This document shows, piece by piece, positions 1-64,000 of a DNA stretch of 64,000 bases (positions are counted from its first letter, which is position 1; the number at the start of each line of letters is the position of its first letter). The notes under the pieces are model-generated. The model made no database searches and was not told the DNA's origin. It saw only the letters and a program-made list of their open reading frames with translations. This stretch comes from a bacterium (GTDB taxonomy: Bacteria > Bacillota > Clostridia > Oscillospirales > CAG-272). The stretch covers positions 9,649 to 73,648 of the forward strand of contig CAVIJF010000003.1 of NCBI GenBank assembly GCA_963643175.1. Reading direction: 5' to 3'. The position numbers were made by a program, and so were the translations under genes.

Positions 1-2
1 TC

Positions 3-1502
3 ATGGGCGTCCGGATGCAGGCGCAGATGCGCTCGGATATGTTCCGCCATCTCGAACGCCTGCCGTACAGCTTTTATGACAACCACGAGACAGGAAAGAT
101 TATGTCCCGTATGACCAATGACCTGCAGGACATTAGCGAGCTGGCACACCACGGTCCCGAAAATATCATTATTTCCACAGTCTCGGTCATTATTTCCTTC
201 GTCTACCTCTGCACCATCAACTGGAAACTGACGCTGACCATTTTCATCTGCATTCCCTTCCTGCTGGCGGCGGCGCTGATTCTGCGCAGGAAAATGCGGG
301 AGGCATTCCGGCAGAGCCGGGTGTCGATTGCGCAGATCAACGCCGCGCTGGAGAGCAGCATTTCCGGCATCCGCGTGACCAAGGCGTTCACCAATCAGGC
401 GAAGGAGGAGGAGAAGTTCGAGGAGGGCAACCGCTCCTACATCAAGGCACGCTCCGAGGCGTACCGCGCCATGGGGCAGTTCCACTCCACAACTTCCTTC
501 ATCACGGATGTTTTCAATGTCATCGTGCTGGTCGCAGGGGGACTGATCCTGTTCGGCGCATTCGGGGGCGAGGTCATGCAGATCGGCGACTATACCGCTT
601 TTGTCACATCGGTCAGCCTGTTTATTACGCCGGTCATGACGCTCATCAACTTCATGGAGCAGTACCAGAACGGCGTCACCGGTTTTGAGCGCTTTACCGA
701 GATTATGGACGAGCCGGTGGAGCAGGACGCCCCCGGTGCCACGCCCATCGGAGCGGTGCGCGGACACATTGAATTCCGGAACCTCACCTACGGCTACGGG
801 GACGGCAAGCCGGTGCTGGACAGCATCAGTTTGGACATCCGCCCCGGCGAGACCTTCGCGCTGGTGGGACCCTCCGGCGGCGGCAAGACTACTATCTGCC
901 ACCTGATTCCGCATTTCTATGATTACACGGACGGCGGCATATACATTGACGGGCGCGAGCTGCACAGCATCACCGCCGAGTCCCTGCGCCGCAATATCGG
1001 CATTGTCCAGCAGGACATTTACCTTTTCAACGCATCCATCCGGGACAATATCCTGTACGGACGGCTGGACGCGACGCAGGAGGAGGTCGAGGAGGCAGCC
1101 CGGCGCGCCAACATCCACGACTACATCATGACGTTGGAGGATGGCTATGACACGGTAATCGGCGAGCGCGGCGTGCGGCTGTCCGGCGGGCAGAAGCAGC
1201 GGCTGAGCATCGCGCGGGTGTTCCTCAAGAATCCGCCCATCCTGATTCTGGACGAGGCGACCAGTGCGCTGGACAACACGACCGAAATCCTGATTCAGCA
1301 GGCGCTGGACGAGCTGTGCCGCGGACGCACGACCATTGTCGTGGCGCACCGTCTGTCCACCATCAAGAATGCGGACGAGATTGCCGTCATCGCGGACGGC
1401 CGCGTGCAGGAATTGGGCGACCACGAGATGCTCATGGAGCTGAACGGCGCCTACCGCGCGCTGTACGACCTGCAATTCCGGGTGGATTCCGGTTGTCGGT
1501 AA
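3..1502 (+). CDS. ABC transporter ATP-binding/permease protein (type I exporter, MsbA/LmrA-like), 5' end cut by window edge
   Basis: TM segments followed by Walker A GPSGGGKTT, ABC signature LSGGQKQR, Walker B ILILDEATSALD and H-loop VVAHRLST. The frame is open to the window start. Confidence 0.9.
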   Translation: MGVRMQAQMRSDMFRHLERLPYSFYDNHETGKIMSRMTNDLQDISELAHHGPENIIISTVSVIISFVYLCTINWKLTLTIFICIPFLLAAALILRRKMREAFRQSRVSIAQINAALESSISGIRVTKAFTNQAKEEEKFEEGNRSYIKARSEAYRAMGQFHSTTSFITDVFNVIVLVAGGLILFGAFGGEVMQIGDYTAFVTSVSLFITPVMTLINFMEQYQNGVTGFERFTEIMDEPVEQDAPGATPIGAVRGHIEFRNLTYGYGDGKPVLDSISLDIRPGETFALVGPSGGGKTTICHLIPHFYDYTDGGIYIDGRELHSITAESLRRNIGIVQQDIYLFNASIRDNILYGRLDATQEEVEEAARRANIHDYIMTLEDGYDTVIGERGVRLSGGQKQRLSIARVFLKNPPILILDEATSALDNTTEILIQQALDELCRGRTTIVVAHRLSTIKNADEIAVIADGRVQELGDHEMLMELNGAYRALYDLQFRVDSGCR

Positions 1503-1586
1503 GGCGGAATGCGGAGAAACGCCGGCTGATTGCAGATCCGGCAGTCAGCCGGGCGGTGTTTCCCGGAGCGGCGCATGGAGACAAGC

Positions 1587-1616
1587 AAAAAGGAACCTGC
1601 GGACAGGTTCCTTTTT
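1587..1616. terminator. Bidirectional intrinsic terminator between convergent genes
   Basis: AAAAAGGAACCTG-cgga-CAGGTTCCTTTTT: perfect stem flanked by an A-run and a T-run. Confidence 0.75.
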
Positions 1617-1635
1617 GTATGGGCAGCATGCGGTA

Positions 1636-1881
1636 TCAGCCCTTTGCGCAGATCATGTGCTTGAACAGCAGGCACCAGACGAGATCCAGCCAGCCGAAAC
1701 CGACGCCGAAGAAAGTCACGAGAATTGCAAAAATCAGCGACAGTACGCTCTTGGTGTGGATAAAGGACGACCACCGCACCAGAATTTCAATAACCCAGTT
1801 CACGCCCGGAATCAACAGCAGAATAAGCTGCGCAAGGCGGGGCAAATCGTTGAACCAACCGACAACACCGTTTTTCGACAT
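1636..1881 (-). CDS. Small integral membrane protein (81 aa, two predicted TM helices), function unknown
   Basis: Internal ATG at 1881 is preceded by GGAGGAAATGCT. The protein MSKNGVVGWFNDLPRLAQLILLLIPGVNW... is hydrophobic. The upstream 110 codons of the track ORF look non-coding. Confidence 0.65.
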   Translation of the reverse strand: MSKNGVVGWFNDLPRLAQLILLLIPGVNWVIEILVRWSSFIHTKSVLSLIFAILVTFFGVGFGWLDLVWCLLFKHMICAKG

Positions 1882-1904
1882 AGCATTTCCTCCGAAAGAA
1901 TATT

Positions 1905-1945
1905 GGAATCGCTGATTTATCCGGCAGCGTTTCCTGAAATTTTCC
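1905..1945 (-). promoter_or_regulatory. Conserved leader hairpin motif (copy 1), just upstream of the RBS of the small membrane protein gene
   Basis: The minus strand reads GGAAAATTTCAGGAAACGCTGCCGGATAAATCAGCGATTCC. It shares CTGCCGGATAAATC[A/G]GCGATTCC with 36311-36347. Confidence 0.35.
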
Positions 1946-2032
1946 AGCGAGCCTTGCCGTCCGACTGTCGCCGGCGACCGGCACCGGTCAATTGTATGCA
2001 ACTTTGACCATCCGTATGCATCGCTTGCGGGA

Positions 2033-2061
2033 ATTATACACCATTTTTGACGGAAAGTCAA
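2033..2061 (-). promoter_or_regulatory. Sigma-70-type promoter for the small membrane protein gene
   Basis: The minus strand reads TTGACT-17 nt-TATAAT with TG at the extended -10 position. It leaves a leader of about 145 nt. Confidence 0.55.
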
Positions 2062-2119
2062 GTATTTCGGCAGAAAAATTCGGGCGGCGGTATAATTTTT
2101 TCCTGCCGCCCGGCGGCTT

Positions 2120-2220
2120 TCGGGGGGCAGGCGCCCCTTCCGGTACCGCAAACCTACCGGTATGCCCGTGCCGCTCCCGGCGCAGACGCAGGGATACAAG
2201 GGGCGAAGCACTTAGCCAAC
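2120..2220 (+). repeat. GC-rich intergenic repeat, truncated copy (F)
   Basis: CCTTCCGGTACCGCAAAC..CCGGCGCAGACGCAGGGATACAAGGGGCGAAGC matches the 5' half of the family. It breaks inside hairpin 1 at about 2214, next to the LRR gene stop codon. Confidence 0.7.
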
Positions 2221-2221
2221 G

Positions 2222-3013
2222 TCAGCCTGCCCCCAGCAGTTCCGGCAAAGTCGGCAGGGCAGGGCACTCCCGGAAAGCGGATCCGGCTACCATGCAGGGA
2301 GAGGCGGGCAATTGCATTACCCGCAGGGAGGCGCACCACGCGAACGCGGCGTCCTCAATCATGCGCAGACTGTCCGGCGTCTGCACGGCCTCCAGCGATA
2401 CGCACGCGGAAAAGGCGGCGGCGCCGATGCGGGTCAGACGCCCCGGCAGGCGGATGTGCAGCAGCTGACGGCACCCCTCAAACATTCCTTCCGGGACGGC
2501 GGTCAGGCTGTCCGGCAGCACGGCGCTGCGCAGACGGGTGCAGTAAGCGAAGGCGCAGTTCCCGACGCTGCGCAGTCCGGCAAGATGCCCCAGCCGGAGT
2601 ACGGTCAGACGCTCGCAGCCAATGAAGGCGCGGTCGCCGATGCAGGACAGCCGGCTGTTTCTGCCGAGGCGCAGGTCGGACAGGGAGGAGCAGTAGGCAA
2701 ACGCGCGCCGCCCGACGGATACAACCGTGTCCGGCAGGGACACCACGCGCAGGGACTGACAACCCGAAAATGCCCGGTCGGCGACGGCGACCACGCGCCG
2801 CCCGTCCGGCGCGTACGCCGGAACCGTCACGGATATGGGCGCCGCATCCGCATCTGCCAGCCCGGTGACGGCGCAGGTGGCGTCGTCAAACGCCGCATAC
2901 CGCAGCGCCGGGTACAGTCCGGCACGGTGCGTGTCGGTTTCGCAAAAAAGATTCAGGTTTGTCATACTCGTCACCGCAGCTTCCGTCCGGCGGAAGCTCC
3001 CTTTCCATGGCAT
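2222..3013 (-). CDS. Leucine-rich repeat protein (BspA-type LRR_5 repeats), no signal peptide seen
   Basis: Repeated AFxxCxxLxxVxLPxxLxxIGxxAF units run through the ORF. The start is uncertain (3013, or the ATG at 2965). Confidence 0.75.
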   Translation of the reverse strand: MPWKGSFRRTEAAVTSMTNLNLFCETDTHRAGLYPALRYAAFDDATCAVTGLADADAAPISVTVPAYAPDGRRVVAVADRAFSGCQSLRVVSLPDTVVSVGRRAFAYCSSLSDLRLGRNSRLSCIGDRAFIGCERLTVLRLGHLAGLRSVGNCAFAYCTRLRSAVLPDSLTAVPEGMFEGCRQLLHIRLPGRLTRIGAAAFSACVSLEAVQTPDSLRMIEDAAFAWCASLRVMQLPASPCMVAGSAFRECPALPTLPELLGAG

Positions 3014-3308
3014 TACGGGTTGTCCCGTCCGGACGGCGCCCGTCAGGCACCCCCGGACGGCGGAACCGCCTTTTTCTTTTTTCCAGGCTTTTTTCGCGTT
3101 TTTCTTGGGACAGGTCCATTATAGCACAGCTTTCATCCGAATGTGCGAACAGAGTGTAAACAAAAGTAAAACAAAAGAGAAAAACTTTCCTAAAAAGGAA
3201 CAAATCCGTCCCCGCGGTGCGTCACACCTCGCGATTATTCGGCCAGATTGTTCTTTATTTGGAAGAACCGGAATAAATGCTGCCGCCGCACAAAATGATG
3301 AAAGCCCC

Positions 3309-3337
3309 TTGCAATTGCCCTCGGTATATGGTATAAT
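3309..3337 (+). promoter_or_regulatory. Sigma-70-type promoter upstream of the glycoside-hydrolase-like gene
   Basis: CCCTTGCAA-17 nt-TATAAT. Confidence 0.5.
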
Positions 3338-3456
3338 TCACATGGTATCTCCGGCTTTTCCGGCATGGGAGAGTATATGACCGCAGATGCCCGTTTATAC
3401 ATATAGGGAACCCCTGAAAATTTAGCTGTCCGGCACGGACACGAGAGGAGACGCAT

Positions 3457-6400
3457 ATGAATACCAACGAGATACGGTACACCTTTGCATACCCCGGCGC
3501 TGCATTCCGGGGCAAACCGTTCTGGTCGTGGAACGGCGAGCTACGCGGCGAGGAGCTGGTGCGGCAGGCACACATCATGAAGGAGATGGGGCTTGGCGGT
3601 TACTTCATGCATTCGCGCACGGGGCTTATCACCGAGTATCTGGGCAAGGAATGGTTTGAGCTTATCAACGAGGTCGCGGATGTCGCCGCGGCGGACGGCA
3701 TGGAGGCATGGCTGTACGACGAAGATCGCTGGCCCTCCGGTTCGGCGGGCGGCAAGGTCACGGTTGACCCGCAGTACCGCATGAAGTCGCTGGTTATCAC
3801 CGAAATGCCGGTTGAGCGCTACGAGGGCGGCGAGGCGCCCTTTGCCCTCTACGTCGGCAAGGTGGACGGTATCAACCTCTGGGGCTACCGGGAACTGACG
3901 GACGATCTGTCCCCCGCTACCGTCCGTGCCGCCGTGGAGGCACTGGCACCTGTACACGCGGACGAGCCGGGCACGTGGCGCGTGCTTCGCTTTGACATCG
4001 TGCCGGATGCCTGCAACTCCAACTACAACGGCACAACCTATATCGACACCATGAGCCGCAAGGCGACCGACCGCTTCATCGAGCTGACCCATGAGCAGTA
4101 CCGCGAAAAGTGCGGCGACCGGCTGGGCACCTCCGTCAAGGGTATCTTCACCGATGAGCCGCACCGCGGGCACTGCCTGGATAACCGGCGGGAGCGGGAC
4201 GGCGTTATGACCTGCTCCGTGTGCTGGACGGACGACCTGTTTGAGGAGTTCCGCCGGCGTTACGGCTACGATGCCCGTTCCATCATCCCGGAGCTGTTTT
4301 ACCGGATGCGCGGCGAGCTGGTCGCACCGATCAAGCTGCATTACATTGATCTGGCGGACAACCTGTTCCTGGAGAATTTCGCCGATCCTATCAACGACTG
4401 GTGCGAAAAGCACGGCATTATCTTCACGGGGCACGTCCTGCACGAGGATTCGCTCATGAATCAGACCGTGCCGGATGGCTCCCTGATGCGCTTCTACGAG
4501 CATATGGGCTATCCCGGCGTCGATTGCCTGACCGAGCACAACCGCTGCTACTGGATTGTCAAGCAGCTTGCTTCCACCGCCCGGCAGACCGGCAAACGCT
4601 GGATGCTGTCCGAGCTGTACGGCTGCACCGGCTGGCAGTTCAACTTCAAGTCGCACAAGGCGGTCGGCGACTGGCAGGCACTGTTCGGCATCAATCTGCG
4701 CTGCCAGCACCTGTCGTGGTATACCATGGAGGGCGAGTCCAAGCGCGACTATCCCGCCTCCATCCTGCATCAGTCCCCGTGGTATAAGGACTATGCCAAG
4801 GTTGAGGATTACTTCGCCCGCTTCGGACTGGTCATGTACGAGGGCGAGCCGGACTGCGACGTGCTGGTGCTCAATCCCATTGAGTCGGTGTGGTGCCAGG
4901 CGTATGCCGGCTGGGCGAACTGGATCAACAACGTCTCCGCCGAGGTGGCTCCCTACGAGCAGCGCTACGCGCAGCTGTTCCATATGCTGACCGACCGGCA
5001 GATCGACTTTGACTACGGTGAGGAGGACATGATGTCCCGGCTGGGCGGCGTCTCTCGCGGGGCGGACGGCAAGCCGGTTCTGACCATCGGCAAGGCATCC
5101 TACCGCACCGTGGTGGTTGCGGATATGCTGACCATCCGCCCGACGACGCTGGCACTGCTGCGTCGGTTTGCGGATATGGGCGGCAAGGTCATCTTTGCGG
5201 GCGACCTGCCGGCTTATGTGAACGCGGTGCGCTCCGACGAGCCTGCCCGCCTTGCGGCGGACTGCGCGTGCGTTCCCTTTGACGGCGAGGCACTGGCGGC
5301 GGCTGTCCGGGCAAACGGCGGCGCGTATGTCAGCATCACCCGGGCGGATGGCACGTCGGAAACCGATGTGTTCGCGCAGGTGCGGCAGAATTTCGGCGGG
5401 GACGGCTACGCGGTGGTCGTGCTGAACACTGACCGGGAGACGGGCAGACGCGGTATGACGCTGTCGCTCCGCGTGCCGGACGGCTACGCCGTGCAGGAAT
5501 GGAACATGGAGAGCGGCGAGCGGTATGACGCATCGGCGCTGGCGCACCGTGCGGGGGACTGCACGGCGATAGACCTTACGCTGGAGCCGGCGGGCACCCG
5601 CTGCTTCGTGCTGACGCGGAGTGCCGAGGTGCTCCCGCCCGTCCGGACATGGGAGACGGTGGCGGAAGCGACCGTGCGCGGCGAATTCCTTTACAACCGC
5701 GACGAGCCGAACGTCTGCGTGCTGGACTGGACGCGCTGGCGCTGGGTCGGCGAGCCGGAATTCCACGCACTGGCAGAGGTGCTCAAGGCGGATCGGCAGG
5801 TGCGCGACAGTCTGGGACTGGAGCACCGCGGCGGCGAGATGCTGCAGCCGTGGTACGCCAAGAACTTTGACACCAAGCGGTACGGGGAGCTGGAGCTGGA
5901 GTATACCTTTGAGATTGAGAAACTGCCGGAGGGAACCGTATATCTGGCAGGCGAGCGTCCGGAACTGAACCACTACGCCATCAACGGCGTGGCACTGACC
6001 AGCACCGACATCAACGATTTCTGGGTGGATGACTGCTTCAAGAAGATGCAGATTCCGGCAGGCGCCCTGCGGCTCGGAAAGAACACCGTGACTGTCCGGG
6101 TCAGCTTCCTGCGCACCACCAATATCGAGGCGCTGTACCTTGTGGGTGAGTTCGGCGTGAAGACGCAGGGGCAGGTCTGCACCCTGACCGGACTGCCGGA
6201 GCGCATCGGCTGTGAGAATTATGAAAACTACAATCTGCCGTTCTACACCGGCTGCATGACCTACCGTCTGACGCCGGAACAGTACCTGGGCATTCTGGGT
6301 GACGCCGCCGACAGTGCCGGGCGCATCCTGCTGTCGCCCGCGTCCTTCACCGGCGGTTGCGTCCGGGTGAGCGCCATGGGCAGAACGACCGTGCTGGGAT

Positions 6401-6627
6401 GGAATCCCTACGAGGCGGACGTCACCGAGGCGGTGCGCGCCGGGGCGTCCATTGATGTGACCGTGGTCGGGACGCGCCGCAACGTGTTCGGTCCGCTCCA
6501 CCAGGTTCCGAAGATTGCGGGCGCCTACGGACCCGGCAACTTCACGACCGATGGCGCAGGCTGGACGGACGAATACAGCCTGATTGACAGCGGGCTGACC
6601 GGTATCACGCTCCGGGCGCAGGTCTGA
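3457..6627 (+). CDS. Large cytoplasmic glycoside-hydrolase-like protein (1056 aa; GH106 / jelly-roll glycosylhydrolase-like N-terminus), exact family not assigned
   Basis: RBS GAGAGGAG. The N-terminus KPFWSWNGEL...GLGGYFMHSRTGL...EAWLYDEDRWPSG is typical of that group. Amino-acid composition is realistic, unlike the antisense ORF. Confidence 0.6.
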   Translation: MNTNEIRYTFAYPGAAFRGKPFWSWNGELRGEELVRQAHIMKEMGLGGYFMHSRTGLITEYLGKEWFELINEVADVAAADGMEAWLYDEDRWPSGSAGGKVTVDPQYRMKSLVITEMPVERYEGGEAPFALYVGKVDGINLWGYRELTDDLSPATVRAAVEALAPVHADEPGTWRVLRFDIVPDACNSNYNGTTYIDTMSRKATDRFIELTHEQYREKCGDRLGTSVKGIFTDEPHRGHCLDNRRERDGVMTCSVCWTDDLFEEFRRRYGYDARSIIPELFYRMRGELVAPIKLHYIDLADNLFLENFADPINDWCEKHGIIFTGHVLHEDSLMNQTVPDGSLMRFYEHMGYPGVDCLTEHNRCYWIVKQLASTARQTGKRWMLSELYGCTGWQFNFKSHKAVGDWQALFGINLRCQHLSWYTMEGESKRDYPASILHQSPWYKDYAKVEDYFARFGLVMYEGEPDCDVLVLNPIESVWCQAYAGWANWINNVSAEVAPYEQRYAQLFHMLTDRQIDFDYGEEDMMSRLGGVSRGADGKPVLTIGKASYRTVVVADMLTIRPTTLALLRRFADMGGKVIFAGDLPAYVNAVRSDEPARLAADCACVPFDGEALAAAVRANGGAYVSITRADGTSETDVFAQVRQNFGGDGYAVVVLNTDRETGRRGMTLSLRVPDGYAVQEWNMESGERYDASALAHRAGDCTAIDLTLEPAGTRCFVLTRSAEVLPPVRTWETVAEATVRGEFLYNRDEPNVCVLDWTRWRWVGEPEFHALAEVLKADRQVRDSLGLEHRGGEMLQPWYAKNFDTKRYGELELEYTFEIEKLPEGTVYLAGERPELNHYAINGVALTSTDINDFWVDDCFKKMQIPAGALRLGKNTVTVRVSFLRTTNIEALYLVGEFGVKTQGQVCTLTGLPERIGCENYENYNLPFYTGCMTYRLTPEQYLGILGDAADSAGRILLSPASFTGGCVRVSAMGRTTVLGWNPYEADVTEAVRAGASIDVTVVGTRRNVFGPLHQVPKIAGAYGPGNFTTDGAGWTDEYSLIDSGLTGITLRAQV

Positions 6628-6656
6628 CTTCCGGAGCATGGAGGAGGACATTTATA

Positions 6657-7391
6657 ATGGACACAAGGAAATTTGACAATCAGAGTACGCTTGTGGTGGC
6701 ACACCGCGGGCTGTCTGGGCTGGAGCGGGAGAATACCGCCTCTGCCTTTGTGGCGGCGGGCAACCGCCCGTATTACGGCATTGAGACCGATGTATACCGC
6801 ACCAACGACGGGCATTTCGTCATCAACCATGACGGAAACCTGCAGCGCATCGCGGGGGAGAATCTCGGCGTGGAGGGGCTGTCATGGGACAGCCTCCGCA
6901 AAATCGTGCTGTTCGACACCGACGGCACCAAGGGGCGGTATGACCTGCGGCTGGCGAATCTGGAAAACTATATCAGCATATGCAAAAAGTATGAGAAGTA
7001 CTGCGTGCTGGAGCTGAAGAGCATCTTCACACAGGAGGAGACAGACGCCATGATCCGCCTGATTGAAGGGCTGGGCTGGCTGGATCACGTCATTTTCATT
7101 TCCTTCCACTATGAGGATCTGGAGAAGGTGCGTGCCGCCCTGCCGGAGCAGCCCTGCCAGTTCCTGACGGGGGAGAATGGTGACGGGCTGATTGCCCGTC
7201 TGCGTGACGACCGGATGGACATTGATATTCTCCACACCTCGCTGACCCGCGAGCGCGTTGAGGCGATGCACGCCGCCGGGCTGAAAATCAACTGCTGGAC
7301 AGTGGACGACCCGGAACGTGCCGCCGAACTGGCATCGTGGGGCGTGGATTTCATTACGACCAACATCTGCGAGGGAACGAGGGGGCAGTAA
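6657..7391 (+). CDS. Glycerophosphodiester phosphodiesterase family protein (GDPD)
   Basis: VVAHRGLSGLERENTASAF...GIETDVYRTNDGHFVINHD is the GDPD catalytic signature. Confidence 0.85.
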   Translation: MDTRKFDNQSTLVVAHRGLSGLERENTASAFVAAGNRPYYGIETDVYRTNDGHFVINHDGNLQRIAGENLGVEGLSWDSLRKIVLFDTDGTKGRYDLRLANLENYISICKKYEKYCVLELKSIFTQEETDAMIRLIEGLGWLDHVIFISFHYEDLEKVRAALPEQPCQFLTGENGDGLIARLRDDRMDIDILHTSLTRERVEAMHAAGLKINCWTVDDPERAAELASWGVDFITTNICEGTRGQ

Positions 7392-7424
7392 GCAGCATTG
7401 CACCCCGGCTTCCGGATGATTCAG

Positions 7425-7690
7425 CCGGATGCCGGAACGCTGCCTCTGACCCGTGCCGCTCCCGGTCCAGGCGCAGGGATGCAAGGGGCGGCAGCCCCTT
7501 GCACAAGAAAGCTAAAAACTCGCTCTTCCCCTCCGGGGAAGAGCGCTCTGCAGGCGCGGGGCGGGGGGATGGGGTACCGGCAGAAAGCGGAAATCCTTGG
7601 GTGTGACCGGGGGCGCCGTTGCCGGCGTTCCGGAGGGTGCCGAAAACCGCCCGGCACCCCGATACCCCGCAAAAAGTAAGTGCCTTCCCC
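7425..7690 (+). repeat. GC-rich intergenic repeat, copy A
   Basis: The core is at 7471-7574. Hairpin 1 is TGCAAGGGGC-ggca-GCCCCTTGCA, hairpin 2 is CGCTCTTCCCC-tcc-GGGGAAGAGCG, and the tail is CGGGGGGATGGGG. Confidence 0.8.
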
Positions 7691-7709
7691 GAAACCTCCC
7701 GAAAAGCCC

Positions 7710-7738
7710 TTGCAAAACCGGACGGTTTGTTGTATAAT
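7710..7738 (+). promoter_or_regulatory. Sigma-70-type promoter of pgi
   Basis: CCCTTGCAA-17 nt-TATAAT. Confidence 0.55.
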
Positions 7739-7800
7739 AAGGGGCGTGGTCAATGCACAGTATGCATGAATCTGTTCCTGAGCAAGAAAGGAAAAGGAAT

Positions 7801-9135
7801 ATGTCAATACGTTTCAGTCAGCAGTATGCCGCCCCCTTCGTTCGCCCGGAGGAATGCGCACAGCTCCAGCCCATGGTGAACGCTGCCCATGAGCTGCTCA
7901 TTTCGCATAGCGGTGCGGGCAGTGACTTCCTCGGTTGGACAACCCTGCCCGAGGACTACGACCGTGCGGAATTTGCCCGCATCAAGGCGGCGGCGGAGCG
8001 CATCAGAAAGTCCTGCGACGTGTTCATCGCCATCGGAATCGGCGGCTCCTACCTCGGCGCACGGGCTGTCATCGAGTTTGTGAAGTCCCCGCTGTACAAT
8101 AACCTCCGGAAGGATACCCCCGACATCTACTTCGCCGGGAACTGCATCAGCGCCGCTGCCCTGTCCGAACTGGTCAGCATCTGCGAGGGACGCGATGTGT
8201 GCGTCAATGTCATCTCCAAGTCCGGCACTACGACAGAGCCGGCTGTGGCGTTCCGCGTTTTCCGCGCACTGCTGGAGAAAAAGTACGGGAAGGAGGGCGC
8301 ACGGGAGCGCATCTTCGTCACCACCGACCGGCAGAAGGGCACGCTCAAGCACTTTTCGGATGAGGCGGGCTATGAAACCTTCGTCGTCCCCGACGACGTG
8401 GGCGGGCGCTTCTCGGTGCTGACGGCGGTCGGACTGCTGCCCATCGCGGTTGCGGGTATCAACATTGATGAGTTGATGGCGGGTGCCGCCGACGCCATGC
8501 GGCAGTACAGCAGCCCCGACCTTGCGGTAAACGATGCCTACCGGTATGCAGCCCTGCGCAATATCCTGTACCGCAAGGGCAAGACGACCGAGATCCTGGT
8601 CGGCTATGAGCCGTGCGCCGCTATGCTCAACGAGTGGTGGAAGCAGCTCTTCGGCGAGAGCGAGGGCAAGGATCAGAAGGGAATATTCCCCGCCTCGGTT
8701 ATCTTCTCCACCGACCTGCATTCGCTGGGGCAGTATATCCAGGACGGCACGCGCAACCTGTTTGAGACGGTCATTTCCATTGAGAATAACCCGGTTTCCT
8801 TCCCCATCCCGGATGACCCCGCCAACATCGACGGGCTGAACTTCCTGTCCGGCATGGATCTCAACGCCGTGAAAAAGACCGCCATGCAGGCGACACTGCT
8901 GGCGCACAACGACGGCGGCGTGCCCAATCTGCTGTTGGAGCTGAGTGACCGGAGTGAACGGACGCTGGGACAGTTGATTTATTTCTTCGAGCTGGCGTGC
9001 GCCGTTTCCGGGTATCTGCTGGGGGTCAATCCCTTCAACCAGCCCGGCGTGGAGGCGTACAAGAAGAACATGTTTGCCCTGCTGGGCAAGCCCGGATACG
9101 AGGACATGAAGGCGGCGCTGGAAGCCCGCCTGTAA
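7801..9135 (+). CDS. pgi: Glucose-6-phosphate isomerase
   Basis: Firmicutes-type PGI of 444 aa: [33 protein letters not shown]. The ATG at 7801 follows AAAGGAAAAGGAA. Confidence 0.93.
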
Positions 9136-9163
9136 TCCGGGGACGCTCCGGCAAACACATAAC

Positions 9164-9206
9164 GCAAAACCCGCGGCGGGTGCTTCGCACCCGCCGCGGG
9201 TTTTGC
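9164..9206. terminator. Bidirectional intrinsic terminator (pgi / proC convergent)
   Basis: GCAAAACCCGCGGCGGGTGC-ttc-GCACCCGCCGCGGGTTTTGC. Confidence 0.8.
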
Positions 9207-9234
9207 GCACGGTTCCGCGCGGAACCGCTTCGGT

Positions 9235-10047
9235 TCAATGCTTTCCCAGCTTTGCCGTTTTGTCAAACGCCGCGCGAACCGCCTGTATGGCAGCGTTCCG
9301 GAAGCCGTTCTGCTCCAGCGCGGCGACGCCCTCAATGGTCGTGCCGCCGGGACTGCATACCGCATCCTTCAGCTCGCCGGGGTGCTTTCCGGTTTCCAGC
9401 ACCATGGCGGCACTGCCCCGGAGCATGGCGGCGGCGTAGGTCTGCGCCTTGGCGCGCGGCAGTCCGCACGCGACGCCCCCGTCCGCCAGCGCCTCGGCGA
9501 AGAGGTAGGCAAACGCGGGACCGCAGCCGGTCAGCGTGCCGGCGGCGTCAATCAGCTTCTCCGGCAGCTCGTCCAGCAGACCCGCCCCCGCCATCAGGGT
9601 GCGGAATTCCGCCATATCAGCGGCTGTCACGTGTGCGTTGGGGGCGCACAGGATGACGCCCTGCCCGATGGCGCAGGGGGTGTTGGGCATGATGCGCAGG
9701 ATGGGTCTGTCCGCCCCGAACAGCTCTTCCAGCCGCGCAAGGCTGATGCCTGCCAACATGGACACCAGCACCGTTCCGGGGGCAACAGCGGGCGCAATCT
9801 CCGCCGCCAGCTCCCCGATCATGCCCGGCTTGACGCCCAGAAACAGGAACCGGCAGGAGGCGGCAAGCGCCGCGTTGCTGTCGCCGGCGGGACAGCCCAG
9901 CCGCGCGGCGGCGGCGCGGGTATGCTCCGGCGTATGGCAGATAACCGCGATGCGGTCAGCGGGCAGGGCGCCCAGCGCCGCCTGCGCCAGTGCGCCCCCC
10001 ATGTTGCCGGCACCGATGAAGCCGGCGGTAATCGTAAAGTCCGACAT
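9235..10047 (-). CDS. proC: Pyrroline-5-carboxylate reductase
   Basis: N-terminal Rossmann motif GFIGAGNMGGALA and the C-terminal motif SPGGTTIEG. The ATG at 10047 follows GGGAGGAAAAAGCA. Confidence 0.92.
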   Translation of the reverse strand: MSDFTITAGFIGAGNMGGALAQAALGALPADRIAVICHTPEHTRAAAARLGCPAGDSNAALAASCRFLFLGVKPGMIGELAAEIAPAVAPGTVLVSMLAGISLARLEELFGADRPILRIMPNTPCAIGQGVILCAPNAHVTAADMAEFRTLMAGAGLLDELPEKLIDAAGTLTGCGPAFAYLFAEALADGGVACGLPRAKAQTYAAAMLRGSAAMVLETGKHPGELKDAVCSPGGTTIEGVAALEQNGFRNAAIQAVRAAFDKTAKLGKH

Positions 10048-10082
10048 TGCTTTTTCCTCCCTCGGCGGTAAACGGCAACCGC

Positions 10083-11351
10083 TTACCGCACCTGACCGTT
10101 TCCGGTGATGATGTACTTGTAGGTGGTCAGCTCGCAAAGCCCCATGGGTCCGCGGGCATGCAGTTTCTGCGTGGAGATGCCCATCTCACAGCCGAGCCCG
10201 AATTCGCCTCCGTCGGTGAAGCGGGTGGAGACGTTGACGTAAACGGCGGCACTGTCCACGGCGGCGGTAAAGCGGCGGGCGGCGGCGTCATCGGACGTCA
10301 CGATGCACTCGCTGTGCCCGGTGGAGTGTTGCGCGATGTGTGCGATGGCGTCCTCCAACGAATCCACCACGCGCACCGCCAGAATGTAATCCAGAAATTC
10401 CGTGTCGAAATCCCGCTCGCCGGCAGGGGTTCCCGGAATGATTGCGGCGGCGGCGCTGTCCAGCCGCAGTTCGACCGGTACCTCGCCCCGCGCCGCCCGC
10501 TCGTCCACGACAGCCGCCCGGAGACGGGGCAGGAATGCGGCAGCCGCCGCGCGGTGCACCAGACAGACTTCCGCCGCATTGCAGACCGACGGGCGGGAGG
10601 TCTTGGCGTTGACCATGATGCGCACCGCCATATCCGGATCGGCGGCTTTGTCCACGTACACATGGCAGATACCGGTTCCGGTCTGGATACAGGGCACCGT
10701 TGCGTTTTCCACGCAGGCGCGGATCAGCCCTGCGCCGCCGCGCGGAATCAGCAGATCGACCAGTCCGTCTGCCGTCATCAGCTCGGTCGCGCTCGCCCGG
10801 CTGGTGTCCTCCAGCAGGTTGATGCAGTCCGGCGAAACGCCCGGAACCGCCGCCTGCGCAATGCCCGCTTTGAGCGCCGCCATGACTGCGGAACAGGTGG
10901 CGTGCGCCTCCTTGCCACAGCGTAGGACGCAGGCGTTCCCGCTCCGGACTGCCAGCGCCACCGCATCGGAGGTCACGTTGGGGCGGCTTTCGTAAATGAT
11001 GGCAATCAGACCGAACGGCACCCGCACCTTGCGGATTACCATTCCGTTCGGGCGCGTTACCTCCGAGAGCACCGCGCCGACCGGGTCGGGCAGATATGCC
11101 ACATCCCGCACGCCCTGCGCCATGCCGGCAATGCGCTTGTCCGTCAGCAGAAGTCTGTCTGCCATGACGGGCGGAATGACCCCGGCGGACGCTTCCATGT
11201 CGCGTGCGTTGGCGGCGAGGATGTCCTCCCCGTGCGCCAGCAGGCTGTCTGCCATGCAGAGCAGGAGACGCTGCTTGTCCTCCTGTCCGACCGACGCCAG
11301 CACCGCTGCCGCCGCCTTGGTTCTGACCAGTATTTCATGCGTGGTCTGCAT
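10083..11351 (-). CDS. proA: Glutamate-5-semialdehyde dehydrogenase (gamma-glutamyl phosphate reductase)
   Basis: ALDH-like protein of 422 aa with a catalytic Cys context (RPSVCNAAE). It lies between proB and proC. Confidence 0.92.
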
Positions 11352-11353
11352 TC

Positions 11354-12136
11354 TTACACCTCCCGCATCCGTTTGCCGGACAGAAATTTCGTGCCGACCG
11401 GACGCCCCTCCGCAATATCGTAGAGCAGGAGCGGGTTCTGTCCGTTGGCAATCACCATATCCACGCCGGCGTCGCCCGCAATCTGCGCCGCCCGCAGTTT
11501 CGTCACCATGCCGCCGGTGCCCAGCGCGGAGCCTTTTCCGCCTGCCAGCGACAGAATATGCCCGTCCAGCTTCTCCACGACCGGAATCAGCCGCGCCTGC
11601 GGATTGATGTGCGGGTCGGCGTCGTACAAGCCGTCAATGTCCGAGAGCAGAACCAGCAGATCGGCGCCCACGCTGGCTGCCACCGTCGCGGACAGCGTGT
11701 CGTTGTCCCCGATGCCCAGCTCCTCGGTGGATACCGTGTCGTTTTCATTGATGATGGGCAGGACGCGGAACGTAAGCAGCCGCTCCAGCGTGTTGTGGAA
11801 GTTCTCCTTGCGCACCGGGTCGCCGATGTCCGGCGCGGTAATCAGGAGCTGTGCCACTGTATGGTTGTACTCGGCGAACAGCTTGTCGTAAATATACATC
11901 AGCTCGCACTGCCCGACGGCTGCTGCTGCCTGCTTGGTTGGGGCATCCGTGGGACGCGCACCGAGGTTCAGCTTGCCGACGCCCATGGCGATGGCGCCGG
12001 AGGACACCAGAATGATTTCATGCCCGGCGTTTTTCAGGTCGCTGATGACGCGGCACAGATCCGCCACGCGGCGGATATTGGTGCGCCCGGTGGAGTGGGT
12101 CAGGGTGGAGGTTCCGATTTTAATGACGATTTTCAT
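11354..12136 (-). CDS. proB: Glutamate 5-kinase (short form, no PUA domain)
   Basis: Amino-acid-kinase fold: [28 protein letters not shown]. It abuts proA with a 2-nt gap. Confidence 0.92.
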
Positions 12137-12188
12137 GTCTTTTTCCGATTCCTGTATTCTTTATGTAGATGGATGCTGTCGCCGCCGG

Positions 12189-12242
12189 CTTAAGACTTCA
12201 CCGCGCAATTCCGATGGTGCAATTGTGTGGTGAAGCCTTAAG
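12189..12242 (-). terminator. Long stem-loop at the 3' end of the DUF624 gene, with no clear U-tract
   Basis: The minus strand reads CTTAAGGCTTCACC...GGTGAAGTCTTAAG, a 14-bp stem with one mismatch. It overlaps the stop codon and precedes proB. Confidence 0.35.
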
Positions 12243-13197
12243 GCTCAGCGGGGGTTTCCTGCGGCTTCACCGGGTCTATCATGTACTTTTTGATGACCGG
12301 CCAGACCGCGTAGGTGTACATGAACGCCGACAGCGCGGGGACGATGAGGAGGGGAATGGCGATGATGCCGTATATCCGCATCGGGATGCACACGGCAATC
12401 AGTCCCGCGCACAGTCCCAGCAGGACGACGATTCCCAGAATCGCCATCAGGTTGCGCTTGATGCCCAGTGCCGTGAAGATCAGCGCGTTCTTGAGTATCT
12501 TGCGTATCTTCATGTCGAATGTCACCAGCATGACATAGATGTAGAAGCGCATCACGATCCAGATGATGAACAGTGCCACAATCATGACGTACATAAAGTT
12601 GGTGAAGCCCGATGGCTCCGCGTAGTAGAAGTACTGGAAGTCAAAGGAGAGCGCGAAGAGGATGAGGCAGTCCCAGAGCCCTAAGAAAAACCCCTGCTTC
12701 AGGTTGCGGCGGATGGCGTAGAAGTAATCCGACAGGATGAATACGCCCTCCCCCTTGACTAGATTCCGCAGGATGTAGGCGGATCCGACCTTCTGCCAGC
12801 CGTAGGTGACAACCTGAAAGACCGCCAACCCGGCGATAATCCACCAGATGGGCGTATTGTAGGCGTGTACGCGGAAAAGACCGGAGAACAGACTCAGCAG
12901 CGTATTGCCGGTCGCCGTCGGTGCGGCGGTTTGCGCACCCAGCAGGGCAGGGTACAGCGCAAAGTACTGGCTGTCCGCCTTGGGTCCCGTGAAGTATGCA
13001 AAGAAGCACAGCAGGAGCGGCAGGAACTGCACAAGCAGCACGAGGTTCACCGAAACCAGCTTCCAGAACTTGCGCCCTAACAGCTTGAAGAAATACCCCA
13101 ATGTGGGGGTCGTGTCCTCCCCCTTTTCGACGCCGCGCCCGTCCCGCATGGGATTGAGCAGGCGCAGGGGACCTTTACCTTTTTTTGTGGAACTCAT
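12238..13197 (-). CDS. DUF624 / YesL-family integral membrane protein
   Basis: The N-terminus GVEKGEDTTPTLGYFFKLLGRKFWKLVSVNLVLLVQFLPLLL is typical of the family, followed by multiple TM helices. Confidence 0.7.
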   Translation of the reverse strand: MSSTKKGKGPLRLLNPMRDGRGVEKGEDTTPTLGYFFKLLGRKFWKLVSVNLVLLVQFLPLLLCFFAYFTGPKADSQYFALYPALLGAQTAAPTATGNTLLSLFSGLFRVHAYNTPIWWIIAGLAVFQVVTYGWQKVGSAYILRNLVKGEGVFILSDYFYAIRRNLKQGFFLGLWDCLILFALSFDFQYFYYAEPSGFTNFMYVMIVALFIIWIVMRFYIYVMLVTFDMKIRKILKNALIFTALGIKRNLMAILGIVVLLGLCAGLIAVCIPMRIYGIIAIPLLIVPALSAFMYTYAVWPVIKKYMIDPVKPQETPAEP

Positions 13198-13784
13198 GAC
13201 TGTGTCCTTCCTTTTCGGGTTCAGGTATCACCGCACAATCCGTGTCCGGCGCACTTGCATCACCGGAACTGTGCTGTGAAACTTTTTTTATATCTATATC
13301 GGCACCGTGTGCAGAGTATTCCTTAGGGCGAGCAACAGTGCCGTGCGCGCGAGGAACGGCACCGGAACCGACAGCAGTGCCGCGAACACCCGCGCCCAGA
13401 ACAGGACGGATGCACACCCGCCGGCAGGTGGGCGGATACGACGCGCGCGGCGTCCGCACCGTTCATGCACAGGCGTGCCGACAGGAATCCGACCGCTGGC
13501 GTACCGAGCGAAATCAGTCCGTCCACGCAGAGTCATGCCCGGACGGGCAGGCGGGACAGGGTGCCCCGGGCGGCGGAAACAGCGGACAGCAGGGGCAGAA
13601 GTCTTCCGGAATTACGGCTCATAGCAGAACCTCCGTTACAGAAACGTATCGGCAGAGTGTATGAGCGGGCGGCGGGCGGTATGCAGTCCACGCCCAGAAT
13701 GTTATCCTACAGTATAACAAAAAAATGTGTTTCTGGTATGAACAAACGCGGTCGGAGAAAAGTATTTTTGCCCGGATGAGGTGC

Positions 13785-15152
13785 TCATTCCACTTCCCTC
13801 GTCAGCTTCTTGATCCATGTGTACCGGTTGACCTTGATACAGCCGGGGATGCACTTGAGAACCTGATCGGCGTTGAGGCAGCAGATGACCGCCACGGGGG
13901 ACCACTTGAAAACGAACGCCGCCAACAGGGACAGCGGAATCACGATGACCCAGATGTTGATGAGGTCGTTCCAGAATACGAATTTTGCGTCGCCGCCGCC
14001 CCGGATAAGCCCGATGATGGTCGGCATTTCATAGGCAGTGCCGAAGCCGGTGAAGCACAGAACCAGAATAAACTGCTCCGCAAGGCGGTAGGTTTCGTCC
14101 GACATATCGTACAGCGACAGGATGGGGTAGCGCAGGGCGAACAGCAGGAGACTGGTGCACAGCCCGATTCCGAGAAACATGAGCTGGAGCGTGCGGGTAT
14201 ATGCCTTGATTTTGTCCATCTGCCCGCTGCCGATGGCGGTTCCGATCAGGATAGATGCCGCCGATGCCGCGCCGACCGAGGCGACTTTAAGCGTCTGGAA
14301 CAGCGTGGATGCCACCGAGTTGGCGGCGATGGCGTTGGCGTTCATGTGCCCTAAAATGGCGGTCTGGAGTGCCACTGCCACGCCGAACATCAGGGAGGTG
14401 AACAGCATGGGGCGGACGAGCCGCAGGAAATCCTTCATCAGCTCCCGGTCGGGGTGGAAGATGTCGGCTATCCGCCAGCCGAGCTTCCTGTCTGCCTTCA
14501 GGGCAAACACCAGCACCACGGTGAATTCCATGGCGCGTGCCGCCGTTGTGGCGATGGCGGCGCCGGTGGCGCCCAGCGCCGGGGCACCCAGATGCCCGCC
14601 AATCAGCAGGTAGTTGAGTGAGATGTTGACGATCAGTGCCGCCAGCGAGACCCAGAAGCCGATGCGCACGGTCTCCACACTCCGGAGCATGGCGAGCAGA
14701 ATCTGACTCAGGGCGAAGAGGAGGTAGGAGTATTTCATGACACGCAGATACTCCACGCCGGCGGCGCGGATGGCGGGGTCGGGCGTGAAAATGGCGAGGA
14801 TGCCCTCCGGTGCCACGCAGGCGGCGACAAACAGGAACAGGGATATACCCGCGCCGACCAGAAACGCGCCGGGCAGAAATTTGCGGATGGCATCCGGACG
14901 GTTCTTGCCCCAGTACTGACTTCCCAGCACCACGATGCCGTCCCCCACGCCCATCATGAGCTGCTGGAACACGAACTGAACCTGATTGACGGCGCTGACG
15001 CCGGACATGGCGATTTCACTGTATGCGCCGATCATCACGTTGTCGGCAAGATTGACGCCGAGCGTGATGATATTGTACAGAACCAGCATGAACCAGATGG
15101 AAAAGAAGCGCTTATAGAACGCCGGATCGCGGACGATTGTGTCGGACTTCAT
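13785..15152 (-). CDS. MATE family efflux transporter
   Basis: 455 aa with about 12 TM helices and a MatE-type duplicated architecture. Confidence 0.85.
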   Translation of the reverse strand: MKSDTIVRDPAFYKRFFSIWFMLVLYNIITLGVNLADNVMIGAYSEIAMSGVSAVNQVQFVFQQLMMGVGDGIVVLGSQYWGKNRPDAIRKFLPGAFLVGAGISLFLFVAACVAPEGILAIFTPDPAIRAAGVEYLRVMKYSYLLFALSQILLAMLRSVETVRIGFWVSLAALIVNISLNYLLIGGHLGAPALGATGAAIATTAARAMEFTVVLVFALKADRKLGWRIADIFHPDRELMKDFLRLVRPMLFTSLMFGVAVALQTAILGHMNANAIAANSVASTLFQTLKVASVGAASAASILIGTAIGSGQMDKIKAYTRTLQLMFLGIGLCTSLLLFALRYPILSLYDMSDETYRLAEQFILVLCFTGFGTAYEMPTIIGLIRGGGDAKFVFWNDLINIWVIVIPLSLLAAFVFKWSPVAVICCLNADQVLKCIPGCIKVNRYTWIKKLTREVE

Positions 15153-15185
15153 GTGACGTAACCGGTTCCTTTCTGACAGAACATC

Positions 15186-15211
15186 AAAAAGCGAACCGTT
15201 TCCGGTTCGCT
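15186..15211 (-). terminator. Intrinsic terminator of rpsU
   Basis: The minus strand reads AAGCGAACCG-gaaa-CGGTTCGCTTTTT. Confidence 0.75.
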
Positions 15212-15224
15212 TGATGAATACAAA

Positions 15225-15401
15225 TCACTTGTACTTTCTCTTGCGGGCTGCCTCGGACTTCTTCTTCCGCTTTACGCTGGGCTTCTCATAGCACTCGCGC
15301 TTACGCAGCTCCACCAAGGTCCCCGAGCGGGCAACCTGACGCTTAAAGCGGCGGATTGCACTGTCCAAAGGCTCGCCTTCCTTGACTCTTACCTCTGCCA
15401 T
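15225..15401 (-). CDS. rpsU: 30S ribosomal protein S21 (58 aa; below the 60-aa cutoff of the ORF track)
   Basis: Hand translation gives [61 protein letters not shown] is GAGGGGAGGGAAAACAGGA. Confidence 0.9.
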
Positions 15402-15470
15402 TCCTGTTTTCCCTCCCCTCGCATCAGCCGGAGATGGTCCCCCCGATATACGAGGCGAACTCTACGCCTC

Positions 15471-15499
15471 ATTATACCCGATTTCCGGTGAATTGTCAA
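15471..15499 (-). promoter_or_regulatory. Sigma-70-type promoter of rpsU
   Basis: The minus strand reads TTGACA-17 nt-TATAAT. Confidence 0.6.
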
Positions 15500-15529
15500 G
15501 AGGAAAATGAAATTTTCCCAAAATTGAGC

Positions 15530-15870
15530 GGCGGTGCCGGTGCAGGGGTGCCGGGGACAAACCCCTTCCGGTACCGCAAACTGTCCGGCAGGCAGTGCTC
15601 CTTCCGGTATAGGCACCGGGGTACCGGGGTGTTCCCCGAAGCAGTGCCGCCTCCGGCGCCGATGCGGGGTTGCAGGGGGCGAAGCCCCTTGCAAAAGAAA
15701 GCAAAGAATCTCCCCCCCCTTCCCCGGAGCGGGCAAACGATTTGCACGGGGGCATGGCAAAACAGGCAACGCGGGGGCACTTCTCCGCCGGAAACCGGGG
15801 CGGCAGGATAATACCGTGCCGCCGGGAAATATTCCCCGCCATCCCCCGACACCGAAAAAGCAGCAATTGT
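15530..15870 (+). repeat. GC-rich intergenic repeat, copy B (hairpin 2 and tail degenerate)
   Basis: CCTTCCGGTACCGCAAAC module, then hairpin 1 TGCAGGGGGC-gaa-GCCCCTTGCA at 15671-15693, then AAAGAAAGCAAAGAATCTCCCCCCCCTTCCCC. Confidence 0.75.
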
Positions 15871-15902
15871 TCCTCCCCGTACCAAATGTAATAAAATCAG
15901 CA

Positions 15903-15931
15903 TTGACTTTTGCATAAAACTGTGGTATACT
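15903..15931 (+). promoter_or_regulatory. Sigma-70-type promoter of the 105-aa ORF
   Basis: TTGACT-17 nt-TATACT with an extended -10 TG. Confidence 0.55.
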
Positions 15932-16046
15932 GTAGGCGGATAAGAGTCCGATTGCCCCGGCGGCGGAATCCGGCGGGGGAACGGTCAGAAAAGGCGTCTG
16001 AGAACGCAGGGCAGTCCCCGGTCGCGGGGGCGGAGAGGAGTATACC

Positions 16047-16364
16047 ATGAGTGACGAAAAACTGAGTCCCATCAATGTTACGGGAGCACCGCTGGTCGGC
16101 GGCTCCTACCTGATGTATAAGGATCGGCCGCTGGTGCGGGAGGGCGATACCATCTGCTACGGCGATATGACGGAAAAATATATACTGGTCATGGATATCA
16201 TGAGCTATAAGGATGAGAGCGGCACCCGCGTTCCGAATGATGTGTTCGTCAGCGTGGTGGAAACGGCAGACCAGAATAAGGTATACCGGCAGGGCGGCAA
16301 GAAGGGACTGTACGAGGCGTTCGGGTACGGCATTATCTGGTTGGAGCAGGCGCTGGCAAAGTAA
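16047..16364 (+). CDS. Hypothetical soluble protein, 105 aa
   Basis: RBS GGAGAGGAG sits 7 nt before the ATG. Composition is balanced, and the gene has its own promoter and terminator. I recognise no family. Confidence 0.6.
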   Translation: MSDEKLSPINVTGAPLVGGSYLMYKDRPLVREGDTICYGDMTEKYILVMDIMSYKDESGTRVPNDVFVSVVETADQNKVYRQGGKKGLYEAFGYGIIWLEQALAK

Positions 16365-16424
16365 GGAACCCGTGGAGGCACACGAACGGTGCACTTTCGG
16401 GAACCCATAAGTACGGAACAAAAA

Positions 16425-16454
16425 GGGGCTTCCGCCGTGCGGACGCCCTTTTTT
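16425..16454 (+). terminator. Intrinsic terminator after the 105-aa ORF
   Basis: GGGGCTTCCGC-cgt-GCGGACGCCC followed by TTTTTT. Confidence 0.6.
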
Positions 16455-16472
16455 CCGGGAAATGAAAGGACA

Positions 16473-17582
16473 ATGGCAATGTGTTTTGATACGTGTGAGG
16501 ATATTCTGTGCGAAAGTATTGCGGGGGACGTGATTCCCTCGGCGGCGTTCGCCATCGGGCAGGGGAGGGAGGTGCTGCGCACCGGCGTGCTCGGGGATCG
16601 GACGCGGTTCCCAGTGCCGGAAAAGGCGGACAGGGAGACACTGTACGATCTGGCATCGCTGTCCAAGTTGGTCTCTACCACCATGGTTGCCCTGCGGCTG
16701 GTGGAGCAGGGGCGCCTGCTCCTGTCCGACCCGCTGTCGCGCTGGTTTACACCGGAGGAACTGGAGGGGGCGCCGGAAGGACGCGCCGATGTGACGGTAT
16801 TCCGGCTCATGACGCACACCTCCGGCATCACGCCGCACATCGCCCTCTGCAACAGGCTGGAAACGCCGGAGCCGGGTGCTGTGGCGCACGCAATCCTGTC
16901 CTCCGTGCCGTTCTGCCGCCCCGGCGAGCAGGTGTACTATTCCTGCATGGGGTATATCCTGCTCCAGACCGTGCTGGAGCGGCTGACCGGGCGGCGGCTG
17001 GACGATCTCGCGCAGGAGTACGTCTTTGACCCGCTGGGCATGACGCACACGGGCTACAATCCGACCTCCGGCAACGTGGTGACGACCGAATTTTCTCCCC
17101 TGCACAAGGAGTATATCAAGGGACACGTGCACGACGAGAACGCATATTTCCTCGGCGGCGTGTCCGGAAACGCTGGCGTGTTCGCGCCGCTCGACGACAT
17201 GATCCACTTTGCCGTCATGTGTTCGACCCATGGGGAACTGCCCGGCGCGGCATTCGGCACGGCGGAGGGGCGCTTTTTGTCCCCCTGCACCTTTGCGGCG
17301 GCAATCCGCGATTATACGCCGGGGCTTGCCGAATCGCGCGGACTGGGCTTTCAGCTCAAGCCGCCCCTGCCCGCGCTGTCCTCCGCAGGCGACCTCATGG
17401 CGGACGGTTCCTTCGGGCACACCGGCTTTACCGGGACCTCCCTGTGGGTGGATGCGCAGAGCGGTCTGTGGGGCGTCCTCCTGACCAACGCCGTCCATTT
17501 CGGACGCGACAAGACCGCGTTCTTCCGCGTGCGCCGCGCCTTTTACAACGCCATGGCGGCGGGGCAGGGCAGGTGGCAGTGA
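16473..17582 (+). CDS. Serine hydrolase, beta-lactamase (class C / PBP4*-like) family
   Basis: SxxK motif (ASLSKLV) near the N-terminus and overall beta-lactamase-family length. The start is taken at the ATG at 16473. Confidence 0.75.
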   Translation: MAMCFDTCEDILCESIAGDVIPSAAFAIGQGREVLRTGVLGDRTRFPVPEKADRETLYDLASLSKLVSTTMVALRLVEQGRLLLSDPLSRWFTPEELEGAPEGRADVTVFRLMTHTSGITPHIALCNRLETPEPGAVAHAILSSVPFCRPGEQVYYSCMGYILLQTVLERLTGRRLDDLAQEYVFDPLGMTHTGYNPTSGNVVTTEFSPLHKEYIKGHVHDENAYFLGGVSGNAGVFAPLDDMIHFAVMCSTHGELPGAAFGTAEGRFLSPCTFAAAIRDYTPGLAESRGLGFQLKPPLPALSSAGDLMADGSFGHTGFTGTSLWVDAQSGLWGVLLTNAVHFGRDKTAFFRVRRAFYNAMAAGQGRWQ

Positions 17583-17609
17583 CGGAAGAAACAGCGGACG
17601 GTGCCGTGC

Positions 17610-18764
17610 TCAGGGGTTACCTTCTGACTCCTCCTGACCGAAAGTCACGTCGATTCCGTTGACCTCCGCACCGTCGTCGGCACGGACGAGAATGTACCGG
17701 ACGCCGCCGATGATGCGGGTTTCAATCAGGTCGGCTTTCTCCGGGTTGACCCGGATGGTGACATCCGGGGTTTTTACCTCAAACCGGCGGGTATCGACGA
17801 GGTTGCGGGGGCTGACGACGGCGTCGGAGCCGAAACTGCGGTCGAACTTTTCCTCAAAAGCGCGGATGCCCTCCTCCGGAACGCCGCCGAAGCCCAGCAT
17901 ATCCCGCAGGGCGTACTTGTCCACGGTCAGCGGCTCCGGCTCTTTGGATGCCTTGTGATCCTCCACCGCCTGGCAGATCTGCGCGCGCACCGCCCGCACA
18001 ACCGGCAGACTGCACGCATCCCCGACCGATTCCGCCAGCACATTGCGGAAGGTTTCCTGCTGGGTGGCGGCAGGCATGGGCAGCTTGCCGGTGCGGAATA
18101 CGGCGTCGGTGAATTCCTCGTGGCTGTCGCCGGTGTCGCGGGTGTAGTACAGCGCACCGTACAGATTGGTAGAGCGGTTGTCAAAGGCGGGGAACAGGAA
18201 ACCCAGCGCGGGCGCCGAGACCACGGAATCGGCGGTGATGTTGCGGAAACAGTTGTCCCGGACAAAGTAGGACAGTGCGGGCTTTGCCATACTGACCGGG
18301 CAGACGGCGCAGAGGATGTAGCGGAATATTTCGCCGGAGTCCTCCGAGCGCCCGCCGTCCTTGTGGTAGGAGAACACATCGTAGCTGTCGTGGCAGAGCA
18401 GAATCATGTAGTTCCCCTCCAGTGCCAGCGCCCCGATGACCTTCTCGTAAAAGGCGTGTACGGCGGCATCGTCGCCGAGGGCGCTCTCCCGCATGGTCAT
18501 GAGCAGGCGGTGCTCCCCGCCGGACTGCACCTGCGCGGTCGAAAAGGCGATGTCCATCAGGTTGGTTCCGACCTTTCCGGACAGCGCCTTCCGGAGCAGC
18601 GTCAGCACTTCTTCCGCCTCGCTTTCGGACATCAGTCCCAGCGATTGGTCAAATTCGGATATGATGGCGCGCTTCTCGTTGACATAGCATCCCCGGATGC
18701 GGGAGATGCCGCTCTTGTCCGCCTTGTAGCGGCGGCGGATTTCGGATATTTCTTTATCGTTCAC
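17610..18764 (-). CDS. DUF4317-like protein (384 aa), function unknown
   Basis: The N-terminus MNDKEISEIRRRYKADKSGISRIRGCYVNE resembles what I recall of DUF4317 proteins of Clostridia. This is from memory only. Confidence 0.55.
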   Translation of the reverse strand: MNDKEISEIRRRYKADKSGISRIRGCYVNEKRAIISEFDQSLGLMSESEAEEVLTLLRKALSGKVGTNLMDIAFSTAQVQSGGEHRLLMTMRESALGDDAAVHAFYEKVIGALALEGNYMILLCHDSYDVFSYHKDGGRSEDSGEIFRYILCAVCPVSMAKPALSYFVRDNCFRNITADSVVSAPALGFLFPAFDNRSTNLYGALYYTRDTGDSHEEFTDAVFRTGKLPMPAATQQETFRNVLAESVGDACSLPVVRAVRAQICQAVEDHKASKEPEPLTVDKYALRDMLGFGGVPEEGIRAFEEKFDRSFGSDAVVSPRNLVDTRRFEVKTPDVTIRVNPEKADLIETRIIGGVRYILVRADDGAEVNGIDVTFGQEESEGNP

Positions 18765-18876
18765 GGTTGTTAAGCTCCTTACGGGCGGTGCCCGGAAAAA
18801 ATACAGAAGGAAACGCGGAGTAAACGGTAAACGGCGTGCCCGTTTATCCGCAGTTCCGGAAAGGGAGGACTTGGAA

Positions 18877-19101
18877 ATGGAAGAGATGCGGAAAAGAAAC
18901 GAACGGCAGACGGTGCCGAAAAAGTCTGCCGCACGGTGCGAGGACTGTGAATTTTACGACTACGACGAGACATGGGAAACCTACACCTGCCGCGTGTCGT
19001 TGGATGAGGACGAGATGGGACACTTCATGTCCGGGCAGACCGGACGCTGCCCCTACTTCCGGTACTACGACGAGTACAAGAGCGTACACAAGCAGATTTA
19101 G
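18877..19101 (+). CDS. Small Cys-rich protein (74 aa, CxxC...C...C, acidic), putative zinc ribbon
   Basis: RBS GGGAGGA sits 7 nt before the ATG at 18877. Sequence: CEDCEFYDYDETWETYTC...GRCPYF. Confidence 0.55.
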   Translation: MEEMRKRNERQTVPKKSAARCEDCEFYDYDETWETYTCRVSLDEDEMGHFMSGQTGRCPYFRYYDEYKSVHKQI

Positions 19102-19134
19102 AAATCAACCAACTGTTTAGTTTCCCGCACCTCC

Positions 19135-19833
19135 TTACGGTTTGCCTGTCTGCGGGATTGCCCGGCCGTGCGCACAGACGGTGCGCAGGGGGCAATCCCC
19201 GCACGCCGGGGCGCGGGCGGTGCACACGTCCCGCCCAAACTGCACGATGCGGTGGCAGAAGTCCGACTGCTCCTCCGGCGGAATGAGCGGGGCGAGTATG
19301 CGCTCCGCACGGACAGGATCCTTCAGATCTTCGGGGTAGAAGCCCAGCCGCCCGCAGATGCGGATGCAGTGCGTGTCCGCCACGATGCCCGGCTGCCCGT
19401 ACAGATCGCCGCGCAGCAGGTTGGCAATCTTGCGCCCCACGCCGGGCAGGGACAGCAGGGTATCCATATCCTCCGGCACCAACCCTGCCCAGTCGGCGGC
19501 GAGAATGGCGCAGGCCGCGCGGATGCTTTCCGCCTTGGTGCGGAACAGCCCGCAGGGACGGATAACGGCTTCAATATCTGCCTGCGGTGCGGCGGCGAGT
19601 GCCTCCGGGGTCGGGTACAGCCGGAACAGCTCCCGGCAGACCTGATTGACCCGCGCATCGGTGCATTGCGCCGACAGCCTTGCCATGACCAGCAGGCGCC
19701 AGCCGTTCCGGCGGCGTACTGTCGGGTCGGGGTCGTACTGCCCGCCCCAGTCCAGCGCGCAGACGGCGGCGGGATAGCGTGCCTTCAGGGCGGCAACAAT
19801 GTCCGCCACCGGTACGGATGTGGTGGAATTCAT
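19135..19833 (-). CDS. nth: Endonuclease III (DNA glycosylase/AP lyase)
   Basis: HhH-GPD motif (LPGVGRKIAN) and a C-terminal 4Fe-4S cluster loop CxxxxxxCxxCxxxxxC. The start is uncertain (19833 or 19887). Confidence 0.85.
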   Translation of the reverse strand: MNSTTSVPVADIVAALKARYPAAVCALDWGGQYDPDPTVRRRNGWRLLVMARLSAQCTDARVNQVCRELFRLYPTPEALAAAPQADIEAVIRPCGLFRTKAESIRAACAILAADWAGLVPEDMDTLLSLPGVGRKIANLLRGDLYGQPGIVADTHCIRICGRLGFYPEDLKDPVRAERILAPLIPPEEQSDFCHRIVQFGRDVCTARAPACGDCPLRTVCAHGRAIPQTGKP

Positions 19834-19861
19834 GGAATCGGTACCCGTTGCCCTGCCGGTA

Positions 19862-20782
19862 TCAGATATACCGGATGGTTGTGGCAACGACCTTGCCGTT
19901 TACGGTGACGATGTTGGAGCCGCTCATGGCACCGGCTTCCAGCTGCATTCCCGCGACCGTGGCGGTCATGTGCGCCCCGTTCACGCGCGTGTGGGGCATC
20001 TCGGCATACACCTGCCCGTCCACAATCAGCTCCTCGCTCTTTCCGACCCGACGGTACTGGATCGGGTGCCCGTCCCATACCGTTTCAATGTACACCCGAA
20101 CCTTTTCGCTGCCCGTTTCATCGGCGGAGCGCAGGATCGGCGTGTTAGGGATGGTCGGCTGCTCTGTCGGGGCGGATTCTGCATCGGCGCGTTCCTCCGC
20201 ATTGGCGGTTGTCGCCGGCATATCCGCAATGGTGCCGTCCGGGTTCAGCGTGAGCGTCCCGTTGGGGAGAGGTTCCCCGGCGGCTTCGGCTTCCGCTGCC
20301 CGTCCGGAGAGCAGCCCGTACCGCACGCCCGTGATGAGATAGTACAGCACGTAAGCATGGAACAGGATATCCATGATGAGGCTGATATGGAAGTTGAGCA
20401 ACAGCCAGACGGAATCCAGGGAGAACAGCACCAACGCCGCAATCATCCAGCCGTAGTGCTTTTTGGAGAATAACCAGCACAGCAGGTACGGCACCAGCAG
20501 AACGGCGGCGATGACGGCACCGATTGCCAGGATTGCTGTCGGGTCAGCGGCAGGCTCCAGTCCGATATCCTCCGGGCTGTATGCCCACGCGGCGGAAAAG
20601 CTGGCTGCATAGTACGGGATGGAAGCGGAGAACAGAAAGTAGAAACTGCCGTTGGCAAGGGAGATTACCGAATTGATGAGGGTGAACAGGATGACCAGCA
20701 ACAGGTTGGTGCGGGCGATCCCGTACTTGCTGGCTGCGATGGCGCTCTTGTCGGGCTGAAACGGGGAATCCTGTCGGTTCAT
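19862..20782 (-). CDS. Hypothetical polytopic membrane protein (306 aa) with Ala/Glu/Pro linker and soluble C-terminal beta-rich domain
   Basis: There are 4-5 hydrophobic helices in the first 150 aa. It starts 19 nt downstream of the preceding gene. Confidence 0.6.
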   Translation of the reverse strand: MNRQDSPFQPDKSAIAASKYGIARTNLLLVILFTLINSVISLANGSFYFLFSASIPYYAASFSAAWAYSPEDIGLEPAADPTAILAIGAVIAAVLLVPYLLCWLFSKKHYGWMIAALVLFSLDSVWLLLNFHISLIMDILFHAYVLYYLITGVRYGLLSGRAAEAEAAGEPLPNGTLTLNPDGTIADMPATTANAEERADAESAPTEQPTIPNTPILRSADETGSEKVRVYIETVWDGHPIQYRRVGKSEELIVDGQVYAEMPHTRVNGAHMTATVAGMQLEAGAMSGSNIVTVNGKVVATTIRYI

Positions 20783-20801
20783 TGTACGATACCTCTTTGT
20801 C

Positions 20802-21725
20802 TTATTTGTCCTCGGTCACGGCATCCGGTTCGGGAATTGACACCAGCTTTTCCAGCTGGGGCAGGTCGTAGCAGGGAATCAGCAGCCCGTAGTTGTCGTC
20901 GTCCGGCGCACGCAGCAGGATGCAGTACCATTTGCGCCCCTTCACGGCGAGCAGACCGGTCTTTTTGAGGTGATAGGGCTTGAAGCGTCCCTCGTCGGGG
21001 CGCTCCTCCTTGAGCCACATATCCACCACGAAGGGGCGGTCGCAGGTTACGCACCCATGAATCGCTCCGGTCGGGATGCGCAGGGTGCATATGCCGTCCG
21101 ACAGGCACAGATCGTTCCCCTGCCGCCATGCGGTGGTCAGCAGACTCTGGAAGCGCCCGTTCCGATCCAGACTGACCGTGCGCTCCCCTTTTTTTGCGTA
21201 CACGAACGGGAAAACATCCAACTCCAGCGCGTTGTCCGGTACGTGCAGCTGGGCACGCGCCTGCCTCTGAAGGCGGTTCATCTCGTTCATGGCGGCTTCA
21301 ATAACGGCGGCGTTCTGCCCGGAGGCATTCGCCTCCTGCCGCTCGCGCGTCTCCTGCATCATGGTTTTCTTCTGGATGCGGTATGCCCAGCTGACCAGCA
21401 CGCCGCCCGCAATCAGCATCGCAAGCAGAATCCACGCGAAATACGCGCGGTCGCCCGCAAACAGCGTGTCGCGCCAGAAAAATATCGGGACAATGGCGAT
21501 AATGGTCAGCAGCAGTCCCAGCCCCAATTGCCAGTTCCCGCGTCCGCCTGCCTGTCTGCCGCGGGGCGGGGTCAGGGGCTGATTGAAGGCTTCAAATGCC
21601 GCATCGGATGCCTGCCGGAGTTTTTCCTCCAGTCCGCTGTCGATGTGCTCTGCGTGGAAGGGCGTGCTGTCCGGACGGACGGAATGCGGATCCTCTGTCC
21701 GGTTGATGGAAAACAGGTTTTTCAC
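20802..21725 (-). CDS. Hypothetical membrane protein (307 aa): two TM helices, a coiled segment and a C-terminal globular domain
   Basis: A GTG start at 21725 is preceded by AAGGAGGAG at 5 nt. The track ORF's longer N-terminus overlaps the upstream gene and is Arg/Pro junk. Confidence 0.6.
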   Translation of the reverse strand: MKNLFSINRTEDPHSVRPDSTPFHAEHIDSGLEEKLRQASDAAFEAFNQPLTPPRGRQAGGRGNWQLGLGLLLTIIAIVPIFFWRDTLFAGDRAYFAWILLAMLIAGGVLVSWAYRIQKKTMMQETRERQEANASGQNAAVIEAAMNEMNRLQRQARAQLHVPDNALELDVFPFVYAKKGERTVSLDRNGRFQSLLTTAWRQGNDLCLSDGICTLRIPTGAIHGCVTCDRPFVVDMWLKEERPDEGRFKPYHLKKTGLLAVKGRKWYCILLRAPDDDNYGLLIPCYDLPQLEKLVSIPEPDAVTEDK

Positions 21726-21747
21726 GGATGCTCCTCCTTGTCGGGTA

Positions 21748-23835
21748 TCATTCCAGATCGGCGTCCTTGACGTACTCCTTGCCGTGCAGGGCGATGAACG
21801 CCTTGCGGGCGGGCAGGTCGTCGCCCAGCAGCGTATCAAACATACGGGCTGTCGCGGCGGCATCGGTCGGCGTGACGGCAATCAGGCGGCGCGTGGCGGG
21901 ATGCATGGTGGTTTCGGACATCATGGCGGGGGTGTTCTCGCCTAGACCCTTGGAGCGCTGGAGCGTGTAGCGGGTATTGCCCAACTGACCCAGTATCTCG
22001 GCTTTCTCAAATTCGTCGTAGGCGAAATAGGTCTTGCTTTTGGTGGTGATTTCAAAGAGCGGCGTCTCCGCGATGAACACCTTGCCTTCCTTCAGCAGGG
22101 TGGGCAGCAGGCGGTAGAACAGCGTCAGAAGCAGTGTGCGTATCTGGAAACCGTCCTCGTCGGCATCCGTACACAGGATAATTTTCGACCAGCGGAGATT
22201 GTCCAGACTGAACTCGGATTTCTCATCCTTCCGCTTGTTGCCTGTTATCTCTATGCCGCATCCGATGACGCGGATGAGGTCGGAGATGATGTCGCTCTTG
22301 GCGATGCGGTTGTAGTCCGCCTTGAGGCAGTTGAGCGTTTTACCGCGCACCGGAATGACCGCCTGAAATTCCGGGTCGCGTGCCAGCTTGACCGATGTCA
22401 GGGCGGAATCGCCCTCCACGATGTACAGCTCCCGGCGCGTGGCGTCCTTGGTGCGGCAGTTCACGAACTTTTCCACCCGGTTGGACATATCCACAACGGT
22501 ATTGAACTGCCGACGTAGCAGGCTCTTCTGCGATTCGGCGCTTTCGCGGCTCCGCTTGTTGTTCAGCACCCGACCGGTGAAAACCTCCGCCTCGGTGGGA
22601 TGCTCCATGAAGTATATCTCCAGCTGTTCGCGCAGGAAGGCGTTCATGGCGCTGTAAATAAAGGTGTTGGTGATGGCTTTCTTGGTCTGGTTCTCGTAGG
22701 ACGTCTGGGTCGAGAAGCTGTTGATGACCAGCACCAGACAGTCCTCGATATCCGGAAATGTGACGCGGGACTCGTTCTGCTTGTACTTCTTGCCCGCCCG
22801 CAGGAACTTGTCCACGGCGTACACAAACGCGGAACGGACCGCCTTGTCCGGTGAGCCGCCGTGCTCCAGAAAGCTGGAGTTGTGGTAATACTCCAGCATG
22901 GGCGCGGAGGCGGAGGCGGAAAAGACAAAATCTGCCTTGAGCTTGTAGTCGGGCTTGTCCGCACGGTCGCGCCCGGATGTTTCCAGACGCCACTGTGCCG
23001 TCGGGACGAGCAGGCTTTCCCCCTCCTTCTCGGCAACGTAGTCGGCGATGCCGTCCCGGTAGTAGAAGGATTCCAGCGGGAAACTGCCGTCCTCCTGCTC
23101 GAAAAGCAGGTCAAAGCGCACGCCTGCGTTTACCACCGCCTGCCGCCGCAGTACATCGGTGAGAAATTCGTGCGGGATGCGTATGTCGGTGAACACGTCC
23201 AGATCGGGGCGCCAGCGTATGACGGTTCCCGTCCGGGCGTTCTTTTTGTCCAGCGGTTCCTCGGTCAGCTCACCGGCGACCTCGCCTTTGCGGAAGGAGA
23301 TGCTCCGCCGGACCTGCCCGTTGTAGGATGCGACCTCCATGTATTCGGAGGAATACTGCGTCGCGCAGGCGCCCAGACCGTTCAGACCCAGCGAATACTC
23401 GTAGGCGGAGCCGTTGCTGTTGTTGTCGTACTTGCCGCCCGCGTACAGCTCGCAGTAGATGAGGTCCCAGTTCCAGCGACCCTCACGCTCGTTCCAGCCC
23501 AACGGCACGCCGCGCCCGTGGTCGTCCACCTCAATGCTGAAGTCACGGAAGTACGTGACCTTAATCACCGATCCGTGCCCCTCGCGTGCCTCGTCCACGG
23601 CGTTGGACAGTATTTCAAAGAAGGAGTGCTCGCAGCCCTCCAGCCCGTCCGAGCCGAAAATTACTCCGGGGCGCTTGCGGACGCGGTCGGCGCCCTTGAG
23701 CGATGTGATGCTTTCGTCGCCGTATCCGCCCGATTTTGCGGATGCCGCTTTTGTCGTCTTCTTTTCCTTCTGCGCGGCGGCAGCGGCTGTCGCGGCGCTC
23801 TTTTTTTCTTCGGTTATACCGGTTTTCTGGGACAT
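21748..23835 (-). CDS. Type IIA DNA topoisomerase subunit B (ParE/GyrB family), divergent, with Lys/Ala-rich N-terminal extension
   Basis: GHKL ATPase motif (EILSNAVDEA, LNGLGA), transducer, Toprim (ELYIVEGDSA...DADEDG) and a C-terminal LLGDDLPARKAFI tail. Confidence 0.85.
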   Translation of the reverse strand: MSQKTGITEEKKSAATAAAAAQKEKKTTKAASAKSGGYGDESITSLKGADRVRKRPGVIFGSDGLEGCEHSFFEILSNAVDEAREGHGSVIKVTYFRDFSIEVDDHGRGVPLGWNEREGRWNWDLIYCELYAGGKYDNNSNGSAYEYSLGLNGLGACATQYSSEYMEVASYNGQVRRSISFRKGEVAGELTEEPLDKKNARTGTVIRWRPDLDVFTDIRIPHEFLTDVLRRQAVVNAGVRFDLLFEQEDGSFPLESFYYRDGIADYVAEKEGESLLVPTAQWRLETSGRDRADKPDYKLKADFVFSASASAPMLEYYHNSSFLEHGGSPDKAVRSAFVYAVDKFLRAGKKYKQNESRVTFPDIEDCLVLVINSFSTQTSYENQTKKAITNTFIYSAMNAFLREQLEIYFMEHPTEAEVFTGRVLNNKRSRESAESQKSLLRRQFNTVVDMSNRVEKFVNCRTKDATRRELYIVEGDSALTSVKLARDPEFQAVIPVRGKTLNCLKADYNRIAKSDIISDLIRVIGCGIEITGNKRKDEKSEFSLDNLRWSKIILCTDADEDGFQIRTLLLTLFYRLLPTLLKEGKVFIAETPLFEITTKSKTYFAYDEFEKAEILGQLGNTRYTLQRSKGLGENTPAMMSETTMHPATRRLIAVTPTDAAATARMFDTLLGDDLPARKAFIALHGKEYVKDADLE

Positions 23836-23907
23836 GGTTCTTTCCTGCCTTCATTATTACGTGCGCATATATGTGTTTACCCGTTCCCGGATATATACTC
23901 TCATCCC

Positions 23908-23936
23908 ATTATACCACACCCGCCGGTAAAAAGCAA
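23908..23936 (-). promoter_or_regulatory. Sigma-70-type promoter of the topoisomerase-B operon
   Basis: The minus strand reads TTGCTT-17 nt-TATAAT. Confidence 0.5.
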
Positions 23937-23959
23937 GGCTTTTTTGCGGCGGCAATATG

Positions 23960-24190
23960 TCCGGCGGCTTTTGCTGCCGGCGCAGTTGCAGGGACGCCGG
24001 GGGCGATGCCCCCGGCAAAATAAAGTAGAGGTTTCCCCCTTCCCCCTCCGGGGAAGAGCGCTCTGCGAGCGCGGGTCGGGGGGATGGGGGCAACAAAACT
24101 GGTTCGGGGCAGGGAAAAACCGGAGACGCGGGGTACAGGCACCCCTCCCGGTATCGGAAACACCGGAAAGTCCCCACTCCCACCGCAATA
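23960..24190 (+). repeat. GC-rich intergenic repeat, copy C
   Basis: The core is at 23981-24090. Hairpin 1 is the variant GCCGGGGGC-gat-GCCCCCGGC, the linker is AAAATAAAGTAGAG, hairpin 2 is CTTCCCC..GGGGAAGAGCG, and the tail is CGGGGGGATGGGG. Confidence 0.8.
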
Positions 24191-24203
24191 TTTCAAAAAT
24201 CCC

Positions 24204-24232
24204 TTGACAAATCCGGAAGAGTGTGCTATAAT
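24204..24232 (+). promoter_or_regulatory. Sigma-70-type promoter of ylxM-ffh-rpsP
   Basis: CCCTTGACA-17 nt-TATAAT with an extended -10 TG. Confidence 0.6.
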
Positions 24233-24285
24233 CTGTAAAGCGTTTTGCTTTACACCCGCGCGGCGTGAAAGGACGGTTTCACGGT

Positions 24286-24630
24286 ATGTTTGAAAAGAAC
24301 CTGGAAGTGGGACTTTTGCTGGACTTTTACGGAGACATCCTGCCCGAACGCAGGCGCGAAATGATAGAACTGTACTATAACGATGACCTGTCGCTCGCCG
24401 AGGTTGCGGAGCAGCTGGGCGTGACACGGCAGGCGGTGCGTGAGACTGTAAAGAAAACCGAAACGGAGCTGTACTTCTACGAGGAAAAGCTGGGACTGCT
24501 CCGGCGGTTCACCGAGGCGCAGAACTGCGCCGGACGTATCCGCGCCCTCTGCGCGGCAGAGAAAAACGGCGTGTCACCGGCACTGCGCGAGGCAATCGAC
24601 AGACTCTGCGATGCCGTCGGCGCCGGATGA
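24286..24630 (+). CDS. ylxM: YlxM/UPF0122 putative DNA-binding protein (sigma-70 region-4-like HTH)
   Basis: LLDFYGDILPERRREMIELYYNDDLSLAEVAEQLGVTRQAV. It occupies the conserved position directly upstream of ffh. Confidence 0.85.
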   Translation: MFEKNLEVGLLLDFYGDILPERRREMIELYYNDDLSLAEVAEQLGVTRQAVRETVKKTETELYFYEEKLGLLRRFTEAQNCAGRIRALCAAEKNGVSPALREAIDRLCDAVGAG

Positions 24631-24703
24631 TACGGATTTTACGATACTGAACAGGATACCGGCACCCCGCACGGGTGCCTATGGAAGGGAGGCGCTGTGC
24701 CAC

Positions 24704-26059
24704 ATGGCGATGTTTTCAAGTCTCAGTGAGAAGCTGGAGAATGCATTCCGGAAATTCCGCAGCCGCGGAAAGCTGACCGAAGCCGATGTCAAGGCGGGAA
24801 TGCGGGAAATCAAGCTCGCCCTGCTGGAGGCGGACGTCAACTTCAAGGTTGTCAAGGACTTTGTACGCATCGTGTCCGAACGCGCGGTGGGGACGGAAGT
24901 GATGGAATCCCTCATGCCCGGACAGCAGATTGTCAAAATCGTGGACGAGGAACTGACCCGCCTGATGGGCGGTACGCAGTCCAAGTTGGAAATCTCGCCC
25001 AAGCCGCCGACGGTTATTATGATGGTCGGTCTGCAGGGCGCCGGTAAAACCACCCATGCCGGCAAGCTCGCGGGAATGTACAAGAAGCAGGGCAAGCGCC
25101 CGCTGCTGGTTGCCTGCGATGTCTACCGCCCGGCGGCAATCAAACAGTTGGAAGTGCTGGGCGAAAAGCTGGACATTCCGGTATTCCAGATGGGCGACAG
25201 GGAAGACCCTGTCCGCATTGCCGCCGAAGGCGTGAAATTCGCCGTGCAGAAGGGCTATGACATGGTGTTCATAGACACCGCCGGACGGCTGCAGATTGAC
25301 GAGGCGCTCATGAACGAGCTGATCCGCATCAAGCAGACGGTCAACCCGACGGAAATTCTGCTGACGGTGGATGCCATGATCGGACAGGAGTCCGTCAATG
25401 TCGCGGAAACCTTCAACAATCTGCTGGACATCACCGGCGTGATTCTGACCAAGCTGGATGGCGACACGCGGGGCGGTGCTGCCCTGTCCATCCGCTACGT
25501 CATCGGCAAGCCGATTAAATTCGTCGGCATCGGGGAAAAGCTGGACGCCATCGAGCCGTTCTACCCCGACCGCATGGCGAACCGCATTCTCGGAATGGGC
25601 GACGTGCTGACGCTTATCGACAAGGCACAGCAGCAGTTTGACGAGAAAAAAGCGGTGGAGCTGGAGCAGAAAATCCGTCAGTCCACTTTCACGCTGGATG
25701 ACTATCTGGATCAGTTTGAGCAGCTCAAAAACATGGGCTCGCTGGAACAGCTTGCCGGCATGATTCCCGGCGTCAAGCCCGGCGCACTCAAGGACGCGCA
25801 GATTGACGAGAAGGCGCTGGCGCACCAGCAGGCAATCATCCGTGCCATGACAGCCGATGAACGCCGCCGCCCGGATGTTGTCCTCAATGCCAGCCGCAAG
25901 AAGCGCATCGCCGCCGGAAGCGGTACGACGGTGGAGGAAATCAACAAGCTGCTCAAACAGTTTGAGCAGATACGCAGGCTGATGAAACAGTTTGCGGACA
26001 TGGGCGGAAAGCCCGGCAGAAAGGGACGCCCTGGCAGGGGAATGCGGTTCCCGTTCTGA
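24704..26059 (+). CDS. ffh: Signal recognition particle protein Ffh
   Basis: N-terminus [15 protein letters not shown], GTPase motifs [15 protein letters not shown] and TKLDGD, and a Met-rich M domain. Confidence 0.95.
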
Positions 26060-26150
26060 AATTCCCTTCCGAAACTTTCATGCCGCCCCACTGCGGGCGG
26101 AGGAAGCTGAAATCATACACAATAAAACAATTTACTGGAGGAACAAAACA

Positions 26151-26393
26151 ATGGTCAAGATCAGACTGACAAGAACCGGAGCAAAGAAGGCTCCCAGCTA
26201 CCGTGTGGTTGTGGCGGACAGCCGCTATCCCCGCGACGGCCGTTTCATCGACATCATCGGCACCTACAACCCCATGGTGAAGCCTGCTGAGATCAAGCTG
26301 GACGCCGACAAGGCGAAGGATTGGCTCTCCAAGGGTGCTCAGCCCACCGAAACCGTCAAGTCCCTGTTCAAGAAGAACGGCATCCTCGCCTGA
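26151..26393 (+). CDS. rpsP: 30S ribosomal protein S16
   Basis: [44 protein letters not shown] is GGAGGAACAAAACA. Confidence 0.95.
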
Positions 26394-26412
26394 TTCTCCC
26401 CTGGTACACCCT

Positions 26413-26649
26413 ATGGCAGAGCTTCAGACGACACTCCGCGACATAGCTGCCGCTATCGTGGATCATCCGGATGAGGTTGCCGTCACGTGCGAGGAAACCG
26501 AGGACTCCGTGACCCTGACCCTGAGCGTTGCTCCCGACGACATGGGCATGGTCATCGGACGCCACGGGCGCATTGCCAAGGCAATCCGTACCGTTATCAA
26601 GGCAGCCTCCGCCAACTGCGGTAAGCGCGTCAACGTCGATATACGCTGA
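26413..26649 (+). CDS. ylqC: KH-domain RNA-binding protein (YlqC family)
   Basis: GMVIGRHGRIAKAIRTV is a KH GxxG motif. It occupies the conserved position after rpsP. Confidence 0.85.
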   Translation: MAELQTTLRDIAAAIVDHPDEVAVTCEETEDSVTLTLSVAPDDMGMVIGRHGRIAKAIRTVIKAASANCGKRVNVDIR

Positions 26650-26750
26650 CCGCTCGGAGAGGCGTCACCGCACCGCCGGAACCGTGCCGTGCGCGACCGC
26701 CTCACAATCAGGGAACACGGTCCCACCGGCGGTTCCCCCCAAAAAAGCAC

Positions 26751-26798
26751 CCGTCTGCGATTCTCCGGAATCGGACGGGTGCTTTTTTGATGTGCGGT
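26751..26798. terminator. Bidirectional intrinsic terminator (SRP operon / citrate synthase convergent)
   Basis: AAAAAAGCACCCGTC...GACGGGTGCTTTTTT. Confidence 0.8.
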
Positions 26799-26799
26799 A

Positions 26800-28197
26800 T
26801 CAGCGCCGGGTCAGATCCGTGTAGGGGCGTTCCCGCTCGATGCACTTGTAACCGGGGCGCATAATCTTGCCGGAGGACAGGATTTCCTCCATGCGGTGTG
26901 CGCACCAGCCCGCTGTGCGGGCAATGGTGAAGAGCGGCGTGTACATTTCGGTCGGGATGCCCAGCATCCGGTATACCAGACCGGAATACAGATCGACATT
27001 GGCACACATATCGTGGTGATTGCCCTTGTACGTGCTGAACACCTCCGGCGTCAGGCGCTCGATGGATTCAAGCAGTGCGAAGTCCTCGCCGTAGCCTTTC
27101 TCCTCCGCAAGCCGGCGTGCGTAGCGCTTGAGCATGACGGCGCGGGGGTCGGACTTGGTGTAGACCGCGTGCCCCATGCCGTAAATCAGACCGGAGCCGT
27201 CGTTTGCCTCGCCCTTCAGGATGCGCAGCAGGAATTCGGACAGCTCGTCGTCGCTGTGCGGGTTGCGGACATTCGCCTTTACGCAGTCGAACATTTCCTG
27301 TACCTTGATGTTTGCGCCGCCGTGCAGGGGACCCTTCAGCGCACCGATGCCCGCCGCGATGGCGGAATAGGTGTCGGTGCCGGTGGAGGACAGCACGCGC
27401 GTGGCGAAGGTGGATGCATTACCGCCGCCGTGCTCGGCGTGGATGATGAGGCACAGATCCAACAGGTGCGCCTCCTCCGGCGTGTAGCTCTTGTCGGGGC
27501 GCAGGACGCGCAGGAAGTTTTCCGCCGTGGACAGTCCGTCACGCGGGTTGTGCAGGGTAAGCGACTTGTTGAAAAAGGCGTTGCGGTACACGGAGTATGC
27601 CTGCCCGGCAATGACGGGCAGCCGTGCCACCAGCTCCATGGACTGCCGCATCATGTTCTCCAGCGACGTGTCATCCGGGTTGTCGTCGTAGGCGTATAGC
27701 GACAGAACCGCGACTTCCAGCTTGTTCATGATGGAGCGCGACGGTGCTTTCATGATGATATCCTCGGTAAACCGGGGCGGCAGATGCCGAAGCATCGCCA
27801 GCACATCGGTGAACTCCTGCAGCTCCAGCCGCGAGGGCAGATGCCCCATGAACAGCAGGAAGGCGCATTCCTCAAAGCCGAACCGTCCGTCCGCAACACA
27901 GCCTTCCAGCAGGTCGCGCATATTGTAGCCGCGGTACTCCAGCACGCCGTCAACCGGGCACTTTTCGCCCTCGTTGACCACGTAGCCGTGCGCATTGCCG
28001 ATGCGGGTCACACCCGCGGTCACGCCGGTTCCGTCCGGCTCGCGCAGTCCGCGCTTGACCTTGTAGCTGTCGAAAGCGGAAGCGGGGATGGTATAGGCGG
28101 TGCGGCATGAGTCCAGCAGATTGCGGAACTCGCCCTCGGTTCTCTCCTCCGCCTCCGGCGGCAGCTGGCAGTATTTCAAAGTAGATTCCAATGACAT
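26800..28197 (-). CDS. Citrate synthase (citrate/2-methylcitrate synthase family)
   Basis: GMGHAVYTKSDPRA and LIIHAEHGGGNASTF signatures. The ATG at 28197 follows GGGAGGAGG. Confidence 0.88.
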   Translation of the reverse strand: MSLESTLKYCQLPPEAEERTEGEFRNLLDSCRTAYTIPASAFDSYKVKRGLREPDGTGVTAGVTRIGNAHGYVVNEGEKCPVDGVLEYRGYNMRDLLEGCVADGRFGFEECAFLLFMGHLPSRLELQEFTDVLAMLRHLPPRFTEDIIMKAPSRSIMNKLEVAVLSLYAYDDNPDDTSLENMMRQSMELVARLPVIAGQAYSVYRNAFFNKSLTLHNPRDGLSTAENFLRVLRPDKSYTPEEAHLLDLCLIIHAEHGGGNASTFATRVLSSTGTDTYSAIAAGIGALKGPLHGGANIKVQEMFDCVKANVRNPHSDDELSEFLLRILKGEANDGSGLIYGMGHAVYTKSDPRAVMLKRYARRLAEEKGYGEDFALLESIERLTPEVFSTYKGNHHDMCANVDLYSGLVYRMLGIPTEMYTPLFTIARTAGWCAHRMEEILSSGKIMRPGYKCIERERPYTDLTRR

Positions 28198-28264
28198 GAA
28201 TGTGACCTCCTCCCATCGCACGCCCGGTGCGTGCGGCGACCGCATAGCGGCTGTATAGATATAC

Positions 28265-28293
28265 AGTATAACACACATTGACACGATTTGCAA
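28265..28293 (-). promoter_or_regulatory. Sigma-70-type promoter of citrate synthase
   Basis: The minus strand reads TTGCAA-17 nt-TATACT with an extended -10 TG. Confidence 0.5.
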
Positions 28294-28450
28294 GATGCCG
28301 GGGCAATAATTTCAAAATATTTCACAATTCCGGGGAAATGTCTCCGGATACGGTGCGGATTTGCATATTTAACGTGCGAATCCGGCATGAAACAGCAAAA
28401 AGGCGGCGGGACAGCCGGCAGGCGGCGCATAAAAACACAGCATAAACATA

Positions 28451-28477
28451 GGGCGCATCCGGAAACCGAATGCGCCC
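28451..28477 (-). terminator. Intrinsic terminator of rpsB-tsf
   Basis: The minus strand reads GGGCGCAT-tcggtttccgg-ATGCGCCC followed by a T-rich tract. Confidence 0.55.
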
Positions 28478-28508
28478 CTGCGGACTGTATAATGAACTTG
28501 AGGAAGGA

Positions 28509-29438
28509 TTACTTGTTTCCGCCCGTCAGCTTCTCGATCTCGGCGGCGAAATCCTCTTCCTTCTTCTGGATGCCCTCGCCCTTCTCGAAACGGTACATCT
28601 CGACAACGGCAATCTTTCCGCCCAGCTCCTTGGCGGTCTTTTCCACGTACTGACCGACCTTCAGGCTGTCCTCCAGGAAGTATTCCATATCCAGCAGGCA
28701 GTTGCCCTCATAGAACTTGTTCAGGCGACCGACAGCCATCTTTTCCTTGATGGCGTCCGGCTTCTTGGACAGGGCAGGGTCGTTTTCGATCTGTGCCTTG
28801 ACGATAGCGGTCTCGGCCTCCAGTACGCTGGCAGGTACCTGCTCCCGGGTGATATAGGGCGTGGTGTACGCGCCGACCTGCAGGGCGATGTTCTTGGCGA
28901 ACTGGGCAAAGCCCTCCTTGTCAGCCACATCCGTGTCGAAACGGACGATAACGCCGATGGAACCCATGCCGTGGATATAGGTGCTGGTGATGCCCTCGGT
29001 CACGGCGAAGCGGCGGATGCTCAGCTTCTCACCGATCTTGAAGATCATTTCCTTCAGCTTCTCGTCCACGGTGCAGCTCTCGTCCGCATACTTGCAGCTC
29101 ATCAGAGCCTCCACGTCAGCGGGCTTGTTTGCGATGATGGTCTTGAGCAGGTTCTTGACGAACTCGCGGAACATCTCGTTCTTGGCAACGAAGTCGGTCT
29201 CGGAGTTGACCTCGATGATGGCGGTGGTATCGCCCTCCTTCATCACGTCAACCAGACCGTCCGCTGCGATACGGGTTGCGATCTTGGACTGAGCCTTCAG
29301 CTCGCCTTTCTCGCGCAGAATCTTGATGGCGGCGTCCATATCGCCGTCCGCCTCAACCAGTGCCTTCTTGCACTCCATCATGCCGATGCCGGTCTTTGCG
29401 CGCAGCGCGGCGACATCCTTAGCGGTAATAACAGCCAT
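28509..29438 (-). CDS. tsf: Translation elongation factor Ts
   Basis: MAVITAKDVAALRAKTGIGMMECKKALVEADGDMDAAIKILREKG. Confidence 0.95.
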   Translation of the reverse strand: MAVITAKDVAALRAKTGIGMMECKKALVEADGDMDAAIKILREKGELKAQSKIATRIAADGLVDVMKEGDTTAIIEVNSETDFVAKNEMFREFVKNLLKTIIANKPADVEALMSCKYADESCTVDEKLKEMIFKIGEKLSIRRFAVTEGITSTYIHGMGSIGVIVRFDTDVADKEGFAQFAKNIALQVGAYTTPYITREQVPASVLEAETAIVKAQIENDPALSKKPDAIKEKMAVGRLNKFYEGNCLLDMEYFLEDSLKVGQYVEKTAKELGGKIAVVEMYRFEKGEGIQKKEEDFAAEIEKLTGGNK

Positions 29439-29483
29439 GTTTCTCTATTCCTTTCTGCTTGTATCGGTATCGGAACGACCGGA

Positions 29484-30230
29484 TTACTCTGCGTCCGCGG
29501 GCTTCTCGGCAGGAGCCTCAGCCTCTGCGTCCGCCTTGGCGGTCTCCTCGCCCTGACGACCCTCAATCACGGCGTCTGCCATGACGGAAGAAATCAGCTT
29601 GATGGCGCGGATTGCGTCGTCGTTACCGGGAATCACATAGTCGGCGTCATCGGGGTCGCAGTTGGTATCGACAATGGCGATAACGGGAATACCCAGCTTC
29701 TTTGCCTCCAGAACAGCGATGTGCTCCTTGTGGGGGTCAACAATGAAGATAGCATCGGGCAGGCGCTCCATGGTCTTGATACCGCCCAGATTCTTCTCCA
29801 GATCGAAAATTTCCTTCTGCTTGGCGGCGACTTCCTTCTTGGGGAGCAGGTCGAAGGTACCGTCCTCCTGCATCTTGTTGAGGGTGTTCAGCCGATTGAT
29901 GGAGCGCTTGATGGTCTTGAAGTTGGTCATCATGCCGCCCGGCCACCGGACGTTGACATAGTACATACCGCAGCGCTCCGCCTCCTCGCGGATTGCCTCG
30001 GCAGCCTGCTTCTTGGTGCCGACAAACAGCAGGGTACCGCCGTTTGCGGACAGATCGCGCACGAAGTTGTAGGCTTCCTCAAACTTCTTGACGGTCTTCT
30101 GCAGGTCGATGATGTAGATGCCGTTTCTCTCCGTGAAGATGTACTCCTGCATCTTGGGGTTCCAGCGTCTGGTGTGGTGTCCGAAATGGACGCCGGCTTC
30201 CAGCAACTGCTTGATGGTTACGATAGACAT
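29484..30230 (-). CDS. rpsB: 30S ribosomal protein S2
   Basis: [30 protein letters not shown] is GAAGGAGGACATGAA. The C-terminus is acidic. Confidence 0.95.
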
Positions 30231-30375
30231 TTCATGTCCTCCTTCGGTTTTTCCACCACAGGGGCACAGGCGTACCGATCCCGGCAGCATCTGCCGGAAC
30301 ACCGGGCGTGCCGACTGCCACTGTGTGCGTAATTTTTTTGCTGCGTCGGATTTTGAGCATCCGCGCAACGGGAGA

Positions 30376-30404
30376 ATTATACCATACCGCGCGCCGTTCC
30401 GCAA
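30376..30404 (-). promoter_or_regulatory. Sigma-70-type promoter of rpsB-tsf
   Basis: The minus strand reads TTGCGG-17 nt-TATAAT. Confidence 0.5.
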
Positions 30405-30503
30405 GGGAATACTGAAAAATTTACGTTTTATTTACATATAAGAAGGTGCGGGGCGGTCAGGAAATGCGGTCAGGAAATTTTGAAAAAAGTTTTTCGCAAC
30501 CCC

Positions 30504-30532
30504 TTGACAAACTCTGCCGACTGTGGTATAAT
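30504..30532 (+). promoter_or_regulatory. Sigma-70-type promoter of tRNA-Glu
   Basis: CCCCTTGACA-17 nt-TATAAT with an extended -10 TG. The tRNA begins about 19 nt after the -10. Confidence 0.65.
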
Positions 30533-30550
30533 ATGCGAGTCGTCACGTGA

Positions 30551-30625
30551 GGCCCCATAGTCAAGCGGCTAAGACGTCGCCCTCTCACGGCGAAGGCGTG
30601 GGTTCGATTCCCGCTGGGGTCACCA
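30551..30625 (+). tRNA. tRNA-Glu (anticodon CUC), CCA encoded
   Basis: Hand-folded cloverleaf. Acceptor GGCCCCA/TGGGGTC, anticodon stem TCGCC/GGCGA, loop CT-CTC-AC, T-arm GGGTTCGATTCCC, 3' ACCA. Confidence 0.9.
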
Positions 30626-30630
30626 ATTAC

Positions 30631-30679
30631 AACAAATCCGAACTGTTTCGTGAACCGAAGCGGTTCGGATTTGTTTTTT
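30631..30679 (+). terminator. Intrinsic terminator after tRNA-Glu
   Basis: ACAAATCCGAAC...GTTCGGATTTGT followed by TTTTTT. Confidence 0.75.
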
Positions 30680-30689
30680 ACCGTGCGGA

Positions 30690-30955
30690 TGCTGTTCCGG
30701 CGCCCGGCGGGGTGTGCCTTGCATCCCTGCACCGGAACAGTTTACGGGGTGGGTTCGCCCTGAGAGCCACTGCTCGCCCGGTGTGGCGCAGGGACTATGG
30801 CTTCCGGCACCTGCAAGGGAACCGGAAACCTTACGGTGTGTCAGCATCTTCCCGGCGCAGGCACAGGGGTGCCGGGGCGAAGCCCCCGGCGAAATAAAGC
30901 AGAAGTCGCCCCCCTTCCCTGGAGGGGAAGGGGGCGGGGGGATGGGGCATCCTCT
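30690..30955 (+). repeat. GC-rich intergenic repeat, copy D
   Basis: The core is at 30854-30947. Hairpin 1 is the variant GCCGGGGC-gaa-GCCCCCGGC, the linker is GAAATAAAGCAGAAG, hairpin 2 is CCCCCCTTCCC-tgga-GGGGAAGGGGG, and the tail is CGGGGGGATGGGG. Confidence 0.8.
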
Positions 30956-31001
30956 ATAAAACACCCATAAAATCAGATGGAAAGGAATTCGGTACCGAAC
31001 A

Positions 31002-31541
31002 ATGACATGGCTGTCCGTCAGACGGCACGTGGTGATGTGCCTTGTCAACCGCATACTGGCAGGAACACACTGCTTCCGGGCAAAGCGGAGACTGCTCCGC
31101 TCTGTCGGCTATGAAATCGGGCAGAATACCCGGATTGTCGGACCGCTGCACTGCACCGGCACCCTCCGCATCGGCTCGGACTGCTGGATCGGCGAAAACC
31201 TGACCGTGCACGGAAACGGCACCATCCGGATCGGCGACCGATGCGACATCGCGCCGGATGTTACGTTCCTGACAGGCGGGCACGCTGTCGGGGACAGCCG
31301 GCGCAGAGCCGGGGAAGGGCAGAATTACCGCATTACGGTCGGGGACGGCTCGTGGATCTGTGCGCGGGCAACGGTTCTGGGCAACACGGCGGTGGGGCGC
31401 GGAAGCGTGGTCGCTGCCTGCGCCTGTGTGACACGCGACGTGCCGGAGAATACGCTGGTCGCCGGTGTCCCCGCCCGGACTGTCCGGGTGCTGGACAGCG
31501 GCGACAGCCCGCCGGAACAGGTCAGCCGTTGTGCCCGATGA
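31002..31541 (+). CDS. Hexapeptide-repeat (left-handed beta-helix) acetyltransferase, sugar O-acetyltransferase-like
   Basis: Imperfect [LIV]-G-x4 repeats (IGSDCWIGENLTVHGNGTIRIGDRCDIAPDV...VGRGSVVAACACV) and the C-terminal motif LVAGVPARTVR. Confidence 0.75.
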   Translation: MTWLSVRRHVVMCLVNRILAGTHCFRAKRRLLRSVGYEIGQNTRIVGPLHCTGTLRIGSDCWIGENLTVHGNGTIRIGDRCDIAPDVTFLTGGHAVGDSRRRAGEGQNYRITVGDGSWICARATVLGNTAVGRGSVVAACACVTRDVPENTLVAGVPARTVRVLDSGDSPPEQVSRCAR

Positions 31542-32064
31542 GCCTGCCGTACAGGCGGCGTATCCCGCACTTCCAGCAGAGTAGCATACCCGCCGCCGCG
31601 CCGACTACCGCCTGCAGAATTTCAAACGGCAGCTTGTCAATGGCGGCGGCAGGCGTGCCGTAGATGAACGCCTTCCCGAAGGTGTAGCCTGCCACCATGA
31701 TGACGGCGCCGAGGCTGACGCCGATGCCGGACGCGAGCACCGGCTTTTTCTTCAGAATATAATGGGCGAATACCGAAATCACGACCGCCTGCAGACCGTG
31801 CGTGACCAGCGACACGAACATGGGTAGCGGGTAGAATAACATGTCGCCCAGGAAGGCGCCAACGCCGCCGACCATGAATGCCGCCAGCGGATCCATGAGA
31901 ATCGCCGCTGTGCAGATAATGACGTCGTTCAGGTAGAAATGCCCGCCCGGTACCGGTACGCTTACCGGACATACGGCGATGTTCATTGCCATCAGAATGG
32001 CGGTGGTGCACAGCCAGACGGTAGCCTGCCGTCCGGTTCTTTTTCCTTGTTCTCGTATGCTCAT
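31522..32064 (-). CDS. Small polytopic membrane protein, ECF-transporter S-component-like (possible vitamin B6-related substrate)
   Basis: 180 aa with 5-6 TM helices and Gly-rich helices typical of S components. It lies divergent to a MocR/PdxR-type regulator. Its 3' end overlaps the acetyltransferase gene by 20 nt. Confidence 0.5.
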   Translation of the reverse strand: MSIREQGKRTGRQATVWLCTTAILMAMNIAVCPVSVPVPGGHFYLNDVIICTAAILMDPLAAFMVGGVGAFLGDMLFYPLPMFVSLVTHGLQAVVISVFAHYILKKKPVLASGIGVSLGAVIMVAGYTFGKAFIYGTPAAAIDKLPFEILQAVVGAAAGMLLCWKCGIRRLYGRLIGHNG

Positions 32065-32104
32065 GACTGTTTTGCTCCGTTCCGGAAAATTTACAAAATA
32101 GCGC

Positions 32105-32133
32105 TTGCATTCCGCAGGCGCTTTTATTATAAT
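32105..32133 (+). promoter_or_regulatory. Sigma-70-type promoter of the MocR-family regulator, back-to-back with the S-component promoter
   Basis: The plus strand has TTGCAT-17 nt-TATAAT. The minus strand has TTTACA-16 nt-TATAAT, sharing the same AT-rich -10 block. Confidence 0.45.
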
Positions 32134-32139
32134 CCGGAA

Positions 32140-32190
32140 TGGTATTCTGTAAAGCACCAAAAAGCAGAATTATCATGATACCAGATACCA
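32140..32190. promoter_or_regulatory. Candidate MocR operator: TGGTAT ... ATACCAgATACCA
   Basis: One TGGTAT at 32140-32145, then a direct tandem ATACCA at 32178-32183 and 32185-32190, all in the 144-bp divergent intergenic region. Confidence 0.4.
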
Positions 32191-32208
32191 GACAGGGGAG
32201 GAAACGCC

Positions 32209-33645
32209 ATGTTTCTGTACGACCTTGCCGGCGCACCGGGACGCTCGCTGTACGACCGGCTGACCGGCTGTATCCGCCGGGATATTCTGGAGGGGCGCCT
32301 GCCCGCCGGGAGCCGCCTGCCCTCCAAGCGCCGTGCCGCCGCCGCATGGGGCATCAGCGTGGTTACGGTCATGGCGGCGTATGATCAGCTGCTCGCCGAG
32401 GGCTACCTTGTGTCCGAACAGCGTCGGGGCTACTTTGTCGCGCAGGTGGAGCAGTGGGAGATGCATCCGGCGGTGTCTGTCCCGCCACCGCCGGTCGCCG
32501 CCCCCCCGATGTCCGGGCAGATCGGGCAGTCTGGGGACGGCGTGATTGACCTGATTCAGAACCGCGTGCCGCCCGACCTGTTCCCGCTGTCGGTGTGGAA
32601 CCGCCTGTCGCGGCGGGTCTGGCGGGAGGAGGGGCAGACCCTGCTCCGGCGGACGGACTACAACGGTCTGCCTGCCCTGCGTGCCGCCATCCGGGACAGT
32701 CTGTGCGAGAGCCGAGGCATCCGCGCCGGGGCGGAGAATATTCTGGTCAGCGCCGGAAACGAGCAGCTTTACGCAACGCTGCTGACTTTTCTGGGGCGGG
32801 AGAACGTGTTCGGCGTGGAGGATCCCGGCTACCCGCTGATTGCCCGCCTGTACGGACAGAACGGCGCGCGTGTGATTCCGCTGCCGCTGGATGCGGCGGG
32901 GGTCATGCCGGACGCGCTGGAACCGGCGGGCGTCCGCGTCCTGCACATCTCGCCCAACCACCATTTCCCGACCGGTATCGTCATGCCGGTCGGGCGTCGG
33001 CAGGAACTGCTGGCGTGGCTGGCGGGCGCCCCTGACCGATACATCATCGAAGATGACTACGACAGCGAATTCCGCATGGAGGGGCGCCCCATTCCCTCCC
33101 TGCAGAGCATGGACGGCACGGGGCGCGTGATATATGTCAACACGTTTTCCAAGACCGTTGCGCCGTCGCTGCGTATCGGGTATGCCGTCCTGCCGCCGGA
33201 GGTCAGCCGGGCGTACCGGGAACGGCTGGGTTTCCTCTCCTGCCCGGTGTCGGTGCCGGAGCAGTACATTCTGGCGGCATTCATGGCGGACGGTTCGCTG
33301 GCGCGGCACATCAGCCGGATGCGTACCCGGTGCCGCGCCGTGCGGGACGCACTGCTTGCCGCGCTTGCCGCCTCGCCGCTGGCGGAGCGCTACACCGTGT
33401 CCGCAGCAGAGGGCGGACTGCATTTCCTGCTGCACCTGCACACGGCACTGCCGGATACCGCCCTGTGCGCGGCGCTGGCGGCGCAGGGTGTGCGGGTGCG
33501 GTCGCTGCGCGACTATTTCGCACAGCCCCCGGCAGCGGATACGCATACGCTGGTCATCAGCTACGCCGGGCTGTCCGCCGACCGCGCACAGGAGCTGGTC
33601 CACCGGCTGGACGCCGTCACGGCTGTCACGGAAAACCAACCGTGA
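32209..33645 (+). CDS. MocR/PdxR-family transcriptional regulator (GntR wHTH fused to fold-type-I aminotransferase-like domain)
   Basis: N-terminal GntR HTH (LPSKRRAAAAWGISVVTVMAAYDQLLAEGYL) and an AAT-like domain with a PLP-lysine context (TFSKTVAPSLRIGY). Confidence 0.88.
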   Translation: MFLYDLAGAPGRSLYDRLTGCIRRDILEGRLPAGSRLPSKRRAAAAWGISVVTVMAAYDQLLAEGYLVSEQRRGYFVAQVEQWEMHPAVSVPPPPVAAPPMSGQIGQSGDGVIDLIQNRVPPDLFPLSVWNRLSRRVWREEGQTLLRRTDYNGLPALRAAIRDSLCESRGIRAGAENILVSAGNEQLYATLLTFLGRENVFGVEDPGYPLIARLYGQNGARVIPLPLDAAGVMPDALEPAGVRVLHISPNHHFPTGIVMPVGRRQELLAWLAGAPDRYIIEDDYDSEFRMEGRPIPSLQSMDGTGRVIYVNTFSKTVAPSLRIGYAVLPPEVSRAYRERLGFLSCPVSVPEQYILAAFMADGSLARHISRMRTRCRAVRDALLAALAASPLAERYTVSAAEGGLHFLLHLHTALPDTALCAALAAQGVRVRSLRDYFAQPPAADTHTLVISYAGLSADRAQELVHRLDAVTAVTENQP

Positions 33646-33673
33646 ATATTTTGTAACCTTTTCCCCCAGCCCC

Positions 33674-33702
33674 TTGCAATTTGACAGGGGATGGTGTAAA
33701 AT
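33674..33702 (+). promoter_or_regulatory. Sigma-70-type promoter of PEP carboxykinase
   Basis: CCCTTGCAA-17 nt-TAAAAT. Confidence 0.45.
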
Positions 33703-33803
33703 ACAAACTGGGTAATGAAGGGCGTTTGACCGGAAATGCATTTCCGGAACATCTGCGCCGCTTTGCCTGCCAAATGAGACACCGAACAAGGAGGAATTTC
33801 AGA

Positions 33804-35600
33804 ATGAATCCTACAAACAATCAACACGTGCTGAGCTGGCTGAACGAAATGGCAGCCATGACCAAGCCGGACAACATCGTATGGATCGACGGAAGCGAGG
33901 AGCAGGCGAACGCGCTCCGCAACGAGGCGCTTGCCAGCGGTGAACTGATCCGGCTCAATCAGGAAAAGATGCCGGGCTGCTACCTGCACCGTACCACGTG
34001 GGATGACGTGGCGCGCGTGGAGGGTCGCACCTTCATCTGCACCAAGACCAAGGAGGACGCAGGCAACATCAACAACTGGATGGATCCTGCCGAGTGCCGC
34101 GCCAAGCTGACCAGGCTGTATACCGGATGCATGAAGGGACGCACCATGTATGTTATCCCGTACTCCATGTCCATCGTCGGCTCCCCCTTCGCCAAGTACG
34201 GCATTGAGCTGACCGACTCCATTTACGTCGTGATGAACATGGAGATTATGACCCGCGTCGGCAACAACGTGCTGGAGGCGCTGGGCGATTCCCACGACTT
34301 CATCAAGGGTCTGCACTCCAAGGCAACGCTGGATGCCGAGAACCGCTATATCGTCCACTTCCCGGAGGACGACACCATCTGGTCCATCAACTCCAACTAC
34401 GGCGGCAACGTCCTGCTGGGCAAGAAGTGCTTTGCCCTGCGTATTGCCTCCTACCTCGGACGCAAGGAAGGCTGGATGGCGGAGCATATGCTGATTCTGG
34501 GCGTCACCTACCCGGACGGCACCAAGAAGTATGTGACCGCCGCTTTCCCGTCTGCCTGCGGCAAGACCAACCTTGCCATGCTGATTCCGCCTGAGGTATT
34601 CCAGAAGCAGGGCTACAAGGTCGAGACGGTCGGCGACGATATCGCATGGCTGCGCGTCGGCAGTGACGGTCGCCTGTGGGCTGTCAACCCGGAGAACGGC
34701 TTCTTCGGCGTGGCGCCCGGCACCAACGAGAAGTCCAATCCCAACGCACTGCACACCTGCATGAAGGATACCATTTTCACCAATGTCTGCCTCAACACCG
34801 ATACCGACACGGTCTGGTGGGAGGGCCTGGACAAGAACCCGCCTGTCCACGCCATCAACTGGAAGGGTCAGCCGTGGGACTATCACACCTACGACAAAGC
34901 GGACAAGGTGAACACCTCCGGTGCGCATCCCAACAGCCGCTTTACCGCCAAGGCTACCAACTGCCCCTGCCTCAGCCCTGCTTTCTATGAGCCGAACGGC
35001 GTGCCCGTGGACGCCATTATTTTCGGCGGTCGCCGTGCCCGCACCGCGCCGCTGGTGTATCAGTCCACCTCCTGGCAGAACGGTACCTTCGTCGGCTCCA
35101 TCATGGCGTCCGAGACGACGGCTGCTGCCGCCGGTGCGGTCGGTGTCGTCCGCCGCGACCCCATGGCAATGCGTCCCTTCGTCGGCTACAACATGGGCGA
35201 CTACTGGGCACACTGGCTTGAGATGGGTCTGAAGATTCCTCATCCGCCCAAGATTTTCCATGTCAACTGGTTCCGCACCGATGACGAGGGCAACTTCATC
35301 TGGCCCGGCTTCGGCGATAACCTGCGCGTTGTGCTGTGGATTCTCGCCCGCTGTGCCGGCAAGGTTGACGCGGACATCACGCCTATCGGCTACCTGCCCA
35401 AGGCGGAGGATATCTGCATCGACGGTCTGGAGGGCGTCACGGTTGATACGATCCGCAACCTGCTGTCGGTGGATACCGCGGCATGGCTGGAGGACGTGGA
35501 GAACATCAAGGCGTTCTACGCACAGGTCGGCGACCATGTGCCGCAGGCTATGTACGACGAGCTTGCCGCTTTGGAAGCCCGCCTGAAGGCTGCCCTGTAA
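33804..35600 (+). CDS. pckG: Phosphoenolpyruvate carboxykinase (GTP)
   Basis: GTP-PEPCK signatures: FPSACGKTNLAML (kinase-1a P-loop), GDDIAWL, NWFR. RBS is AAGGAGGA. Confidence 0.92.
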   Translation: MNPTNNQHVLSWLNEMAAMTKPDNIVWIDGSEEQANALRNEALASGELIRLNQEKMPGCYLHRTTWDDVARVEGRTFICTKTKEDAGNINNWMDPAECRAKLTRLYTGCMKGRTMYVIPYSMSIVGSPFAKYGIELTDSIYVVMNMEIMTRVGNNVLEALGDSHDFIKGLHSKATLDAENRYIVHFPEDDTIWSINSNYGGNVLLGKKCFALRIASYLGRKEGWMAEHMLILGVTYPDGTKKYVTAAFPSACGKTNLAMLIPPEVFQKQGYKVETVGDDIAWLRVGSDGRLWAVNPENGFFGVAPGTNEKSNPNALHTCMKDTIFTNVCLNTDTDTVWWEGLDKNPPVHAINWKGQPWDYHTYDKADKVNTSGAHPNSRFTAKATNCPCLSPAFYEPNGVPVDAIIFGGRRARTAPLVYQSTSWQNGTFVGSIMASETTAAAAGAVGVVRRDPMAMRPFVGYNMGDYWAHWLEMGLKIPHPPKIFHVNWFRTDDEGNFIWPGFGDNLRVVLWILARCAGKVDADITPIGYLPKAEDICIDGLEGVTVDTIRNLLSVDTAAWLEDVENIKAFYAQVGDHVPQAMYDELAALEARLKAAL

Positions 35601-35622
35601 GCTGTTCTGTCGGTTTGTCTGT

Positions 35623-35654
35623 CCCCGCTCCTGCAAAAGGGAGCGGGGCTTTTT
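35623..35654 (+). terminator. Intrinsic terminator of pckG
   Basis: CCCCGCTCC-tgcaaaag-GGAGCGGGG followed by CTTTTT. Confidence 0.75.
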
Positions 35655-35658
35655 GCAC

Positions 35659-35695
35659 GGTTACAGTTGACAACTGTCAGCTGTCAGCTGTAACC
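35659..35695. other. Compound palindrome / nested repeat
   Basis: GGTTACAG-TTGACAACTGTCAGCTGTCAG-CTGTAACC. It contains the CAGTTGaCAACTG palindrome and a tandem CTGTCAG. Confidence 0.5.
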
Positions 35696-35809
35696 TTCCC
35701 GGTCGCGTGCACAATAAATGGCAGGGAAGCGAGATACGCAACACGCGAAAAGGAGGATACTCGCATGGAGCAGAACCAATCACGCGACCTGCCGCCGGAG
35801 GAGAACACC

Positions 35810-36090
35810 GACCGGCAGGCACCGCTATTCCCGGGCGGGGAGGCGGACGGGGCACCGGGGCAAGCTCCTTCCGGCGCCGCAAACTGCCCGGTACGCAGTG
35901 CCGCATGGTCGCAGTCGCGGGGGTGCAAGGGGCGAAGCCCCTTGCATAAGATAGCAAAAATCTCCCCCTTCCCCGCTGGGGAAGGGGGTCGGGGGGATGG
36001 GGCCAAAGAAAGTCATACAGGAGCCGGGAAAACCGCCGGGCGCGAAAACCGCCAACGCACAAAAAAGCAACGCCTCCAACGCAAAAATTT
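35810..36090 (+). repeat. GC-rich intergenic repeat, copy E (closest to consensus)
   Basis: The core is at 35911-36002. Hairpin 1 is TGCAAGGGGC-gaa-GCCCCTTGCA, the linker is TAAGATAGCAAAAATCT, hairpin 2 is CCCCCTTCCCC-gctg-GGGGAAGGGGG, and the tail is TCGGGGGGATGGGG. Confidence 0.8.
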
Positions 36091-36100
36091 TCAAAACCCC

Positions 36101-36129
36101 TTGACAAACAGGGAAAAGTGTGGTATACT
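36101..36129 (+). promoter_or_regulatory. Sigma-70-type promoter of infC-rpmI-rplT
   Basis: CCCCTTGACA-17 nt-TATACT with an extended -10 TG. Confidence 0.6.
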
Positions 36130-36134
36130 ACCCC

Positions 36135-36385
36135 TGCAATGAAGCGAAGCTGCCTGGCTTCCACCGCACCGCCGCAGAGCGCGTCCGGTCAATATCCGAT
36201 TCCGGATCCCCCGGACTTCGGAGATGGAGAGCGTTTTCCCGCATCCGGGAGAACTGCCGCGCCGGGCTGTGTGCTTCGGGGCGGTTTATTTTTTTCGGAA
36301 TTGCCGGGGACGCCCTGCCGGATAAATCGGCGATTCCCTGAAATTCCGTACCGAAAATCAGACAAGCAAGAGGAGGTGCGTACCC
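36135..36385 (+). promoter_or_regulatory. Long infC leader with internal attenuator terminator (L20-leader-like cis-regulator)
   Basis: About 250 nt lie between the promoter and the infC start. The hairpin CCGCGCCG...CGGGGCGG followed by TTTATTTTTTT at 36257-36295 sits 90 nt before the RBS. Confidence 0.5.
36311..36347 (+). promoter_or_regulatory. Conserved leader hairpin motif (copy 2), between the attenuator and the infC RBS
   Basis: CGCCCTGCCGGATAAATCGGCGATTCCCTGAAATTCC. See copy 1 at 1905-1945. Confidence 0.35.
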
Positions 36386-36922
36386 ATAGGCACGAATGCA
36401 AAGGAGGCCCAGACCCTCATCAATGAGGCTATTGATGCACGGGAGGTTCGGGTCGTCAACGCAGAGGGACAGCCGCTCGGGATTATGAGTTCCCGTGAGG
36501 CGCTCAGACTGGCTTACGACAAGGATATGGATCTGGTTCTGATTGCTCCCCAGGCGCAGCCGCCGGTCTGCAAGATTATGGACTACGGCAAGTACTGCTT
36601 CGAGAAGCAGAAGCGCGAGAAGGAAGCCAAGAAGAAGCAGCAGGTCGTCGAGCTGAAGGAAATCCAGATTTCCTACCGCATCGACACGCATGATTATGAA
36701 ACCAAGCTCAATCAGGCGCGTAAGTTCCTGTCCGCCGGCAATAAGGTCCGGGTGGTCATGAAGTTCCGCGGACGTGAGATGAGCCATATGGCAATGGGAC
36801 GGGACGTTCTGGAGAAGTTTCTGACGGATACCCACGAGGTGGGCGTCTGCGACAAGAAGCCGGTGCTGGACGGACGTTTCATGAGCATGGTCATCAATCC
36901 GCTCCCCAACAAAGCCAAGTAA
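36386..36922 (+). CDS. infC: Translation initiation factor IF-3, predicted non-canonical ATA start
   Basis: In-frame extension upstream of the track ORF gives (M)GTNAKEAQTLINEAIDAREVRVVNAEGQPLGIMSSREALRLA, a typical IF-3 N-domain. AGGAGGT lies 8 nt before the ATA, and no canonical start is in frame. Confidence 0.85.
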   Translation: MGTNAKEAQTLINEAIDAREVRVVNAEGQPLGIMSSREALRLAYDKDMDLVLIAPQAQPPVCKIMDYGKYCFEKQKREKEAKKKQQVVELKEIQISYRIDTHDYETKLNQARKFLSAGNKVRVVMKFRGREMSHMAMGRDVLEKFLTDTHEVGVCDKKPVLDGRFMSMVINPLPNKAK

Positions 36923-37118
36923 GACCCGTGTGCCGCACCTGCGGAACACGGTTCCGCAGGGAAGGGAATAGCTTCCGGTCAATATGCCGTCCGGCTGCAC
37001 CTCCGAGGGGAGCCGGACGGCTCTGCACGGTTCATGATTCAGCCCGCCGCCGGCGGGGTTCCATGATAGATCCGCGTGAGACAGCGGATCACAATATTAC
37101 GAAAGAAGGATAACCAAA

Positions 37119-37313
37119 ATGGGAAAGGTTAAAACACATCGCGCTTCCGCCAAGAGATTTTCCGTTACCGGAACCGGCAAGGTGAAGATCTTCCACAGCT
37201 CTCACCGCCACAACCTGGGCAAGAAGCCCTCCAAGAGAAAGAGAAACCTGCGCAGCTCCGCGATTCTGAGCGAAGCAATGACCGCCAATGTCCGCGCCCT
37301 GATCCAGAAGTAA
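37119..37313 (+). CDS. rpmI: 50S ribosomal protein L35
   Basis: MGKVKTHRASAKRFSVTGTGKVKIFHSSHRHNLGKK. Confidence 0.95.
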   Translation: MGKVKTHRASAKRFSVTGTGKVKIFHSSHRHNLGKKPSKRKRNLRSSAILSEAMTANVRALIQK

Positions 37314-37355
37314 GATCGGCGAGACACCTGATAACAGTATAGGAGGAAACGAAAA

Positions 37356-37709
37356 ATGGCAAGAATCAAGGGCGCGATGATGACCCGCAAGAGAAGAAAT
37401 AAGGTTCTGAAGGCAGCCAAGGGCTACTGGGGCAGCAAATCGAAGCACTTCAAGATGGCGAAGGAAGCCGTCATGAAGAGCGGCAACTATGCCTTTGCCG
37501 GTCGCCGCAAGAAGAAGAGAGACTTCCGCCGCCTGTGGATTACCCGTATCTCCGCCGGATGCAAGATCAACGGCATGAACTACTCCAGCTTCATGAACGG
37601 GCTGAAGAAGGCGGGCATCACCCTGAACCGCAAGATGCTCTCCGAGATCGCAATCGCCGATCCTGCTGCTTTCACCGCTCTGTGCGAGCAGGCGAAGGCT
37701 GCACTGTAA
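37356..37709 (+). CDS. rplT: 50S ribosomal protein L20
   Basis: [39 protein letters not shown]. Confidence 0.95.
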
Positions 37710-37720
37710 TTCACCTGCAC

Positions 37721-37755
37721 GACAAAACCCGGTGACAGAAAGCCGGGTTTTTGTC
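37721..37755 (+). terminator. Intrinsic terminator of infC-rpmI-rplT
   Basis: GACAAAACCCGG-tgacagaaag-CCGGGTTTTTGTC. Confidence 0.75.
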
Positions 37756-37844
37756 ATGATGGAGGGGATTTCCGCCGTCTCGCCGCACCGCGCCGTGTGC
37801 GCAGTCCGGACAGGACAGCCGGGCGTCCCCGGAAAGGAACCGAT

Positions 37845-38699
37845 ATGCCCTTTTGCTTTTCCGAAGCACCCATCACTTCCCGGCAGAACCGGCGCATTGT
37901 CGGTCTGTGCAAGCTCGCCGACCGGGGCGAACGCGAGCGCACGGGGCTGTTCCGCTTTGACGGCGTTAAACTGCTTTGCGAGGCGGTGCGCCGGGCGGTG
38001 CCGCTGACGGCTGTCTATGTCCGCGCGGGCAGCGCCCGGCGCGTGGCGGAACGTATGGCGGAGCTGTACGGGCTGGCGCCGGAGGCGCTTGCCTGCCCGG
38101 CATATGCCGTGGAGGACGGTCTGTTTGACCGGATTTCCGAAGAAAATGCGCCGGAGGGCGTGATTTGTGCGGCAAAGGCTCTTGACAAACGCCACAAAAT
38201 GTATACAATAAATGAGAAGGATTTACCGCCTGTCCCGGACGGACCCGCCGTCCTGCTGGAATCGCTCCGCGATCCGGTGAACGTCGGGGCAATTATCCGC
38301 ACCGCCGCGGCGCTGGGTGTCGGGTGCCTGATTCTCAGCCGGGACTGCGCCGACATTTACCATCCGCGCACGGTCCGCGCCGCCATGGGGACGCTTTTTT
38401 CCATGACAATCCTGCGCGTGGACGACCTTGCCGCCGCGATAGCGGGTCTGCGCCGCTCCGGACGCCGGGTGTATGCCGCCGCGCTGGACGCGGATGCCGT
38501 CCGGCTGGGGACGCTTGCCTTCGGCGCACAGGATTGCGTGGTGATAGGCAACGAGGGGCACGGACTGTCGCCCGCCGTGACAGGCGCCTGCGATGGAACC
38601 GTCTATATCCCCATGCAGGGTGGTACGGAATCGCTCAATGCTTCGGTGGCGGCGGCACTGCTCATGTGGGAGCTGCACCGGGGCGGTCGGGCGGACTGA
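37845..38699 (+). CDS. TrmH/SpoU-family RNA 2'-O-methyltransferase
   Basis: SPOUT motifs LESLRDPVNVGAIIRTAAALG, VVIGNEGHGLS and IPMQGGTESLNASVAAALLMWE. The ATG at 37845 follows GGAAAGGAA. Confidence 0.85.
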   Translation: MPFCFSEAPITSRQNRRIVGLCKLADRGERERTGLFRFDGVKLLCEAVRRAVPLTAVYVRAGSARRVAERMAELYGLAPEALACPAYAVEDGLFDRISEENAPEGVICAAKALDKRHKMYTINEKDLPPVPDGPAVLLESLRDPVNVGAIIRTAAALGVGCLILSRDCADIYHPRTVRAAMGTLFSMTILRVDDLAAAIAGLRRSGRRVYAAALDADAVRLGTLAFGAQDCVVIGNEGHGLSPAVTGACDGTVYIPMQGGTESLNASVAAALLMWELHRGGRAD

Positions 38700-38744
38700 A
38701 CGGAACAAATCAGCGGTTCCCCGGAACCGAAAGGAGACTGCGCT

Positions 38745-40085
38745 ATGCCACAGGACAGACTGTTTGATATCTGGTTCGCCCTCCGGGTCGGGATTGCCTG
38801 CCGGGAGTTTGCGGCTGTGCTGGATGCCTATGAGTCCACCTACCAGCTTTTCAACGCCGATGCCGCCGAGCTGGAACAGCTCCCCTGCAGTGAACGCCTG
38901 CGGACGGCGCTGGGGGACAGAAGTCTGGATGAGGCGTACCGCATCAAGAGTTACTGCGAGAAGGCGGGCGTCCGCCTGCTGTTCTGGCGGGATGCGGAGT
39001 ATCCTGCCAGCCTGCGGACCCTGCTTGACCCGCCCGTCCTGCTCTACTGCCTCGGCAGACTGCCGGACTTTTCCCGTCGCCTGTGCATCAGCATCGTCGG
39101 GACGCGCACCATGAGCGAATACGGTAAGCGCATGGCGTATAAAATAGGCTATGAACTGGCGGCAGCTGGTACCGTACCCGTATCGGGCATGGCGCTGGGC
39201 TGTGACGGCGTGGCGACAGCCGGCGCACTGGCGGCGGGCGGACATCCGGTCGCCGTGCTGGGCAGCGGCATTGACATCGTGTATCCGTCCGGGCACCTGA
39301 CGCTGTACCGGGAACTGACCGCTCAGGGCACCGTTCTGACCGAGTACCCGCCCGGAACACCGCCGGAGGGGCGAAACTTCCCCGTGCGCAACCGCATCAT
39401 CAGCGGACTGTCGCAGGGAACCGTGGTCGTGGAGGCGGATGAGCACTCCGGTGCGCTGATTACCGCCCGCACCGCCATCCTGCAGGGGCGGGACATCTTT
39501 GCCGTGCCCGGCAATGTCGGGGAGGTCAATTCCTCCGGTACCAACGCCCTGCTGCGGGACGGCGCTTCCATGGTGCTGGGGGCGCGGGATATTCTGGACG
39601 CCTATGCATTCCTGTACCGCGACAATCTCAACTGGGTGGGGCTGACCCGCGCAGAGCAGTCCTCCGAGCCGGATGACGGCGTTCTGCGGCGGTATGACAT
39701 CCAGACCCGCACCGTGTCCTCCCGCGATTCCGGGACGCGCCGGGACGGCGCCAACCGTCCGATGCGGCGCAGTCCGGCACCGCCGCCGGCGGCGCAGACC
39801 GGGCATCCGACTCCCCCGCCGGAGCCTCCGGTGCGGGAGCAGGAACCGGCGCCGGACAGCACCCGCACACCCGTGACGGACAGCGACCGTTCCGGCAGGG
39901 TGCTGGAATCGCTGAGCGAAACACAGCGCGCCGTGTTCCTCGCCATGCCGCTGGATCACGCTGTTCCGGTGGACGCGCTGATGCGGGAGGGATTCTCCAT
40001 GGGGGATGTCCTTGCCGCCATGACCGTGCTGGAAATCAAGGGACTTATCACCTCCCTGCCCGGCGGTCTGTACGCGCGCCGCTGA
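38745..40085 (+). CDS. dprA: DNA-processing protein DprA (Smf) with long Pro/Arg-rich linker before the C-terminal winged helix
   Basis: Rossmann-like DprA core: IVGTRTMSEYG, SGMALGCDG, FPVRNRIISGLS, VVVEADEHSGALITA. Confidence 0.88.
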   Translation: MPQDRLFDIWFALRVGIACREFAAVLDAYESTYQLFNADAAELEQLPCSERLRTALGDRSLDEAYRIKSYCEKAGVRLLFWRDAEYPASLRTLLDPPVLLYCLGRLPDFSRRLCISIVGTRTMSEYGKRMAYKIGYELAAAGTVPVSGMALGCDGVATAGALAAGGHPVAVLGSGIDIVYPSGHLTLYRELTAQGTVLTEYPPGTPPEGRNFPVRNRIISGLSQGTVVVEADEHSGALITARTAILQGRDIFAVPGNVGEVNSSGTNALLRDGASMVLGARDILDAYAFLYRDNLNWVGLTRAEQSSEPDDGVLRRYDIQTRTVSSRDSGTRRDGANRPMRRSPAPPPAAQTGHPTPPPEPPVREQEPAPDSTRTPVTDSDRSGRVLESLSETQRAVFLAMPLDHAVPVDALMREGFSMGDVLAAMTVLEIKGLITSLPGGLYARR

Positions 40086-40169
40086 AACCCGCAGAACAGC
40101 AGCAACCGCAGCAATTTCTTCCCGAGAGGGAATATACCTCATAGATACAGATACACGAAAGGAAACCGT

Positions 40170-42470
40170 ATGGCAAATCTGGTTATCGTGGAGTCGCCCT
40201 CCAAGGCGAGCACCATCAAGGGCTATCTCGGCTCCAACTACAAGGTGGTGGCTTCGGTGGGTCACGTCCGGGATCTTCCCAAAAGCACCCTCGGCGTTGA
40301 CATCGAGAATCATTTTCAGGCACATTATATCAACATCCGCGGCAAGGGCGACCTCATCAAGGAGATACGCAAGGAAGCCAAAGCCGCGAACAAGGTTTTC
40401 CTTGCGACCGACCCGGACCGCGAGGGAGAGGCTATCTCGTGGCATCTTGCGAACGCACTGGGCATCCCGGTGGAGCAGGTACAGCGCGTGACCTTCAACG
40501 AAATTACCAAGTCTGTGGTCAAGGCGTCCATCAGGCAGCCCCGTCCGCTGGATATGAATCTGGTCAACGCCCAGCAGACCCGCCGCATTCTGGACCGTAT
40601 CGTGGGCTACAAGCTGTCCCCGTACCTGTGGAAAACCGTGCGGAGCGGACTGTCCGCCGGACGTGTGCAGTCGGTGGCGACCAAGCTGATTGTGGACAGG
40701 GAGAACGAAATCCGCGCCTTTGTGCCGGAGGAGTACTGGACGGTGGACGCGGTTCTGCTGTGCGCCGACGGAAAATCCGTCCGGGTGCGCTTTGTCGGCA
40801 ACCGGGAGGGCAAGGTGCGTCTGACTTGCGAGGCAGACGCCCGGCGCGTTGTGGACGATGTGACCGGCGGCACCTTCTCGGTGGCGTCCGTCAAGCGGGC
40901 GACCCGCCGGAAGAATCCGCCCCCGCCCTTCACCACCTCCACTATGCAGCAGGAGGCGTCCCGCAAGCTGAACTTCCAGTCCTCCCGCGTCATGCGCGTG
41001 GCGCAGGAGCTGTATGAAGGCGTCAATATCGGCGCGGAGCTGGGCGGCACGCAGGGTCTGATTACCTATATGCGTACCGATTCACTGCGCGTTTCCTCGG
41101 AGGCGCAGACCGCCGCCGCCGAGCTGATACGCGGCAGGTACGGGGAGCGCTACTGCCCCGAGACGCCCCGCGTATACAAGGCGCGCGCCGGCGCACAGGA
41201 CGCGCACGAGGCTATCCGCCCGGCGCGGGTGGAGCTTGACCCCGCCACCGTGCGCAAGTCACTGACGCCTGACCAGTACCGGCTGTACAAGCTGATCTGG
41301 GAGCGCTTTGTCGCCAGCCAGATGGAATCCGCCGAGCTGGAAACGCTGACGGTCGATCTGGAGTGCGGTGGCTGGGTGTTCCGCGCGAGCGGGTATACCG
41401 TGACCTTCCCCGGCTACATGGCGGTCTATGAGGAGGCCGCCGATGACGGACAGCGCAGCCGCCGGGCGGACGACCCGGAGGAGCAGCGCGACCTACGCAT
41501 TCCGCCCCTGCACGAGGGGGAGAAACTGCCCTGCACGGCGGTCGAACCGGGCAGGCACTTCACGGAGCCGCCCCCGCGCTACACGGAGGGTTCCTTCATC
41601 AAACTGCTGGAGGAAAAGGGAATCGGGCGTCCGAGTACCTTTGCCACCATCGTGTCCACCATCACGACGCGCGGCTATGTCAAGCGTGAGGGCAAGGCAC
41701 TGGTGCCGACCCAGCTGGGCGAGGTGACGAACGACATTATGCTCCGGAACTTTGCCACCATCGTGGACGAGCATTTTACCGCCCGCATGGAGAGCGACCT
41801 GGACGGCATCGAGGAAGGCAAGGAGAGCATGGAGGACGTGCTGAGCCGCTTCTGGGGCGGCTTTGAGAAGCAGCTGGAGCAGGCGGAGCAGCAGATAGGC
41901 TCTGTCAGCGTTTCCCTGCCGGTCGAGGAGACGGACTTTATCTGCGACAAGTGCGGTAGTCGCATGATTGTGAAGAACGGGCGCTTCGGCAAATTTGCCG
42001 CCTGCCCGAACTACCCGACCTGCAAGTCCACCCGCCCGCTGACCGATCCGGTCAAGAATCCCGCCGAGGCGGTGCCGACCGGCATGAAGTGCGAGCTGTG
42101 CGGCGCGGATATGGTGCTGCGTTCAGGGCGCTACGGTTCCTTCTATGCCTGCTCGCACTACCCGGAGTGTAAGTTCACCAAGCAGAAAACCAAGGAAATC
42201 GGCGTGCCGTGCCCCAAGTGCGGCGGGCAGATTGTGATGAAGAACGGACGCAACCGGGCAGTGTTCTACTCCTGCGACAATTACCCCAAGTGCGATTTCT
42301 CCTCGTGGGATATGCCGACCAACGAGAAATGCCCGCAGTGCAGCGGGATGCTGTTCCGCAAGAAGGGCAAGCCCCTGCTGGTCTGTCATACCGAGGGATG
42401 CGGATACTCGCGCCCGTATGAGCCGGAGGACGCGCCGTCCGCTCCGGAGAGCGGTACGGGTGAGGTGTGA
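40170..42470 (+). CDS. topA: DNA topoisomerase I with four C-terminal zinc ribbons
   Basis: MANLVIVESPSKASTIKGYLG Toprim, active-site region LITYMRTDS, and four CxxC...C-type repeats in the C-terminus. Confidence 0.95.
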   Translation: MANLVIVESPSKASTIKGYLGSNYKVVASVGHVRDLPKSTLGVDIENHFQAHYINIRGKGDLIKEIRKEAKAANKVFLATDPDREGEAISWHLANALGIPVEQVQRVTFNEITKSVVKASIRQPRPLDMNLVNAQQTRRILDRIVGYKLSPYLWKTVRSGLSAGRVQSVATKLIVDRENEIRAFVPEEYWTVDAVLLCADGKSVRVRFVGNREGKVRLTCEADARRVVDDVTGGTFSVASVKRATRRKNPPPPFTTSTMQQEASRKLNFQSSRVMRVAQELYEGVNIGAELGGTQGLITYMRTDSLRVSSEAQTAAAELIRGRYGERYCPETPRVYKARAGAQDAHEAIRPARVELDPATVRKSLTPDQYRLYKLIWERFVASQMESAELETLTVDLECGGWVFRASGYTVTFPGYMAVYEEAADDGQRSRRADDPEEQRDLRIPPLHEGEKLPCTAVEPGRHFTEPPPRYTEGSFIKLLEEKGIGRPSTFATIVSTITTRGYVKREGKALVPTQLGEVTNDIMLRNFATIVDEHFTARMESDLDGIEEGKESMEDVLSRFWGGFEKQLEQAEQQIGSVSVSLPVEETDFICDKCGSRMIVKNGRFGKFAACPNYPTCKSTRPLTDPVKNPAEAVPTGMKCELCGADMVLRSGRYGSFYACSHYPECKFTKQKTKEIGVPCPKCGGQIVMKNGRNRAVFYSCDNYPKCDFSSWDMPTNEKCPQCSGMLFRKKGKPLLVCHTEGCGYSRPYEPEDAPSAPESGTGEV

Positions 42471-42472
42471 GT

Positions 42473-43810
42473 ATGCCGACTATCCACGTATACGGCGCCG
42501 GGCTTGCCGGTTCCGAGGCGGCATGGCAGGCGGCGCGGCAGGGCGTTGACGTTGTTCTGCACGAGATGAAGCCGCATAAGATGACGCCTGCCCACCACAG
42601 CGAGGGCTTTGCCGAGCTGGTCTGCTCCAATTCGCTGCGCTCCGACCGGCTGAGCAACGCCGTCGGACTGCTCAAGGAGGAGCTTACCCGGATGGGCTCG
42701 CTCATCATGGAGGCGGCACGCGCCACGCAGGTTGCCGCCGGTTCGGCGCTGGCGGTGGACCGGGACAGATTCTCGGCGTATATCACGGATAAAATCCGCA
42801 GTCACCCCCGCATTACGGTCGTGGAGGAGGAGGTGTCCGGCATTCCGGACGGGCAGATTACCGTCGTGGCGACGGGACCGCTGACCTCCGACCCGATGGC
42901 GGCGTATATCCGGGAGCACTTTGCCGGCGACGGACTGCATTTCTTTGACGCGGTGGCACCCATCGTGGACGCCTCCACCATCAACATGGACATTGCCTTT
43001 TTCGCGTCCCGCTACAACAAGGGGGACGCGGACTATATCAACTGCCCCATGACCCGTGAGCAGTATGACGTGTTCTATCAGGCGCTGATCGGCGCCGAGG
43101 AGGCACCGCTCAAGGAGTTCGACCGGAACCTGCAGAAGGAACTGAAGGTGTTTGAGGGCTGTATGCCGGTCGAGGTCATGGCAAAGCGCGGGTACGATAC
43201 GCTCTGCTACGGTCCGCTCAAGCCTGTGGGACTGACCGACCCGCGCACGGGCACTCATTCCTTCGCTGTGGTGCAGCTGCGGCGGGAGAATCAGGCTGGC
43301 ACCATGTACAATCTGGTCGGGTTCCAGACCCACCTGACATTTCCGGAACAGCGGCGTGTGTTCCGCCTGATACCCGGACTGGAGAACGCGGAATTTCTCC
43401 GCTACGGCGTCATGCACCGCAACACCTACCTTCCCTCGCCGGATATGCTGGAGCCGGATTATTCCGTGCGGACGGCGCCGCAGGTATACTTTGCCGGGCA
43501 GATGACCGGTGTGGAGGGATACATTGAGTCCACCGGCTCCGGTTTTGTGGCAGGTTTCAACGCCGCCCGCCGTGCCCGGGGCATGGAACCGGTCATTTTC
43601 CCGACCGTCACCATGTTGGGCGCTATGGCAAACTATGTCAGCCGGGGCGGGATGGGGGATTTTGCCCCCATGAATGCCAACTTCGGCATCGTGCCCCTGC
43701 CGGAGAAGAAAATCCGAGGCGGCAAGCTGGTGCGCAACGAAGCATTGGCGGCGCGTTCGCTGGCATGGATTGACGCCTTCACGGCGGGGCAGGAAACGCC
43801 GGCGCCCTGA
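42473..43810 (+). CDS. trmFO: Methylenetetrahydrofolate--tRNA-(uracil-5-)-methyltransferase TrmFO
   Basis: FAD motif VYGAGLAGSEAAWQAA. The dprA-topA-trmFO order is conserved in Firmicutes. An alternative GTG at 42467 overlaps the topA stop. Confidence 0.9.
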   Translation: MPTIHVYGAGLAGSEAAWQAARQGVDVVLHEMKPHKMTPAHHSEGFAELVCSNSLRSDRLSNAVGLLKEELTRMGSLIMEAARATQVAAGSALAVDRDRFSAYITDKIRSHPRITVVEEEVSGIPDGQITVVATGPLTSDPMAAYIREHFAGDGLHFFDAVAPIVDASTINMDIAFFASRYNKGDADYINCPMTREQYDVFYQALIGAEEAPLKEFDRNLQKELKVFEGCMPVEVMAKRGYDTLCYGPLKPVGLTDPRTGTHSFAVVQLRRENQAGTMYNLVGFQTHLTFPEQRRVFRLIPGLENAEFLRYGVMHRNTYLPSPDMLEPDYSVRTAPQVYFAGQMTGVEGYIESTGSGFVAGFNAARRARGMEPVIFPTVTMLGAMANYVSRGGMGDFAPMNANFGIVPLPEKKIRGGKLVRNEALAARSLAWIDAFTAGQETPAP

Positions 43811-43837
43811 CCCCGCGGTCAGAGAAAAGGAGTCTGT

Positions 43838-44854
43838 ATGCAACAGAAAAGAATCATTGTGGACTGCATGGGCGGTGACCGCGCGCCCGGGGAGATGCTG
43901 GCAGGCACCGTTGCCGCCAAAGCCGCGCTGGGCGGGGAATACCTGCTGGTCGGCGTCCGGTCGGAGATGGAAGCCGCTGCCCGCGCCCGCGGCATTGACC
44001 TGTCCGCGTTTGCCCTGCGCGATGCGGAATCTGTCGTCGGGATGGAGGACGACCCCATGTGCGTCCTGCACGCCAAAAAGAACTCGTCCATGTCGGTCGC
44101 ACTGCGCGCCTTGCGGGACGGGGAGGGGGACGCCGTGGTCAGCACCGGCAACACCGGTGCGCTGTTCACCGGCGCCAGCCTTATTGTCCGGCGGATGCAG
44201 GGCGTACACCGCGCCGCCATTGCCACGGTGCTGGCATTCGAGAAGCCTATCCTGCTGCTGGACTCCGGCGCCAACGTGACGGTACAGCCGGATTTCCTGC
44301 CGCAGTTTGCCGTCATGGGCTCGGCGTACATGAAGGGACTGTTCGGTCTGGAGGCACCCCGCGTCGGTCTGCTGAACAACGGCGCCGAGGCGTGCAAGGG
44401 CACCCCCACGCAGACGGAGGCGTACCGCCTGCTGTCCGCCATGCCCGGCATTCATTTTGTCGGGAATGTGGAACCGAACGCTCTGCCGTTCAATGTCTGC
44501 GATGTCGCGGTGGCGGACGGCTTCACGGGCAATATATGCCTGAAGGCGTATGAGGGCGTGAGCCGGTTCATCCTGCACGGGCTGAAGGATATATTCATGA
44601 CCAACGCGCTGACAAAGCTGTCCGCGCTGGGTATAAAGAAGCCGCTGGCGCAGTTCCGCAAGAAGGTGGATACCGCCGAGTACGGCGGCAGTCCCATTCT
44701 GGGACTGTGCAAGCCAGTCATCAAGGCGCACGGTTCCAGCGACGCGCGCGCCTTTGCCAACGCCATCCGGCAGGCGACCCGCCTTTGCGAGTCCGGCGTG
44801 CTGGACGGACTGGAGGCGGAGATAGCCGCCGGTGTCGCGGCGGACGGGGAATAG
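43838..44854 (+). CDS. plsX: Phosphate acyltransferase PlsX
   Basis: IIVDCMGGDRAP N-terminus and the motif PILGLCKPVIKAHGSSD. Confidence 0.92.
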   Translation: MQQKRIIVDCMGGDRAPGEMLAGTVAAKAALGGEYLLVGVRSEMEAAARARGIDLSAFALRDAESVVGMEDDPMCVLHAKKNSSMSVALRALRDGEGDAVVSTGNTGALFTGASLIVRRMQGVHRAAIATVLAFEKPILLLDSGANVTVQPDFLPQFAVMGSAYMKGLFGLEAPRVGLLNNGAEACKGTPTQTEAYRLLSAMPGIHFVGNVEPNALPFNVCDVAVADGFTGNICLKAYEGVSRFILHGLKDIFMTNALTKLSALGIKKPLAQFRKKVDTAEYGGSPILGLCKPVIKAHGSSDARAFANAIRQATRLCESGVLDGLEAEIAAGVAADGE

Positions 44855-44896
44855 ACGGTAAAAACAACGGATGTACGGAAAGGAAGGGAATCAGCC

Positions 44897-45646
44897 ATGG
44901 GGCATGAAAGGGAACGCACTGTACCGATAGACGCAGACTGTCTTTCGGCATTGGAGAGCCGCATCGGCTACCGCTTCCGCGACCGGGGACTGCTGTGCCG
45001 GGCGCTGACGCACTCCTCCTATTCCAACGAAACGGGACAGCGCAACCATCACCTTCTGTGCAACGAGCGGCTGGAATTTCTGGGCGATTCGGTGCTGTCG
45101 CTGGTGGTCAGCGAGTATCTGTTCACGACATACCGCGAGCTGCCGGAGGGCGATCTGACCTGCCTGCGCAAGGATGTGGTCTGTGCGGACGCACTGGCGC
45201 GGTACGCCCGGCAGATTGACCTCGGCAGCTGTCTGCTGCTGGGCATAGGCGAGGAAAAGACCGGCGGCAGGGACAAGGTGAACATTCTGGCGGATGCCTT
45301 TGAGGCACTGCTGGCTGCCATGTTTGAGGACGCGGGGCGCGGCGGGGATGCCAAGGACGTCATAGCCGCGTTTCTGCTCCCTTTCGTGCGGCGCGATCTG
45401 CGGGAACTGGAGAGCCGGGGCGGGGACGGAGACTACAAGACCCCCCTGCAGCAGCTGATTCAGCAGACCGAGGGGGATGTGCTGGAGTACGTCCTGATCC
45501 GCGAGGAAGGACCCGACCATATGAAGACCTTCGAGGTGGAGGCACGGCTGAACTCCAATGTCATCGGACGCGGGGTGGGTCGTTCCAAGCGCAAGGCGGA
45601 GCAGGCGGCGGCGCGGGACGCGCTGAACCTGTTCGGAGTAAAGTAA
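44897..45646 (+). CDS. rnc: Ribonuclease III
   Basis: RNase III signature NERLEFLGDSVL plus a C-terminal dsRBD (GRSKRKAEQAAARDAL). Confidence 0.93.
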   Translation: MGHERERTVPIDADCLSALESRIGYRFRDRGLLCRALTHSSYSNETGQRNHHLLCNERLEFLGDSVLSLVVSEYLFTTYRELPEGDLTCLRKDVVCADALARYARQIDLGSCLLLGIGEEKTGGRDKVNILADAFEALLAAMFEDAGRGGDAKDVIAAFLLPFVRRDLRELESRGGDGDYKTPLQQLIQQTEGDVLEYVLIREEGPDHMKTFEVEARLNSNVIGRGVGRSKRKAEQAAARDALNLFGVK

Positions 45647-45659
45647 AAGGAGACCGCGT

Positions 45660-48600
45660 GTGTACCTACAATCAATAGAGCTGCAGGGCTTCAAGTCCTT
45701 CCCGGACCGCACAAAGCTGGATTTTGAACCCAGCGCGGTCAGCGGGACGGACGGCAGGGGCGTGACAGTCATCGTCGGACCCAACGGGAGTGGCAAGTCC
45801 AATATCGCGGACGCGATGCGCTGGGTGCTGGGGGAAATCTCCTCCAAGACCCTGCGCGGAAGCAAGATGGAGGACGTCATTTTCGGCGGAGCGGACAGCC
45901 GCCGCCCGATGGGGTATGCCGAGGTGTCCGTGACTTTCGACAACACGTCGGAGTTCTGCCGGCTGGACTGCCCCTATGACCGCGTGACCGTCACGCGGCG
46001 CTACTTCCGGAGCGGCGAGTCGGAGTACCTTATCAACCGCAAGCCGGTGCGCCTGCGGGATATTTATGAGCTGTTCCTGAACACTGGCATCGGGCGGGAC
46101 GGCTACTCCATCATCGGGCAGGGGCGCATCGCCGAGATGATTTCCCGCAAGAGCGAGGAGCGCCGGAGCGTGTTCGAGGACGCATCCGGCATTGCCCGCT
46201 ACCGCGTGCGCAAGACCGAGGCACAGCGGCGGCTGGACACGACCGAGGCAAACATGGTGCGCGTCCGGGACGTCTTTTCCGAGGTCGAGGCACAGGTCGG
46301 TCCGCTGGCGCGTGAGGCGGAAAAAGCCAAAAAGGGCATTGTACTGCTGGAGGCGCGCAGGCAGGCGGACATCAGCCTGTGGCTGTACGATTCCGGGCGT
46401 CTGCTGGGCGAGATTGACGTGGCTGCCACGACCCGCTCCCATGCGGAGTTCGACCTGTCGCAGGCACAGGACGCCTTGCAATCGCTGGAGGTGCAGAATC
46501 AGCGCCTGACCGAGATGAACCGGGGCAGCCGGGAGACGGCGGGGCAACTGACGGAGGAGATTACCGCCGTATCGGACGGACTGCACCGTCTGGACAGCGA
46601 GTACCGGGTGCGCGAGAGCCATATTCTGCACGCGGGCGAGGATATCGCGGCGGCGGAGGAGGCGACCCGCGCGGCGGATGCCGCCCGGGACGCCGCCCGT
46701 GCGCAGGAGCACGACCACCGGGAACAGGAGGCATCCCTGCGCTGCCGGCTGGCGGAACTGGAGGCGGAATATGCCGCCGGGACGGAGGAGCAGGAAGCCC
46801 TCAGGCGGCGGATCGGCGAGCTGTCCGAGCGCATTGACGTGACGGGGGCGGACATCCGCGCACGCGAGGCGCAGGCGGTGGACGTGCGGGTGCGTCTGTC
46901 CGTGCTGGAAAACGCCCGCAACAGTGGCAGTGACCGCGGGAGCGGTATCCTTTCGGATATGGAGCGCTACGAGGAAACGGACGCGACATTGGCGGCGGAT
47001 GTTGACAGGCGCCAGAAGAGCGTGGACGGGTACACCGCATCGCTGAATCAGAACGACAGCGATCTGCGGGCGGCGGAAAACGCCCTGACCGTCTGCAACG
47101 AGCAGTACGGGCAGGCGCACGAGGCGCTGAATACCGCCAAGCTCCGGCGGGATTCGGTCGCCCAGCGCATCCAGACCTTCCGCTCCATGGAGGAGCACTA
47201 CGAGGGATACACGGGGGCGGTGCGGTTCGTGATGAGCCGCTACGCCGCCGGGCGGCTGTCCGGGTTCGGCGGGGAACCGTGCGGAACCGTGTACGGTCCG
47301 CTCTCCCAGATAATTCAGGTGGAAAAAGCCTACGTCACGGCGGTGGAAACGGCGCTGGGCGCCAATCTCCAGCACATCGTGGTGGAGAACGAGGCGACCG
47401 CCAAGGCGGCAATGTATGCGCTCAAGCGCGAAAATGCCGGTCGGGCAACCTTTTTCCCGCTTACCTCCATGCGCGGGCAGAACCCGACGCCGGAGATGAC
47501 GCAGGCGGCAGGCTACCCCGGCTATGTTGCCGTGGCGGACGCGCTGCTGACCTGTGACGACCGCTTCCGGGCGGTGCTGTCCTCCCTGTTGGGGCGCACA
47601 GTGGTGTTTGATACCATCGACCACGCCACCGCTATGGCAAAGGCGCTCCGCTACCGCGTCCGTGTGGTCACGCTGGACGGACAGCAGATTAACGTGGGCG
47701 GTTCCTTCACCGGCGGATCGACGTCCCAGCGGGGCGGCGCTCTGAGCCGGGCGGCGGAGGTGCGTTCGCTTGCCGAGGAGCAGAAGCAGCTGGAGAAGCA
47801 GGTCGGCGAGGCGGAACAGGCACTGACCCGCCTGCGCAATGCCGTCCGGGAAGCGGAGGAGGAGCGCGATGCCAAGCAGGACAGGCGCGACCTGCTCCGG
47901 GTCATTCTCGGGAACGAAACGGCGGCGCTGAATCAGGCAAAGGCAAAGCGGGACGCGAACCGGACGCTGCTGGATAAGCTGCGCGACGACAGCGACCGCC
48001 TCCTTGCCGAAAGCCGGCAGTACGAGCAGGATATGGAGAATCTGCGTGCGGAGGAGGCGGCGCTGACCGCTTCCATCGGGGAGATACGCGCCGTGCGCCA
48101 GCAGGCGGACGCCGACCGCGGCGATGCCGAGGACGCCCTGAACAGCCGTACCGAAAAGCAGACCGGGCTGTACATTGCCCTGAGCGAGACGCGCAAGGAC
48201 GCCGACACGCAGGCGACCTTTGCGGATGCCTGCGCGGAGCAGGCGGACAGGGCGGAGGCGGACGCGGCGGCGGCAAGGGATCGTATCGCCGCGCTGACCG
48301 GAAACCGCGAGGACTACCTGCGCGAGCAGGAAGAGAACCGCCGCCTGTATGCCGACGGGGAAAAGAAGCTGGCGGCACTCTCGGCGGACAAGAGCCGCGC
48401 GGATGAGGACAGTGCGCAGTACGAAGCCCGTCTGACGGAACTCCGGGAGCAGATCAACCGCAAGTACGAGGACAAGGAAACGCTGTTCCGCGCCTTCACA
48501 ACGGCGGATACCAAGCTGAACGGACTGAAAGCCGAGAAGGAAAAGCTGGACGCCAAGCTGCACGAGGACTACGAGATGACGCTGCCGGAGGCGCAGACCA

Positions 48601-49331
48601 TGGCGGCGGCAATGCACTGGGAACCGGTCACGCCGGAGAACCGCCGGGAGGTGCTGGCGACCCAGACCGACTGCCGCAACCGCCTGCGGGCGCTGGGGCA
48701 CTTCGACCCGGATGCGGTGGAAAAGTACCGGGAGGTCTACGGGCGCTGTGAAGCCATGCGCACGCAGATAGCGGATCTGGAGAAGTCCCGCGCCGAGCTG
48801 ACCGGCATCATCTCCAGACTGGAGGAGGAGATGAAGGTCGCCTTCGCAACGGCGTTTGATGCCATCAACGAGAATTTCGGGAAAACTTTTGCCGAGCTGT
48901 TCGGCGGCGGTTCTGCCGAGGTGTCGCTGACCGACCCGGACAATATTCTGGAGAGCGGCATTGAAATCAAGGCGGCGCCGCCTGGGAAAATCATCAAGAA
49001 TCTGATGCAGCTGTCCGGCGGCGAGCAGGCGTTTGTCGGTGTGGCACTCTTTTTCGCCATTCTCAAGGTAAATCCGACGCCGTTCTGCATTCTGGACGAG
49101 ATTGAAGCGGCGCTGGACGAGGTCAACGTGGAACGGTTGGCGCAGTACATACGGCGTTACGCGGACGAGACGCAGTTCATCATGATTACGCACCGCCGCG
49201 GCACTATGGCGGCGGCAACGCGCCTGTACGGCGTCACCATGCCGGAGCACGGCATTTCCAAGGTGCTGACGCTGGATGTGGCGGATATTTCCAAGAACAA
49301 GGAGGGAAGCTGGAATGGGCTTTTTAGCTAA
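45660..49331 (+). CDS. smc: Chromosome segregation protein SMC
   Basis: N-terminal Walker A GPNGSGKSNI, long coiled coils, a hinge, and C-terminal LSGGEQA and ILDEIEAALD. It has a GTG start after AAGGAG. Confidence 0.95.
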   Translation: MYLQSIELQGFKSFPDRTKLDFEPSAVSGTDGRGVTVIVGPNGSGKSNIADAMRWVLGEISSKTLRGSKMEDVIFGGADSRRPMGYAEVSVTFDNTSEFCRLDCPYDRVTVTRRYFRSGESEYLINRKPVRLRDIYELFLNTGIGRDGYSIIGQGRIAEMISRKSEERRSVFEDASGIARYRVRKTEAQRRLDTTEANMVRVRDVFSEVEAQVGPLAREAEKAKKGIVLLEARRQADISLWLYDSGRLLGEIDVAATTRSHAEFDLSQAQDALQSLEVQNQRLTEMNRGSRETAGQLTEEITAVSDGLHRLDSEYRVRESHILHAGEDIAAAEEATRAADAARDAARAQEHDHREQEASLRCRLAELEAEYAAGTEEQEALRRRIGELSERIDVTGADIRAREAQAVDVRVRLSVLENARNSGSDRGSGILSDMERYEETDATLAADVDRRQKSVDGYTASLNQNDSDLRAAENALTVCNEQYGQAHEALNTAKLRRDSVAQRIQTFRSMEEHYEGYTGAVRFVMSRYAAGRLSGFGGEPCGTVYGPLSQIIQVEKAYVTAVETALGANLQHIVVENEATAKAAMYALKRENAGRATFFPLTSMRGQNPTPEMTQAAGYPGYVAVADALLTCDDRFRAVLSSLLGRTVVFDTIDHATAMAKALRYRVRVVTLDGQQINVGGSFTGGSTSQRGGALSRAAEVRSLAEEQKQLEKQVGEAEQALTRLRNAVREAEEERDAKQDRRDLLRVILGNETAALNQAKAKRDANRTLLDKLRDDSDRLLAESRQYEQDMENLRAEEAALTASIGEIRAVRQQADADRGDAEDALNSRTEKQTGLYIALSETRKDADTQATFADACAEQADRAEADAAAARDRIAALTGNREDYLREQEENRRLYADGEKKLAALSADKSRADEDSAQYEARLTELREQINRKYEDKETLFRAFTTADTKLNGLKAEKEKLDAKLHEDYEMTLPEAQTMAAAMHWEPVTPENRREVLATQTDCRNRLRALGHFDPDAVEKYREVYGRCEAMRTQIADLEKSRAELTGIISRLEEEMKVAFATAFDAINENFGKTFAELFGGGSAEVSLTDPDNILESGIEIKAAPPGKIIKNLMQLSGGEQAFVGVALFFAILKVNPTPFCILDEIEAALDEVNVERLAQYIRRYADETQFIMITHRRGTMAAATRLYGVTMPEHGISKVLTLDVADISKNKEGSWNGLFS

Positions 49332-50748
49332 GCTGTTCGGGAAAAAGAACAGGAATGAAGAGGTGCCGGCGGAGCAGCTGCCGGCAGAGCAGGCGTCTGC
49401 GGATTCCGACGAGGAAGGCACGCTGACCGCCGAGGAGGAAGCAGCCGCCGAGGCGGCGGAGCAGGCGTTCTTCGCGGAGCATCCGGAGATTGCCGGGGAA
49501 GACATCTTAGACGAGGAACTGAGACTGGAGCAGGAGCAACAGGAGCGGGACGCTGCCGGGGAAGCGGAGAACGCAGAGAGCACGGAGAGCACGGAGAGAG
49601 CCGGGGACATGGCAGAACCCGCAGAAGAACCCGCAGAAGAACCCGCAGAAGAACCCGCAGAAGAACCCGCAGAAGAACCCGCAGAAGAACCCGCAGAAGA
49701 ACCCGCAGAAGAACCCGCGGAAGAACCCGCGGAAGAACCCGCGGAAGAGTCCGCGGAAGAGCCGACAGAAGAGCCAGTGGAGCCCGAACCGGCGGATATG
49801 CCTGCCGAGGCAGTAGCCGCCGAGGATACGACTACCAAGAAGTCGTTCTGGGGGCGCCTCAGGGCGGGACTGACCAAGACGCGCAACGCGCTGTTCGCCC
49901 CGGTGGACAGTCTGCTCAAGAGCTTTACCAAGGTGGACGAGGAGCTTCTGGAGGAGTTGGAGGAGATTCTCATCAGCGCCGATGTGGGTATGGGCGCGAC
50001 CGAGGAGATACTGGATCAGCTCCGTGCGCGCATCAAGGACGGGCGGCTCCGGGAAAAGGAGCAGGTCATGGACGCACTGCGCGAAATCATGACCGGCATG
50101 ATAGGGGAGAGCCAGCCCCTGCGCCTTGAGACATGCCCCAGCGTGATTCTGGTCATCGGCGTCAACGGCGCCGGCAAAACGACCTCCATCGGCAAGATTT
50201 CCAAGCGGCTGAAACTGCAGGGCAAGCGGGTTGTCGTGGCGGCGGCGGATACCTTCCGCGCGGCGGCGATTGACCAGCTGGCGGTCTGGTGCGAGCGTGC
50301 CGGCGTCGAGATGGTGAAGCAGAGCGAGGGCAGCGACCCTGCCGCCGTGGTGTTCGACGCCATCGCGGTTGCCAGAAAGCGTGCGGCAGACGTGCTGATT
50401 ATCGACACCGCCGGACGTCTGCAGAACAAGAAGAACCTGATGAACGAGCTTGCCAAGATTGACCGCGTTATCGACCGGGAGCTGCCGGGAGCCAGCCGGG
50501 AAACCCTGCTGGTGCTGGACGCGACCACGGGACAGAACGCCGTTTCGCAGGCTAAGGAGTTCAGTCAGGCGTCAAAGATTACCGGCATTACGCTGAACAA
50601 ACTGGATGGCACCGCCAAGGGCGGCATCGTCATCGCCATCCGGCAGGAGCTGGGCATTCCGGTCAAATTCATCGGCGTGGGCGAGAAGATCGACGATATG
50701 CAGGAGTTTGACGCGGCGGACTTCGTCCGGGCACTGTTCGGGGAATGA
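49315..50748 (+). CDS. ftsY: Signal recognition particle receptor FtsY with repetitive acidic A-domain
   Basis: NG domain motifs GVNGAGKTTS, DTAGRL and NKLDGT. The ATG at 49315 overlaps the smc 3' end. Confidence 0.93.
   Translation: MGFLAKLFGKKNRNEEVPAEQLPAEQASADSDEEGTLTAEEEAAAEAAEQAFFAEHPEIAGEDILDEELRLEQEQQERDAAGEAENAESTESTERAGDMAEPAEEPAEEPAEEPAEEPAEEPAEEPAEEPAEEPAEEPAEEPAEESAEEPTEEPVEPEPADMPAEAVAAEDTTTKKSFWGRLRAGLTKTRNALFAPVDSLLKSFTKVDEELLEELEEILISADVGMGATEEILDQLRARIKDGRLREKEQVMDALREIMTGMIGESQPLRLETCPSVILVIGVNGAGKTTSIGKISKRLKLQGKRVVVAAADTFRAAAIDQLAVWCERAGVEMVKQSEGSDPAAVVFDAIAVARKRAADVLIIDTAGRLQNKKNLMNELAKIDRVIDRELPGASRETLLVLDATTGQNAVSQAKEFSQASKITGITLNKLDGTAKGGIVIAIRQELGIPVKFIGVGEKIDDMQEFDAADFVRALFGE
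49612..49776 (+). repeat. 12-bp coding tandem repeat (GCAGAAGAACCC)n encoding (AEEP)n in FtsY
   Basis: Eight perfect units, two units with a single A-to-G change, three degenerate units and a partial leading unit. Confidence 0.95.
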
Positions 50749-50751
50749 GCC

Positions 50752-51756
50752 ATGGCAGAGAACGGAATGCACTTTCTGCTTGCTTCCCGCAACCGGCATA
50801 AAATCCGCGAGCTGGAGGATATTCTGGCGGCGGATCTGCCCGGCGTCACGGTCCATTCGCTGGACGAGGTCGGCTTTTCCGGGGATATAGACGAGAACGG
50901 CACGACTTTTGACGCGAACGCAGGCATCAAGGCGCGTGCGGCACGCGCCGCGGCGCTGGCGGCGGGGCATCCCGACTGGTACTGTCTGGGCGACGATTCC
51001 GGACTTGCCGTGGATGCGCTGGACGGCGCACCGGGCGTGTACTCCGCACGGTTTGCCGGACAGCACGGCGACGATGCCGCCAACAACGCCCTGCTTCTGC
51101 GGAAGCTGTCCGGTGTCCCGGCGGCGGAGCGCGGGGCGCACTTCCTCTGCTGTATTGCCTGCATCACGCCGGACGGGCGCGAACTGACGGTCTGGGGCGA
51201 CTGCCCCGGCGTCATACTGGATGCCCCGCGCGGGCAGGACGGCTTCGGCTACGACCCGCTGTTTTATCTCCCCGACGCGGGCATGACCTTTGCGGAGCTG
51301 AGCGGCACACGCAAGAACGCCGTCAGCCACCGGGGACGGGCGCTCGCCGCATTGGCGGACGCGCTCAGCGATTTTTCGGAACACACTGACAAGACGAAAG
51401 GAAACCTTATGTCCAACCTGTACACATCCTACCCAACCCCCGCCCCGCTGACCTCTGCCGCACGCGCGTACCTGCGCAGTCTGGCGGCGGATATGAGTCC
51501 GGTGACGCAGATCGGCAAGGGCGGTCTGACCGAAAACCTGACCGCCACGGTCTCCGATGCGCTGGAGGCGCGGGAGCTTATCAAGCTGTCCGTGCTGGAA
51601 ACCGCCGACTGCACCGCTCGTGAAGCCGCTGAGGCACTGGCGGAGCAACTGCGGGCAACCGTGGTTGCCGTCATCGGCAGAAAGATTATCCTGTTCCGCC
51701 GCCCACTGAATAAGAAGAACCGGCGCATTGAACTGCCCGGAGGAGGTGCCCTATGA
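50752..51756 (+). CDS. RdgB/HAM1 non-canonical purine NTP pyrophosphatase fused in frame to a YhbY-like CRM-domain RNA-binding protein
   Basis: Residues 1-210 carry FLLASRNRHKIRE, GDDSGLAVDALDGAPGVYSAR, GFGYDPLF and SHRG. Residues 230-330 carry LTSAARAYLRSLAADMSPVTQIGKGGLT...LIKLSVL...VIGRKIILFR. No stop codon lies between the two parts. Confidence 0.8.
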   Translation: MAENGMHFLLASRNRHKIRELEDILAADLPGVTVHSLDEVGFSGDIDENGTTFDANAGIKARAARAAALAAGHPDWYCLGDDSGLAVDALDGAPGVYSARFAGQHGDDAANNALLLRKLSGVPAAERGAHFLCCIACITPDGRELTVWGDCPGVILDAPRGQDGFGYDPLFYLPDAGMTFAELSGTRKNAVSHRGRALAALADALSDFSEHTDKTKGNLMSNLYTSYPTPAPLTSAARAYLRSLAADMSPVTQIGKGGLTENLTATVSDALEARELIKLSVLETADCTAREAAEALAEQLRATVVAVIGRKIILFRRPLNKKNRRIELPGGGAL

Positions 51757-52445
51757 GGGCGATTGCAACACGCATTGCAACCCGCGCGGTGGTGCTGTGT
51801 CTTGCCGTTCTGCTCGCCTGCGGTCTGTTTGCCGGGTGCTCCGGAACCAACCCGCAGTCGGTACTGTACCGTCGCGGTATGAGCGTTGTCTATACCATGT
51901 GTGACATGGCAAGCTCCGATTATCCGCGCTTGCTGTACGGAGAGAAAGCGGCGGATATGCTGGATAAGACGCAGGAGGACGGCACGACTCTCCGCGGGCA
52001 GATGGACGCGGCACACTACAAGACCGCAGACGCTGTGTTTTTGCTCGATGCGACAGTGCCGATGTCGGACGGCACCACGGACGGTCTGTCGGAGGAATTG
52101 CAGGAGCTGTACAGGATTCAGTCTGCCGTGGGGCTTTCCGGTTACCTGTCCCTGAACGCGGGGGCGGACAGTGACCGGATATCGCTGTCTGCTATGCTGA
52201 CAGCAACCGAGCTGTTTACCTGCGAAGGCATCCGCGAGAATACGGTTTTCCATTACCTGTATGTGTTTCAGGAGGGGCTGCCCGTTATCGTCACCTACCA
52301 CGTGGGACGTGACGGAGCGGTGCAGGCAACGGGAAAATTCATGACCAACAAGGAACTGAACCTGACCTCGGAGGAGGAACTGACGGATTACATCGCGAGG
52401 AATTACAGCGTACTCCGGAATGTGACCGTGGAGCAGGTGCGCTGA
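51753..52445 (+). CDS. Hypothetical lipoprotein
   Basis: Signal peptide with lipobox LFAGC. The ATGA start/stop overlaps the previous gene. Confidence 0.65.
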   Translation: MRAIATRIATRAVVLCLAVLLACGLFAGCSGTNPQSVLYRRGMSVVYTMCDMASSDYPRLLYGEKAADMLDKTQEDGTTLRGQMDAAHYKTADAVFLLDATVPMSDGTTDGLSEELQELYRIQSAVGLSGYLSLNAGADSDRISLSAMLTATELFTCEGIRENTVFHYLYVFQEGLPVIVTYHVGRDGAVQATGKFMTNKELNLTSEEELTDYIARNYSVLRNVTVEQVR

Positions 52446-52449
52446 CGGT

Positions 52450-53088
52450 ATGCGTATCGGAATCTTCGGCGGAACCTTTTCGCCGGTACACAACGGGCAT
52501 ATGGCGGCGGCGCACGCCTTCATGGAGAAAATGTGGCTGGATGTGCTGTACGTCATTCCGACAGCCCTGCCGCCGCACAAACAGCTGCACGGGGACGCCG
52601 ACGCCGCAGACCGGCTGGAGATGCTGCGCCGGGCGTTTGCGGGCACGGACGGGGTTATTGTCAGCGACATGGAAATCCGCCGGGGCGGGCGCAGCTACAC
52701 CGTGGACACCCTGCGGCAGATGAGCACCGGTCTGCACGGGGACGACAGGCTGTTCCTGCTGCTGGGAACGGATATGCTGCTGTCCTTTGACAGCTGGCGG
52801 GAGCCGGGCGAGATATTCCGGCTATGCTGGCCGGTATACATCCGCCGCGAGACCGACGCGGCGCTGGACGGCGAGATAATCCGGCGGATTGCACGCTACC
52901 GGGCGGAGTACGGCAAGACGGTCTGCCGCATTGACGCGCCGGCGCTGGAGGTGTCCTCCACGGACATCCGGCGGGCGGTCGCCGCAGGGCAGTCCGTGGA
53001 CGGCATGGTGCCGCCTGCCGTGGCGGCGTACATCCGGGAAAAGAACCTGTACAGGGAAGGGGACAGAACGTATGACGAAGCAAAATGA
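52450..53088 (+). CDS. nadD: Nicotinate-nucleotide adenylyltransferase
   Basis: MRIGIFGGTFSPVHNGH (HxGH motif) and a C-terminal SSTDIR. Confidence 0.92.
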   Translation: MRIGIFGGTFSPVHNGHMAAAHAFMEKMWLDVLYVIPTALPPHKQLHGDADAADRLEMLRRAFAGTDGVIVSDMEIRRGGRSYTVDTLRQMSTGLHGDDRLFLLLGTDMLLSFDSWREPGEIFRLCWPVYIRRETDAALDGEIIRRIARYRAEYGKTVCRIDAPALEVSSTDIRRAVAAGQSVDGMVPPAVAAYIREKNLYREGDRTYDEAK

Positions 53089-53743
53089 CCGGGACGTTCC
53101 GGCGTCCGGCAGTATCGACCGGGTAATGCTGGACGGACTGGCGGCGGAGGTCGCCGCATCGGGGCTGTCGCCCAAGCGCCTGCGGCACATACTGGCGGTG
53201 CGGGACATGGCGGCGCGGCTGGCAGAACTGTACTGCCCGGAGGACGCGGAAATCCTGCAGGCGGCGGCACTGCTGCACGACATCACCAAGGAGCTGTCCG
53301 TGGAGGATCAGTTTGCGCTGTGCGGGCGGTTCGGGATTCCCCGGACGCGGGGGGACGTGCTGACGCCCAAGTGCTTCCACGCCATGACGGCTGCCGCGCT
53401 GATTCCGGAACGCTACCCGGCGTTTGCGGATCCGCGCATCGTGTCGGCGGTACGCTGGCACACGACGGGGCGCTCCGGCATGACGCTGGATGAAAAACTG
53501 CTCTATCTGGCAGACTATATCGACGAGAGCCGCACCTTCCCGGACTGCGTGACATTGCGGAACCTGTTCTGGAACGCGCACCCGGAGCAGATGGATATGC
53601 CGGCACGGTTGGCGCACCTGCGCACCGTGCTGATTATGTCCTACGACATGACCGTGGCGGGACTGATCCGGGAGGGCGTCCCGGTCAGCCCGGACACCTT
53701 CCTTGCCCGCAACGAACTGCTCTGCGAGCAGAACAACCTGTGA
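53072..53743 (+). CDS. yqeK: HD-domain bis(5'-nucleosyl)-tetraphosphatase YqeK
   Basis: RLRHILAVRDMA...AALLHDITKE HD motif. It occupies the conserved position after nadD. An alternative start lies at 53126. Confidence 0.85.
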   Translation: MTKQNDRDVPASGSIDRVMLDGLAAEVAASGLSPKRLRHILAVRDMAARLAELYCPEDAEILQAAALLHDITKELSVEDQFALCGRFGIPRTRGDVLTPKCFHAMTAAALIPERYPAFADPRIVSAVRWHTTGRSGMTLDEKLLYLADYIDESRTFPDCVTLRNLFWNAHPEQMDMPARLAHLRTVLIMSYDMTVAGLIREGVPVSPDTFLARNELLCEQNNL

Positions 53744-53760
53744 ATGAATAGGAGTATGTA

Positions 53761-54153
53761 ATGGAAAACATCAATTTGCAGAATATGCAGACCGCTCCCG
53801 GAACCGAGGAGCGCCCGGAGCCGCTGACCGGCGCCGAGTCCGGCACGCTTGCCAACGCCATCGCCCATTTTCTGGACGCCAAGAAGGCGCGGGATATACG
53901 CATCATCAACATGAAGAACAAGACCGACATCTGCGACTATATGGTGCTGGCGACAGGTACCTCCTCCACGCACGTCCAGACGTTGGGCGGCGAGGTGGAG
54001 TATCAGATGAGCCTCCGGGGCGTGGAGCCGCTCCATGTGGAGGGGCGCGACAACCGCAACTGGCTGGTGCTGGATTACGCGCACGTGCTGGTGCACGTGT
54101 TCACCAAGGACACGCGGGAATTTTACAATCTGGAAAAACTGTACGCAGACTGA
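53761..54153 (+). CDS. rsfS: Ribosome silencing factor RsfS
   Basis: ICDYMVLATGTSSTHVQTL...WLVLDYAHVLVHVFTKDTREFYNLEKLY. Confidence 0.92.
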   Translation: MENINLQNMQTAPGTEERPEPLTGAESGTLANAIAHFLDAKKARDIRIINMKNKTDICDYMVLATGTSSTHVQTLGGEVEYQMSLRGVEPLHVEGRDNRNWLVLDYAHVLVHVFTKDTREFYNLEKLYAD

Positions 54154-54202
54154 CCGTTCCGGTCGTGCTCTGCCATCACACACAGGAGGAGAAGAAAACC
54201 GT

Positions 54203-54694
54203 ATGGGACAGCGCGTTTCAAAGGATAACTACTACCTTGACATCGCCCGGACCGTCGCGGAGCGCAGCACCTGCCTGCGCCGCCGGTTCGGCGCCATCAT
54301 CGTCCGGAATGATGCCATCATCTCAACCGGCTATAACGGCGCCCCGCGCGGACGCAAAAACTGCGACGACATGGGTTTCTGTATGCGTACCCACCTGAAC
54401 ATACCCCGGGGGGAGCGGTACGAACTGTGCCGATCGGTTCATGCGGAGGCGAATGCCATCATCAATGCCGCACGTGACCAGATGCTGGGCGCGACGCTGT
54501 ACATGGTGTGCGTCAACCCGGCGGACGGGACGCTGTACGCGGGAACCAACAGCTGCTCCATGTGCAAGCGGCAGATTATCAACGCGGGTATCGAGCGCGT
54601 CATCATCCGGGATACGCCGGAGGAGTACCGCGTCATCCGCGTCAGCGACTGGATTGAGGATGACGATTCACTGACCGGCGTTTTCGGGTACTGA
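54203..54694 (+). CDS. dCMP/cytidine deaminase family zinc enzyme (ComEB-like)
   Basis: Zinc motifs VHAEANAI and SCSMCKRQI. RBS is CAGGAGGAGAAG. Confidence 0.85.
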   Translation: MGQRVSKDNYYLDIARTVAERSTCLRRRFGAIIVRNDAIISTGYNGAPRGRKNCDDMGFCMRTHLNIPRGERYELCRSVHAEANAIINAARDQMLGATLYMVCVNPADGTLYAGTNSCSMCKRQIINAGIERVIIRDTPEEYRVIRVSDWIEDDDSLTGVFGY

Positions 54695-54730
54695 CAGGGA
54701 AAACGAAAAGCGAAGGGAAGAGATGCGCGT

Positions 54731-55459
54731 ATGAAAAGAACGGGATTCCGGCGCACGGCAGCGCTGGCGCTGGCATTGATTCTGTCCGTCGGGACGGGGC
54801 TTACCGGGTGCGGCGAGCGGCTTCAGGAAGCGGGCGGCGTCGTCCGGACGCAGGACGGGGAGAGAACCTACCGTCATGCCTCCACAACCTATGAGGCGGT
54901 GGAAGTCGGAAAGAAAATCGGGACGCTGACCGACACGGGCGGCGGTTCCGGCACGGTGTATGCCATTGAGGAACTTTCCGCGGATGAATGGCTGGTCACG
55001 GAGGACGGATATGTCCTGTATGCGGACGGCGTTCACCTGCCGACGCTGACCGAAATGAATCCGGAAGCCATGCAGGTCTGCGCCTACCGACAGTCGATTC
55101 ACGTCCTGCGCACCGTGACGGACGCGGACATCCTGACCGATGCCGTGCGTGCGTACACGGAGGGAACGAATGTAGAGTATCTGGGGCTGGAGGCACAGCA
55201 CTCCTACAAGCTGCGCTTTACTTCTGCGGCGTATCCGTCGCTGTACTTCTCCCTGCTGTATATCGAGTACGGCGAGGATATGGTGCTGGACGGCGTAAAC
55301 TACGGCAGGTACTTCCTGCGCGGCGTCTTTGACGGCAGATTCGTGGCGGTCGGGGACGGACTGCACCGGCTGATGTTCGGCAGTGATGAAACAACGGATG
55401 CCGCGGCTTCCGCCACGGAGACCGGAAGCCAGCCGGAAAGCGAAGGGAACGGAGGGTAA
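54731..55459 (+). CDS. Hypothetical lipoprotein
   Basis: Signal peptide with lipobox LTGC. I recognise no family. Confidence 0.6.
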   Translation: MKRTGFRRTAALALALILSVGTGLTGCGERLQEAGGVVRTQDGERTYRHASTTYEAVEVGKKIGTLTDTGGGSGTVYAIEELSADEWLVTEDGYVLYADGVHLPTLTEMNPEAMQVCAYRQSIHVLRTVTDADILTDAVRAYTEGTNVEYLGLEAQHSYKLRFTSAAYPSLYFSLLYIEYGEDMVLDGVNYGRYFLRGVFDGRFVAVGDGLHRLMFGSDETTDAAASATETGSQPESEGNGG

Positions 55460-55463
55460 GCAT

Positions 55464-55994
55464 ATGACGGAGCAGGATTTGGAAGGCAAGGGAACCCCGC
55501 CCGCAGCGGAGCGCCCGGCACGGGCGCCGCGCCTGCGCGCGGAGCGGATGCAGAACACCCCCGCCCATCTGGAGGGCTGTGCCGCCCTTGAAAAGTTGTG
55601 CTTCCGGGAGCCGTGGAGCGCCCACAGTCTGGAACTGCTGTGCACGGACGGCATCGGCGTCGGGTTTCTCTGCACCGGGAGCATTCCGCCCGGCGGCGGG
55701 CAGGGCGTCGTCGCCTACGGCGGCATGATGGTCGCGGTGGACGAGGGGCAGATTACCAACATTGCAGTGCACCCCGCCTGCCGCCGCCGGGGCTACGGAC
55801 AGGCGGTGCTGACTGCCCTCATCCGCTATGCGAAGGCGGAGCATCTGGCGTCAATCACGCTGGAGGTGCGCCCGTCCAATCAGGCGGCGCTGGCGCTCTA
55901 CCGCCACAGCGGCTTTGCCGAGGTCGGACGGCGTAAGAATTTCTACACCAAGCCCACGGAGGACGCGCTGATTCTCACACTTCGGCTCAAGTAA
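55464..55994 (+). CDS. rimI: GNAT N-acetyltransferase, ribosomal-protein-alanine acetyltransferase RimI-like
   Basis: ITNIAVHPACRRRGYGQAVL...LEVRPSNQAALALYRHSGF. RBS GGAGGG sits before the ATG at 55464. Confidence 0.8.
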   Translation: MTEQDLEGKGTPPAAERPARAPRLRAERMQNTPAHLEGCAALEKLCFREPWSAHSLELLCTDGIGVGFLCTGSIPPGGGQGVVAYGGMMVAVDEGQITNIAVHPACRRRGYGQAVLTALIRYAKAEHLASITLEVRPSNQAALALYRHSGFAEVGRRKNFYTKPTEDALILTLRLK

Positions 55995-56095
55995 GGAGTA
56001 TTACAGGACGCTCCGCACCGGGAACCGCTTCAGCCGGTCTAGGTCGCGCCACGCCAAAGCCGGATTCCGGTCGTTGATAACGCCGTTATGGATAA

Positions 56096-56631
56096 TCAGG
56101 TGCATGATGCCCGGCTCGGGGGATTGATGCCCGGCTCCCGCGCGGTCGCCTGCCGCTCGGAGGCGCGCAGGGTGACGGAGAGCTGTCCGTTCGGCTCGGC
56201 GATGGCATACTCCACCTGTTCCGGGTCGGCAACGCCCTTCTGCCGCAGGTGGGAGAACAGCTCCTCTGCCGATATGCGGCTTTTTTCATGGCGGCGGCGT
56301 CCGGTTTGCCGTGCCGGATCAGGATGGCAGGACGTACCGACAGCATTTTCTTGAGTACCGGAATGTGCAGCAGCAGTCCGGAGTGCAGAACCTCAAGGGA
56401 CAGCAGCGTCAGAATCGGCAGGATGGCGAAGGCAATCGGAATGTCCTGATTGGTGACGGGCAGGAACGCAACCTCGGACAGCAGCAGCGTCGTGACCAGC
56501 TCGGACACCTCCAGCTCGCCCAGCTGGCGCTTGCCCGTGATGCGCATGGTCACAATCAGCGTCAGGTAAATAATCAGCGTGCGCAGCAGAATTGTCAGCA
56601 GAAAAATCTCCCGGACACACAGGATACGCAT
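56096..56631 (-). pseudogene. DUF421 (YetF-family) membrane protein gene interrupted by a 1-nt frameshift in an A6 run
   Basis: The N-terminal frame gives the DUF421 TM part up to ...ILIRHGKPDAAAMKK. The family C-domain RISAEELFSHLRQKGVADPEQVEYAIAEPNGQLSVTL continues in the +1 frame after the run (T6 on the plus strand at 56281-56286). Confidence 0.75.
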
Positions 56632-56691
56632 AGTGTGTCCGGGAGATTTTTCTGTATGCGGCGGAATGTTTTCCGGCACGGACAGCCGGCG

Positions 56692-57627
56692 TCAGAGCAG
56701 GAACAGCTTAATCATTTTGACCGCTGTCCCGTCCGGGTAGTCGCGCACCTCACCCAGCGCGAAGAACCTGCCGTCCGCGCCGTACAGCCGCAGGCGCACG
56801 CCGACCGGGTACGGGTGGCGCAGACCGAGCCGGGACTGGTACAGCTCACAGCCACTCCGGCACAGCCGCGTGCGGAAGGCAGACAGCGACAGCTGCGGCA
56901 GGTCGGAGAACAGCGTTTCCACCGGCAAGAGACAGGCGACGCGCTCCGCCGGCGTCAGGGCGTCCAGCTGCTCCGGTGTCCGGCAGTCGGCGACGGAGTA
57001 CCCGCTTGCCGCCGTGCGGCGCAGTGCCGCCATGACGCCGCCGCACCCCAACGCATCGCCTATGTCGGCGCACAGCGTGCGGATGTAGGTGCCGCCGGAG
57101 CAGGTGACGCGCAGGCGGAAATCGGAGGGCAGGGAATCCGGCTCCGCCGTCAGCGCCCGGATTTCCACGGGGCGCGGCTGGCGCTCCACGGTGCCGCCCG
57201 CCCGTGCAATGTCGCATAGCTTGCGCCCGCCCACCTTCAGGGCGGAGTACATGGGCGGGGTCTGCATAATCCCGCCGCGGAAGCGGGGCAGAACCGCCTC
57301 CAATGCCGCTCTGTCTGGCAGGGCGGCTGCCGGGGCGGTCGAAAGGACGGTGCCGGTCGTGTCCTCGGTGTCCGTGCGCAGTCCCAGACGCAGAACGGCG
57401 TCGTAGGATTTTTCGTCGTGCGACACATACTCGGATGCCTTCGCCGCCCGTCCCAGCAGCAGAATCAGCACGCCGGTCGCCATGGGGTCGAGCGTGCCGG
57501 TGTGCCCGACCTGCCGGGTGCCGAACAGGCGGCGGACGCGGGACACGACGTCGTGCGAGGTCATGCCTGCGGGTTTGTCTATGAGCAGAACGCCGTCCGG
57601 CGCGGCGCTTGTTTCGGTTGCGGTCAT
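56692..57627 (-). CDS. truB: tRNA pseudouridine(55) synthase TruB
   Basis: GVLLIDKPAGMTSHDVV...GHTGTLDPMATGVL catalytic Asp motif and a C-terminal PUA-like region. Confidence 0.92.
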   Translation of the reverse strand: MTATETSAAPDGVLLIDKPAGMTSHDVVSRVRRLFGTRQVGHTGTLDPMATGVLILLLGRAAKASEYVSHDEKSYDAVLRLGLRTDTEDTTGTVLSTAPAAALPDRAALEAVLPRFRGGIMQTPPMYSALKVGGRKLCDIARAGGTVERQPRPVEIRALTAEPDSLPSDFRLRVTCSGGTYIRTLCADIGDALGCGGVMAALRRTAASGYSVADCRTPEQLDALTPAERVACLLPVETLFSDLPQLSLSAFRTRLCRSGCELYQSRLGLRHPYPVGVRLRLYGADGRFFALGEVRDYPDGTAVKMIKLFLL

Positions 57628-57679
57628 TCTCTGCGATACCTCACTGTGTGCGAATCAGCGGTTTCCCGCTTTCCGGGGT

Positions 57680-57708
57680 ATTGTACCATATCTGCGCGGC
57701 ACTGTCAA
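57680..57708 (-). promoter_or_regulatory. Sigma-70-type promoter of truB
   Basis: The minus strand reads TTGACA-17 nt-TACAAT. Confidence 0.5.
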
Positions 57709-57745
57709 GTCACAAATAATTAACAAATAAATACCGCTCCTGCGG

Positions 57746-57774
57746 TTGACGGCTGTTCGCAATGGTGTTATAAT
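57746..57774 (+). promoter_or_regulatory. Sigma-70-type promoter of the biotin-decarboxylase cluster
   Basis: TTGACG-17 nt-TATAAT with an extended -10 TG. A second GGTATAAT lies 10 nt downstream. Confidence 0.55.
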
Positions 57775-57920
57775 TTGGTATAATCGGGGAAGGATGGGTC
57801 TTTTTGGAAGGCGCATTTTGCCCAGAAAAAGTACGTAAATCGGGTCGGCGGAAGCCGGAAATGAGCATCTGCGGGGCAGACGCCAGCCGGGTCAGCCGGT
57901 CAGGAAAGGAACTACGGTTT

Positions 57921-59276
57921 ATGGATATGGAAAAGAAGGACACCAAGGGTCGTGCGGCGATTGTTTCGCTGTTTGACGAGGGTACCTTTGTCGAAATGGG
58001 TGCGTTTGTCCGCAGACAGGGCGAGACGTATGACGCAGTGCTCTGCGGCTACGGCGCGGTCGGCGGCAAGCTGACCTTTGCCTTCGCGCAGGACGCGGAC
58101 CGGCAGAAGGGCGCCTTTGATGCGGTCGGAGCCGCCAAGATTGCCCGGCTGTACGAGCAGGCGGTGCGCACGGGTGCACCGGTCGTGGGCGTGCTGAACA
58201 GCGCCGGTGCCGTCGTGACCGACGGGGCGGGTGCCCTGTCCGCTTACGGAAAGCTGATGAAGTGCGTCTCGGACGCCTCCGGCATCATTCCGCAGATTGC
58301 GCTGGTCGAGGGCGTCTGCGGCGGCATGGCTGCCGTTGCTGCCGGGCTGTTTGACCTTACCGTTACGGTGAAGGATCAGTCCGAATTGTTTGTCAATCCG
58401 CCCTTCAATGTCGGCGCGGAGACGGGGAAGACCGCGTATGCCGCCGCGAACGGACTGTCCGCGCTGACGGCTGAATCGCAGGATGCCGCCGTTGCCGCCG
58501 TCCGCACGCTGATCGGTCTGCTGCCCCGCAACAACGCGGACAGCGCCGATACCGATCCTGCCGATGCGCCTGACCGCCCGGTCAGTCCCGCCGGTCTGAC
58601 CGGCGCCGCGCTGGTTGCCGAGCTTGCCGATGCGGGCAGCTTCACCGAGCTGTATGCCGCCTGCGGGCAGGAGCTGACCGTCGGTCTTTGCCGCATGGGC
58701 GGCATGACGGTGGGCGTGGTCGCCGGAAACGGCGCCGCCGATGCGGGCAGGCTGACTGCCTCCGGCGCTGTCAAGGCGGCGCGGCTGGTGAATTTCTGCG
58801 ACGCGTTCTCCCTGCCGGTGCTGACGCTGGCGGACAACGCCGGACTGGCGATGCGCGCCGATCCCGCCCTTGCCGGGGCGCTGGGCAAGCTGGCGTCTGC
58901 CTATGCCGGTGCAACCTGCCCGAAGGTAACAGCCGTGACCGGTAAGGCATACGGCGCTGCCTTCACTCTGCTGGGTTCGCGTGCGCTTGGTGCCGACCTG
59001 ACGCTGGCTCTGCCGGATGCGGTAGTCAGCGTGATGGATCCCGCTGCCGCCGTGGCGTTCCTGCGCAACGATGCCGTGACTGCCGGAACCTCCCGCGCGT
59101 CGGTCGAGGCGACATGGACGGCAGAGAATCAGGCGGATGCCGCCGCCGCAGGCGGGGACATCGACGATGTGATTCCCGCTGAGGAACTGCGTGCCCGCCT
59201 GTGTGCCGCGTTCTATATGCTCTCGGACAAGGCAAGCGGTACGCCTGACCGCAAGCACGGCGTGCTGCCTCTGTGA
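57921..59276 (+). CDS. Acyl-CoA carboxyltransferase-family subunit (MmdA/GcdA/12S-like), short and divergent
   Basis: Two crotonase-like halves are alignable by eye to the carboxyl transferase family (VGVVAGN...AVKAARLVNFCDAFSLPVLTLADNAG...KVTAVTGKAYGAAF...GDIDDVIPAEELR...KHGVLPL). Confidence 0.7.
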   Translation: MDMEKKDTKGRAAIVSLFDEGTFVEMGAFVRRQGETYDAVLCGYGAVGGKLTFAFAQDADRQKGAFDAVGAAKIARLYEQAVRTGAPVVGVLNSAGAVVTDGAGALSAYGKLMKCVSDASGIIPQIALVEGVCGGMAAVAAGLFDLTVTVKDQSELFVNPPFNVGAETGKTAYAAANGLSALTAESQDAAVAAVRTLIGLLPRNNADSADTDPADAPDRPVSPAGLTGAALVAELADAGSFTELYAACGQELTVGLCRMGGMTVGVVAGNGAADAGRLTASGAVKAARLVNFCDAFSLPVLTLADNAGLAMRADPALAGALGKLASAYAGATCPKVTAVTGKAYGAAFTLLGSRALGADLTLALPDAVVSVMDPAAAVAFLRNDAVTAGTSRASVEATWTAENQADAAAAGGDIDDVIPAEELRARLCAAFYMLSDKASGTPDRKHGVLPL

Positions 59277-59290
59277 GAGGAGCGTTTCCT

Positions 59291-59719
59291 ATGAATATGT
59301 TTACCCTTCAGACCCTTGCCGCCGCAGCGGCGCAGTCCGGGGAAGATCTGGGCGGCTTCATGTCGTCCGAACGGCTGGAACTTGCCGGTCAGGTCGTGCT
59401 GATCGGTATGGGCATGGTGTTTTCCGTGCTGGCACTGCTGTGGGGCGTGCTTGCCCTTTTCGGAAAACTCATGACGTCCGGAAAAGCCGGAAAGGCTAAG
59501 GACGGGGAGCCTGCCCCTGCCACGGAAGAAGTCCCGGCTGCGGAACCTGCCGTACAGCCTGAGGAAGCACACGCCGCGGAGACTGCGGAGGAGGACGACG
59601 AGGAACTGGTTGCCATACTCACCGCCGCCGTGGCTGCCGCCATTGCGTCGGACGAGGAGCTGTCCTCCCGCTTTGCAAGCGGGTTCCGCGTGGTTTCCTT
59701 CAGGAAAGCCGGGCACTGA
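59291..59719 (+). CDS. OadG/MmdD-like small membrane subunit of Na+-translocating decarboxylase
   Basis: A single N-terminal TM helix (VVLIGMGMVFSVLALLWGVLALF) followed by an Ala/Glu/Pro-rich tail. RBS is GAGAGGAG. Confidence 0.65.
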   Translation: MNMFTLQTLAAAAAQSGEDLGGFMSSERLELAGQVVLIGMGMVFSVLALLWGVLALFGKLMTSGKAGKAKDGEPAPATEEVPAAEPAVQPEEAHAAETAEEDDEELVAILTAAVAAAIASDEELSSRFASGFRVVSFRKAGH

Positions 59720-59772
59720 GAGCCGGGCAAAGAATCTGCCTAATTTATGCTGATGTGAAAGGATATACTGCC

Positions 59773-60144
59773 ATGAAAAAGAGATTTATCGTTACACTGA
59801 ACGGCAACGCCTATGACCTGACCGTCGAGGAGGCGGATGCCTCCGCCGCCGTGACTGCTGCCGCCCCCGCCGCGCCTGCCGCACCCAAGGCGGCTCCCGC
59901 TCCGGCACCCAAGGCTGCCGCTGCCGCCGGCTCCGTCGCGGTCAAGGCTCCCCTGCAGGGAACCGTCATGAAGGTCAACGTCAAGCCGGGTGACACCGTG
60001 AAGAGAGGCGCCGCCGTGGCTGTCATTGAGGCGCTCAAGATGGAGAACGACGTGCCCGCACCGCAGGACGGCGTGGTGGCAAGCGTTGAGGTCAAGAGCG
60101 GCGATTCCGTCAAGACGGATCAGGTTCTTCTGACCCTGAAGTAA
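59773..60144 (+). CDS. Biotin carboxyl carrier protein (123 aa, 1.3S/MmdC-like)
   Basis: Ala/Pro linker then a biotinyl domain with EALKMEN (biotinyl-lysine motif). Confidence 0.85.
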   Translation: MKKRFIVTLNGNAYDLTVEEADASAAVTAAAPAAPAAPKAAPAPAPKAAAAAGSVAVKAPLQGTVMKVNVKPGDTVKRGAAVAVIEALKMENDVPAPQDGVVASVEVKSGDSVKTDQVLLTLK

Positions 60145-60218
60145 GGCGACGCGCTCCGAGACTTGTCCGGGCATAGCCGGTGTTCCGCCCCGGACGGAAT
60201 GAAAGGAAAACCACCATT

Positions 60219-61439
60219 ATGCTTGATAGTTTGTTGAATTTTCTGACCAAAACGGGTGTCTGGAAGCTGCTCTTCAAGAGCGGCGACCAGTTTACTTTAG
60301 CGGGAAGCGGCTGGGCATTCAACACCGCCTGCTGGCAGACGCTGGTCATGCTCCTGATTGTAGGGGTGCTGGTCTACCTTGCCATCAAACGCGGCTTTGA
60401 GCCGCTGCTGCTCCTGCCCATCGCCATCGGGATGCTGCTGACCAATCTGCCCGGCGCAGGCATTTTCCATCTGGATTACTTTATCGCGGATGAGATTGAC
60501 TACGCCTTTATCCTCCACAACGGCGGATTTCTGGATATGCTGTACCTCGGCGTCAAGCTCGGCGTGTACCCCTGCCTGATTTTCATCGGCATCGGTGCCA
60601 TGACCGACTTCTCCCCGCTGATTGCAAATCCCAAGAGCCTGCTGATCGGCGCGGGCGCACAGCTCGGCGTGTTCGTTGCGTTTGCGGTTGCCCTGCTGTC
60701 CGGACAGTTCAGCCCGGCGGAGGCAATGTCCATCGGTATCATCGGCGGCGCGGACGGACCGACCGCCATTCTGGTGACCAAGACGCTGGCGCCGGCTCTG
60801 CTGGGTGCAATCGCCATTGCCGCGTACAGCTACATGGCACTGATTCCCATGATTCAGCCGCCCTTCATGAGACTGCTGACAACCCGGAAGGAGCGCACCA
60901 TCCGCATGGATGCCCTGCGCCCGGTTTCCATGCTGGAAAAGATTCTGTTTCCCATCGTTGTGACTGCCATTGTCGGGCTTATCGTGCCGGATGCGCTGGT
61001 GCTGGTCGGCTGCCTGATGTTCGGGAACCTGCTCAATGTCTGCGGCGTGACCGACCGTCTGTCCAAGACCGCACAGAACGAACTGATGAATATCGTCACC
61101 ATCTTCCTCGGTATTTCGGTGGGTGCGACCGCAAGCGCGGAGAACTTCCTGCGTCCGCAGACGCTGCTCATCATCGCGCTGGGACTGGTTGCCTTCTCCA
61201 TTTCCACCTGCGGCGGACTGCTGACCGCGAAGGTTATGAATGTCGTCTGCGGCGGCACCATCAACCCGCTTATCGGCTCTGCCGGCGTGTCTGCCGTGCC
61301 GATGGCGGCGCGCGTTTCCCAGCTTGAGGGGCAGAAGTACGACCCCACCAACTTCCTGCTTATGCACGCCATGGGTCCCAATGTGGCGGGCGTCATCGGG
61401 TCGGCGGTTGCCGCCGGGGTGTTCCTTGCATGGGTATAA
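60219..61439 (+). CDS. Na+-translocating decarboxylase beta subunit (OadB/MmdB/GcdB family)
   Basis: About 10 TM helices. Family-typical motifs include FEPLLLLPIAIGMLLTNLP, GIIGGADGPT and GSAGVSAVPMAARV. Confidence 0.88.
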   Translation: MLDSLLNFLTKTGVWKLLFKSGDQFTLAGSGWAFNTACWQTLVMLLIVGVLVYLAIKRGFEPLLLLPIAIGMLLTNLPGAGIFHLDYFIADEIDYAFILHNGGFLDMLYLGVKLGVYPCLIFIGIGAMTDFSPLIANPKSLLIGAGAQLGVFVAFAVALLSGQFSPAEAMSIGIIGGADGPTAILVTKTLAPALLGAIAIAAYSYMALIPMIQPPFMRLLTTRKERTIRMDALRPVSMLEKILFPIVVTAIVGLIVPDALVLVGCLMFGNLLNVCGVTDRLSKTAQNELMNIVTIFLGISVGATASAENFLRPQTLLIIALGLVAFSISTCGGLLTAKVMNVVCGGTINPLIGSAGVSAVPMAARVSQLEGQKYDPTNFLLMHAMGPNVAGVIGSAVAAGVFLAWV

Positions 61440-61454
61440 AAGTGAAAGGATTGT

Positions 61455-62864
61455 GTGATTGAAATGAGTCAGGTAAAGATTACCGAAACGGTTCTGCGTG
61501 ATGCGCACCAGTCGCTGATTGCCACGCGGATGACCACCGAGGAAATGCTCCCGATTCTGGAAGCCATGGACGACGTGGGATACTACTCGCTGGAGGCATG
61601 GGGCGGCGCGACGTTTGACGCCTGTATGCGCTTCCTGAACGAGGATCCGTGGGAGCGCCTGCGCAAGATCCGCGACCGCGTTAAAAAGACAAAGCTGCAG
61701 ATGCTGTTCCGCGGACAGAACATCCTCGGATACCGCCACTACGCGGATGACGTGGTGGAGTACTTCGTGCAGAAGTCCATTGCCAACGGCATTGACATCA
61801 TCCGTATCTTCGATGCGCTGAACGATCCCCGCAACCTCAAGACCGCTATCAACGCGACCATCCGGGAGGGCGGGCACGTGCAGGCGGCGTTCAGCTACAC
61901 CACCGGTCCTGTGTACACCACCGAATACTACCGCAGCTATGCCAAGCAGCTTGAGGAGATGGGCGCAAATTCCATCTGCATCAAGGATATGGCAGGTTTG
62001 CTCAAGCCGTATGAGGCATACGAACTGGTGCGCACGCTCAAGGAGAGCGTCAGCATCCCGATTCAGCTGCACACGCATTATACGTCCGGACTGGCGTCCA
62101 TGACGCTCATGAAGGCGGTCGAGGCGGGCGTGGATGTTATCGATACCGCACTGTCCCCGCTGGCAATGGGTACCTCCCAGCCGCCCACAGAGTCCATGGT
62201 TGCCGCCCTTGCCGGAACCGAGTACGACACCGGGCTTGACCTTGCCAAGCTGGACGTGCTGACCCGGTACTTCACGCCCCTGCGTGAGAAGTACCTCAAG
62301 AGCGGTCTGCTTGACCCCAAGGTGCTGAAGGTCAACGTCAACGCACTGATGTATCAGGTGCCGGGCGGAATGCTGTCCAACCTGATGTCTCAGCTCAAGC
62401 AGGCGGGCAAGGAGGATCAGCTCACCGCCGTGCTGGAGGAAGTGCCGCGCGTGCGCGCCGATGTCGGGTATCCCCCGCTGGTCACGCCCTCGTCCCAGAT
62501 TGTCGGAACGCAGGCTGTGTTCAACGTGCTGACCGGTGAGCGCTACAAGACCGTTACCAAGGAATTCAAGGACATCGTGCTGGGCAAGTACGGCAAGACG
62601 CCGGTGCCCATCAAGCCCGAGTTCGTGAAGAAAATCTGCGGGGACGCCAAGCCGATTACCTACCGCCCCGCCGACGACCTCAAGCCGGAGTTGGCGACAC
62701 TGCGTGCCGCCATGCCGCAGGGACTGATGGAGCAGGAGGAGGACGTGCTGTCCTACGCCCTGTTCGATAAGGTTGCACTCAAGTTCTTCGAGTACCGGAA
62801 GGCGCAGAAGTACGGCGTTGACGGCGAGCACGCCGATGCCGCCGCAGGAATCCATACCATCTGA
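61455..62864 (+). CDS. Oxaloacetate decarboxylase alpha / pyruvate carboxyltransferase subunit (5S-like; HMGL TIM barrel plus PYC_OADA domain, no biotinyl domain)
   Basis: ITETVLRDAHQSL...EAWGGATFD...ICIKDMAGLL...HTHYTSG. It ends without a BCCP domain. The start may instead be the ATG at 61464. Confidence 0.88.
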   Translation: MIEMSQVKITETVLRDAHQSLIATRMTTEEMLPILEAMDDVGYYSLEAWGGATFDACMRFLNEDPWERLRKIRDRVKKTKLQMLFRGQNILGYRHYADDVVEYFVQKSIANGIDIIRIFDALNDPRNLKTAINATIREGGHVQAAFSYTTGPVYTTEYYRSYAKQLEEMGANSICIKDMAGLLKPYEAYELVRTLKESVSIPIQLHTHYTSGLASMTLMKAVEAGVDVIDTALSPLAMGTSQPPTESMVAALAGTEYDTGLDLAKLDVLTRYFTPLREKYLKSGLLDPKVLKVNVNALMYQVPGGMLSNLMSQLKQAGKEDQLTAVLEEVPRVRADVGYPPLVTPSSQIVGTQAVFNVLTGERYKTVTKEFKDIVLGKYGKTPVPIKPEFVKKICGDAKPITYRPADDLKPELATLRAAMPQGLMEQEEDVLSYALFDKVALKFFEYRKAQKYGVDGEHADAAAGIHTI

Positions 62865-62885
62865 CAGACAGCAGACTGTGCCTTT

Positions 62886-62917
62886 GCGGCTCCGCCCTCC
62901 GGACGGAGCCGCATTTT
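62886..62917 (+). terminator. Intrinsic terminator of the decarboxylase cluster
   Basis: GCGGCTCCG-ccctccgga-CGGAGCCGC followed by ATTTT. Confidence 0.6.
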
Positions 62918-62963
62918 GCCCAATGCGGACGGAAACCGGAACCGCAGCAAAGAAAGGAGACGC

Positions 62964-64000
62964 CATGCCGCACGTAACCGATTATATTCAGTGGCGGGGA
63001 GATATTCCCTTTGAAAACGATCCGCTCAACGAGGTGGACAATCTGATTTTCTGCCTTTTGTCCTATGTCGAACTGGACGGCTCTGTCCCGTCCGACCCGA
63101 ACCGGTGCGTGACGCTCCGGGAGGCGGCGAAGGAGTATTTCTTCACGCACGACCCGAAGGACGAGCGCCCGCTGGGGCTTATCGTGCCGCGGGAGATTGT
63201 CGCCCTGTTCCGCCAGATGGCGGATGCGCCGCGCTACCGCGATCTGCGGCTGTGCGGCTATGTCAACGAGATATGCGAGAAAAAGCAGGTGCAGTTCTCG
63301 GCGCTGACTGTCCGCCTGCCGGACGATACGTGGTTCGCGGCGGTGCGCGGTACCGACGATACCATTGTCGGCTGGCGGGAGGACTTCAACCTGTCGTGGA
63401 TGGATGAGGTGCCGGCTCAGCGCATGACGGCGGAGTATCTGGACAGCCTGCCCCTGACGGACAAATCCCGCCTGTATGTCGGCGGGCATTCCAAGGGCGG
63501 CAATCTGGCTGTATGGGGGGCGGTTCACGCCTCACCTGCCACGCGGGACCGGATTGTCCGGGTGTTTAGCAATGACGGACCCGGCTTCTCGGACAAAATG
63601 CTGGAGTCGGAGGCATACCGCACGCTCGCCGACCGCATCGACTGTCTGGTTCCGCAGTCCTCCCTTGTCGGAATGCTGCTGTCGCATGACGACTACGACG
63701 TCATCCGCAGCAGCCAACTGGGCATTTTCCAGCACAACGGACTGTCGTGGGAGGTCATGGGAGGCTCCTTTGTCCGGGCGCATCAGCTGTCCGGGCAGGG
63801 AAGGCGCAATGACAGCGTAATCCGCGCCCGCATCGACTCCATGACCACGGAGGACAGGAAGAAGTTCACCGAGCTGTTCTTCGGCATTCTGGGGTCCACC
63901 GGCGCCCGCACGCTCACCGAGCTGAACGCCGGCTCTATCCGGAACGTCATCACCATGCTCCGCACAGTCAGTGACATGGACCGGGACACCAAGGAGATGG
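62964..64000 (+). CDS. Alpha/beta-hydrolase-like protein, DUF2974 (Mbeg1-like) family, 3' end cut by window edge
   Basis: This ORF is not in the track because it has no stop. Hand translation from the ATG at 62964 (RBS AAAGGAG) is stop-free to the window end. It has a lipase-type nucleophile elbow GGHSKGG. Confidence 0.7.

What the first reader, a model, noticed from the sequence alone, without database searches (positions are those of the whole stretch)
7425..7690. Family of GC-rich two-hairpin intergenic repeats, six copies in 64 kb, all in one orientation
Non-coding gaps share a core of about 95 nt. They lie at 2120-2220 (truncated), 7425-7690, 15530-15870, 23960-24190, 30690-30955 and 35810-36090. 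The core runs CCGGCGCAG..GCAGGG, hairpin 1 (consensus TGCAAGGGGC-GAA-GCCCCTTGCA), an A-rich linker (AAGAAAGCAAAAA or AAATAAAGCAGA), hairpin 2 (CCCCCTTCCCC-N4-GGGGAAGGGGG) and the tail CGGGGGGATGGGG. Shuffled shorter modules such as CCTTCCGGTACCGCAAAC flank the core. The G-rich tail is on the plus strand in every copy, whatever the direction of the flanking genes. In four copies the core ends 99-136 bp upstream of a near-consensus promoter (pgi, the 105-aa ORF, ylxM-ffh, infC). The ORFs the track draws across them are Arg/Gly/Pro-rich and have no RBS. I cannot assign the family to a named REP, BIME, MITE or Rfam element.
Basis: seen in the sequence. Interest (0 to 1): 0.7.

Follow-up and report, generated by a model that had tools for sequence, protein, structure and literature searches.

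The report
Mobile hairpin repeats between genes
The six GC-rich two-hairpin repeats are real copies of an uncatalogued family of small repeated DNA elements between genes, which has multiplied in scattered lineages of two distant bacterial phyla and is gained and lost between strains, so it is not a control element tied to the promoters beside it.

Summary
A profile search finds six copies, all on the + strand, at the stated places and nowhere else in 64 kb. No Rfam family reaches its threshold.

The same architecture recurs in gut Oscillospiraceae/Clostridia MAGs. There it forms tandem arrays of up to six copies, on both strands. It also recurs in subsurface Dehalococcoidia, at more than 120 metagenome loci. 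The architecture is:
- a 5' G-run
- hairpin 1 around GGGGC-GAA-GCCCC
- an A/T-rich linker
- hairpin 2, CCCCTTCCCC/GGGGAAGGGG
- the tail GGGGGAT(A/G)GGG

The outer stem of hairpin 1 covaries strongly. Four species close to the window organism (78 kb) and three Dehalococcoidia relatives (65 kb) have no copy. The ylxM-ffh promoter is conserved in relatives that lack the element, so it predates the insertion. Near-identical strains differ by element-bearing indels and by array copy number, including inside a riboflavin operon.

Across loci there is no orientation rule relative to genes (30 versus 29 in tandem contexts). Against local GC skew there is none in the high-GC group and only a weak lean in the low-GC group.

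Best reading: a new REP/BIME/MITE-like, non-autonomous structured repeat. How it moves is unknown. Interest is moderate. The cross-phylum sequence conservation is the unusual part.

The parts
2134..2219 (+). Copy 1, truncated. It has the 5' module CCCCTTCCGGTACCGCAAAC... (2134-2165) and the 5' half of the core with a degenerate hairpin 1 (about 2194-2216). It lacks hairpin 2 and the tail. It abuts the stop codon of the minus-strand BspA-type LRR gene (2222-2965).
   Evidence: nhmmer 2171-2219, E=1.2e-6. Module family D6. Sequence. LRR_5 domain.
7456..7575 (+). Copy 2, the finding's own coordinates, between GDPD(+) and pgi(+). Hairpin 1 is 7480-7503 (TGCAAGGGGC-GGCA-GCCCCTTGCA). Hairpin 2 is 7521-7545. 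An optional extra GC hairpin module lies at about 7546-7561. The tail CGGGGGGATGGGG is 7562-7574.
   Evidence: nhmmer E=1.6e-29. Pattern match. Tail. Fold -66.1 kcal/mol, z=-3.9. Hairpin 2 reads as a terminator-like site on the minus strand.
15532..15593 (+). Partial 5' fragment plus a CCCCTTCCGGTACCGCAAAC module, upstream of copy 3. This shows the mosaic build.
   Evidence: nhmmer weak hit 15532-15567, E=0.025. Repeat families D5 and D6.
15647..15750 (+). Copy 3, between rpsU(-) and the 105-aa ORF(+). Hairpin 1 (15671-15693) is intact. Hairpin 2 and the tail are degenerate.
   Evidence: nhmmer E=6e-25. Sequence. The fold is no better than shuffles, z=-0.6.
23970..24089 (+). Copy 4, between the gyrB/parE-like gene(-) and ylxM-ffh(+). 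Hairpin 1 is 23996-24016 (the GCCG/CGGC stem variant). Hairpin 2 is about 24039-24056. The optional module GCGCTCTGCGAGCGC is 24058-24072. The tail is 24077-24089.
   Evidence: nhmmer E=2.7e-30. Sequence. The same optional module occurs in copies from other species. The element is absent upstream of ylxM in four relatives.
30846..30948 (+). Copy 5, between a tRNA(+) with its terminator and a hexapeptide-transferase gene(+). Hairpin 1 is about 30871-30890. Hairpin 2 is about 30908-30935. The tail is 30935-30947.
   Evidence: nhmmer E=1.6e-21. tRNA at 30551-30622. Sequence.
35904..36003 (+). Copy 6, between PEPCK(+) with its own terminator and infC(+). Hairpin 1 is 35924-35946. Hairpin 2 is 35964-35988. 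The tail is 35990-36002. This is the best-preserved copy.
   Evidence: nhmmer E=8e-26.. Fold -54.8 kcal/mol, z=-3.5. Weak full-length Rfam hit to RF02937, 19.9 bits against a threshold of 58.6.

Best explanation
The six sequences are copies of a modular, structured extragenic repeat. It is a non-autonomous, REP/BIME/MITE-like element that lives in intergenic DNA.

Its core has five parts:
- a 5' G-run
- hairpin 1, whose apex is the very stable GCGNAGC/GCGNNAGC mini-hairpin motif
- an A/T-rich linker
- hairpin 2 (CCCCTTCCCC / GGGGAAGGGG)
- a G-rich tail that nearly repeats the 3' arm of hairpin 2

Shown here:
- The family multiplies in bursts in particular lineages of at least two phyla.
- It forms tandem arrays.
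- It is gained and lost between near-identical strains.
- It lands in any intergenic context, in either orientation.
- The promoters next to the window copies are older than the copies.

Inferred:
- Copies spread through single-stranded DNA hairpin intermediates handled by an enzyme encoded elsewhere in the genome, of the HUH/RAYT type or a terminal-inverted-repeat transposase.
- Arrays grow and shrink by slippage or unequal recombination.
- Once transcribed, the GC-rich hairpins act as passive barriers, as E. coli REPs do. They protect upstream RNA from 3' exonucleases, and in some copies they partly terminate transcription.

The uniform + orientation in this window is best read as chance plus local tolerance. 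It is not a mechanism.
For: The family is real and structured:
- Six copies in the window.
- 268 copies in 135 fetched loci.
- On 73 non-redundant copies, 93.4% of stem cells pair. The four to five outer pairs of hairpin 1 switch among GC, AU, CG and UA. No shuffle out of 500 reaches the observed covariation, and slid controls fall to about 70% paired.

Cross-phylum and patchy:
- Hits in the Oscillospiraceae MAG CP091718, two Clostridia MAGs and two Dehalococcoidales MAGs.
- At least 120 metagenome loci with GC content of 42-67%.
- The MutL protein next to the abundant low-GC type is closest to Dehalococcoidales/Chloroflexota proteins.
- No copy in 78 kb from four species with 85-91% identical Ffh.
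- No copy in 65 kb from three Dehalococcoidia relatives.

Dynamic:
- L055 and L057 are 95-97% identical, yet differ by three 200-500 nt indels that carry elements. Two of them lie between ribE|ribBA and ribBA|ribH, which are adjacent or overlapping in outgroups. L055 has 7 copies where L057 has 2.
- Array copy number differs between L025 and L056 (3 versus 2), and array length between L001 and L028.
- A 477-nt higher-order tandem array of 2.9 units holds six cores.

No gene association:
- Flanking genes are unrelated housekeeping genes.
- In tandem contexts, 30 copies share the genes' strand and 29 oppose it.

The promoter is independent of the element: the ylxM promoter is conserved in five species, and only the window carries the element.

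The hairpin-1 loop variants GAA, GGA, GTCA, GGTA, GCTA, GTTA and GCCA all fit GCGNAGC/GCGNNAGC. This is the nuclease-resistant mini-hairpin DNA motif reviewed in PMC13037366.
Against: - No mobilising enzyme was found. A crude HUH/Y1 motif screen of 380 ORFs in the fetched loci found none, and no whole genome could be searched.
- No clean target-site duplication was seen at the polymorphic sites.
- The terminal inverted repeat of the three-hairpin type is only weakly above shuffles.
- G:T wobbles (61) and A:C mismatches (57) are balanced, so the folding strand cannot be named.
- Primary-sequence conservation across phyla is unusual for REP-type elements. It could mean a conserved host function.
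- One locus (upstream of a carA-like gene; L061, L083, L091) keeps a copy across 73-83% identical genomes, with compensatory stem changes. That hints at selection at some sites.
Confidence: 0.6

Rival explanations
1. A selected transcriptional insulator or terminator. The element is kept because it stops transcription running between neighbouring units, and this is why it sits between genes and upstream of promoters.
For: - In copies 2 and 6, hairpin 2 read on the minus strand is followed by a T-run and is flagged as terminator-like.
- In a subset of low-GC copies, hairpin 1 is followed directly by T4-6. The linker then runs T-run then A-run, which is the layout of a bidirectional terminator.
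- Many low-GC copies start within 1-27 nt of a stop codon.
Against: - The T-run is missing in most subfamilies. The commonest Dehalococcoidia type has ...CTCTCTTACCTACAC. The gut type has an A-rich linker with the T-run about 10 nt from the stem on the other strand.
- In the window, the terminator-like direction is antisense to both flanking genes (copies 2 and 6), where nothing needs stopping.
- Copies lie in sense orientation between cistrons of a riboflavin operon, so they cannot be efficient terminators there.
- Relatives do without the element.
Confidence: 0.12
2. A structured RNA, either a multicopy small RNA or a cis-acting leader. It would be a distant relative of the Rfam Clostridiales-2 motif, working at the RNA level, for example by a switch in which the C-rich arm pairs with either of two G-rich segments that resemble a Shine-Dalgarno sequence.
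For: - Full-length but weak matches to RF02937 on the correct strand for three copies (16.3, 16.3 and 19.9 bits).
- Strong stem covariation.
- RNAalifold offers an alternative pairing of the C-arm with the tail.
- In several low-GC loci the tail (for example AAGGGGGTGAGGT or GGGTGAT) lies 5-12 nt before an ATG, where it would serve as the ribosome-binding site.
Against: - The scores are far below the gathering score of 58.6, and only hairpin 1 aligns.
- No sigma-70-like promoter lies inside the units. The window promoters lie downstream of the element.
- Copies occur equally in both orientations relative to the genes.
- Tandem arrays, indel polymorphism and absence from close relatives do not fit a dedicated RNA gene or leader.
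- Wobble counts do not favour one strand.
Confidence: 0.1
3. A non-B DNA element used by the host. The mini-hairpin plus four G-tracts (a potential G-quadruplex) on one strand would act on single-stranded DNA. It could be a priming or pausing signal on the lagging-strand template, or a nucleoid or gyrase site. That would explain the single orientation in the window.
For: - All six window copies have the G-rich strand on the strand with rising cumulative GC skew.
- 108 of 177 copies carry a canonical G3+N1-7 x4 motif from hairpin 2's 3' arm through the tail.
- The GCGNAGC/GCGNNAGC loops match a motif reported at phage and plasmid single-strand initiation sites.
- Low-GC loci lean towards the G-rich strand lying on the positive-skew strand (33:14).
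Against: - High-GC loci show no such bias (28:31).
- Opposite orientations occur within one intergenic region (L004, L005, L105).
- The commonest subtype has only three G3+ tracts.
- Close relatives lack the element altogether, so it cannot be an essential replication signal.
- An ordinary terminator in the window (9162-9208) also uses a GCGAAGC loop, so the loop may simply be the stable cap this genome favours.
Confidence: 0.1

Closest known systems
REP/BIME elements of enterobacteria and pseudomonads (repetitive extragenic palindromes, REPINs, mobilised by RAYT transposases)
   Same: - Short GC-rich imperfect palindromes confined to extragenic DNA.
- Many copies.
- Mosaic combination with other short motifs.
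- Clusters and arrays.
- Presence/absence differences between strains without target-site duplications.
- Found between cistrons of operons and just after stop codons.
- Stems keep pairing through compensatory changes.
   Different: - No GTAG-type 5' tetranucleotide.
- Two different hairpins plus a G-rich tail in a fixed order, rather than one palindrome.
- Arrays are direct rather than alternating.
- No RAYT gene identified.
- The core sequence is shared between Bacillota and Chloroflexota, whereas REP families are usually species-specific.
Bacterial MITEs and modular repeats (Correia elements of Neisseria; BOX, RUP and SPRITE of Streptococcus pneumoniae)
   Same: - 100-200 nt, non-coding and intergenic.
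- Modular (boxA-B-C-like), with optional modules.
- The three-hairpin Dehalococcoidia form is an imperfect fold-back of about 190 nt with similar inverted ends.
- Patchy, burst-like distribution.
   Different: - Terminal inverted repeats are weak or absent in the two-hairpin form found in the window.
- No target-site duplication seen.
- No parent insertion sequence known.
Rfam RF02937, Clostridiales-2 RNA motif (Weinberg et al. 2017, PMC5737381)
   Same: The consensus GGGggUGcaGgGGgagaaacCCcCugC resembles the 5' G-run plus hairpin 1 (GGGGGUGCAAGGGGCGAAGCCCCUUGC). The matches are on the right strand and span the model end to end.
   Different: - 16-20 bits against a gathering score of 58.6.
- The 29-nt middle of the model is skipped and hairpin 2 does not align.
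- The supplementary description of the motif was not available, so a common origin is only a lead.
Mini-hairpin DNA motif d(GCGNAGC)/d(GCGNNAGC) (reviewed in PMC13037366)
   Same: The apex of hairpin 1 is GCGAAGC in most copies. The variants GCGGAGC, GCGTCAGC, GCGGTAGC, GCGCTAGC, GCGTTAGC and GCGCCAGC all fit the motif.
   Different: That motif is a physical-chemistry observation, with examples at phage origins, ssiA and N4 promoters. It is not a repeat family. Most loops here were fixed as GAA by the search pattern, so only the 23 free loops are informative. Fifteen of them fit on the G-rich strand and three on the other strand.

Membership tests
Rfam RF02937 Clostridiales-2 | Covariance-model score at or above the curated gathering score (58.6 bits) | tested here: not met
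   19.9 bits for window 35911-35989. 16.3 bits for two copies in L007. No hit at the gathering threshold in the window or in 20 related loci.
REP / REPIN (RAYT-mobilised) | Short imperfect palindromes, many copies, confined to extragenic DNA | tested here: met
   Six copies in 64 kb, all intergenic. 268 copies in 135 loci. Stems of 10-11 bp with covariation.
REP / REPIN (RAYT-mobilised) | Conserved 5' tetranucleotide (GTAG-type) next to the palindrome, the RAYT cleavage and recognition site | tested here: not met
   In the alignments of 38 and 73 copies, the 5' flank is a G-run (GGGGAT, GGGGTG or GGGAGT) followed by 2-4 variable bases. There is no GTAG.
REP / REPIN (RAYT-mobilised) | A cognate RAYT (Y1/HUH transposase) gene in the same genome, flanked by the repeats | not testable with these tools
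   Only windows and loci were available, not whole genomes. A crude HUH...Y motif screen of 380 ORFs of 110-330 aa found none. ORFs flanked by inverted copies are housekeeping genes.
REP / REPIN (RAYT-mobilised) | Copies typically paired in inverted orientation (REPIN doublets) | tested here: inconclusive
   Window copies and gut arrays are direct, not inverted. The three-hairpin Dehalococcoidia form is an imperfect fold-back centred on hairpin 1.
MITE | Terminal inverted repeats | tested here: inconclusive
   About 36-nt ends at roughly 75% complementarity in the three-hairpin type. Alignment scores are 19-26, against shuffle maxima of 20-27. None in the two-hairpin window copies.
MITE | Target-site duplication flanking insertions | tested here: not met
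   Three filled-versus-empty site comparisons (L055 against L057) show replacement or microhomology rather than a clean duplication.
MITE | A related autonomous insertion sequence with the same ends | not tested
   No transposase gene was seen next to copies. No collection-wide search with the ends was made.
Intrinsic (Rho-independent) terminator | GC-rich hairpin followed directly by a U-tract on the transcribed strand | tested here: inconclusive
   Met on the minus strand for copies 2 and 6. Met on the plus strand for a subset of low-GC copies. Absent in the commonest subtypes.
G-quadruplex-forming motif | Four G3+ tracts separated by loops of 1-7 nt | tested here: inconclusive
   Present in 108 of 177 copies, including window copies 5 and 6. 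The commonest low-GC subtype has three G3+ tracts plus GG. Folding itself cannot be tested here.
   The ylxM promoter is conserved in five species, but the element is present only in the window. No copy in 78 kb of four relatives.

The most novel reading that the evidence does not exclude
The element may be the DNA substrate of a mobilisation or host system that has not been recognised. Nearly identical core sequences occur in gut Oscillospiraceae and in subsurface Dehalococcoidia: GGGGCGAAGCCCC, CCCCTTCCCC/GGGGAAGGGG and GGGGGAT(A/G)GGG. That would mean one conserved protein reads a mini-hairpin followed by a hairpin/G-quadruplex switch on single-stranded DNA or RNA. The element would have been transferred between phyla together with that protein. 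Alternatively it has been domesticated, for example as a portable ribosome-binding, RNA-stabilising or priming module.
Probability: 0.12. Interest if true: 0.75.

Novelty: new member of a known kind. Interest (0 to 1): 0.45.

Why it matters
Repeats of this kind break metagenome assemblies. Many copies found here sit at contig ends. They also seed spurious gene calls, and one such ORF is annotated in the source assembly. They can change the expression of neighbouring genes.

A profile for this family would let annotators mask it in gut Oscillospiraceae and in Dehalococcoidia genomes. The family gives strain-level markers, because copies and array lengths differ between near-identical strains. 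It also offers a test case for how a small structured repeat keeps almost the same sequence in two phyla. If a partner enzyme exists, the conserved hairpins and tail say what it must recognise.

For this window the practical message is negative. The elements should not be annotated as regulators of pgi, ylxM-ffh or infC.

Tried and rejected
1. Replication-linked orientation (an IS200/IS605-style strand bias). Rejected as a family rule. Opposite orientations occur within single intergenic regions, and the high-GC loci show no link to local GC skew.

2. 'The tail always points to the next gene start'. This looked good in the first Oscillospiraceae loci. It dissolved once divergent contexts were recognised as uninformative and tandem contexts were counted, at 30 versus 29.

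3. Protein coding. The reading frame through the repeat differs between copies. A codon-usage gene caller skips these ORFs. The one ORF with an RBS has no full-length relatives.

4. Known RNA family. Rfam at the gathering threshold finds nothing. At permissive E-values there is only the weak RF02937 resemblance.

5. Phage origin. Only 3 hits in the IMG/VR viral contig collection (2.9 million contigs), all at or near the ends of the fetched loci.

6. Naming the strand from G:U wobbles. The counts are balanced.

7. Literature. No paper matched the core sequences or repeat families in these taxa. The supplement of the Rfam motif paper is not held.

8. A first look-up of pgi failed because the longest ORF start is wrong. 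The true start is 7801.

9. The Dehalococcoidales hits of the first genome scan were at first dismissed as chance, because BLAST showed no similarity. They are real members.
Full report
**1. The observation**

A profile built from the copies and run with nhmmer on both strands finds six significant matches, all on the + strand:
- 2171-2219 (truncated)
- 7456-7575
- 15647-15750
- 23970-24089
- 30846-30948
- 35904-36003

There is also a weak fragment at 15532-15567. Nothing is found in 36-64 kb. The hairpin-1 pattern never occurs in shuffles. The 13-nt tail is exact in four copies. Shorter modules such as CCCCTTCCGGTACCGCAAAC are repeated too.

Single-strand folding gives the two hairpins for the well-preserved copies, with z-scores of -3.5 to -3.9. 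The fold is equally good on the opposite strand. Rfam at its curated thresholds finds only a tRNA in the window.

**2. Gene context in the window**

Pfam scans and a codon-usage gene caller give this map:

| Copy | Left neighbour | Right neighbour |
|---|---|---|
| 1 | (after the stop of the LRR gene) | BspA-type LRR gene (-) |
| 2 | GDPD (+) | pgi (+) |
| 3 | rpsU (-) | 105-aa ORF (+) |
| 4 | gyrB/parE-like gene (-) | ylxM-ffh (+) |
| 5 | tRNA (+) | hexapeptide transferase (+) |
| 6 | PEPCK (+) | infC (+) |

So in all five full copies the gene on the tail side is on the + strand.

Promoter-like sites lie 99-153 nt downstream of the cores. Cumulative GC skew rises across the whole window.

**3. 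The family outside the window**

One exact-pattern scan of GTDB species genomes found the element in three kinds of genome:
- five times in the 1.78-Mb Oscillospiraceae MAG CP091718.1
- in two human-gut Clostridia MAGs
- in two Dehalococcoidales MAGs

The window is not from CP091718, because only the repeats match. Its own contig is CAVHZF010000001.1 of GCA_963640205.1.

In the Oscillospiraceae and Clostridia loci the copies are clustered. One run of six cores is a 477-nt higher-order tandem repeat of 2.9 units. Both strands are used there.

A metagenome scan used a pattern that did not include the tail. About two thirds of the loci listed have 42-55% GC and come from sediment or subsurface samples. 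Almost every hit nevertheless carries the tail GGGGGAT(A/G)GG, so the hits share the whole architecture and not only the pattern. The MutL protein encoded beside the abundant low-GC type is closest to proteins named Dehalococcoidales, Dehalococcoidia or Chloroflexota.

The viral contig collection gave only three hits. Twenty diverse loci gave no Rfam family at the gathering threshold. Many environmental copies sit at contig ends, as expected of a repeat that breaks assemblies.

**4. Anatomy and structure**

Across 73 non-redundant copies the order of parts is constant:
- a G-run (GGGGAT, GGGGTG or GGGAGT)
- hairpin 1 with an invariant GGGGC...GCCCC inner stem
- an A/T-rich linker
- hairpin 2, (C)CCCCTTCCC(C) - loop - (G)GGGAAGGGG(G)
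- 2-5 nt of spacer
- GGGGGAT(A/G)GG(G)

The outer four to five pairs of hairpin 1 differ between subfamilies yet stay complementary: GCAA/TTGC, GCCG/CGGC, AGAG/CTCT, AAGA/TCTT and TCGAA/TTCGA. Overall 93.4% of cells pair. No shuffle out of 500 reaches the observed covariation, and sliding the partner by one to three columns drops pairing to 50-73%.

G:T and A:C counts are equal (61 versus 57), so the data do not say which strand folds.

Optional modules recur across species. An example is the extra hairpin GCGCTCTGCGAGCGC, seen in window copies 2 and 4 and in several MAGs.

The loops that the search pattern did not fix are mostly GGA or G-N-N-A. Hairpin-1 apexes therefore read GCGNAGC or GCGNNAGC. 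This is the 'mini-hairpin DNA' motif, known for extreme thermal stability and nuclease resistance (PMC13037366).

From the 3' arm of hairpin 2 through the tail, 108 of 177 copies have four G3+ tracts with short loops, which is a potential G-quadruplex. The commonest subtype has three.

The three-hairpin Dehalococcoidia form is an imperfect fold-back of about 190 nt centred on hairpin 1. Its two ends are similar in inverted orientation, but the statistics for these ends are weak.

**5. Is it tied to genes, promoters or replication?**

The answer is no on all three, with one weak exception for replication.

*Genes.* Only tandem gene contexts are informative about orientation. Across all fetched loci, 30 copies there share the genes' strand and 29 oppose it. 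Divergent intergenic regions are favoured over convergent ones, 33 to 9. That fits larger, more tolerant spaces. Flanking genes are unrelated housekeeping genes.

*Promoters and orthologous positions.* I fetched about 21 kb around ffh (13.7 kb for the locus cut by a contig end) from four species whose Ffh is 85-91% identical to the window's. The same profile that recovers the five full window copies finds none in those 78 kb. An alignment of the region upstream of ylxM shows the promoter TTGACAAA-N17-TATAATCTGTAAAGC conserved in all five species. Similarity stops just upstream of the -35 box. The promoter is ancestral, and the element arrived upstream of it in the window's lineage only.

Three Dehalococcoidia with MutL 77-79% identical to that of locus L055 likewise have no copy in 65 kb. 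L055 itself has seven copies in 13 kb.

*Replication.* The G-rich strand shows no link to local GC skew in the high-GC loci (28:31). In the low-GC loci there is a lean of 33:14, but those copies are not independent.

**6. Evidence that copies come and go**

L055 and L057 are 95-97% identical over about 8 kb. They differ by three indels of 200-500 nt that contain elements. Two of these lie between ribE|ribBA and ribBA|ribH. In L057, and in more distant relatives, these genes are separated by 0-70 nt. So copies sit in sense orientation inside an operon.

Array copy number or length differs between strains that are 98% identical. L025 has three copies where L056 has two, and the array in L001 is 569 nt against 460 nt in L028.

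In one copy, hairpin 2 carries a nested 28-nt palindrome in its loop, flanked by a GAAGG repeat. Its ortholog lacks this insert. No clean target-site duplication was seen at the filled and empty sites.

One counter-example points to retention. A copy immediately upstream of a carA-like gene is kept in three genomes that are 73-83% identical there, with compensatory changes in hairpin 1.

**7. What it most likely is and does**

*Shown:* this is a modular, structured, extragenic repeat family with a burst-like, patchy distribution, tandem amplification and strain-level gain and loss. That is the biology of REP/BIME elements and bacterial MITEs.

*Inferred:*
- Spread goes through hairpins in single-stranded DNA, handled by an enzyme encoded elsewhere.
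- Arrays arise by slippage or unequal recombination.
- In transcripts, the hairpins act as passive barriers to exonucleases, and in some copies as partial terminators.

Hairpin 2 of copies 2 and 6 reads as a terminator on the minus strand. A subset of low-GC copies has hairpin 1 followed by a T-run. Most subtypes lack this feature, so termination is not the family's defining activity.

No partner enzyme was found, and no complete genome could be searched. This is the main gap.

**8. Comparison with known families**

The element fails the membership test for Rfam Clostridiales-2, scoring 16-20 bits against 58.6. The resemblance of the 5' G-run and hairpin 1 to that model's consensus is still worth following up.

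It shares the defining lifestyle of REP/BIME elements. It lacks the GTAG-type 5' signature, an identified RAYT gene and the usual inverted pairing.

It resembles MITEs in size and modularity, and in one subtype in fold-back form. It lacks demonstrable target-site duplications and a known parent element.

Full-text searches found no description of the sequence or of repeat families in these taxa.

**9. Verdict**

The finding is real, and the family appears uncatalogued. The two features that made it look special in the window do not hold for the family. These were the uniform orientation and the spacing from strong promoters.

The unusual feature is the near-identity of the core between gut Oscillospiraceae and subsurface Dehalococcoidia. 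It suggests either horizontal transfer with a partner enzyme or a shared structural constraint.

I rate it a new member of a known kind, the structured extragenic repeats, with moderate interest (0.45). The chance that a new kind of recognition system lies behind it is about 12%.

Noticed in passing
window 9162-9208 (- strand): A 20-bp perfect-stem terminator between pgi(+) and the proC-like gene(-) also has a GCGAAGC apex (GGGTGCGAAGCACCC). This genome may simply favour the loop as a stable hairpin cap, independent of the repeat family.
   Followed up: no
window 35765-36142 (+): A 125-codon ORF with a strong AAGGAGG ribosome-binding site 8 nt upstream reads through copy 6 and the infC promoter. 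The source assembly calls it as a gene (P0241). Its only relatives among 5.8 billion proteins are 12 partial, domain-less ORFs that match the repeat part. It is probably spurious.
   Followed up: partly
window 49578-49800 (+): About 14 tandem copies of a 12-nt unit (AGAACCCGCAGA, coding for an acidic Glu/Pro/Ala repeat) lie inside the ORF 49315-50748. That ORF shares an SRP-GTPase-like stretch with ffh (25259-25320 versus 50389-50450), so it is probably ftsY with a repetitive N-terminal domain.
   Followed up: no
window 36130-36480 (+): There are about 350 nt between the infC promoter (36101-36129) and the IF3 coding region. The stretch contains a GC-rich hairpin followed by a T-run near 36270-36295, which looks like a leader or attenuator. 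Rfam reported no L20-leader match.
   Followed up: no
L027 11588-11635 (- strand): A copy of the element lies just downstream of the 3' end of a 23S rRNA gene (11674-12018), in the long spacer before the 5S rRNA (10164-10281). It would be part of the rRNA precursor.
   Followed up: no
L055 about 3420-3450, compared with L057 7448-7523: A 28-nt palindromic unit (CCTGCCCTTGAGGGCTCAAGCCCGAAGG) is inserted in the loop of hairpin 2 and flanked by a GAAGG repeat. The orthologous copy in the sister strain lacks it. This points to a second, smaller palindromic repeat family in these Dehalococcoidia that nests inside the first.
   Followed up: partly
L055 5979-6046, L014 7339-7424, L127 727-808: A few copies carry hairpin 1 with the loop reversed (GGGGCTTCGCCCC or GGGGCTTTGCCCC) while the rest of the element keeps its orientation. 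This looks like inversion of the palindrome apex at the DNA level.
   Followed up: no
L021 4033-4118 and 4114-5589: One gut-type copy lies directly upstream of a gene with a phage capsid domain (Phage_capsid_3), so copies also occur at or inside prophage regions.
   Followed up: no
L010 7187-8571, compared with window 13785-15152: The MatE efflux gene is intact in the window (455 aa). In a 99.7% identical assembly of the same species it is split into ORFs of 317 and 144 aa. This is either a strain-level frameshift or an assembly error.
   Followed up: no

Follow-up and report, generated by a model that had tools for sequence, protein, structure and literature searches.

The segment at 23981-24090 of the window (the entire 64,000-nt stretch of DNA analysed here, C3:9649-73648 of the host genome G000) is one copy, copy C, of a high-copy intergenic repeat. 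The reading that we favour, with moderate confidence, is that of a mosaic repeat whose modules have been recombined in a linker, whose first hairpin (hairpin 1) would be kept as a hairpin, likeliest in DNA, and whose second hairpin (hairpin 2) would act as a terminator in a subset of copies. Its family, uncharacterised so far, belongs to a known class of bacterial repeats, in which E. coli REP/BIME and pneumococcal BOX and SPRITE elements come closest.

A high-copy repeat family in a gut lineage

The host MAG (Oscillospiraceae, gut, 1.99 Mb in 84 contigs, 61% GC, 96% complete) holds about 180-208 nhmmer matches to the repeat: 180 with a profile made from the five window copies and 208 with a second profile. 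The five copies in the window, A to E, were all confirmed, with hairpin 1 starting near 7480, 15670, 23996, 30871 and 35924. By our own gene calls, which come from a rough home-made codon-usage caller that also underlies the context statistics given below, 193 of the 208 matches (93%) lie mostly between genes, although genes take up at least 83% of the genome. Contig ends are touched by 61 of the 208 matches, and the repeat therefore breaks the assembly. On contig C5, outside the window, a run of ten Ns (∼47245, plus match; 18241 from the other end, minus match) is centred exactly in a long head-hairpin 2-tail palindrome, which points to a scaffolding gap caused by the repeat.

The exact type I form of hairpin 1 (see below) was present in 3 of the 24 other genomes of the genus that were searched. 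The sister species G023 ('Oscillospiraceae bacterium nC33_bin.8', closed 1.78-Mb chromosome CP091718.1) carries 129 copies, often in head-to-tail arrays. Its copies are strongly regional: among the matches listed, the first lies at 448 kb and none at 1.52-1.66 Mb, while copies are dense at 550-1050 kb, with ∼66 of them within 900-1000 kb. Although the record of this genome is a single closed contig, it lists a marker completeness of 59%. Only a small clade of one uncultured Oscillospiraceae genus carries the repeat, and in this gut lineage the repeats amount to a few percent of the intergenic DNA.

A phage origin was also considered and rejected. Across 2.9 million viral contigs, the hairpin 1 23-mer matched two and the hairpin 2 plus tail pattern matched one, so that the element is almost absent from them, and the two contigs inspected carry the ordinary element.

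Architecture of the unit

The unit consists of a 5′ module, hairpin 1, an A-rich linker, hairpin 2 (in some copies carrying a 16-nt nested hairpin), a G-rich tail, a spacer and a sub-repeat of ∼52 nt. Units are single or arranged in head-to-tail arrays, whose periods in G023 cluster at ∼185, 240 and 292 nt because the ∼52-nt sub-repeat is present one to three times. Arrays in G023 reach six units, and long and short forms of hairpin 2 coexist in one array. Conservation runs well past the 110 nt initially reported, on both sides (extended consensus of 98 copies).

Copy C, on the plus strand, shows the modules in order. Its hairpin 1 (type II, 23996-24016) is formed by GCCGGGGGC (23996-24004), the loop GAT (24005-24007) and GCCCCCGGC (24008-24016), a 9-bp hairpin predicted with both DNA and RNA parameters. 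The A-rich linker that follows (24017-24034) has the type II haplotype (AAAATAAAG...). The core of hairpin 2 (24035-24056) has the left arm CCCCCTTCCCCC (24035-24046), the loop TCC and the right arm GGGGAAG (24050-24056). It is followed by the 16-nt insert of the long form, AGCGCTCTGCGAGCGC (24057-24072), predicted to fold on itself as GCGCTC-TGC-GAGCGC (24058-24072), and by the G-rich tail GGGTCGGGGGGATGGGGG (24073-24090).

The other window copies, also on the plus strand, differ in completeness and in module type. Copy A (7480-7574) has a type I hairpin 1 with a GGCA loop (7480-7503), the linker, the long form of hairpin 2 (7521-7545) with a rare compensated left arm (CGCTCTTCCCC/GGGGAAGAGCG), the insert and the tail. 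Copy B (15670-15731) has a type I hairpin 1 with one G-T, TTGCAGGGGGC-GAA-GCCCCTTGCAA (15670-15694), followed by the linker and the left arm of hairpin 2; it is truncated, with neither the right arm nor the tail. Copy D (30871-30945), located beyond the terminator of a tRNA gene (30551-30622), combines a type II hairpin 1, its left arm one G short, and a type II linker with the short form of hairpin 2 and the tail. Copy E (35924-36003) consists of a canonical type I hairpin 1 (35924-35946, loop GAA), the linker, a canonical short-form hairpin 2 (35964-35988) and the tail. It is preceded by a 5′ module (..CTCCTTCCGGCGCCGCAAACTGCCCGGTACGCAGTGCCGC.., 35840-35923) that is seen in the extended consensus and in the direct-repeat family and at the boundary with G023; since this module is common to other copies, the unit is longer than the reported 110 nt.

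Hairpin 1 forms two old subfamilies

In G000, hairpin 1 exists in two paired forms, type I (TGCAAGGGGC/GCCCCTTGCA, 92 copies) and type II (TGCCGGGGGC/GCCCCCGGCA, 49 copies). The 159 copies with complete hairpin 1 columns comprise these 92 AA/TT and 49 CG/CG copies, 3 CG/TT hybrids and 15 copies with a one-sided mismatch. A sequence-only reading of the window had assigned type I to copies A, B and E and type II to copies C and D. This assignment is exact for A and E (TGCAAGGGGC/GCCCCTTGCA) and for C (GCCGGGGGC/GCCCCCGGC), but the left arm of copy B is TGCAGGGGGC, with one G-T, and that of copy D lacks one G.

No other hairpin 1 pair changes on both sides in G000, where the remaining stem changes are uncompensated. 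The same two types recur in G023, again with nothing further compensated and with the other stem changes one-sided. Within G000, the change of both arms is a single split between two haplotypes, each of which has been amplified. The two forms are old subfamilies of module 1 with linked flank and linker bases, both present in at least two species: the base immediately before the stem on its 5′ side (column 19) and linker columns 43-50 go closely with the type. An eleventh pair between columns 19 and 43 (T-A versus A-T) was tried and rejected, as the two columns show no association in G000 (odds ratio 1.7, p = 0.26). A split into two subfamilies can be mistaken for repeated compensation when covariation is read from a handful of copies.

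Further stems come from other genomes of the genus. In G012, ∼14 copies have TGCAAGGGGCC-GCA-GGCCCCTTGCA, with one extra C-G pair, and ∼6 copies have TGCCGGGGAC-GGCA-GTCCCCGGCG, with A-T in place of a G-C pair. The stems of G009 are TGCCGGGGGAGCC-GCA-GGCTCCCCCGGCG, GGCAGGGGGTC-GAA-GACCCCCTGCC and TGCAGGGGAGCC-type, and one copy there has a small hairpin inserted in the left arm of hairpin 1. An alignment of 38 sequences from five genomes and stray MAG contigs has standard pairs in 98% of hairpin 1 cells and a both-sided change in 4 of the 10 pairs. Its covariation score was 0.295, versus 0.144 in shuffles, and 0 of 500 shuffles reached the observed value; structures slid by 1-3 columns scored 0.079 at most. 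On the stems of the sister species, the pairing of hairpin 1 is conserved through sequence change. Because G000 and G023 show only the I/II split, selection on this pairing rests on a few sister-species events, sampled at low copy number.

Hairpin 2 is a length variant conserved as sequence

The left arm of hairpin 2 is CCCCCTTCCCC in both forms, including ∼61 of the 63 long copies, the copy at 23981 among them. What had been taken for the right arm of a second stem variant is GGGAAG + AGCGCTCTKCGAGCGC + GGG, that is, an arm with a 16-nt insert that pairs with itself (GCGCTC-TKC-GAGCGC, the loop base varying between T and G). The insert is present in 63 G000 copies and absent from ∼145. The short form, with a 3-nt loop, is canonical and perfect in 60 copies, and departures from it are one-sided. 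The two forms of hairpin 2 are a length variant produced by insertion of a nested hairpin, not a compensated stem variant.

The claim that both arms of hairpin 2 had changed together in copies A and C fails: the left arm of copy C (24035-24046) is CCCCCTTCCCCC and not CTCTTCCCC, and the fold predicted for this copy, instead of forming the proposed stem, has the C-rich arm paired to the G-rich tail, with the inner hairpin enclosed between them. Among the 63 long copies the compensated arm CGCTCTTCCCC is found only in copy A (7521-7545), one more copy being partly compensated. In copy A three left-arm bases have changed together and now complement the long-form right arm, which looks like the signature of templated palindrome correction (quasi-palindrome). 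As with the subfamilies of hairpin 1, an insertion can be mistaken for a stem variant when few copies are read.

Consensus sequences of G000 and G023 are identical over hairpin 1 (23/23), the arms of hairpin 2 (17/17) and the tail (18/18), versus 12/18 in the 5′ flank and 14/18 in the linker, the surrounding genes being ∼88-90% identical. Judged from these consensus sequences, it is the sequence of hairpin 2 and of the tail that is conserved. The earlier statement that the structure is conserved rather than the sequence is borne out for hairpin 1, by way of the sister species and not of the evidence first offered for it, and wrong for hairpin 2, the arms of which are nearly invariant in sequence. 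The right arm of hairpin 2 and the tail together provide four G-runs separated by 1-7-nt loops, a G-quadruplex-type motif, in 83 of 140 copies; this motif arises in short-form copies.

Modules recombine in the linker

The linker was said to co-vary with hairpin 1, and it does: column 46 is G/A in 89 of 91 type I copies and T/C in 47 of 48 type II copies. By column 58 nothing is left of this association. Hairpin 1 type and hairpin 2 form assort almost independently, with 44 copies of I+short, 30 of I+long, 33 of II+short and 10 of II+long (Fisher p = 0.07). All four combinations thus occur as had been claimed, once the second variant of hairpin 2 is read as the long form, and the accompanying suggestion of modular recombination is upheld by the near-independent assortment and by the break of linkage within the A-rich linker. 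Recombination joins the modules at a point within the 3′ half of the linker. In the mechanism that we propose, recombination at the linker would shuffle the modules and so generate all four combinations. Hybrids within hairpin 1 make up ∼2% and are no rarer than recombinants in the neighbouring intervals.

The apex of hairpin 1 matches a DNA mini-hairpin motif

Read on the G-rich strand, the loop of hairpin 1 is GNA or GNNA in 107 of the 122 intact copies of G000 and in 195 of the 202 copies sampled from G023 (88-97%), and it is always closed by C-G. It is exactly reverse-complemented (TTC, TGCC) in six G000 and three G023 copies. GCGNAGC and GCGNNAGC are mini-hairpin DNA motifs of extraordinary stability, whose RNA versions are much less stable (PMC13037366). 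The apex of hairpin 1 is like these motifs in 88-97% of copies and with both loop lengths, the likeness being a match of sequence only (PMC13037366). The motifs form a physical-chemistry class known from phage single-stranded DNA origins and promoters and, unlike the element described here, are not a repeat family.

On balance we lean towards DNA as the level at which hairpin 1 is constrained, and hairpin 2 may have a role as an RNA terminator in some of the copies. What hairpin 1 would keep is its pairing and a G(N)NA loop with a closing C-G pair, and not the letters of the stem. Either constraint or continual repair, with the palindrome serving as template for copying, may preserve it as a hairpin in single-stranded nucleic acid, most likely DNA that would be extruded in the course of replication or supercoiling. 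In the closed chromosome of G023, element orientation showed no switch with respect to replication (103 plus, 90 minus), and a lagging-strand hairpin model gains nothing from this. The foot pair of hairpin 1 changes one-sidedly from T-A to T-G in 9 of 30 distinct rows; as T-G is tolerable in RNA and not in DNA, this counts against a DNA-level reading.

Transcription, terminators and an RNA-level alternative

That T-G (U-G) tolerance is one of several points in favour of a different explanation, in which the element works as RNA: its transcribed hairpins would be terminators, stabilisers of mRNA 3′ ends or a small RNA, and the compensation would reflect selection on RNA folding, as proposed for REP/BOX transcripts. 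We regard this as unlikely for the element as a whole. Both hairpins do fold strongly as RNA (z −2.9 to −4.1). When the minus strand is read, the complement of the A-rich linker comes after hairpin 2, and a terminator scan detects copies A and E. The criterion applied, a GC stem followed by a T-run, does not single out copies C and D and never hairpin 1, which has no T-run after it on either strand. Overall, 57 of 140 copies (∼40%) have at least five Ts among the eight positions after hairpin 2 on the minus strand.

These T-rich copies are enriched where the 3′ end of a gene faces the tail side (26:17 versus 17:44, p = 0.0012; exploratory, own gene calls). The effect is also seen within type II alone (p = 0.002), and the control with the other flank gave p = 0.55. 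This pattern suggests that a subset of copies serves as terminators; in copies behind the 3′ end of a gene, hairpin 2 and the linker, read on the opposite strand, would form an intrinsic terminator.

The placement of the copies argues against RNA as the general level of action. They occur in every gene-orientation context in G000, including 36 divergent regions (own gene calls). Four of the window copies (A, C, D and E) are located outside predicted transcription units, each of them preceded by a predicted terminator, followed by a predicted promoter, or flanked in both ways, with copy C between divergent promoters. No family of Rfam 15 matches the repeat in the window or in the G023 arrays, where the only hits were a tRNA (window) and a TPP riboswitch (G023 locus). 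Furthermore, the four-base loops of hairpin 1, GACA, GGCA and GGTA, are GNYA and not GNRA, and GCGNAGC is far more stable as DNA.

Several observations were made on the sequences around copy C. It is flanked by a GyrB/ParE-type topoisomerase gene (21748-23835, minus strand, divergent) and by ylxM-ffh (from 24265, plus strand), with a perfect TTGACA-17-TATAAT promoter downstream of the copy at 24204-24232. Just downstream of this ylxM-ffh promoter, a hairpin in the leader, TGTAAAGC-GTTT-TGCTTTACA (24236-24257), is kept in seven of seven genus relatives inspected, even where the upstream region differs. The window has four near-identical strong promoters (7692-7739, 24186-24233, 30486-30533 and 36083-36130) with an A/T-rich upstream stretch (AAAAATTTTCAAAAnCCCTTGACA-17-TATAAT), each of three lying 170-225 nt downstream from a repeat copy. 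In G023 the ylxM promoter is likewise conserved, with no repeat at that place, so the promoters are not part of the repeat. Elsewhere in the window, at 49578-49799, a 12-nt unit, AGAACCCGCAGA, is tandemly repeated ∼14 times, the inner copies being identical; this array probably encodes a four-residue peptide repeat within a gene.

Synteny breakpoints and an alternative without constraint

In the region examined, synteny between G000 and G023 is broken at three places, which coincide exactly with copies C, D and E. The region upstream of ylxM differs in every relative. At 35705-35830, an ORF (ATGGAGCAGAACCAATCACGC...) begins behind a ribosome-binding site and after ∼100 nt runs straight into copy E. 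The same ORF is intact as a long gene in G023 (1555100 onward), and its body is missing in G000. In this one case the body of a gene has been replaced by the repeat. At the copies examined, no clean empty site or target duplication was recovered, synteny being broken at each, and no terminal inverted repeats were evident for the unit containing hairpin 1; target-site duplication and terminal inverted repeats are the marks of a MITE.

The presence of repeats at these breakpoints is in keeping with a second alternative, namely that there is no functional constraint at all: selfish or neutral DNA would have amplified two subfamilies, the arms changing together by intrastrand template switching or gene conversion. 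The single haplotype split within each of G000 and G023, with all other stem changes uncompensated, fits this explanation, as do the templated-looking change of three bases in copy A and the hybrids of hairpin 1, which are no rarer than recombinants nearby. Flipped loops and nested hairpin insertions in both hairpins likewise point to mutation driven by palindromes. We nevertheless consider it improbable, since species with a difference of ∼10-12% in their genes, and with diverged linkers and flanks in these units, share identical stems, loop class and tail, and since template switching alone is insufficient to account for 88-97% of copies having the G(N)NA loop on one and the same strand.

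A third alternative, very improbable, makes hairpin 1 a duplex-DNA site with dyad symmetry, bound by a dimeric protein and with two half-site specificities as its two forms. Perfect palindromic stems with near-invariant GGGG/CCCC cores and symmetric half-site changes are as expected for such a site, but the spacing of the half-sites is free (3-/4-nt loops, apex stems 1-3 bp longer in G012 and G009), the centre is asymmetric and strand-specific (GNA) and a candidate protein was not identified. The free variation between three- and four-base loops and the apical extensions of the stem argue for a single-strand hairpin and against a rigid duplex site for a dimer.

Related hairpins elsewhere

The exact 23-mer TGCAAGGGGCGAAGCCCCTTGCA recurs many times inside different repeats in MAGs of rabbit-gut Clostridia and of soil Alphaproteobacteria. 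In the former (loci L023, L041, L044, L066, L068, L072, L073 and L076) it is joined to a hairpin GCAGCTTTACCGGCG..GTCGGTAAAGCTGC, and in the latter (loci L013, L015, L027, L052-L054, L059, L064, L067, L082 and L083) it lies in a nested palindrome. Going by the sequences, the recurrence may reflect homology or coincidence among GC-rich palindromes. A speculative idea, to which we give little credence, is that hairpin 1, with its G(N)NA mini-hairpin and 10-bp stem, might be a single-stranded DNA signal read by a non-Y1 enzyme that copies or moves modules, and might be shared well beyond the genus. If true, this would be a widespread, RAYT-independent way of spreading palindromic repeats.

A second unnamed repeat, AGCCTTCCCCAGCGGGGAAGG-GGGACCGC-GAAG-GCGGTGGATGAGGAGAG, was seen in 25 of 97 sampled genera of the family, often at contig ends (loci L113, L116, L121, L123 and ∼20 others, in other genera of the family). 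It has the same C4TTC4/G4AAG4 hairpin. Its other hairpin covaries clearly (CCGC/GCGG, CCAC/GTGG, GTCACC/GGTGAC) and sometimes has long insertions. No Rfam match was found for this repeat.

Comparison with known repeat systems

The repeat was compared with the families that it most resembles. REP/BIME elements have palindromic units y, z1 and z2 that differ yet stay complementary, chimeric 'atypical' mosaics and tandem BIME-2 arrays (PMC3333891). The likeness extends to hundreds of extragenic GC-rich palindromes, to subtype stems that differ while remaining complementary, to chimeric mosaics of units and linkers (BIME linkers L, S, s, l and r), to tandem arrays of varying copy number (PMC3333891) and to clustering at rearrangement points. 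In G000 there are ∼140 intact 10-bp palindromes of hairpin 1, and 93% of the matches are intergenic, as befits a short, extragenic, high-copy palindrome. Mosaic combinations of subtypes and linkers and tandem arrays are both present, linkage being confined to hairpin 1 and the linker. BIMEs are also defined by the binding of IHF, gyrase or DNA polymerase I.

The differences concern the features that define REP sequences and their enzyme. REP palindromes have a conserved GTAG on the 5′ side. No conserved GTAG was found 5′ of hairpin 1, where type I has the flank GCGGGG(T/A) and type II the flank G(C/T)AGGGG; T stands at column 14 in only 15 of 48 type II copies, at a site 3 nt from the foot. 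Binding by RAYT needs a mismatch in the stem, and the stems of hairpin 1 are perfect. A search for RAYT (Y1 transposase, PF01797) gave no match in G000, the closed G023, G012, G009 or G020, while the same search does match in the repeat-free G001 and in six control genomes. A RAYT/Y1 transposase was rejected as the mobiliser, none being found in the repeat-bearing genomes searched. REP/BIME elements are built from alternating REP/iREP pairs and ours from direct repeats; hairpin 1 is not found in inverted pairs, yet six loci in G000 and several in G012 hold a long head-hairpin 2-tail palindrome that is REPIN-like. Further features set the family apart from REP/BIME: the G(N)NA mini-hairpin apex, a second, sequence-invariant hairpin of C- and G-runs, the G-rich tail and the Firmicute host.

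Pneumococcal repeats offer two further parallels, BOX, with its modular boxA-boxBn-boxC build, and SPRITE, which resembles a rho-independent terminator (PMC3049150). Like BOX, the repeat is composite, modular and intergenic in a Firmicute genome of ∼2 Mb, with independently folding modules and an internal module of variable number (PMC3049150), here the ∼52-nt sub-repeat present one to three times. Unlike AT-rich BOX, it is GC-rich and is tandemly arrayed as whole units. The likeness is one of build, in which similarity of sequence is not expected, and neither terminal inverted repeats nor target duplications were seen in our family. As in SPRITE, an interspersed repeat combines a stem with a U-rich tract, formed here by hairpin 2 and the reverse-complemented linker in ∼40% of copies; in contrast to SPRITE, the terminator likeness is restricted to one strand and to part of the family, and hairpin 1, the tail and the sub-repeats are extra modules.

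Taken together, the family works like REP/BIME, BOX and SPRITE but lacks defining properties of REP/RAYT systems. It provides a clean case of a REP/BIME-like system without the RAYT enzyme and the GTAG motif, useful for asking how RAYT-less repeats spread and why their hairpins are kept.

Follow-up and report, generated by a model that had tools for sequence, protein, structure and literature searches.

Introduction

The described systems closest to the locus analysed here are the Na+-pumping oxaloacetate decarboxylase OadABG (Klebsiella, Vibrio, Salmonella; 2nx9, 6iva/6iww), with the gene order oadGAB, the methylmalonyl-CoA decarboxylase MmdABCD(E) of Veillonella parvula and Propionigenium modestum, the glutaconyl-CoA decarboxylase Gcd, and the transcarboxylase composed of 12S, 5S and 1.3S subunits (1on3, 1rqb). 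In P. modestum, the genes follow the order mmdADCB. A split oxaloacetate decarboxylase made of OadA, OadB, OadD and OadH, with no carboxyltransferase (CT)-like subunit, is known from Enterococcus faecalis, and the annotations of Clostridium thermocellum (Cthe_0699-0701, Clo1313_1523-1525) and Caldicellulosiruptor bescii (B5X54_RS07175-07190) include a related cluster that has no pump gene. An initial, sequence-only reading of the present locus held that none of the known Mmd, Gcd, Oad and transcarboxylase systems combines the parts encoded here; this agrees with the reviews, which list the classical types only, and our literature search found no experimental study of the five-gene arrangement.

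Gene content and architecture of the operon

Five co-directional open reading frames occupy positions 57921-62864 of the + strand of the window, i.e. the whole stretch of 64,000 nucleotides analysed. Each is preceded by an AAAGGA-type ribosome-binding site, and the intergenic gaps amount to 14, 53, 74 and 24 nt in order, which bears out the close spacing noted in the initial reading; its five subunit assignments also proved right at superfamily level when checked with profile HMMs. The first gene (57921..59276) encodes a divergent, shortened CT-like subunit of 451 aa that is 12S/MmdA-derived (Pfam Carboxyl_trans, 234 bits). It is followed by an OadG/MmdD-like membrane anchor of 142 aa (59291..59719; Pfam OAD_gamma, 55.8 bits, cut-off 27) in which one N-terminal helix is followed by an Ala/Pro/Glu-rich linker and then a C-terminal tail, with the hydropathy maximum of the single hydrophobic helix at about residues 35-53. 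The anchor scored just under the cut-off of TIGR01195 (34.2 bits vs 36.05), while the general oadG_fam model ranked first among the NCBIfam models and the MmdD model second (27 bits, cut-off 150). The third gene (59773..60144) encodes a free-standing biotin carboxyl carrier protein (BCCP) of 123 aa (Pfam Biotin_lipoyl, 68 bits), featuring an N-terminal docking segment, an Ala/Pro linker and a biotinyl domain whose Lys89 sits in ALKM, which departs from the usual biotinylation motif AMKM; its top NCBIfam match was MmdC (90 bits vs a cut-off of 200).

The fourth gene (60219..61439) encodes an OadB/MmdB-type carboxybiotin decarboxylase/Na+ pump of 406 aa (OAD_beta, 507 bits; TIGR01109, 470 bits, cut-off 190.6). 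Comparison with Salmonella OadB (6iva) gave 372 bits and revealed identical GGADGPT, AAYSYMAL, INPLIGSAGVSAVPMAAR and GSAGVSAVPMAAR segments, which we take to include Asp203 (Klebsiella numbering) and the other residues of catalysis and of the Na+ site. The last gene (61464..62864) encodes a 5S/OadA-type oxaloacetate-pyruvate carboxyltransferase of 466 aa (HMGL-like and PYC_OADA domains), or 469 aa from an alternative GTG start at 61455, with neither an association domain nor a biotin domain. It exceeded the cut-off of the OadA equivalog NF008985, 'oxaloacetate decarboxylase subunit alpha' (776.5 bits vs 718), and missed that of TIGR01108 (700.8 bits vs 756.5) because the biotin domain is absent. 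The protein scored 508 bits against Vibrio OadA (2nx9) and 478 bits against transcarboxylase 5S (1rqb), and retains the metal and active-site motifs LRDAHQS, IKDMAG and LHTHYTSG. With these catalytic motifs intact, the last four genes make up a credible split Na+-translocating oxaloacetate decarboxylase. The window also carries, as the initial reading had stated, a gene for a GTP-type PEP carboxykinase (pckG, 33681-35600) and one for citrate synthase (26800-28293, - strand).

One promoter and one terminator had been proposed for the five genes, and elements of both kinds indeed flank them. Upstream lies a near-consensus sigma-70-type promoter (57746..57774, + strand; TTGACG-17 nt-TATAAT with a TG extension, 11/12 consensus matches), whose TATAAT is invariant in nine relatives and whose TTGAC is common to those relatives with an upstream stretch extending that far. 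The promoter overlaps a conserved leader element of the form TATAAT-N11-GGGGnAGnAnGG with a T-run behind it (57769..57797, + strand), which occurs once in the window against 0.07 matches expected by chance. Among 93 loci, exact leader matches were located solely upstream of the CT gene (L003, L005, L006, L008, L009, L010, L012, L058 and L089), variants of the element were present in L002, L004, L007, L023, L036 and L054, and no Rfam family matched it. Downstream, an intrinsic-terminator-like element (62886..62917, + strand) consists of a hairpin at 62886-62912 (GCGGCUCCG...CGGAGCCGC) followed by UUUU; the hairpin was missed by a simple scan and folds with -28.5 kcal/mol (z = -3.26). The next gene (Mbeg1-like) starts at 62965 with its own ribosome-binding site.

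Distribution of the five-gene order

Metagenomes and metagenome-assembled genomes (MAGs) yielded the same architecture at over 20 distinct loci; the five-gene order is thus common rather than rare in Clostridia MAGs and widespread in uncultured gut Clostridia. In all relatives, at identities as low as about 35%, the CT gene comes first in the operon and is never missing, so that the absence from orthologous clusters which the initial reading had named as a possible refutation was not found. It is therefore very improbable that the five genes are merely adjacent members of two independent systems, or that the CT gene is decaying as a pseudogene without a role: the CT-like reading frame is intact and predicted to fold well, its family is strongly conserved (mean column identity 64% over 21 members), only 14 nt separate it from the next gene, and it is this gene that the conserved promoter and leader precede.

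Other combinations of the same parts were also observed. Canonical CT-G-BCCP-B clusters in the survey include L035, L072, L085 and L092, while pump-less versions (CT-G-BCCP-5S or CT-BCCP-5S) occur in the divergent lineages L005/L006, L020, L021 and L032. In such pump-less clusters, a purely structural CT would leave carboxybiotin no obvious outlet unless an oadB gene lies elsewhere, an observation that speaks against a scaffold. At L034, a 12S-like CT adjoining a 5S gene keeps 151 of 162 invariant positions (defined below), and L093, from a relative of Candidatus Ornithomonoglobus merdipullorum, combines a fully canonical CT (160/162) with pump and 5S genes.

Divergence of the CT-like subunit

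The top NCBIfam match of the CT-like protein, TIGR01117 (mmdA), reached only 250.6 bits, far under the cut-off of 998.8, and its identity to PCC beta and 12S is about 30-34%. We compiled 162 positions whose invariance across 41 canonical acyl-CoA CTs is 93% or higher; the CT-like protein keeps 80 of these positions. DSGGARIQEG is changed to NSAGAVVTDG and RKAYGGAY to GKAYGAAF, a variable segment from which 3 residues are deleted stands where canonical CTs have the C-domain loop PGFLPGxxQE..GII.HGAK, and the protein is 65 residues shorter than the canonical CTs of 516 aa. The residues that are missing were invariant in the surveyed canonical CTs regardless of genomic context. The 'complete transcarboxylase set' of the initial reading was thus an overstatement, given these scores and losses and the fast evolution described below.

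The two-domain CT fold itself is kept, as the AlphaFold2 model (pLDDT 86.9) superposes on PCC beta, 12S and AccD5 with TM-scores of 0.85-0.90. The GcdA structures gave a partial, weak match (E = 4e-7 over about 120 residues), and a GcdA-type alpha subunit was accordingly rejected as the identity of the protein. Within the CT family of the window, the canonical-invariant positions show an entropy of 0.67 bits compared with 1.45 bits at other positions, and some of the remodelled residues are fixed, such as Arg61 in 24/24 members of the window's clade. Such above-average constraint at canonical sites, together with fixed new residues, would also fit an altered, working active site. With the CT-like family profile, scores above 320 bits were obtained for at least 150 representatives of clusters at 50% identity, so the divergent state is old and stable. 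Taken as a whole, the sequence features suggest that the CT-like subunit is degenerate, probably a fast-evolving, non-catalytic relic of an acyl-CoA carboxyltransferase.

Evolutionary rate and genomic linkage

Among the three large subunits, the CT-like protein was the least conserved in 66/66 pairs of five-gene clusters, with a mean identity of 41% compared with 64.8% for the pump subunit B and 71.1% for 5S. Canonical Mmd-type clusters showed the reverse pattern, the CT being more conserved than B in 43/45 pairs (68.9% vs 61.8%). These rates indicate that constraint on the CT-like subunit is relaxed. The protein of the window falls in a clade separate from the canonical CTs; the divergent clades are large, and a downstream 5S gene accompanies them at 26/27 informative loci, compared with 2/21 in the canonical clade. 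The gene neighbourhoods differ as well. The 109 neighbour ORFs of 15 canonical loci included 9 methylmalonyl-CoA mutase, 9 B12-binding, 7 MeaB, 7 CoA-transferase and 5 epimerase-type matches, whereas none of these was among the 25 most frequent families listed for 15 5S-linked loci (124 ORFs), where the top count was 4, all for housekeeping families. Within the 64-kb window, no mutase, MeaB, epimerase or CoA-transferase gene was found. This pattern of linkage points to a functional connection of the CT-like subunit with the 5S gene rather than with an acyl-CoA pathway.

The linkage data also bear on a dual-substrate Na+ pump, in which the CT-like subunit would feed the carboxyl group of methylmalonyl-CoA or another carboxy-acyl-CoA into a carrier and pump shared with 5S. 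The CT-anchor-carrier-pump order of the canonical clusters, which is also that of mmdADCB, and the sister architecture at L093 are in keeping with this idea, but it is rendered improbable by the low mmdA score of the CT-like protein, by the absence of half of the invariant residues, and by frequent neighbours that include none of the acyl-CoA functions seen at the canonical loci.

Proposed function

We tentatively favour, at slightly less than even confidence, the reading that the operon encodes a Na+-pumping oxaloacetate decarboxylase together with a degenerate CT-like core of little or no acyl-CoA carboxyl-transfer activity. The complex would be membrane-bound and biotin-dependent, with the gene order (alpha-delta-gamma-beta) and the small subunits of methylmalonyl-CoA decarboxylase as an Mmd-like chassis to which the 5S/OadA-type gene was added. 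The 5S/OadA-type subunit would transfer the carboxyl group of oxaloacetate to biotin on the free-standing carrier, which would then swing to OadB, where carboxybiotin would be decarboxylated and Na+ exported, while the OadG-like protein would anchor the soluble parts to the membrane. Together with the GTP-dependent PEP carboxykinase of the window, the complex would provide a route from PEP via oxaloacetate to pyruvate yielding GTP and a sodium gradient. The analysis establishes the genes and their order, the conserved motifs, the clades, the 5S linkage and the rates of evolution; from these we infer the substrate, the Na+ pumping, the physiological route and, above all, the structural role of the CT-like protein. 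This protein may be retained mainly as an oligomeric core or adapter on which anchor, carrier and 5S-type subunit dock, like the 12S hexamer in transcarboxylase. The invariable first position of its gene fits such a role in assembly; the split enzyme of E. faecalis, however, works against this reading, as it shows that a scaffold is not strictly required.

Alternatively, the CT-like subunit may be a remodelled, active CT, so that carboxybiotin derived from oxaloacetate is either used by OadB for Na+ pumping or passed on to an acyl-CoA by a membrane-coupled transcarboxylase, the most attractive acceptor being acetyl-CoA, which would yield malonyl-CoA for lipid synthesis without ATP. The pump-less clusters, found in at least four divergent lineages, would need a second catalytic partner of this kind, and the constrained canonical sites, the fixed new residues and the age of the divergent state are consistent with it. 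In C. bescii, a CT-hypothetical-BCCP-'oxaloacetate decarboxylase' operon with a predicted FapR site upstream was de-repressed in a fapR deletion strain and named a malonyl-CoA biosynthesis unit by the authors (PMC7071700), and in C. thermocellum, which has a pump-less cluster, oxaloacetate decarboxylase activity was reportedly not detected (PMC8303734). The CTs of these two species, however, are 56-kDa proteins outside our tree and may be of the canonical type. The residues lost here are invariant in canonical CTs of any context, and the subunit changes far more rapidly than its partners do, the opposite of what canonical CTs show. Furthermore, none of 15 loci examined had fab, acc or fapR genes nearby, no FapR-like operator (consensus TAGTACC) was detected upstream in any locus, and plsX in the window is directly followed by rnc, without the fabD-fabG-acpP genes that Bacillus carries after plsX. 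We consider this alternative the less likely of the two.

Slightly more doubtful still is the proposition that the divergent CT-like proteins constitute a working remodelled family and that the complex splits carboxybiotin between Na+ export and ATP-free carboxylation. If true, it would amount to a new biotin-enzyme class, and the obvious candidate reaction, formation of malonyl-CoA from acetyl-CoA, would take over from acetyl-CoA carboxylase in many anaerobic Clostridia; an acceptor other than a CoA ester would also be possible for a working remodelled CT. Among the three options offered by the sequence-only reading, the non-catalytic scaffold is thus favoured for the window, whereas a dual-substrate pump or membrane-coupled transcarboxylase fits L093 better.

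Comparison with known systems

Transcarboxylase resembles the operon in that three soluble part types are encoded together, and the CT-like model superposes on 12S (1on3) with a TM-score of about 0.88. The N-terminal segment of the carrier (FIVTLNGNAYDLTVEE) may resemble the N-terminus of 1.3S, which holds 12S and 5S together. Transcarboxylase is, however, soluble and has no OadB or OadG, both of which have counterparts in this operon, and a canonical 12S was rejected for the CT-like protein, which no longer has the GGARIQE and PGFxPG..QE loops or roughly half of the invariant residues. The clusters of C. thermocellum and C. bescii share the order and part types of the window minus the beta subunit, and their CT was found in the membrane fraction; they are annotated with the putative functions of an oxaloacetate decarboxylase or a malonyl-CoA biosynthesis unit. 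They differ in having no OadB gene in the cluster and in their CT, which is probably canonical because of its size of 56 kDa.

The order of the Mmd genes, alpha-delta-(epsilon)-gamma-beta, is preserved in the window, and mmdA and MmdC were the top models for the CT-like subunit and the carrier, with MmdD second for the anchor. These matches nevertheless lie far under the equivalog cut-offs (250/999, 90/200 and 27/150, respectively), and the extra 5S-type gene and the lack of mutase or epimerase neighbours set the operon apart from the surveyed canonical Mmd-type clusters. An MmdA-type alpha was rejected as the identity of the CT-like subunit in view of its TIGR01117 score, the 80/162 positions and its separate clade.

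The split enzyme of E. faecalis shares with the window an OadA without a biotin domain, the separate carrier OadD and the OadB pump, and the 5S-type protein exceeds the cut-off of the NCBIfam equivalog for the OadA form of about 465 aa. Its genes, in contrast, lie within the citrate-lyase locus oadHDB-citCDEFX-oadA, and OadH takes the place of a typical OadG. Compared with OadABG, the alpha subunit of the window is split into separate carboxyltransferase and biotin carrier proteins, the gene order follows Mmd instead of oadGAB, a fifth, CT-like subunit is encoded first and kept in all relatives, and the setting is one of sugar fermentation with PEP carboxykinase rather than a citrate-lyase cluster. 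What the two have in common are the 5S/OadA-type motifs, the OadB pump, the single-helix OadG-type anchor and, as predicted here from the genes, a two-step mechanism through carboxybiotin; a 5S/OadA-type alpha, a beta subunit with the conserved segments, a gamma anchor and a putatively biotinylated carrier are all encoded in the window.

Operon organisation and subunit assignment

Five open reading frames lie head to tail on the + strand at 57921-62864, separated by 14, 53, 74 and 24 nt and each preceded by an AAAGGA-type ribosome-binding site. With start codons chosen as in close relatives, they encode a carboxyltransferase (CT)-like protein (57921-59276, 451 aa), an OadG-like anchor (G; 59291-59719, 142 aa), a BCCP (59773-60144, 123 aa), an OadB protein (B; 60219-61439, 406 aa) and a 5S/OadA-type protein (5S; 61464-62864, 466 aa, or 469 aa from a GTG at 61455). 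A near-consensus promoter (TTGACG-17-TATAAT, 57746-57774) stands upstream of the CT-like gene, and a terminator-like hairpin with a 9-bp G+C-rich stem followed by UUUU (62886-62917, -28.5 kcal/mol, z = -3.3) stands downstream of the operon, where a simple terminator scan had missed it and returned nothing. The cluster of five co-directional genes described in a sequence-only reading of the window is therefore borne out in its ORFs, order, upstream promoter and downstream hairpin. The upstream neighbour is truB, in divergent orientation, while an Mbeg1-like gene (PF11187) with its own ribosome-binding site follows the hairpin on the same strand and runs off the end of the window (62965-64000). 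Such a gene lies 3' of the operon in four lineages, namely the window and the homologous survey loci L007 (12571-13758), L008 (10419-11597) and L091 (11855-13078).

HMM assignment of the subunits, as that reading had proposed, placed the 5S-type protein above the cut-off of NCBIfam NF008985 'oxaloacetate decarboxylase subunit alpha' (776.5 bits, cut-off 718), an equivalog model of ~465 positions which therefore represents the form without a biotin domain. Compared with transcarboxylase 5S the same protein scored 478 bits, and with the carboxyltransferase domain of Vibrio OadA 508 bits; its LRDAHQS, IKDMAG and LHTHYTSG motifs are intact. OadB passes TIGR01109 (470 bits, cut-off 190.6) and is identical to Salmonella OadB over the GGADGPT, AAYSYMAL and GSAGVSAVPMAAR segments. 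The anchor matches Pfam OAD_gamma and has a single hydrophobic helix; the BCCP carries a biotinyl domain with Lys89 within an ALKM motif, its best NCBIfam match being MmdC at 90 bits (cut-off 200). Judged from these features, the four downstream genes, with all diagnostic features present, should suffice for a split oxaloacetate decarboxylase of the Enterococcus faecalis kind, and the complex probably decarboxylates oxaloacetate and pumps Na+.

The window also holds the other oxaloacetate-related genes named beforehand, a GTP-dependent PEP carboxykinase gene (33681-35600) and a citrate synthase gene (26800-28293, - strand). Immediately upstream of the former, and co-directional with it, lies a gene for a GntR regulator-aminotransferase-like fusion of the MocR type (32209-33645). 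Together with PEP carboxykinase, the complex would provide a bypass from PEP via oxaloacetate to pyruvate, yielding GTP and a sodium gradient, an idea discussed earlier for C. thermocellum and relatives.

Divergence of the carboxyltransferase-like subunit

The first gene product differs from canonical acyl-CoA carboxyltransferases. It matches Pfam Carboxyl_trans (234 bits) but reaches just 250.6 bits with the mmdA model, far below the cut-off of 998.8; it shares 30-34% identity with PCC beta, AccD5 and 12S, and is ~65 residues short of the canonical 516-aa proteins. Its AlphaFold2 model is confident (pLDDT 86.9, pTM 0.88) and superposes on the structures of PCC beta, AccD5 and 12S (TM-score 0.85-0.90), so the fold is predicted to be intact. 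Annotation pipelines label this gene variously 'acetyl-CoA carboxylase', 'methylmalonyl-CoA carboxyltransferase', 'carboxyl transferase' or 'hypothetical protein', and probably not all of these names are accurate.

A neighbour-joining tree built from one alignment of the CTs of 88 loci separated a canonical clade, whose clusters read CT-G-BCCP-B or CT-BCCP, from several divergent clades ('up', 'top', 'mid' and the locus L032), the window's CT falling in 'up'. At 162 alignment positions that are at least 93% invariant in 41 canonical CTs, the window keeps 80 and other divergent clade members keep 68-101, against 151 in L034 (a 12S-like CT adjoining a 5S gene) and 160 each in L092 (a Caldanaerobius Mmd-type cluster) and L093. 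Hence only part of the complete transcarboxylase set claimed for this operon stands: the 5S and carrier types are present, whereas the CT-like subunit is not canonical. Its N-domain loop reads NSAGAVVTDG instead of DSGGARIQEG, with Val, Lys or Asp at the Arg position across the 'up' clade and a hypervariable Gln position. The SGAR-motif arginine presumably corresponds to the active-site arginine studied in the CT domain of yeast acetyl-CoA carboxylase. In addition, a variable stretch shorter by 3 residues stands in place of the C-domain loop DVPGFLPGxxQE..GII.HGAK in the window, and the canonical RKAYGGAY has become GKAYGAAF.

Constraint on the CT-like protein has nevertheless not vanished, since canonical-invariant positions have a lower mean entropy in the window's family than positions elsewhere (0.67 vs 1.45 bits) and some replacements are fixed, such as Arg61 in 24/24 'up' members. 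Conservation contradicts a mere adjacency of genes or a dead CT gene, which we regard as highly improbable.

Linkage, neighbourhood and evolutionary rates

Of 27 informative loci in the divergent clades, 26 have a 5S gene downstream of the CT gene, vs 2 of 21 in the canonical clade (tblastn, which picks up partial genes too; the loci share ancestry and the counts are descriptive). The sole informative divergent locus without one is L010, whose CT is truncated and whose contig is short. ORFs in the loci were called mechanically, and Pfam annotation of 109 neighbour ORFs from 15 canonical loci returned methylmalonyl-CoA mutase (9), B12-binding (9), MeaB (7), acetyl-CoA hydrolase/transferase (7) and epimerase-type glyoxalase (5) families, which is the succinate-to-propionate pathway. 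For the 124 neighbour ORFs of 15 5S-linked loci, the 25 most frequent families were all housekeeping ones, each with at most 4 members, and included no mutase, fab or acc family; these neighbours show no metabolic theme that would point to a function. Linkage counts and neighbour families together link the divergent CTs with the 5S gene rather than with methylmalonyl-CoA metabolism.

The proteins also diverge at unequal rates. Pairwise comparison of 12 five-gene clusters that carry a divergent CT (66 pairs) gave mean identities of 41% (CT), 64.8% (B) and 71.1% (5S), with CT the lowest of the three in 66/66 pairs; the window and L004, another five-gene locus, share 61%, 86% and 86%, respectively. 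For 10 canonical Mmd-type clusters (45 pairs) the values are 68.9% for CT and 61.8% for B, with CT lower in 2 pairs. These pairwise identities indicate that the CT-like protein has changed far more than a working MmdA at equal pump divergence.

A leader element upstream of the operon

A promoter-proximal element (TATAAT-N11-GGGGnAGnAnGG, then a T-run) is kept throughout the 'up' clade upstream of the CT gene, even between partners whose CT proteins share a mere ~36% identity. It lies at 57769-57797 in the window and at L003 6833-6861, L005 6910-6938, L008 5194-5222, L009 9842-9870, L058 9827-9855 and L089 5912-5940 in related loci; it was found neither in other CT clades nor in the rest of the window, and matches no Rfam family. 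It could serve as an operator or as a 5' RNA element peculiar to operons of this kind. A riboswitch in the ~140-nt leader was rejected, Rfam giving only chance-level matches there (E >= 2.4) and only a tRNA across the whole window at the gathering threshold. Likewise, a conserved leader peptide was rejected, as start codons and reading frames vary among relatives.

Distribution and relatives

The closest genome match is the 1.78-Mb Oscillospiraceae MAG chromosome CP091718.1 (CT 94% identical in protein, cluster 88.6% in DNA), and at 90% identity the window's CT falls into a protein cluster with 635 members drawn from metagenome assemblies (ENA, Logan). Besides CP091718.1, GCA_965332245.1, GCA_965346115.1 and GCA_965341515.1 are complete genomes with the operon. 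The survey of the five-gene order, also suggested at the outset, found it recurrent in Clostridia loci: L002-L004, L007-L009, L018, L023, L036, L047, L048/52, L050, L053/54, L058, L062, L063, L089-L091 and L093. Clusters lacking the pump gene (CT-G-BCCP-5S or CT-BCCP-5S) were seen in L005/L006, L020, L021 and L032. L005 and L006 (7001-10625), with a CT 57% identical to the window's, have no oadB and no gap to fit one; because their closest relatives L089 and L090 still have the pump, it was probably lost recently in the L005 lineage. When 1.84 billion representative proteins were searched with the family profile, at least 150 representatives of 50%-identity clusters scored >320 bits. As far as seen, the architecture is common and confined to uncultured or little-studied Clostridia.

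Several loci show further peculiarities. In L003 (CP091718.1, 9391-11956) the oadB and 5S-type genes are each broken into two overlapping ORFs; both are intact in the nearly identical L008 and L009 contigs, and the split ORFs are probably assembly indel errors and not pseudogenes. The anchor measures 315-339 aa, vs 142 aa in the window, in L004 (8379-9368), L007 (8360-9307) and L091 (7367-8386), presumably owing to a far longer linker region. A cohesin-domain protein is encoded 3' of the cluster in the close relatives L008 (11660-16708) and L009 (16310-21327), together with a >3800-aa protein carrying peptidase S8, cohesin and dockerin domains, so that the organism may have a cellulosome-like system at its surface.

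Role of the CT-like subunit

We propose that an Mmd operon (alpha-delta-gamma-beta) gained a 5S gene, and that the alpha subunit, here the CT-like protein, would have lost its catalytic constraint upon the switch to oxaloacetate. The intermediate state between Mmd operons and the window's type is apparently represented by L093, an ENA contig (ERZ15237644, 7001-12200) with the order CT-G-BCCP-B-5S and a fully canonical CT of 516 aa, whose protein cluster includes Candidatus Ornithomonoglobus merdipullorum HIU58326.1. The alpha subunit would remain necessary as the putative docking site of the delta/gamma anchor and of the carrier's N-terminal segment. In transcarboxylase, the 12S hexamer is the core bearing 5S dimers. 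For decarboxylases of the Mmd/Oad type, a review describes a small subunit that links alpha to beta. The loss of half of the universal residues and a roughly doubled divergence suggest that the CT-like protein is kept mainly for structure, and the obligate 5S linkage and missing acyl-CoA pathway context point in the same direction. The picture as a whole, an oxaloacetate Na+ pump derived from an Mmd operon with a mainly structural CT-like subunit, is one to which we give a little less than an even chance.

Among the three functions considered in the sequence-only reading, the scaffold is favoured by residue loss, rates, linkage and context. A dual-substrate pump, with methylmalonyl-CoA feeding the CT-like subunit, is improbable for the window, as it is disfavoured by HMM scores and context data; it is a good hypothesis for L093, the most promising locus for a genuine dual-substrate pump or a transcarboxylase coupled to the membrane.

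More serious, although on balance unlikely from the sequence evidence, is an active CT-like subunit with a remodelled site, in a complex branching between Na+ pumping and acyl-CoA carboxylation. Its best support comes from the pump-less clusters, which would otherwise be without an outlet for carboxybiotin. Furthermore, a C. bescii operon of the same order, called a malonyl-CoA biosynthesis unit by its authors, is de-repressed in a fapR deletion strain (PMC7071700). However, the C. bescii CT may fall outside the divergent clades: when the L022 clade served as seed in a homology search for this protein and its C. thermocellum counterpart, the only matches were Oscillospiraceae MAG proteins and, after them, canonical 516-aa proteins. 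The frequent neighbour families of the 15 5S-linked loci, moreover, contain no fab or acc genes, and FapR control, a pointer to malonyl-CoA synthesis, was not borne out, with no TAGTACC-type operator (a weak negative) upstream in any of the 93 loci. At 43838-45646 in the window, plsX directly precedes rnc (RNase III; 42-nt spacing), with smc and ftsY next in line and no fapR ahead of plsX. In Bacillus, fabD-fabG-acpP lie between plsX and rnc; these three genes are missing there in the window, and fatty-acid synthesis genes lie elsewhere or are absent from the small genome.

If the favoured picture holds, the complex would be a natural case of a catalytic subunit turned structural core and could shed light on the attachment of soluble carboxyltransferase subunits to the beta3-gamma3 membrane module, for which a review reports conflicting stoichiometries. 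Many uncultured gut and rumen Clostridia would then end glycolysis via PEP carboxykinase and a Na+-pumping oxaloacetate decarboxylase, with an extra ion-gradient yield uncounted by current models of such Clostridia. An active CT-like subunit would instead provide ATP-free carboxylation coupled to the pump, relevant to physiologists and metabolic engineers.

Comparison with known systems

In the reviews consulted on sodium-pumping decarboxylases and on the PEP-pyruvate-oxaloacetate node, the enzymes covered are Oad, Mmd, Gcd, malonate decarboxylase and an enterococcal form, with no complex or operon joining both carboxyltransferase types with a pump; no description of a five-gene CT-G-BCCP-B-5S enzyme was found in the full-text literature available without subscription. 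The large, 5S-linked and fast-evolving CT-like subfamily likewise appears undescribed in the literature searched. C. thermocellum and C. bescii have pump-less relatives that are annotated yet uncharacterised, and oxaloacetate decarboxylase activity was reportedly undetected in C. thermocellum (PMC8303734). At L092 10892-12505 (Caldanaerobius fijiensis-type contig), a canonical mmdADCB-type cluster without a 5S gene precedes an ECF-transporter S-component-like gene, which may serve biotin uptake, and a gene for a biotin ligase/repressor of the BirA type. The four downstream genes of the operon are likened to the split decarboxylase of Enterococcus faecalis, composed of OadA without a biotin domain, OadB, OadD and OadH. 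Parts and chemistry are familiar, and it is the combination of both carboxyltransferases with the pump that is uncharacterised.
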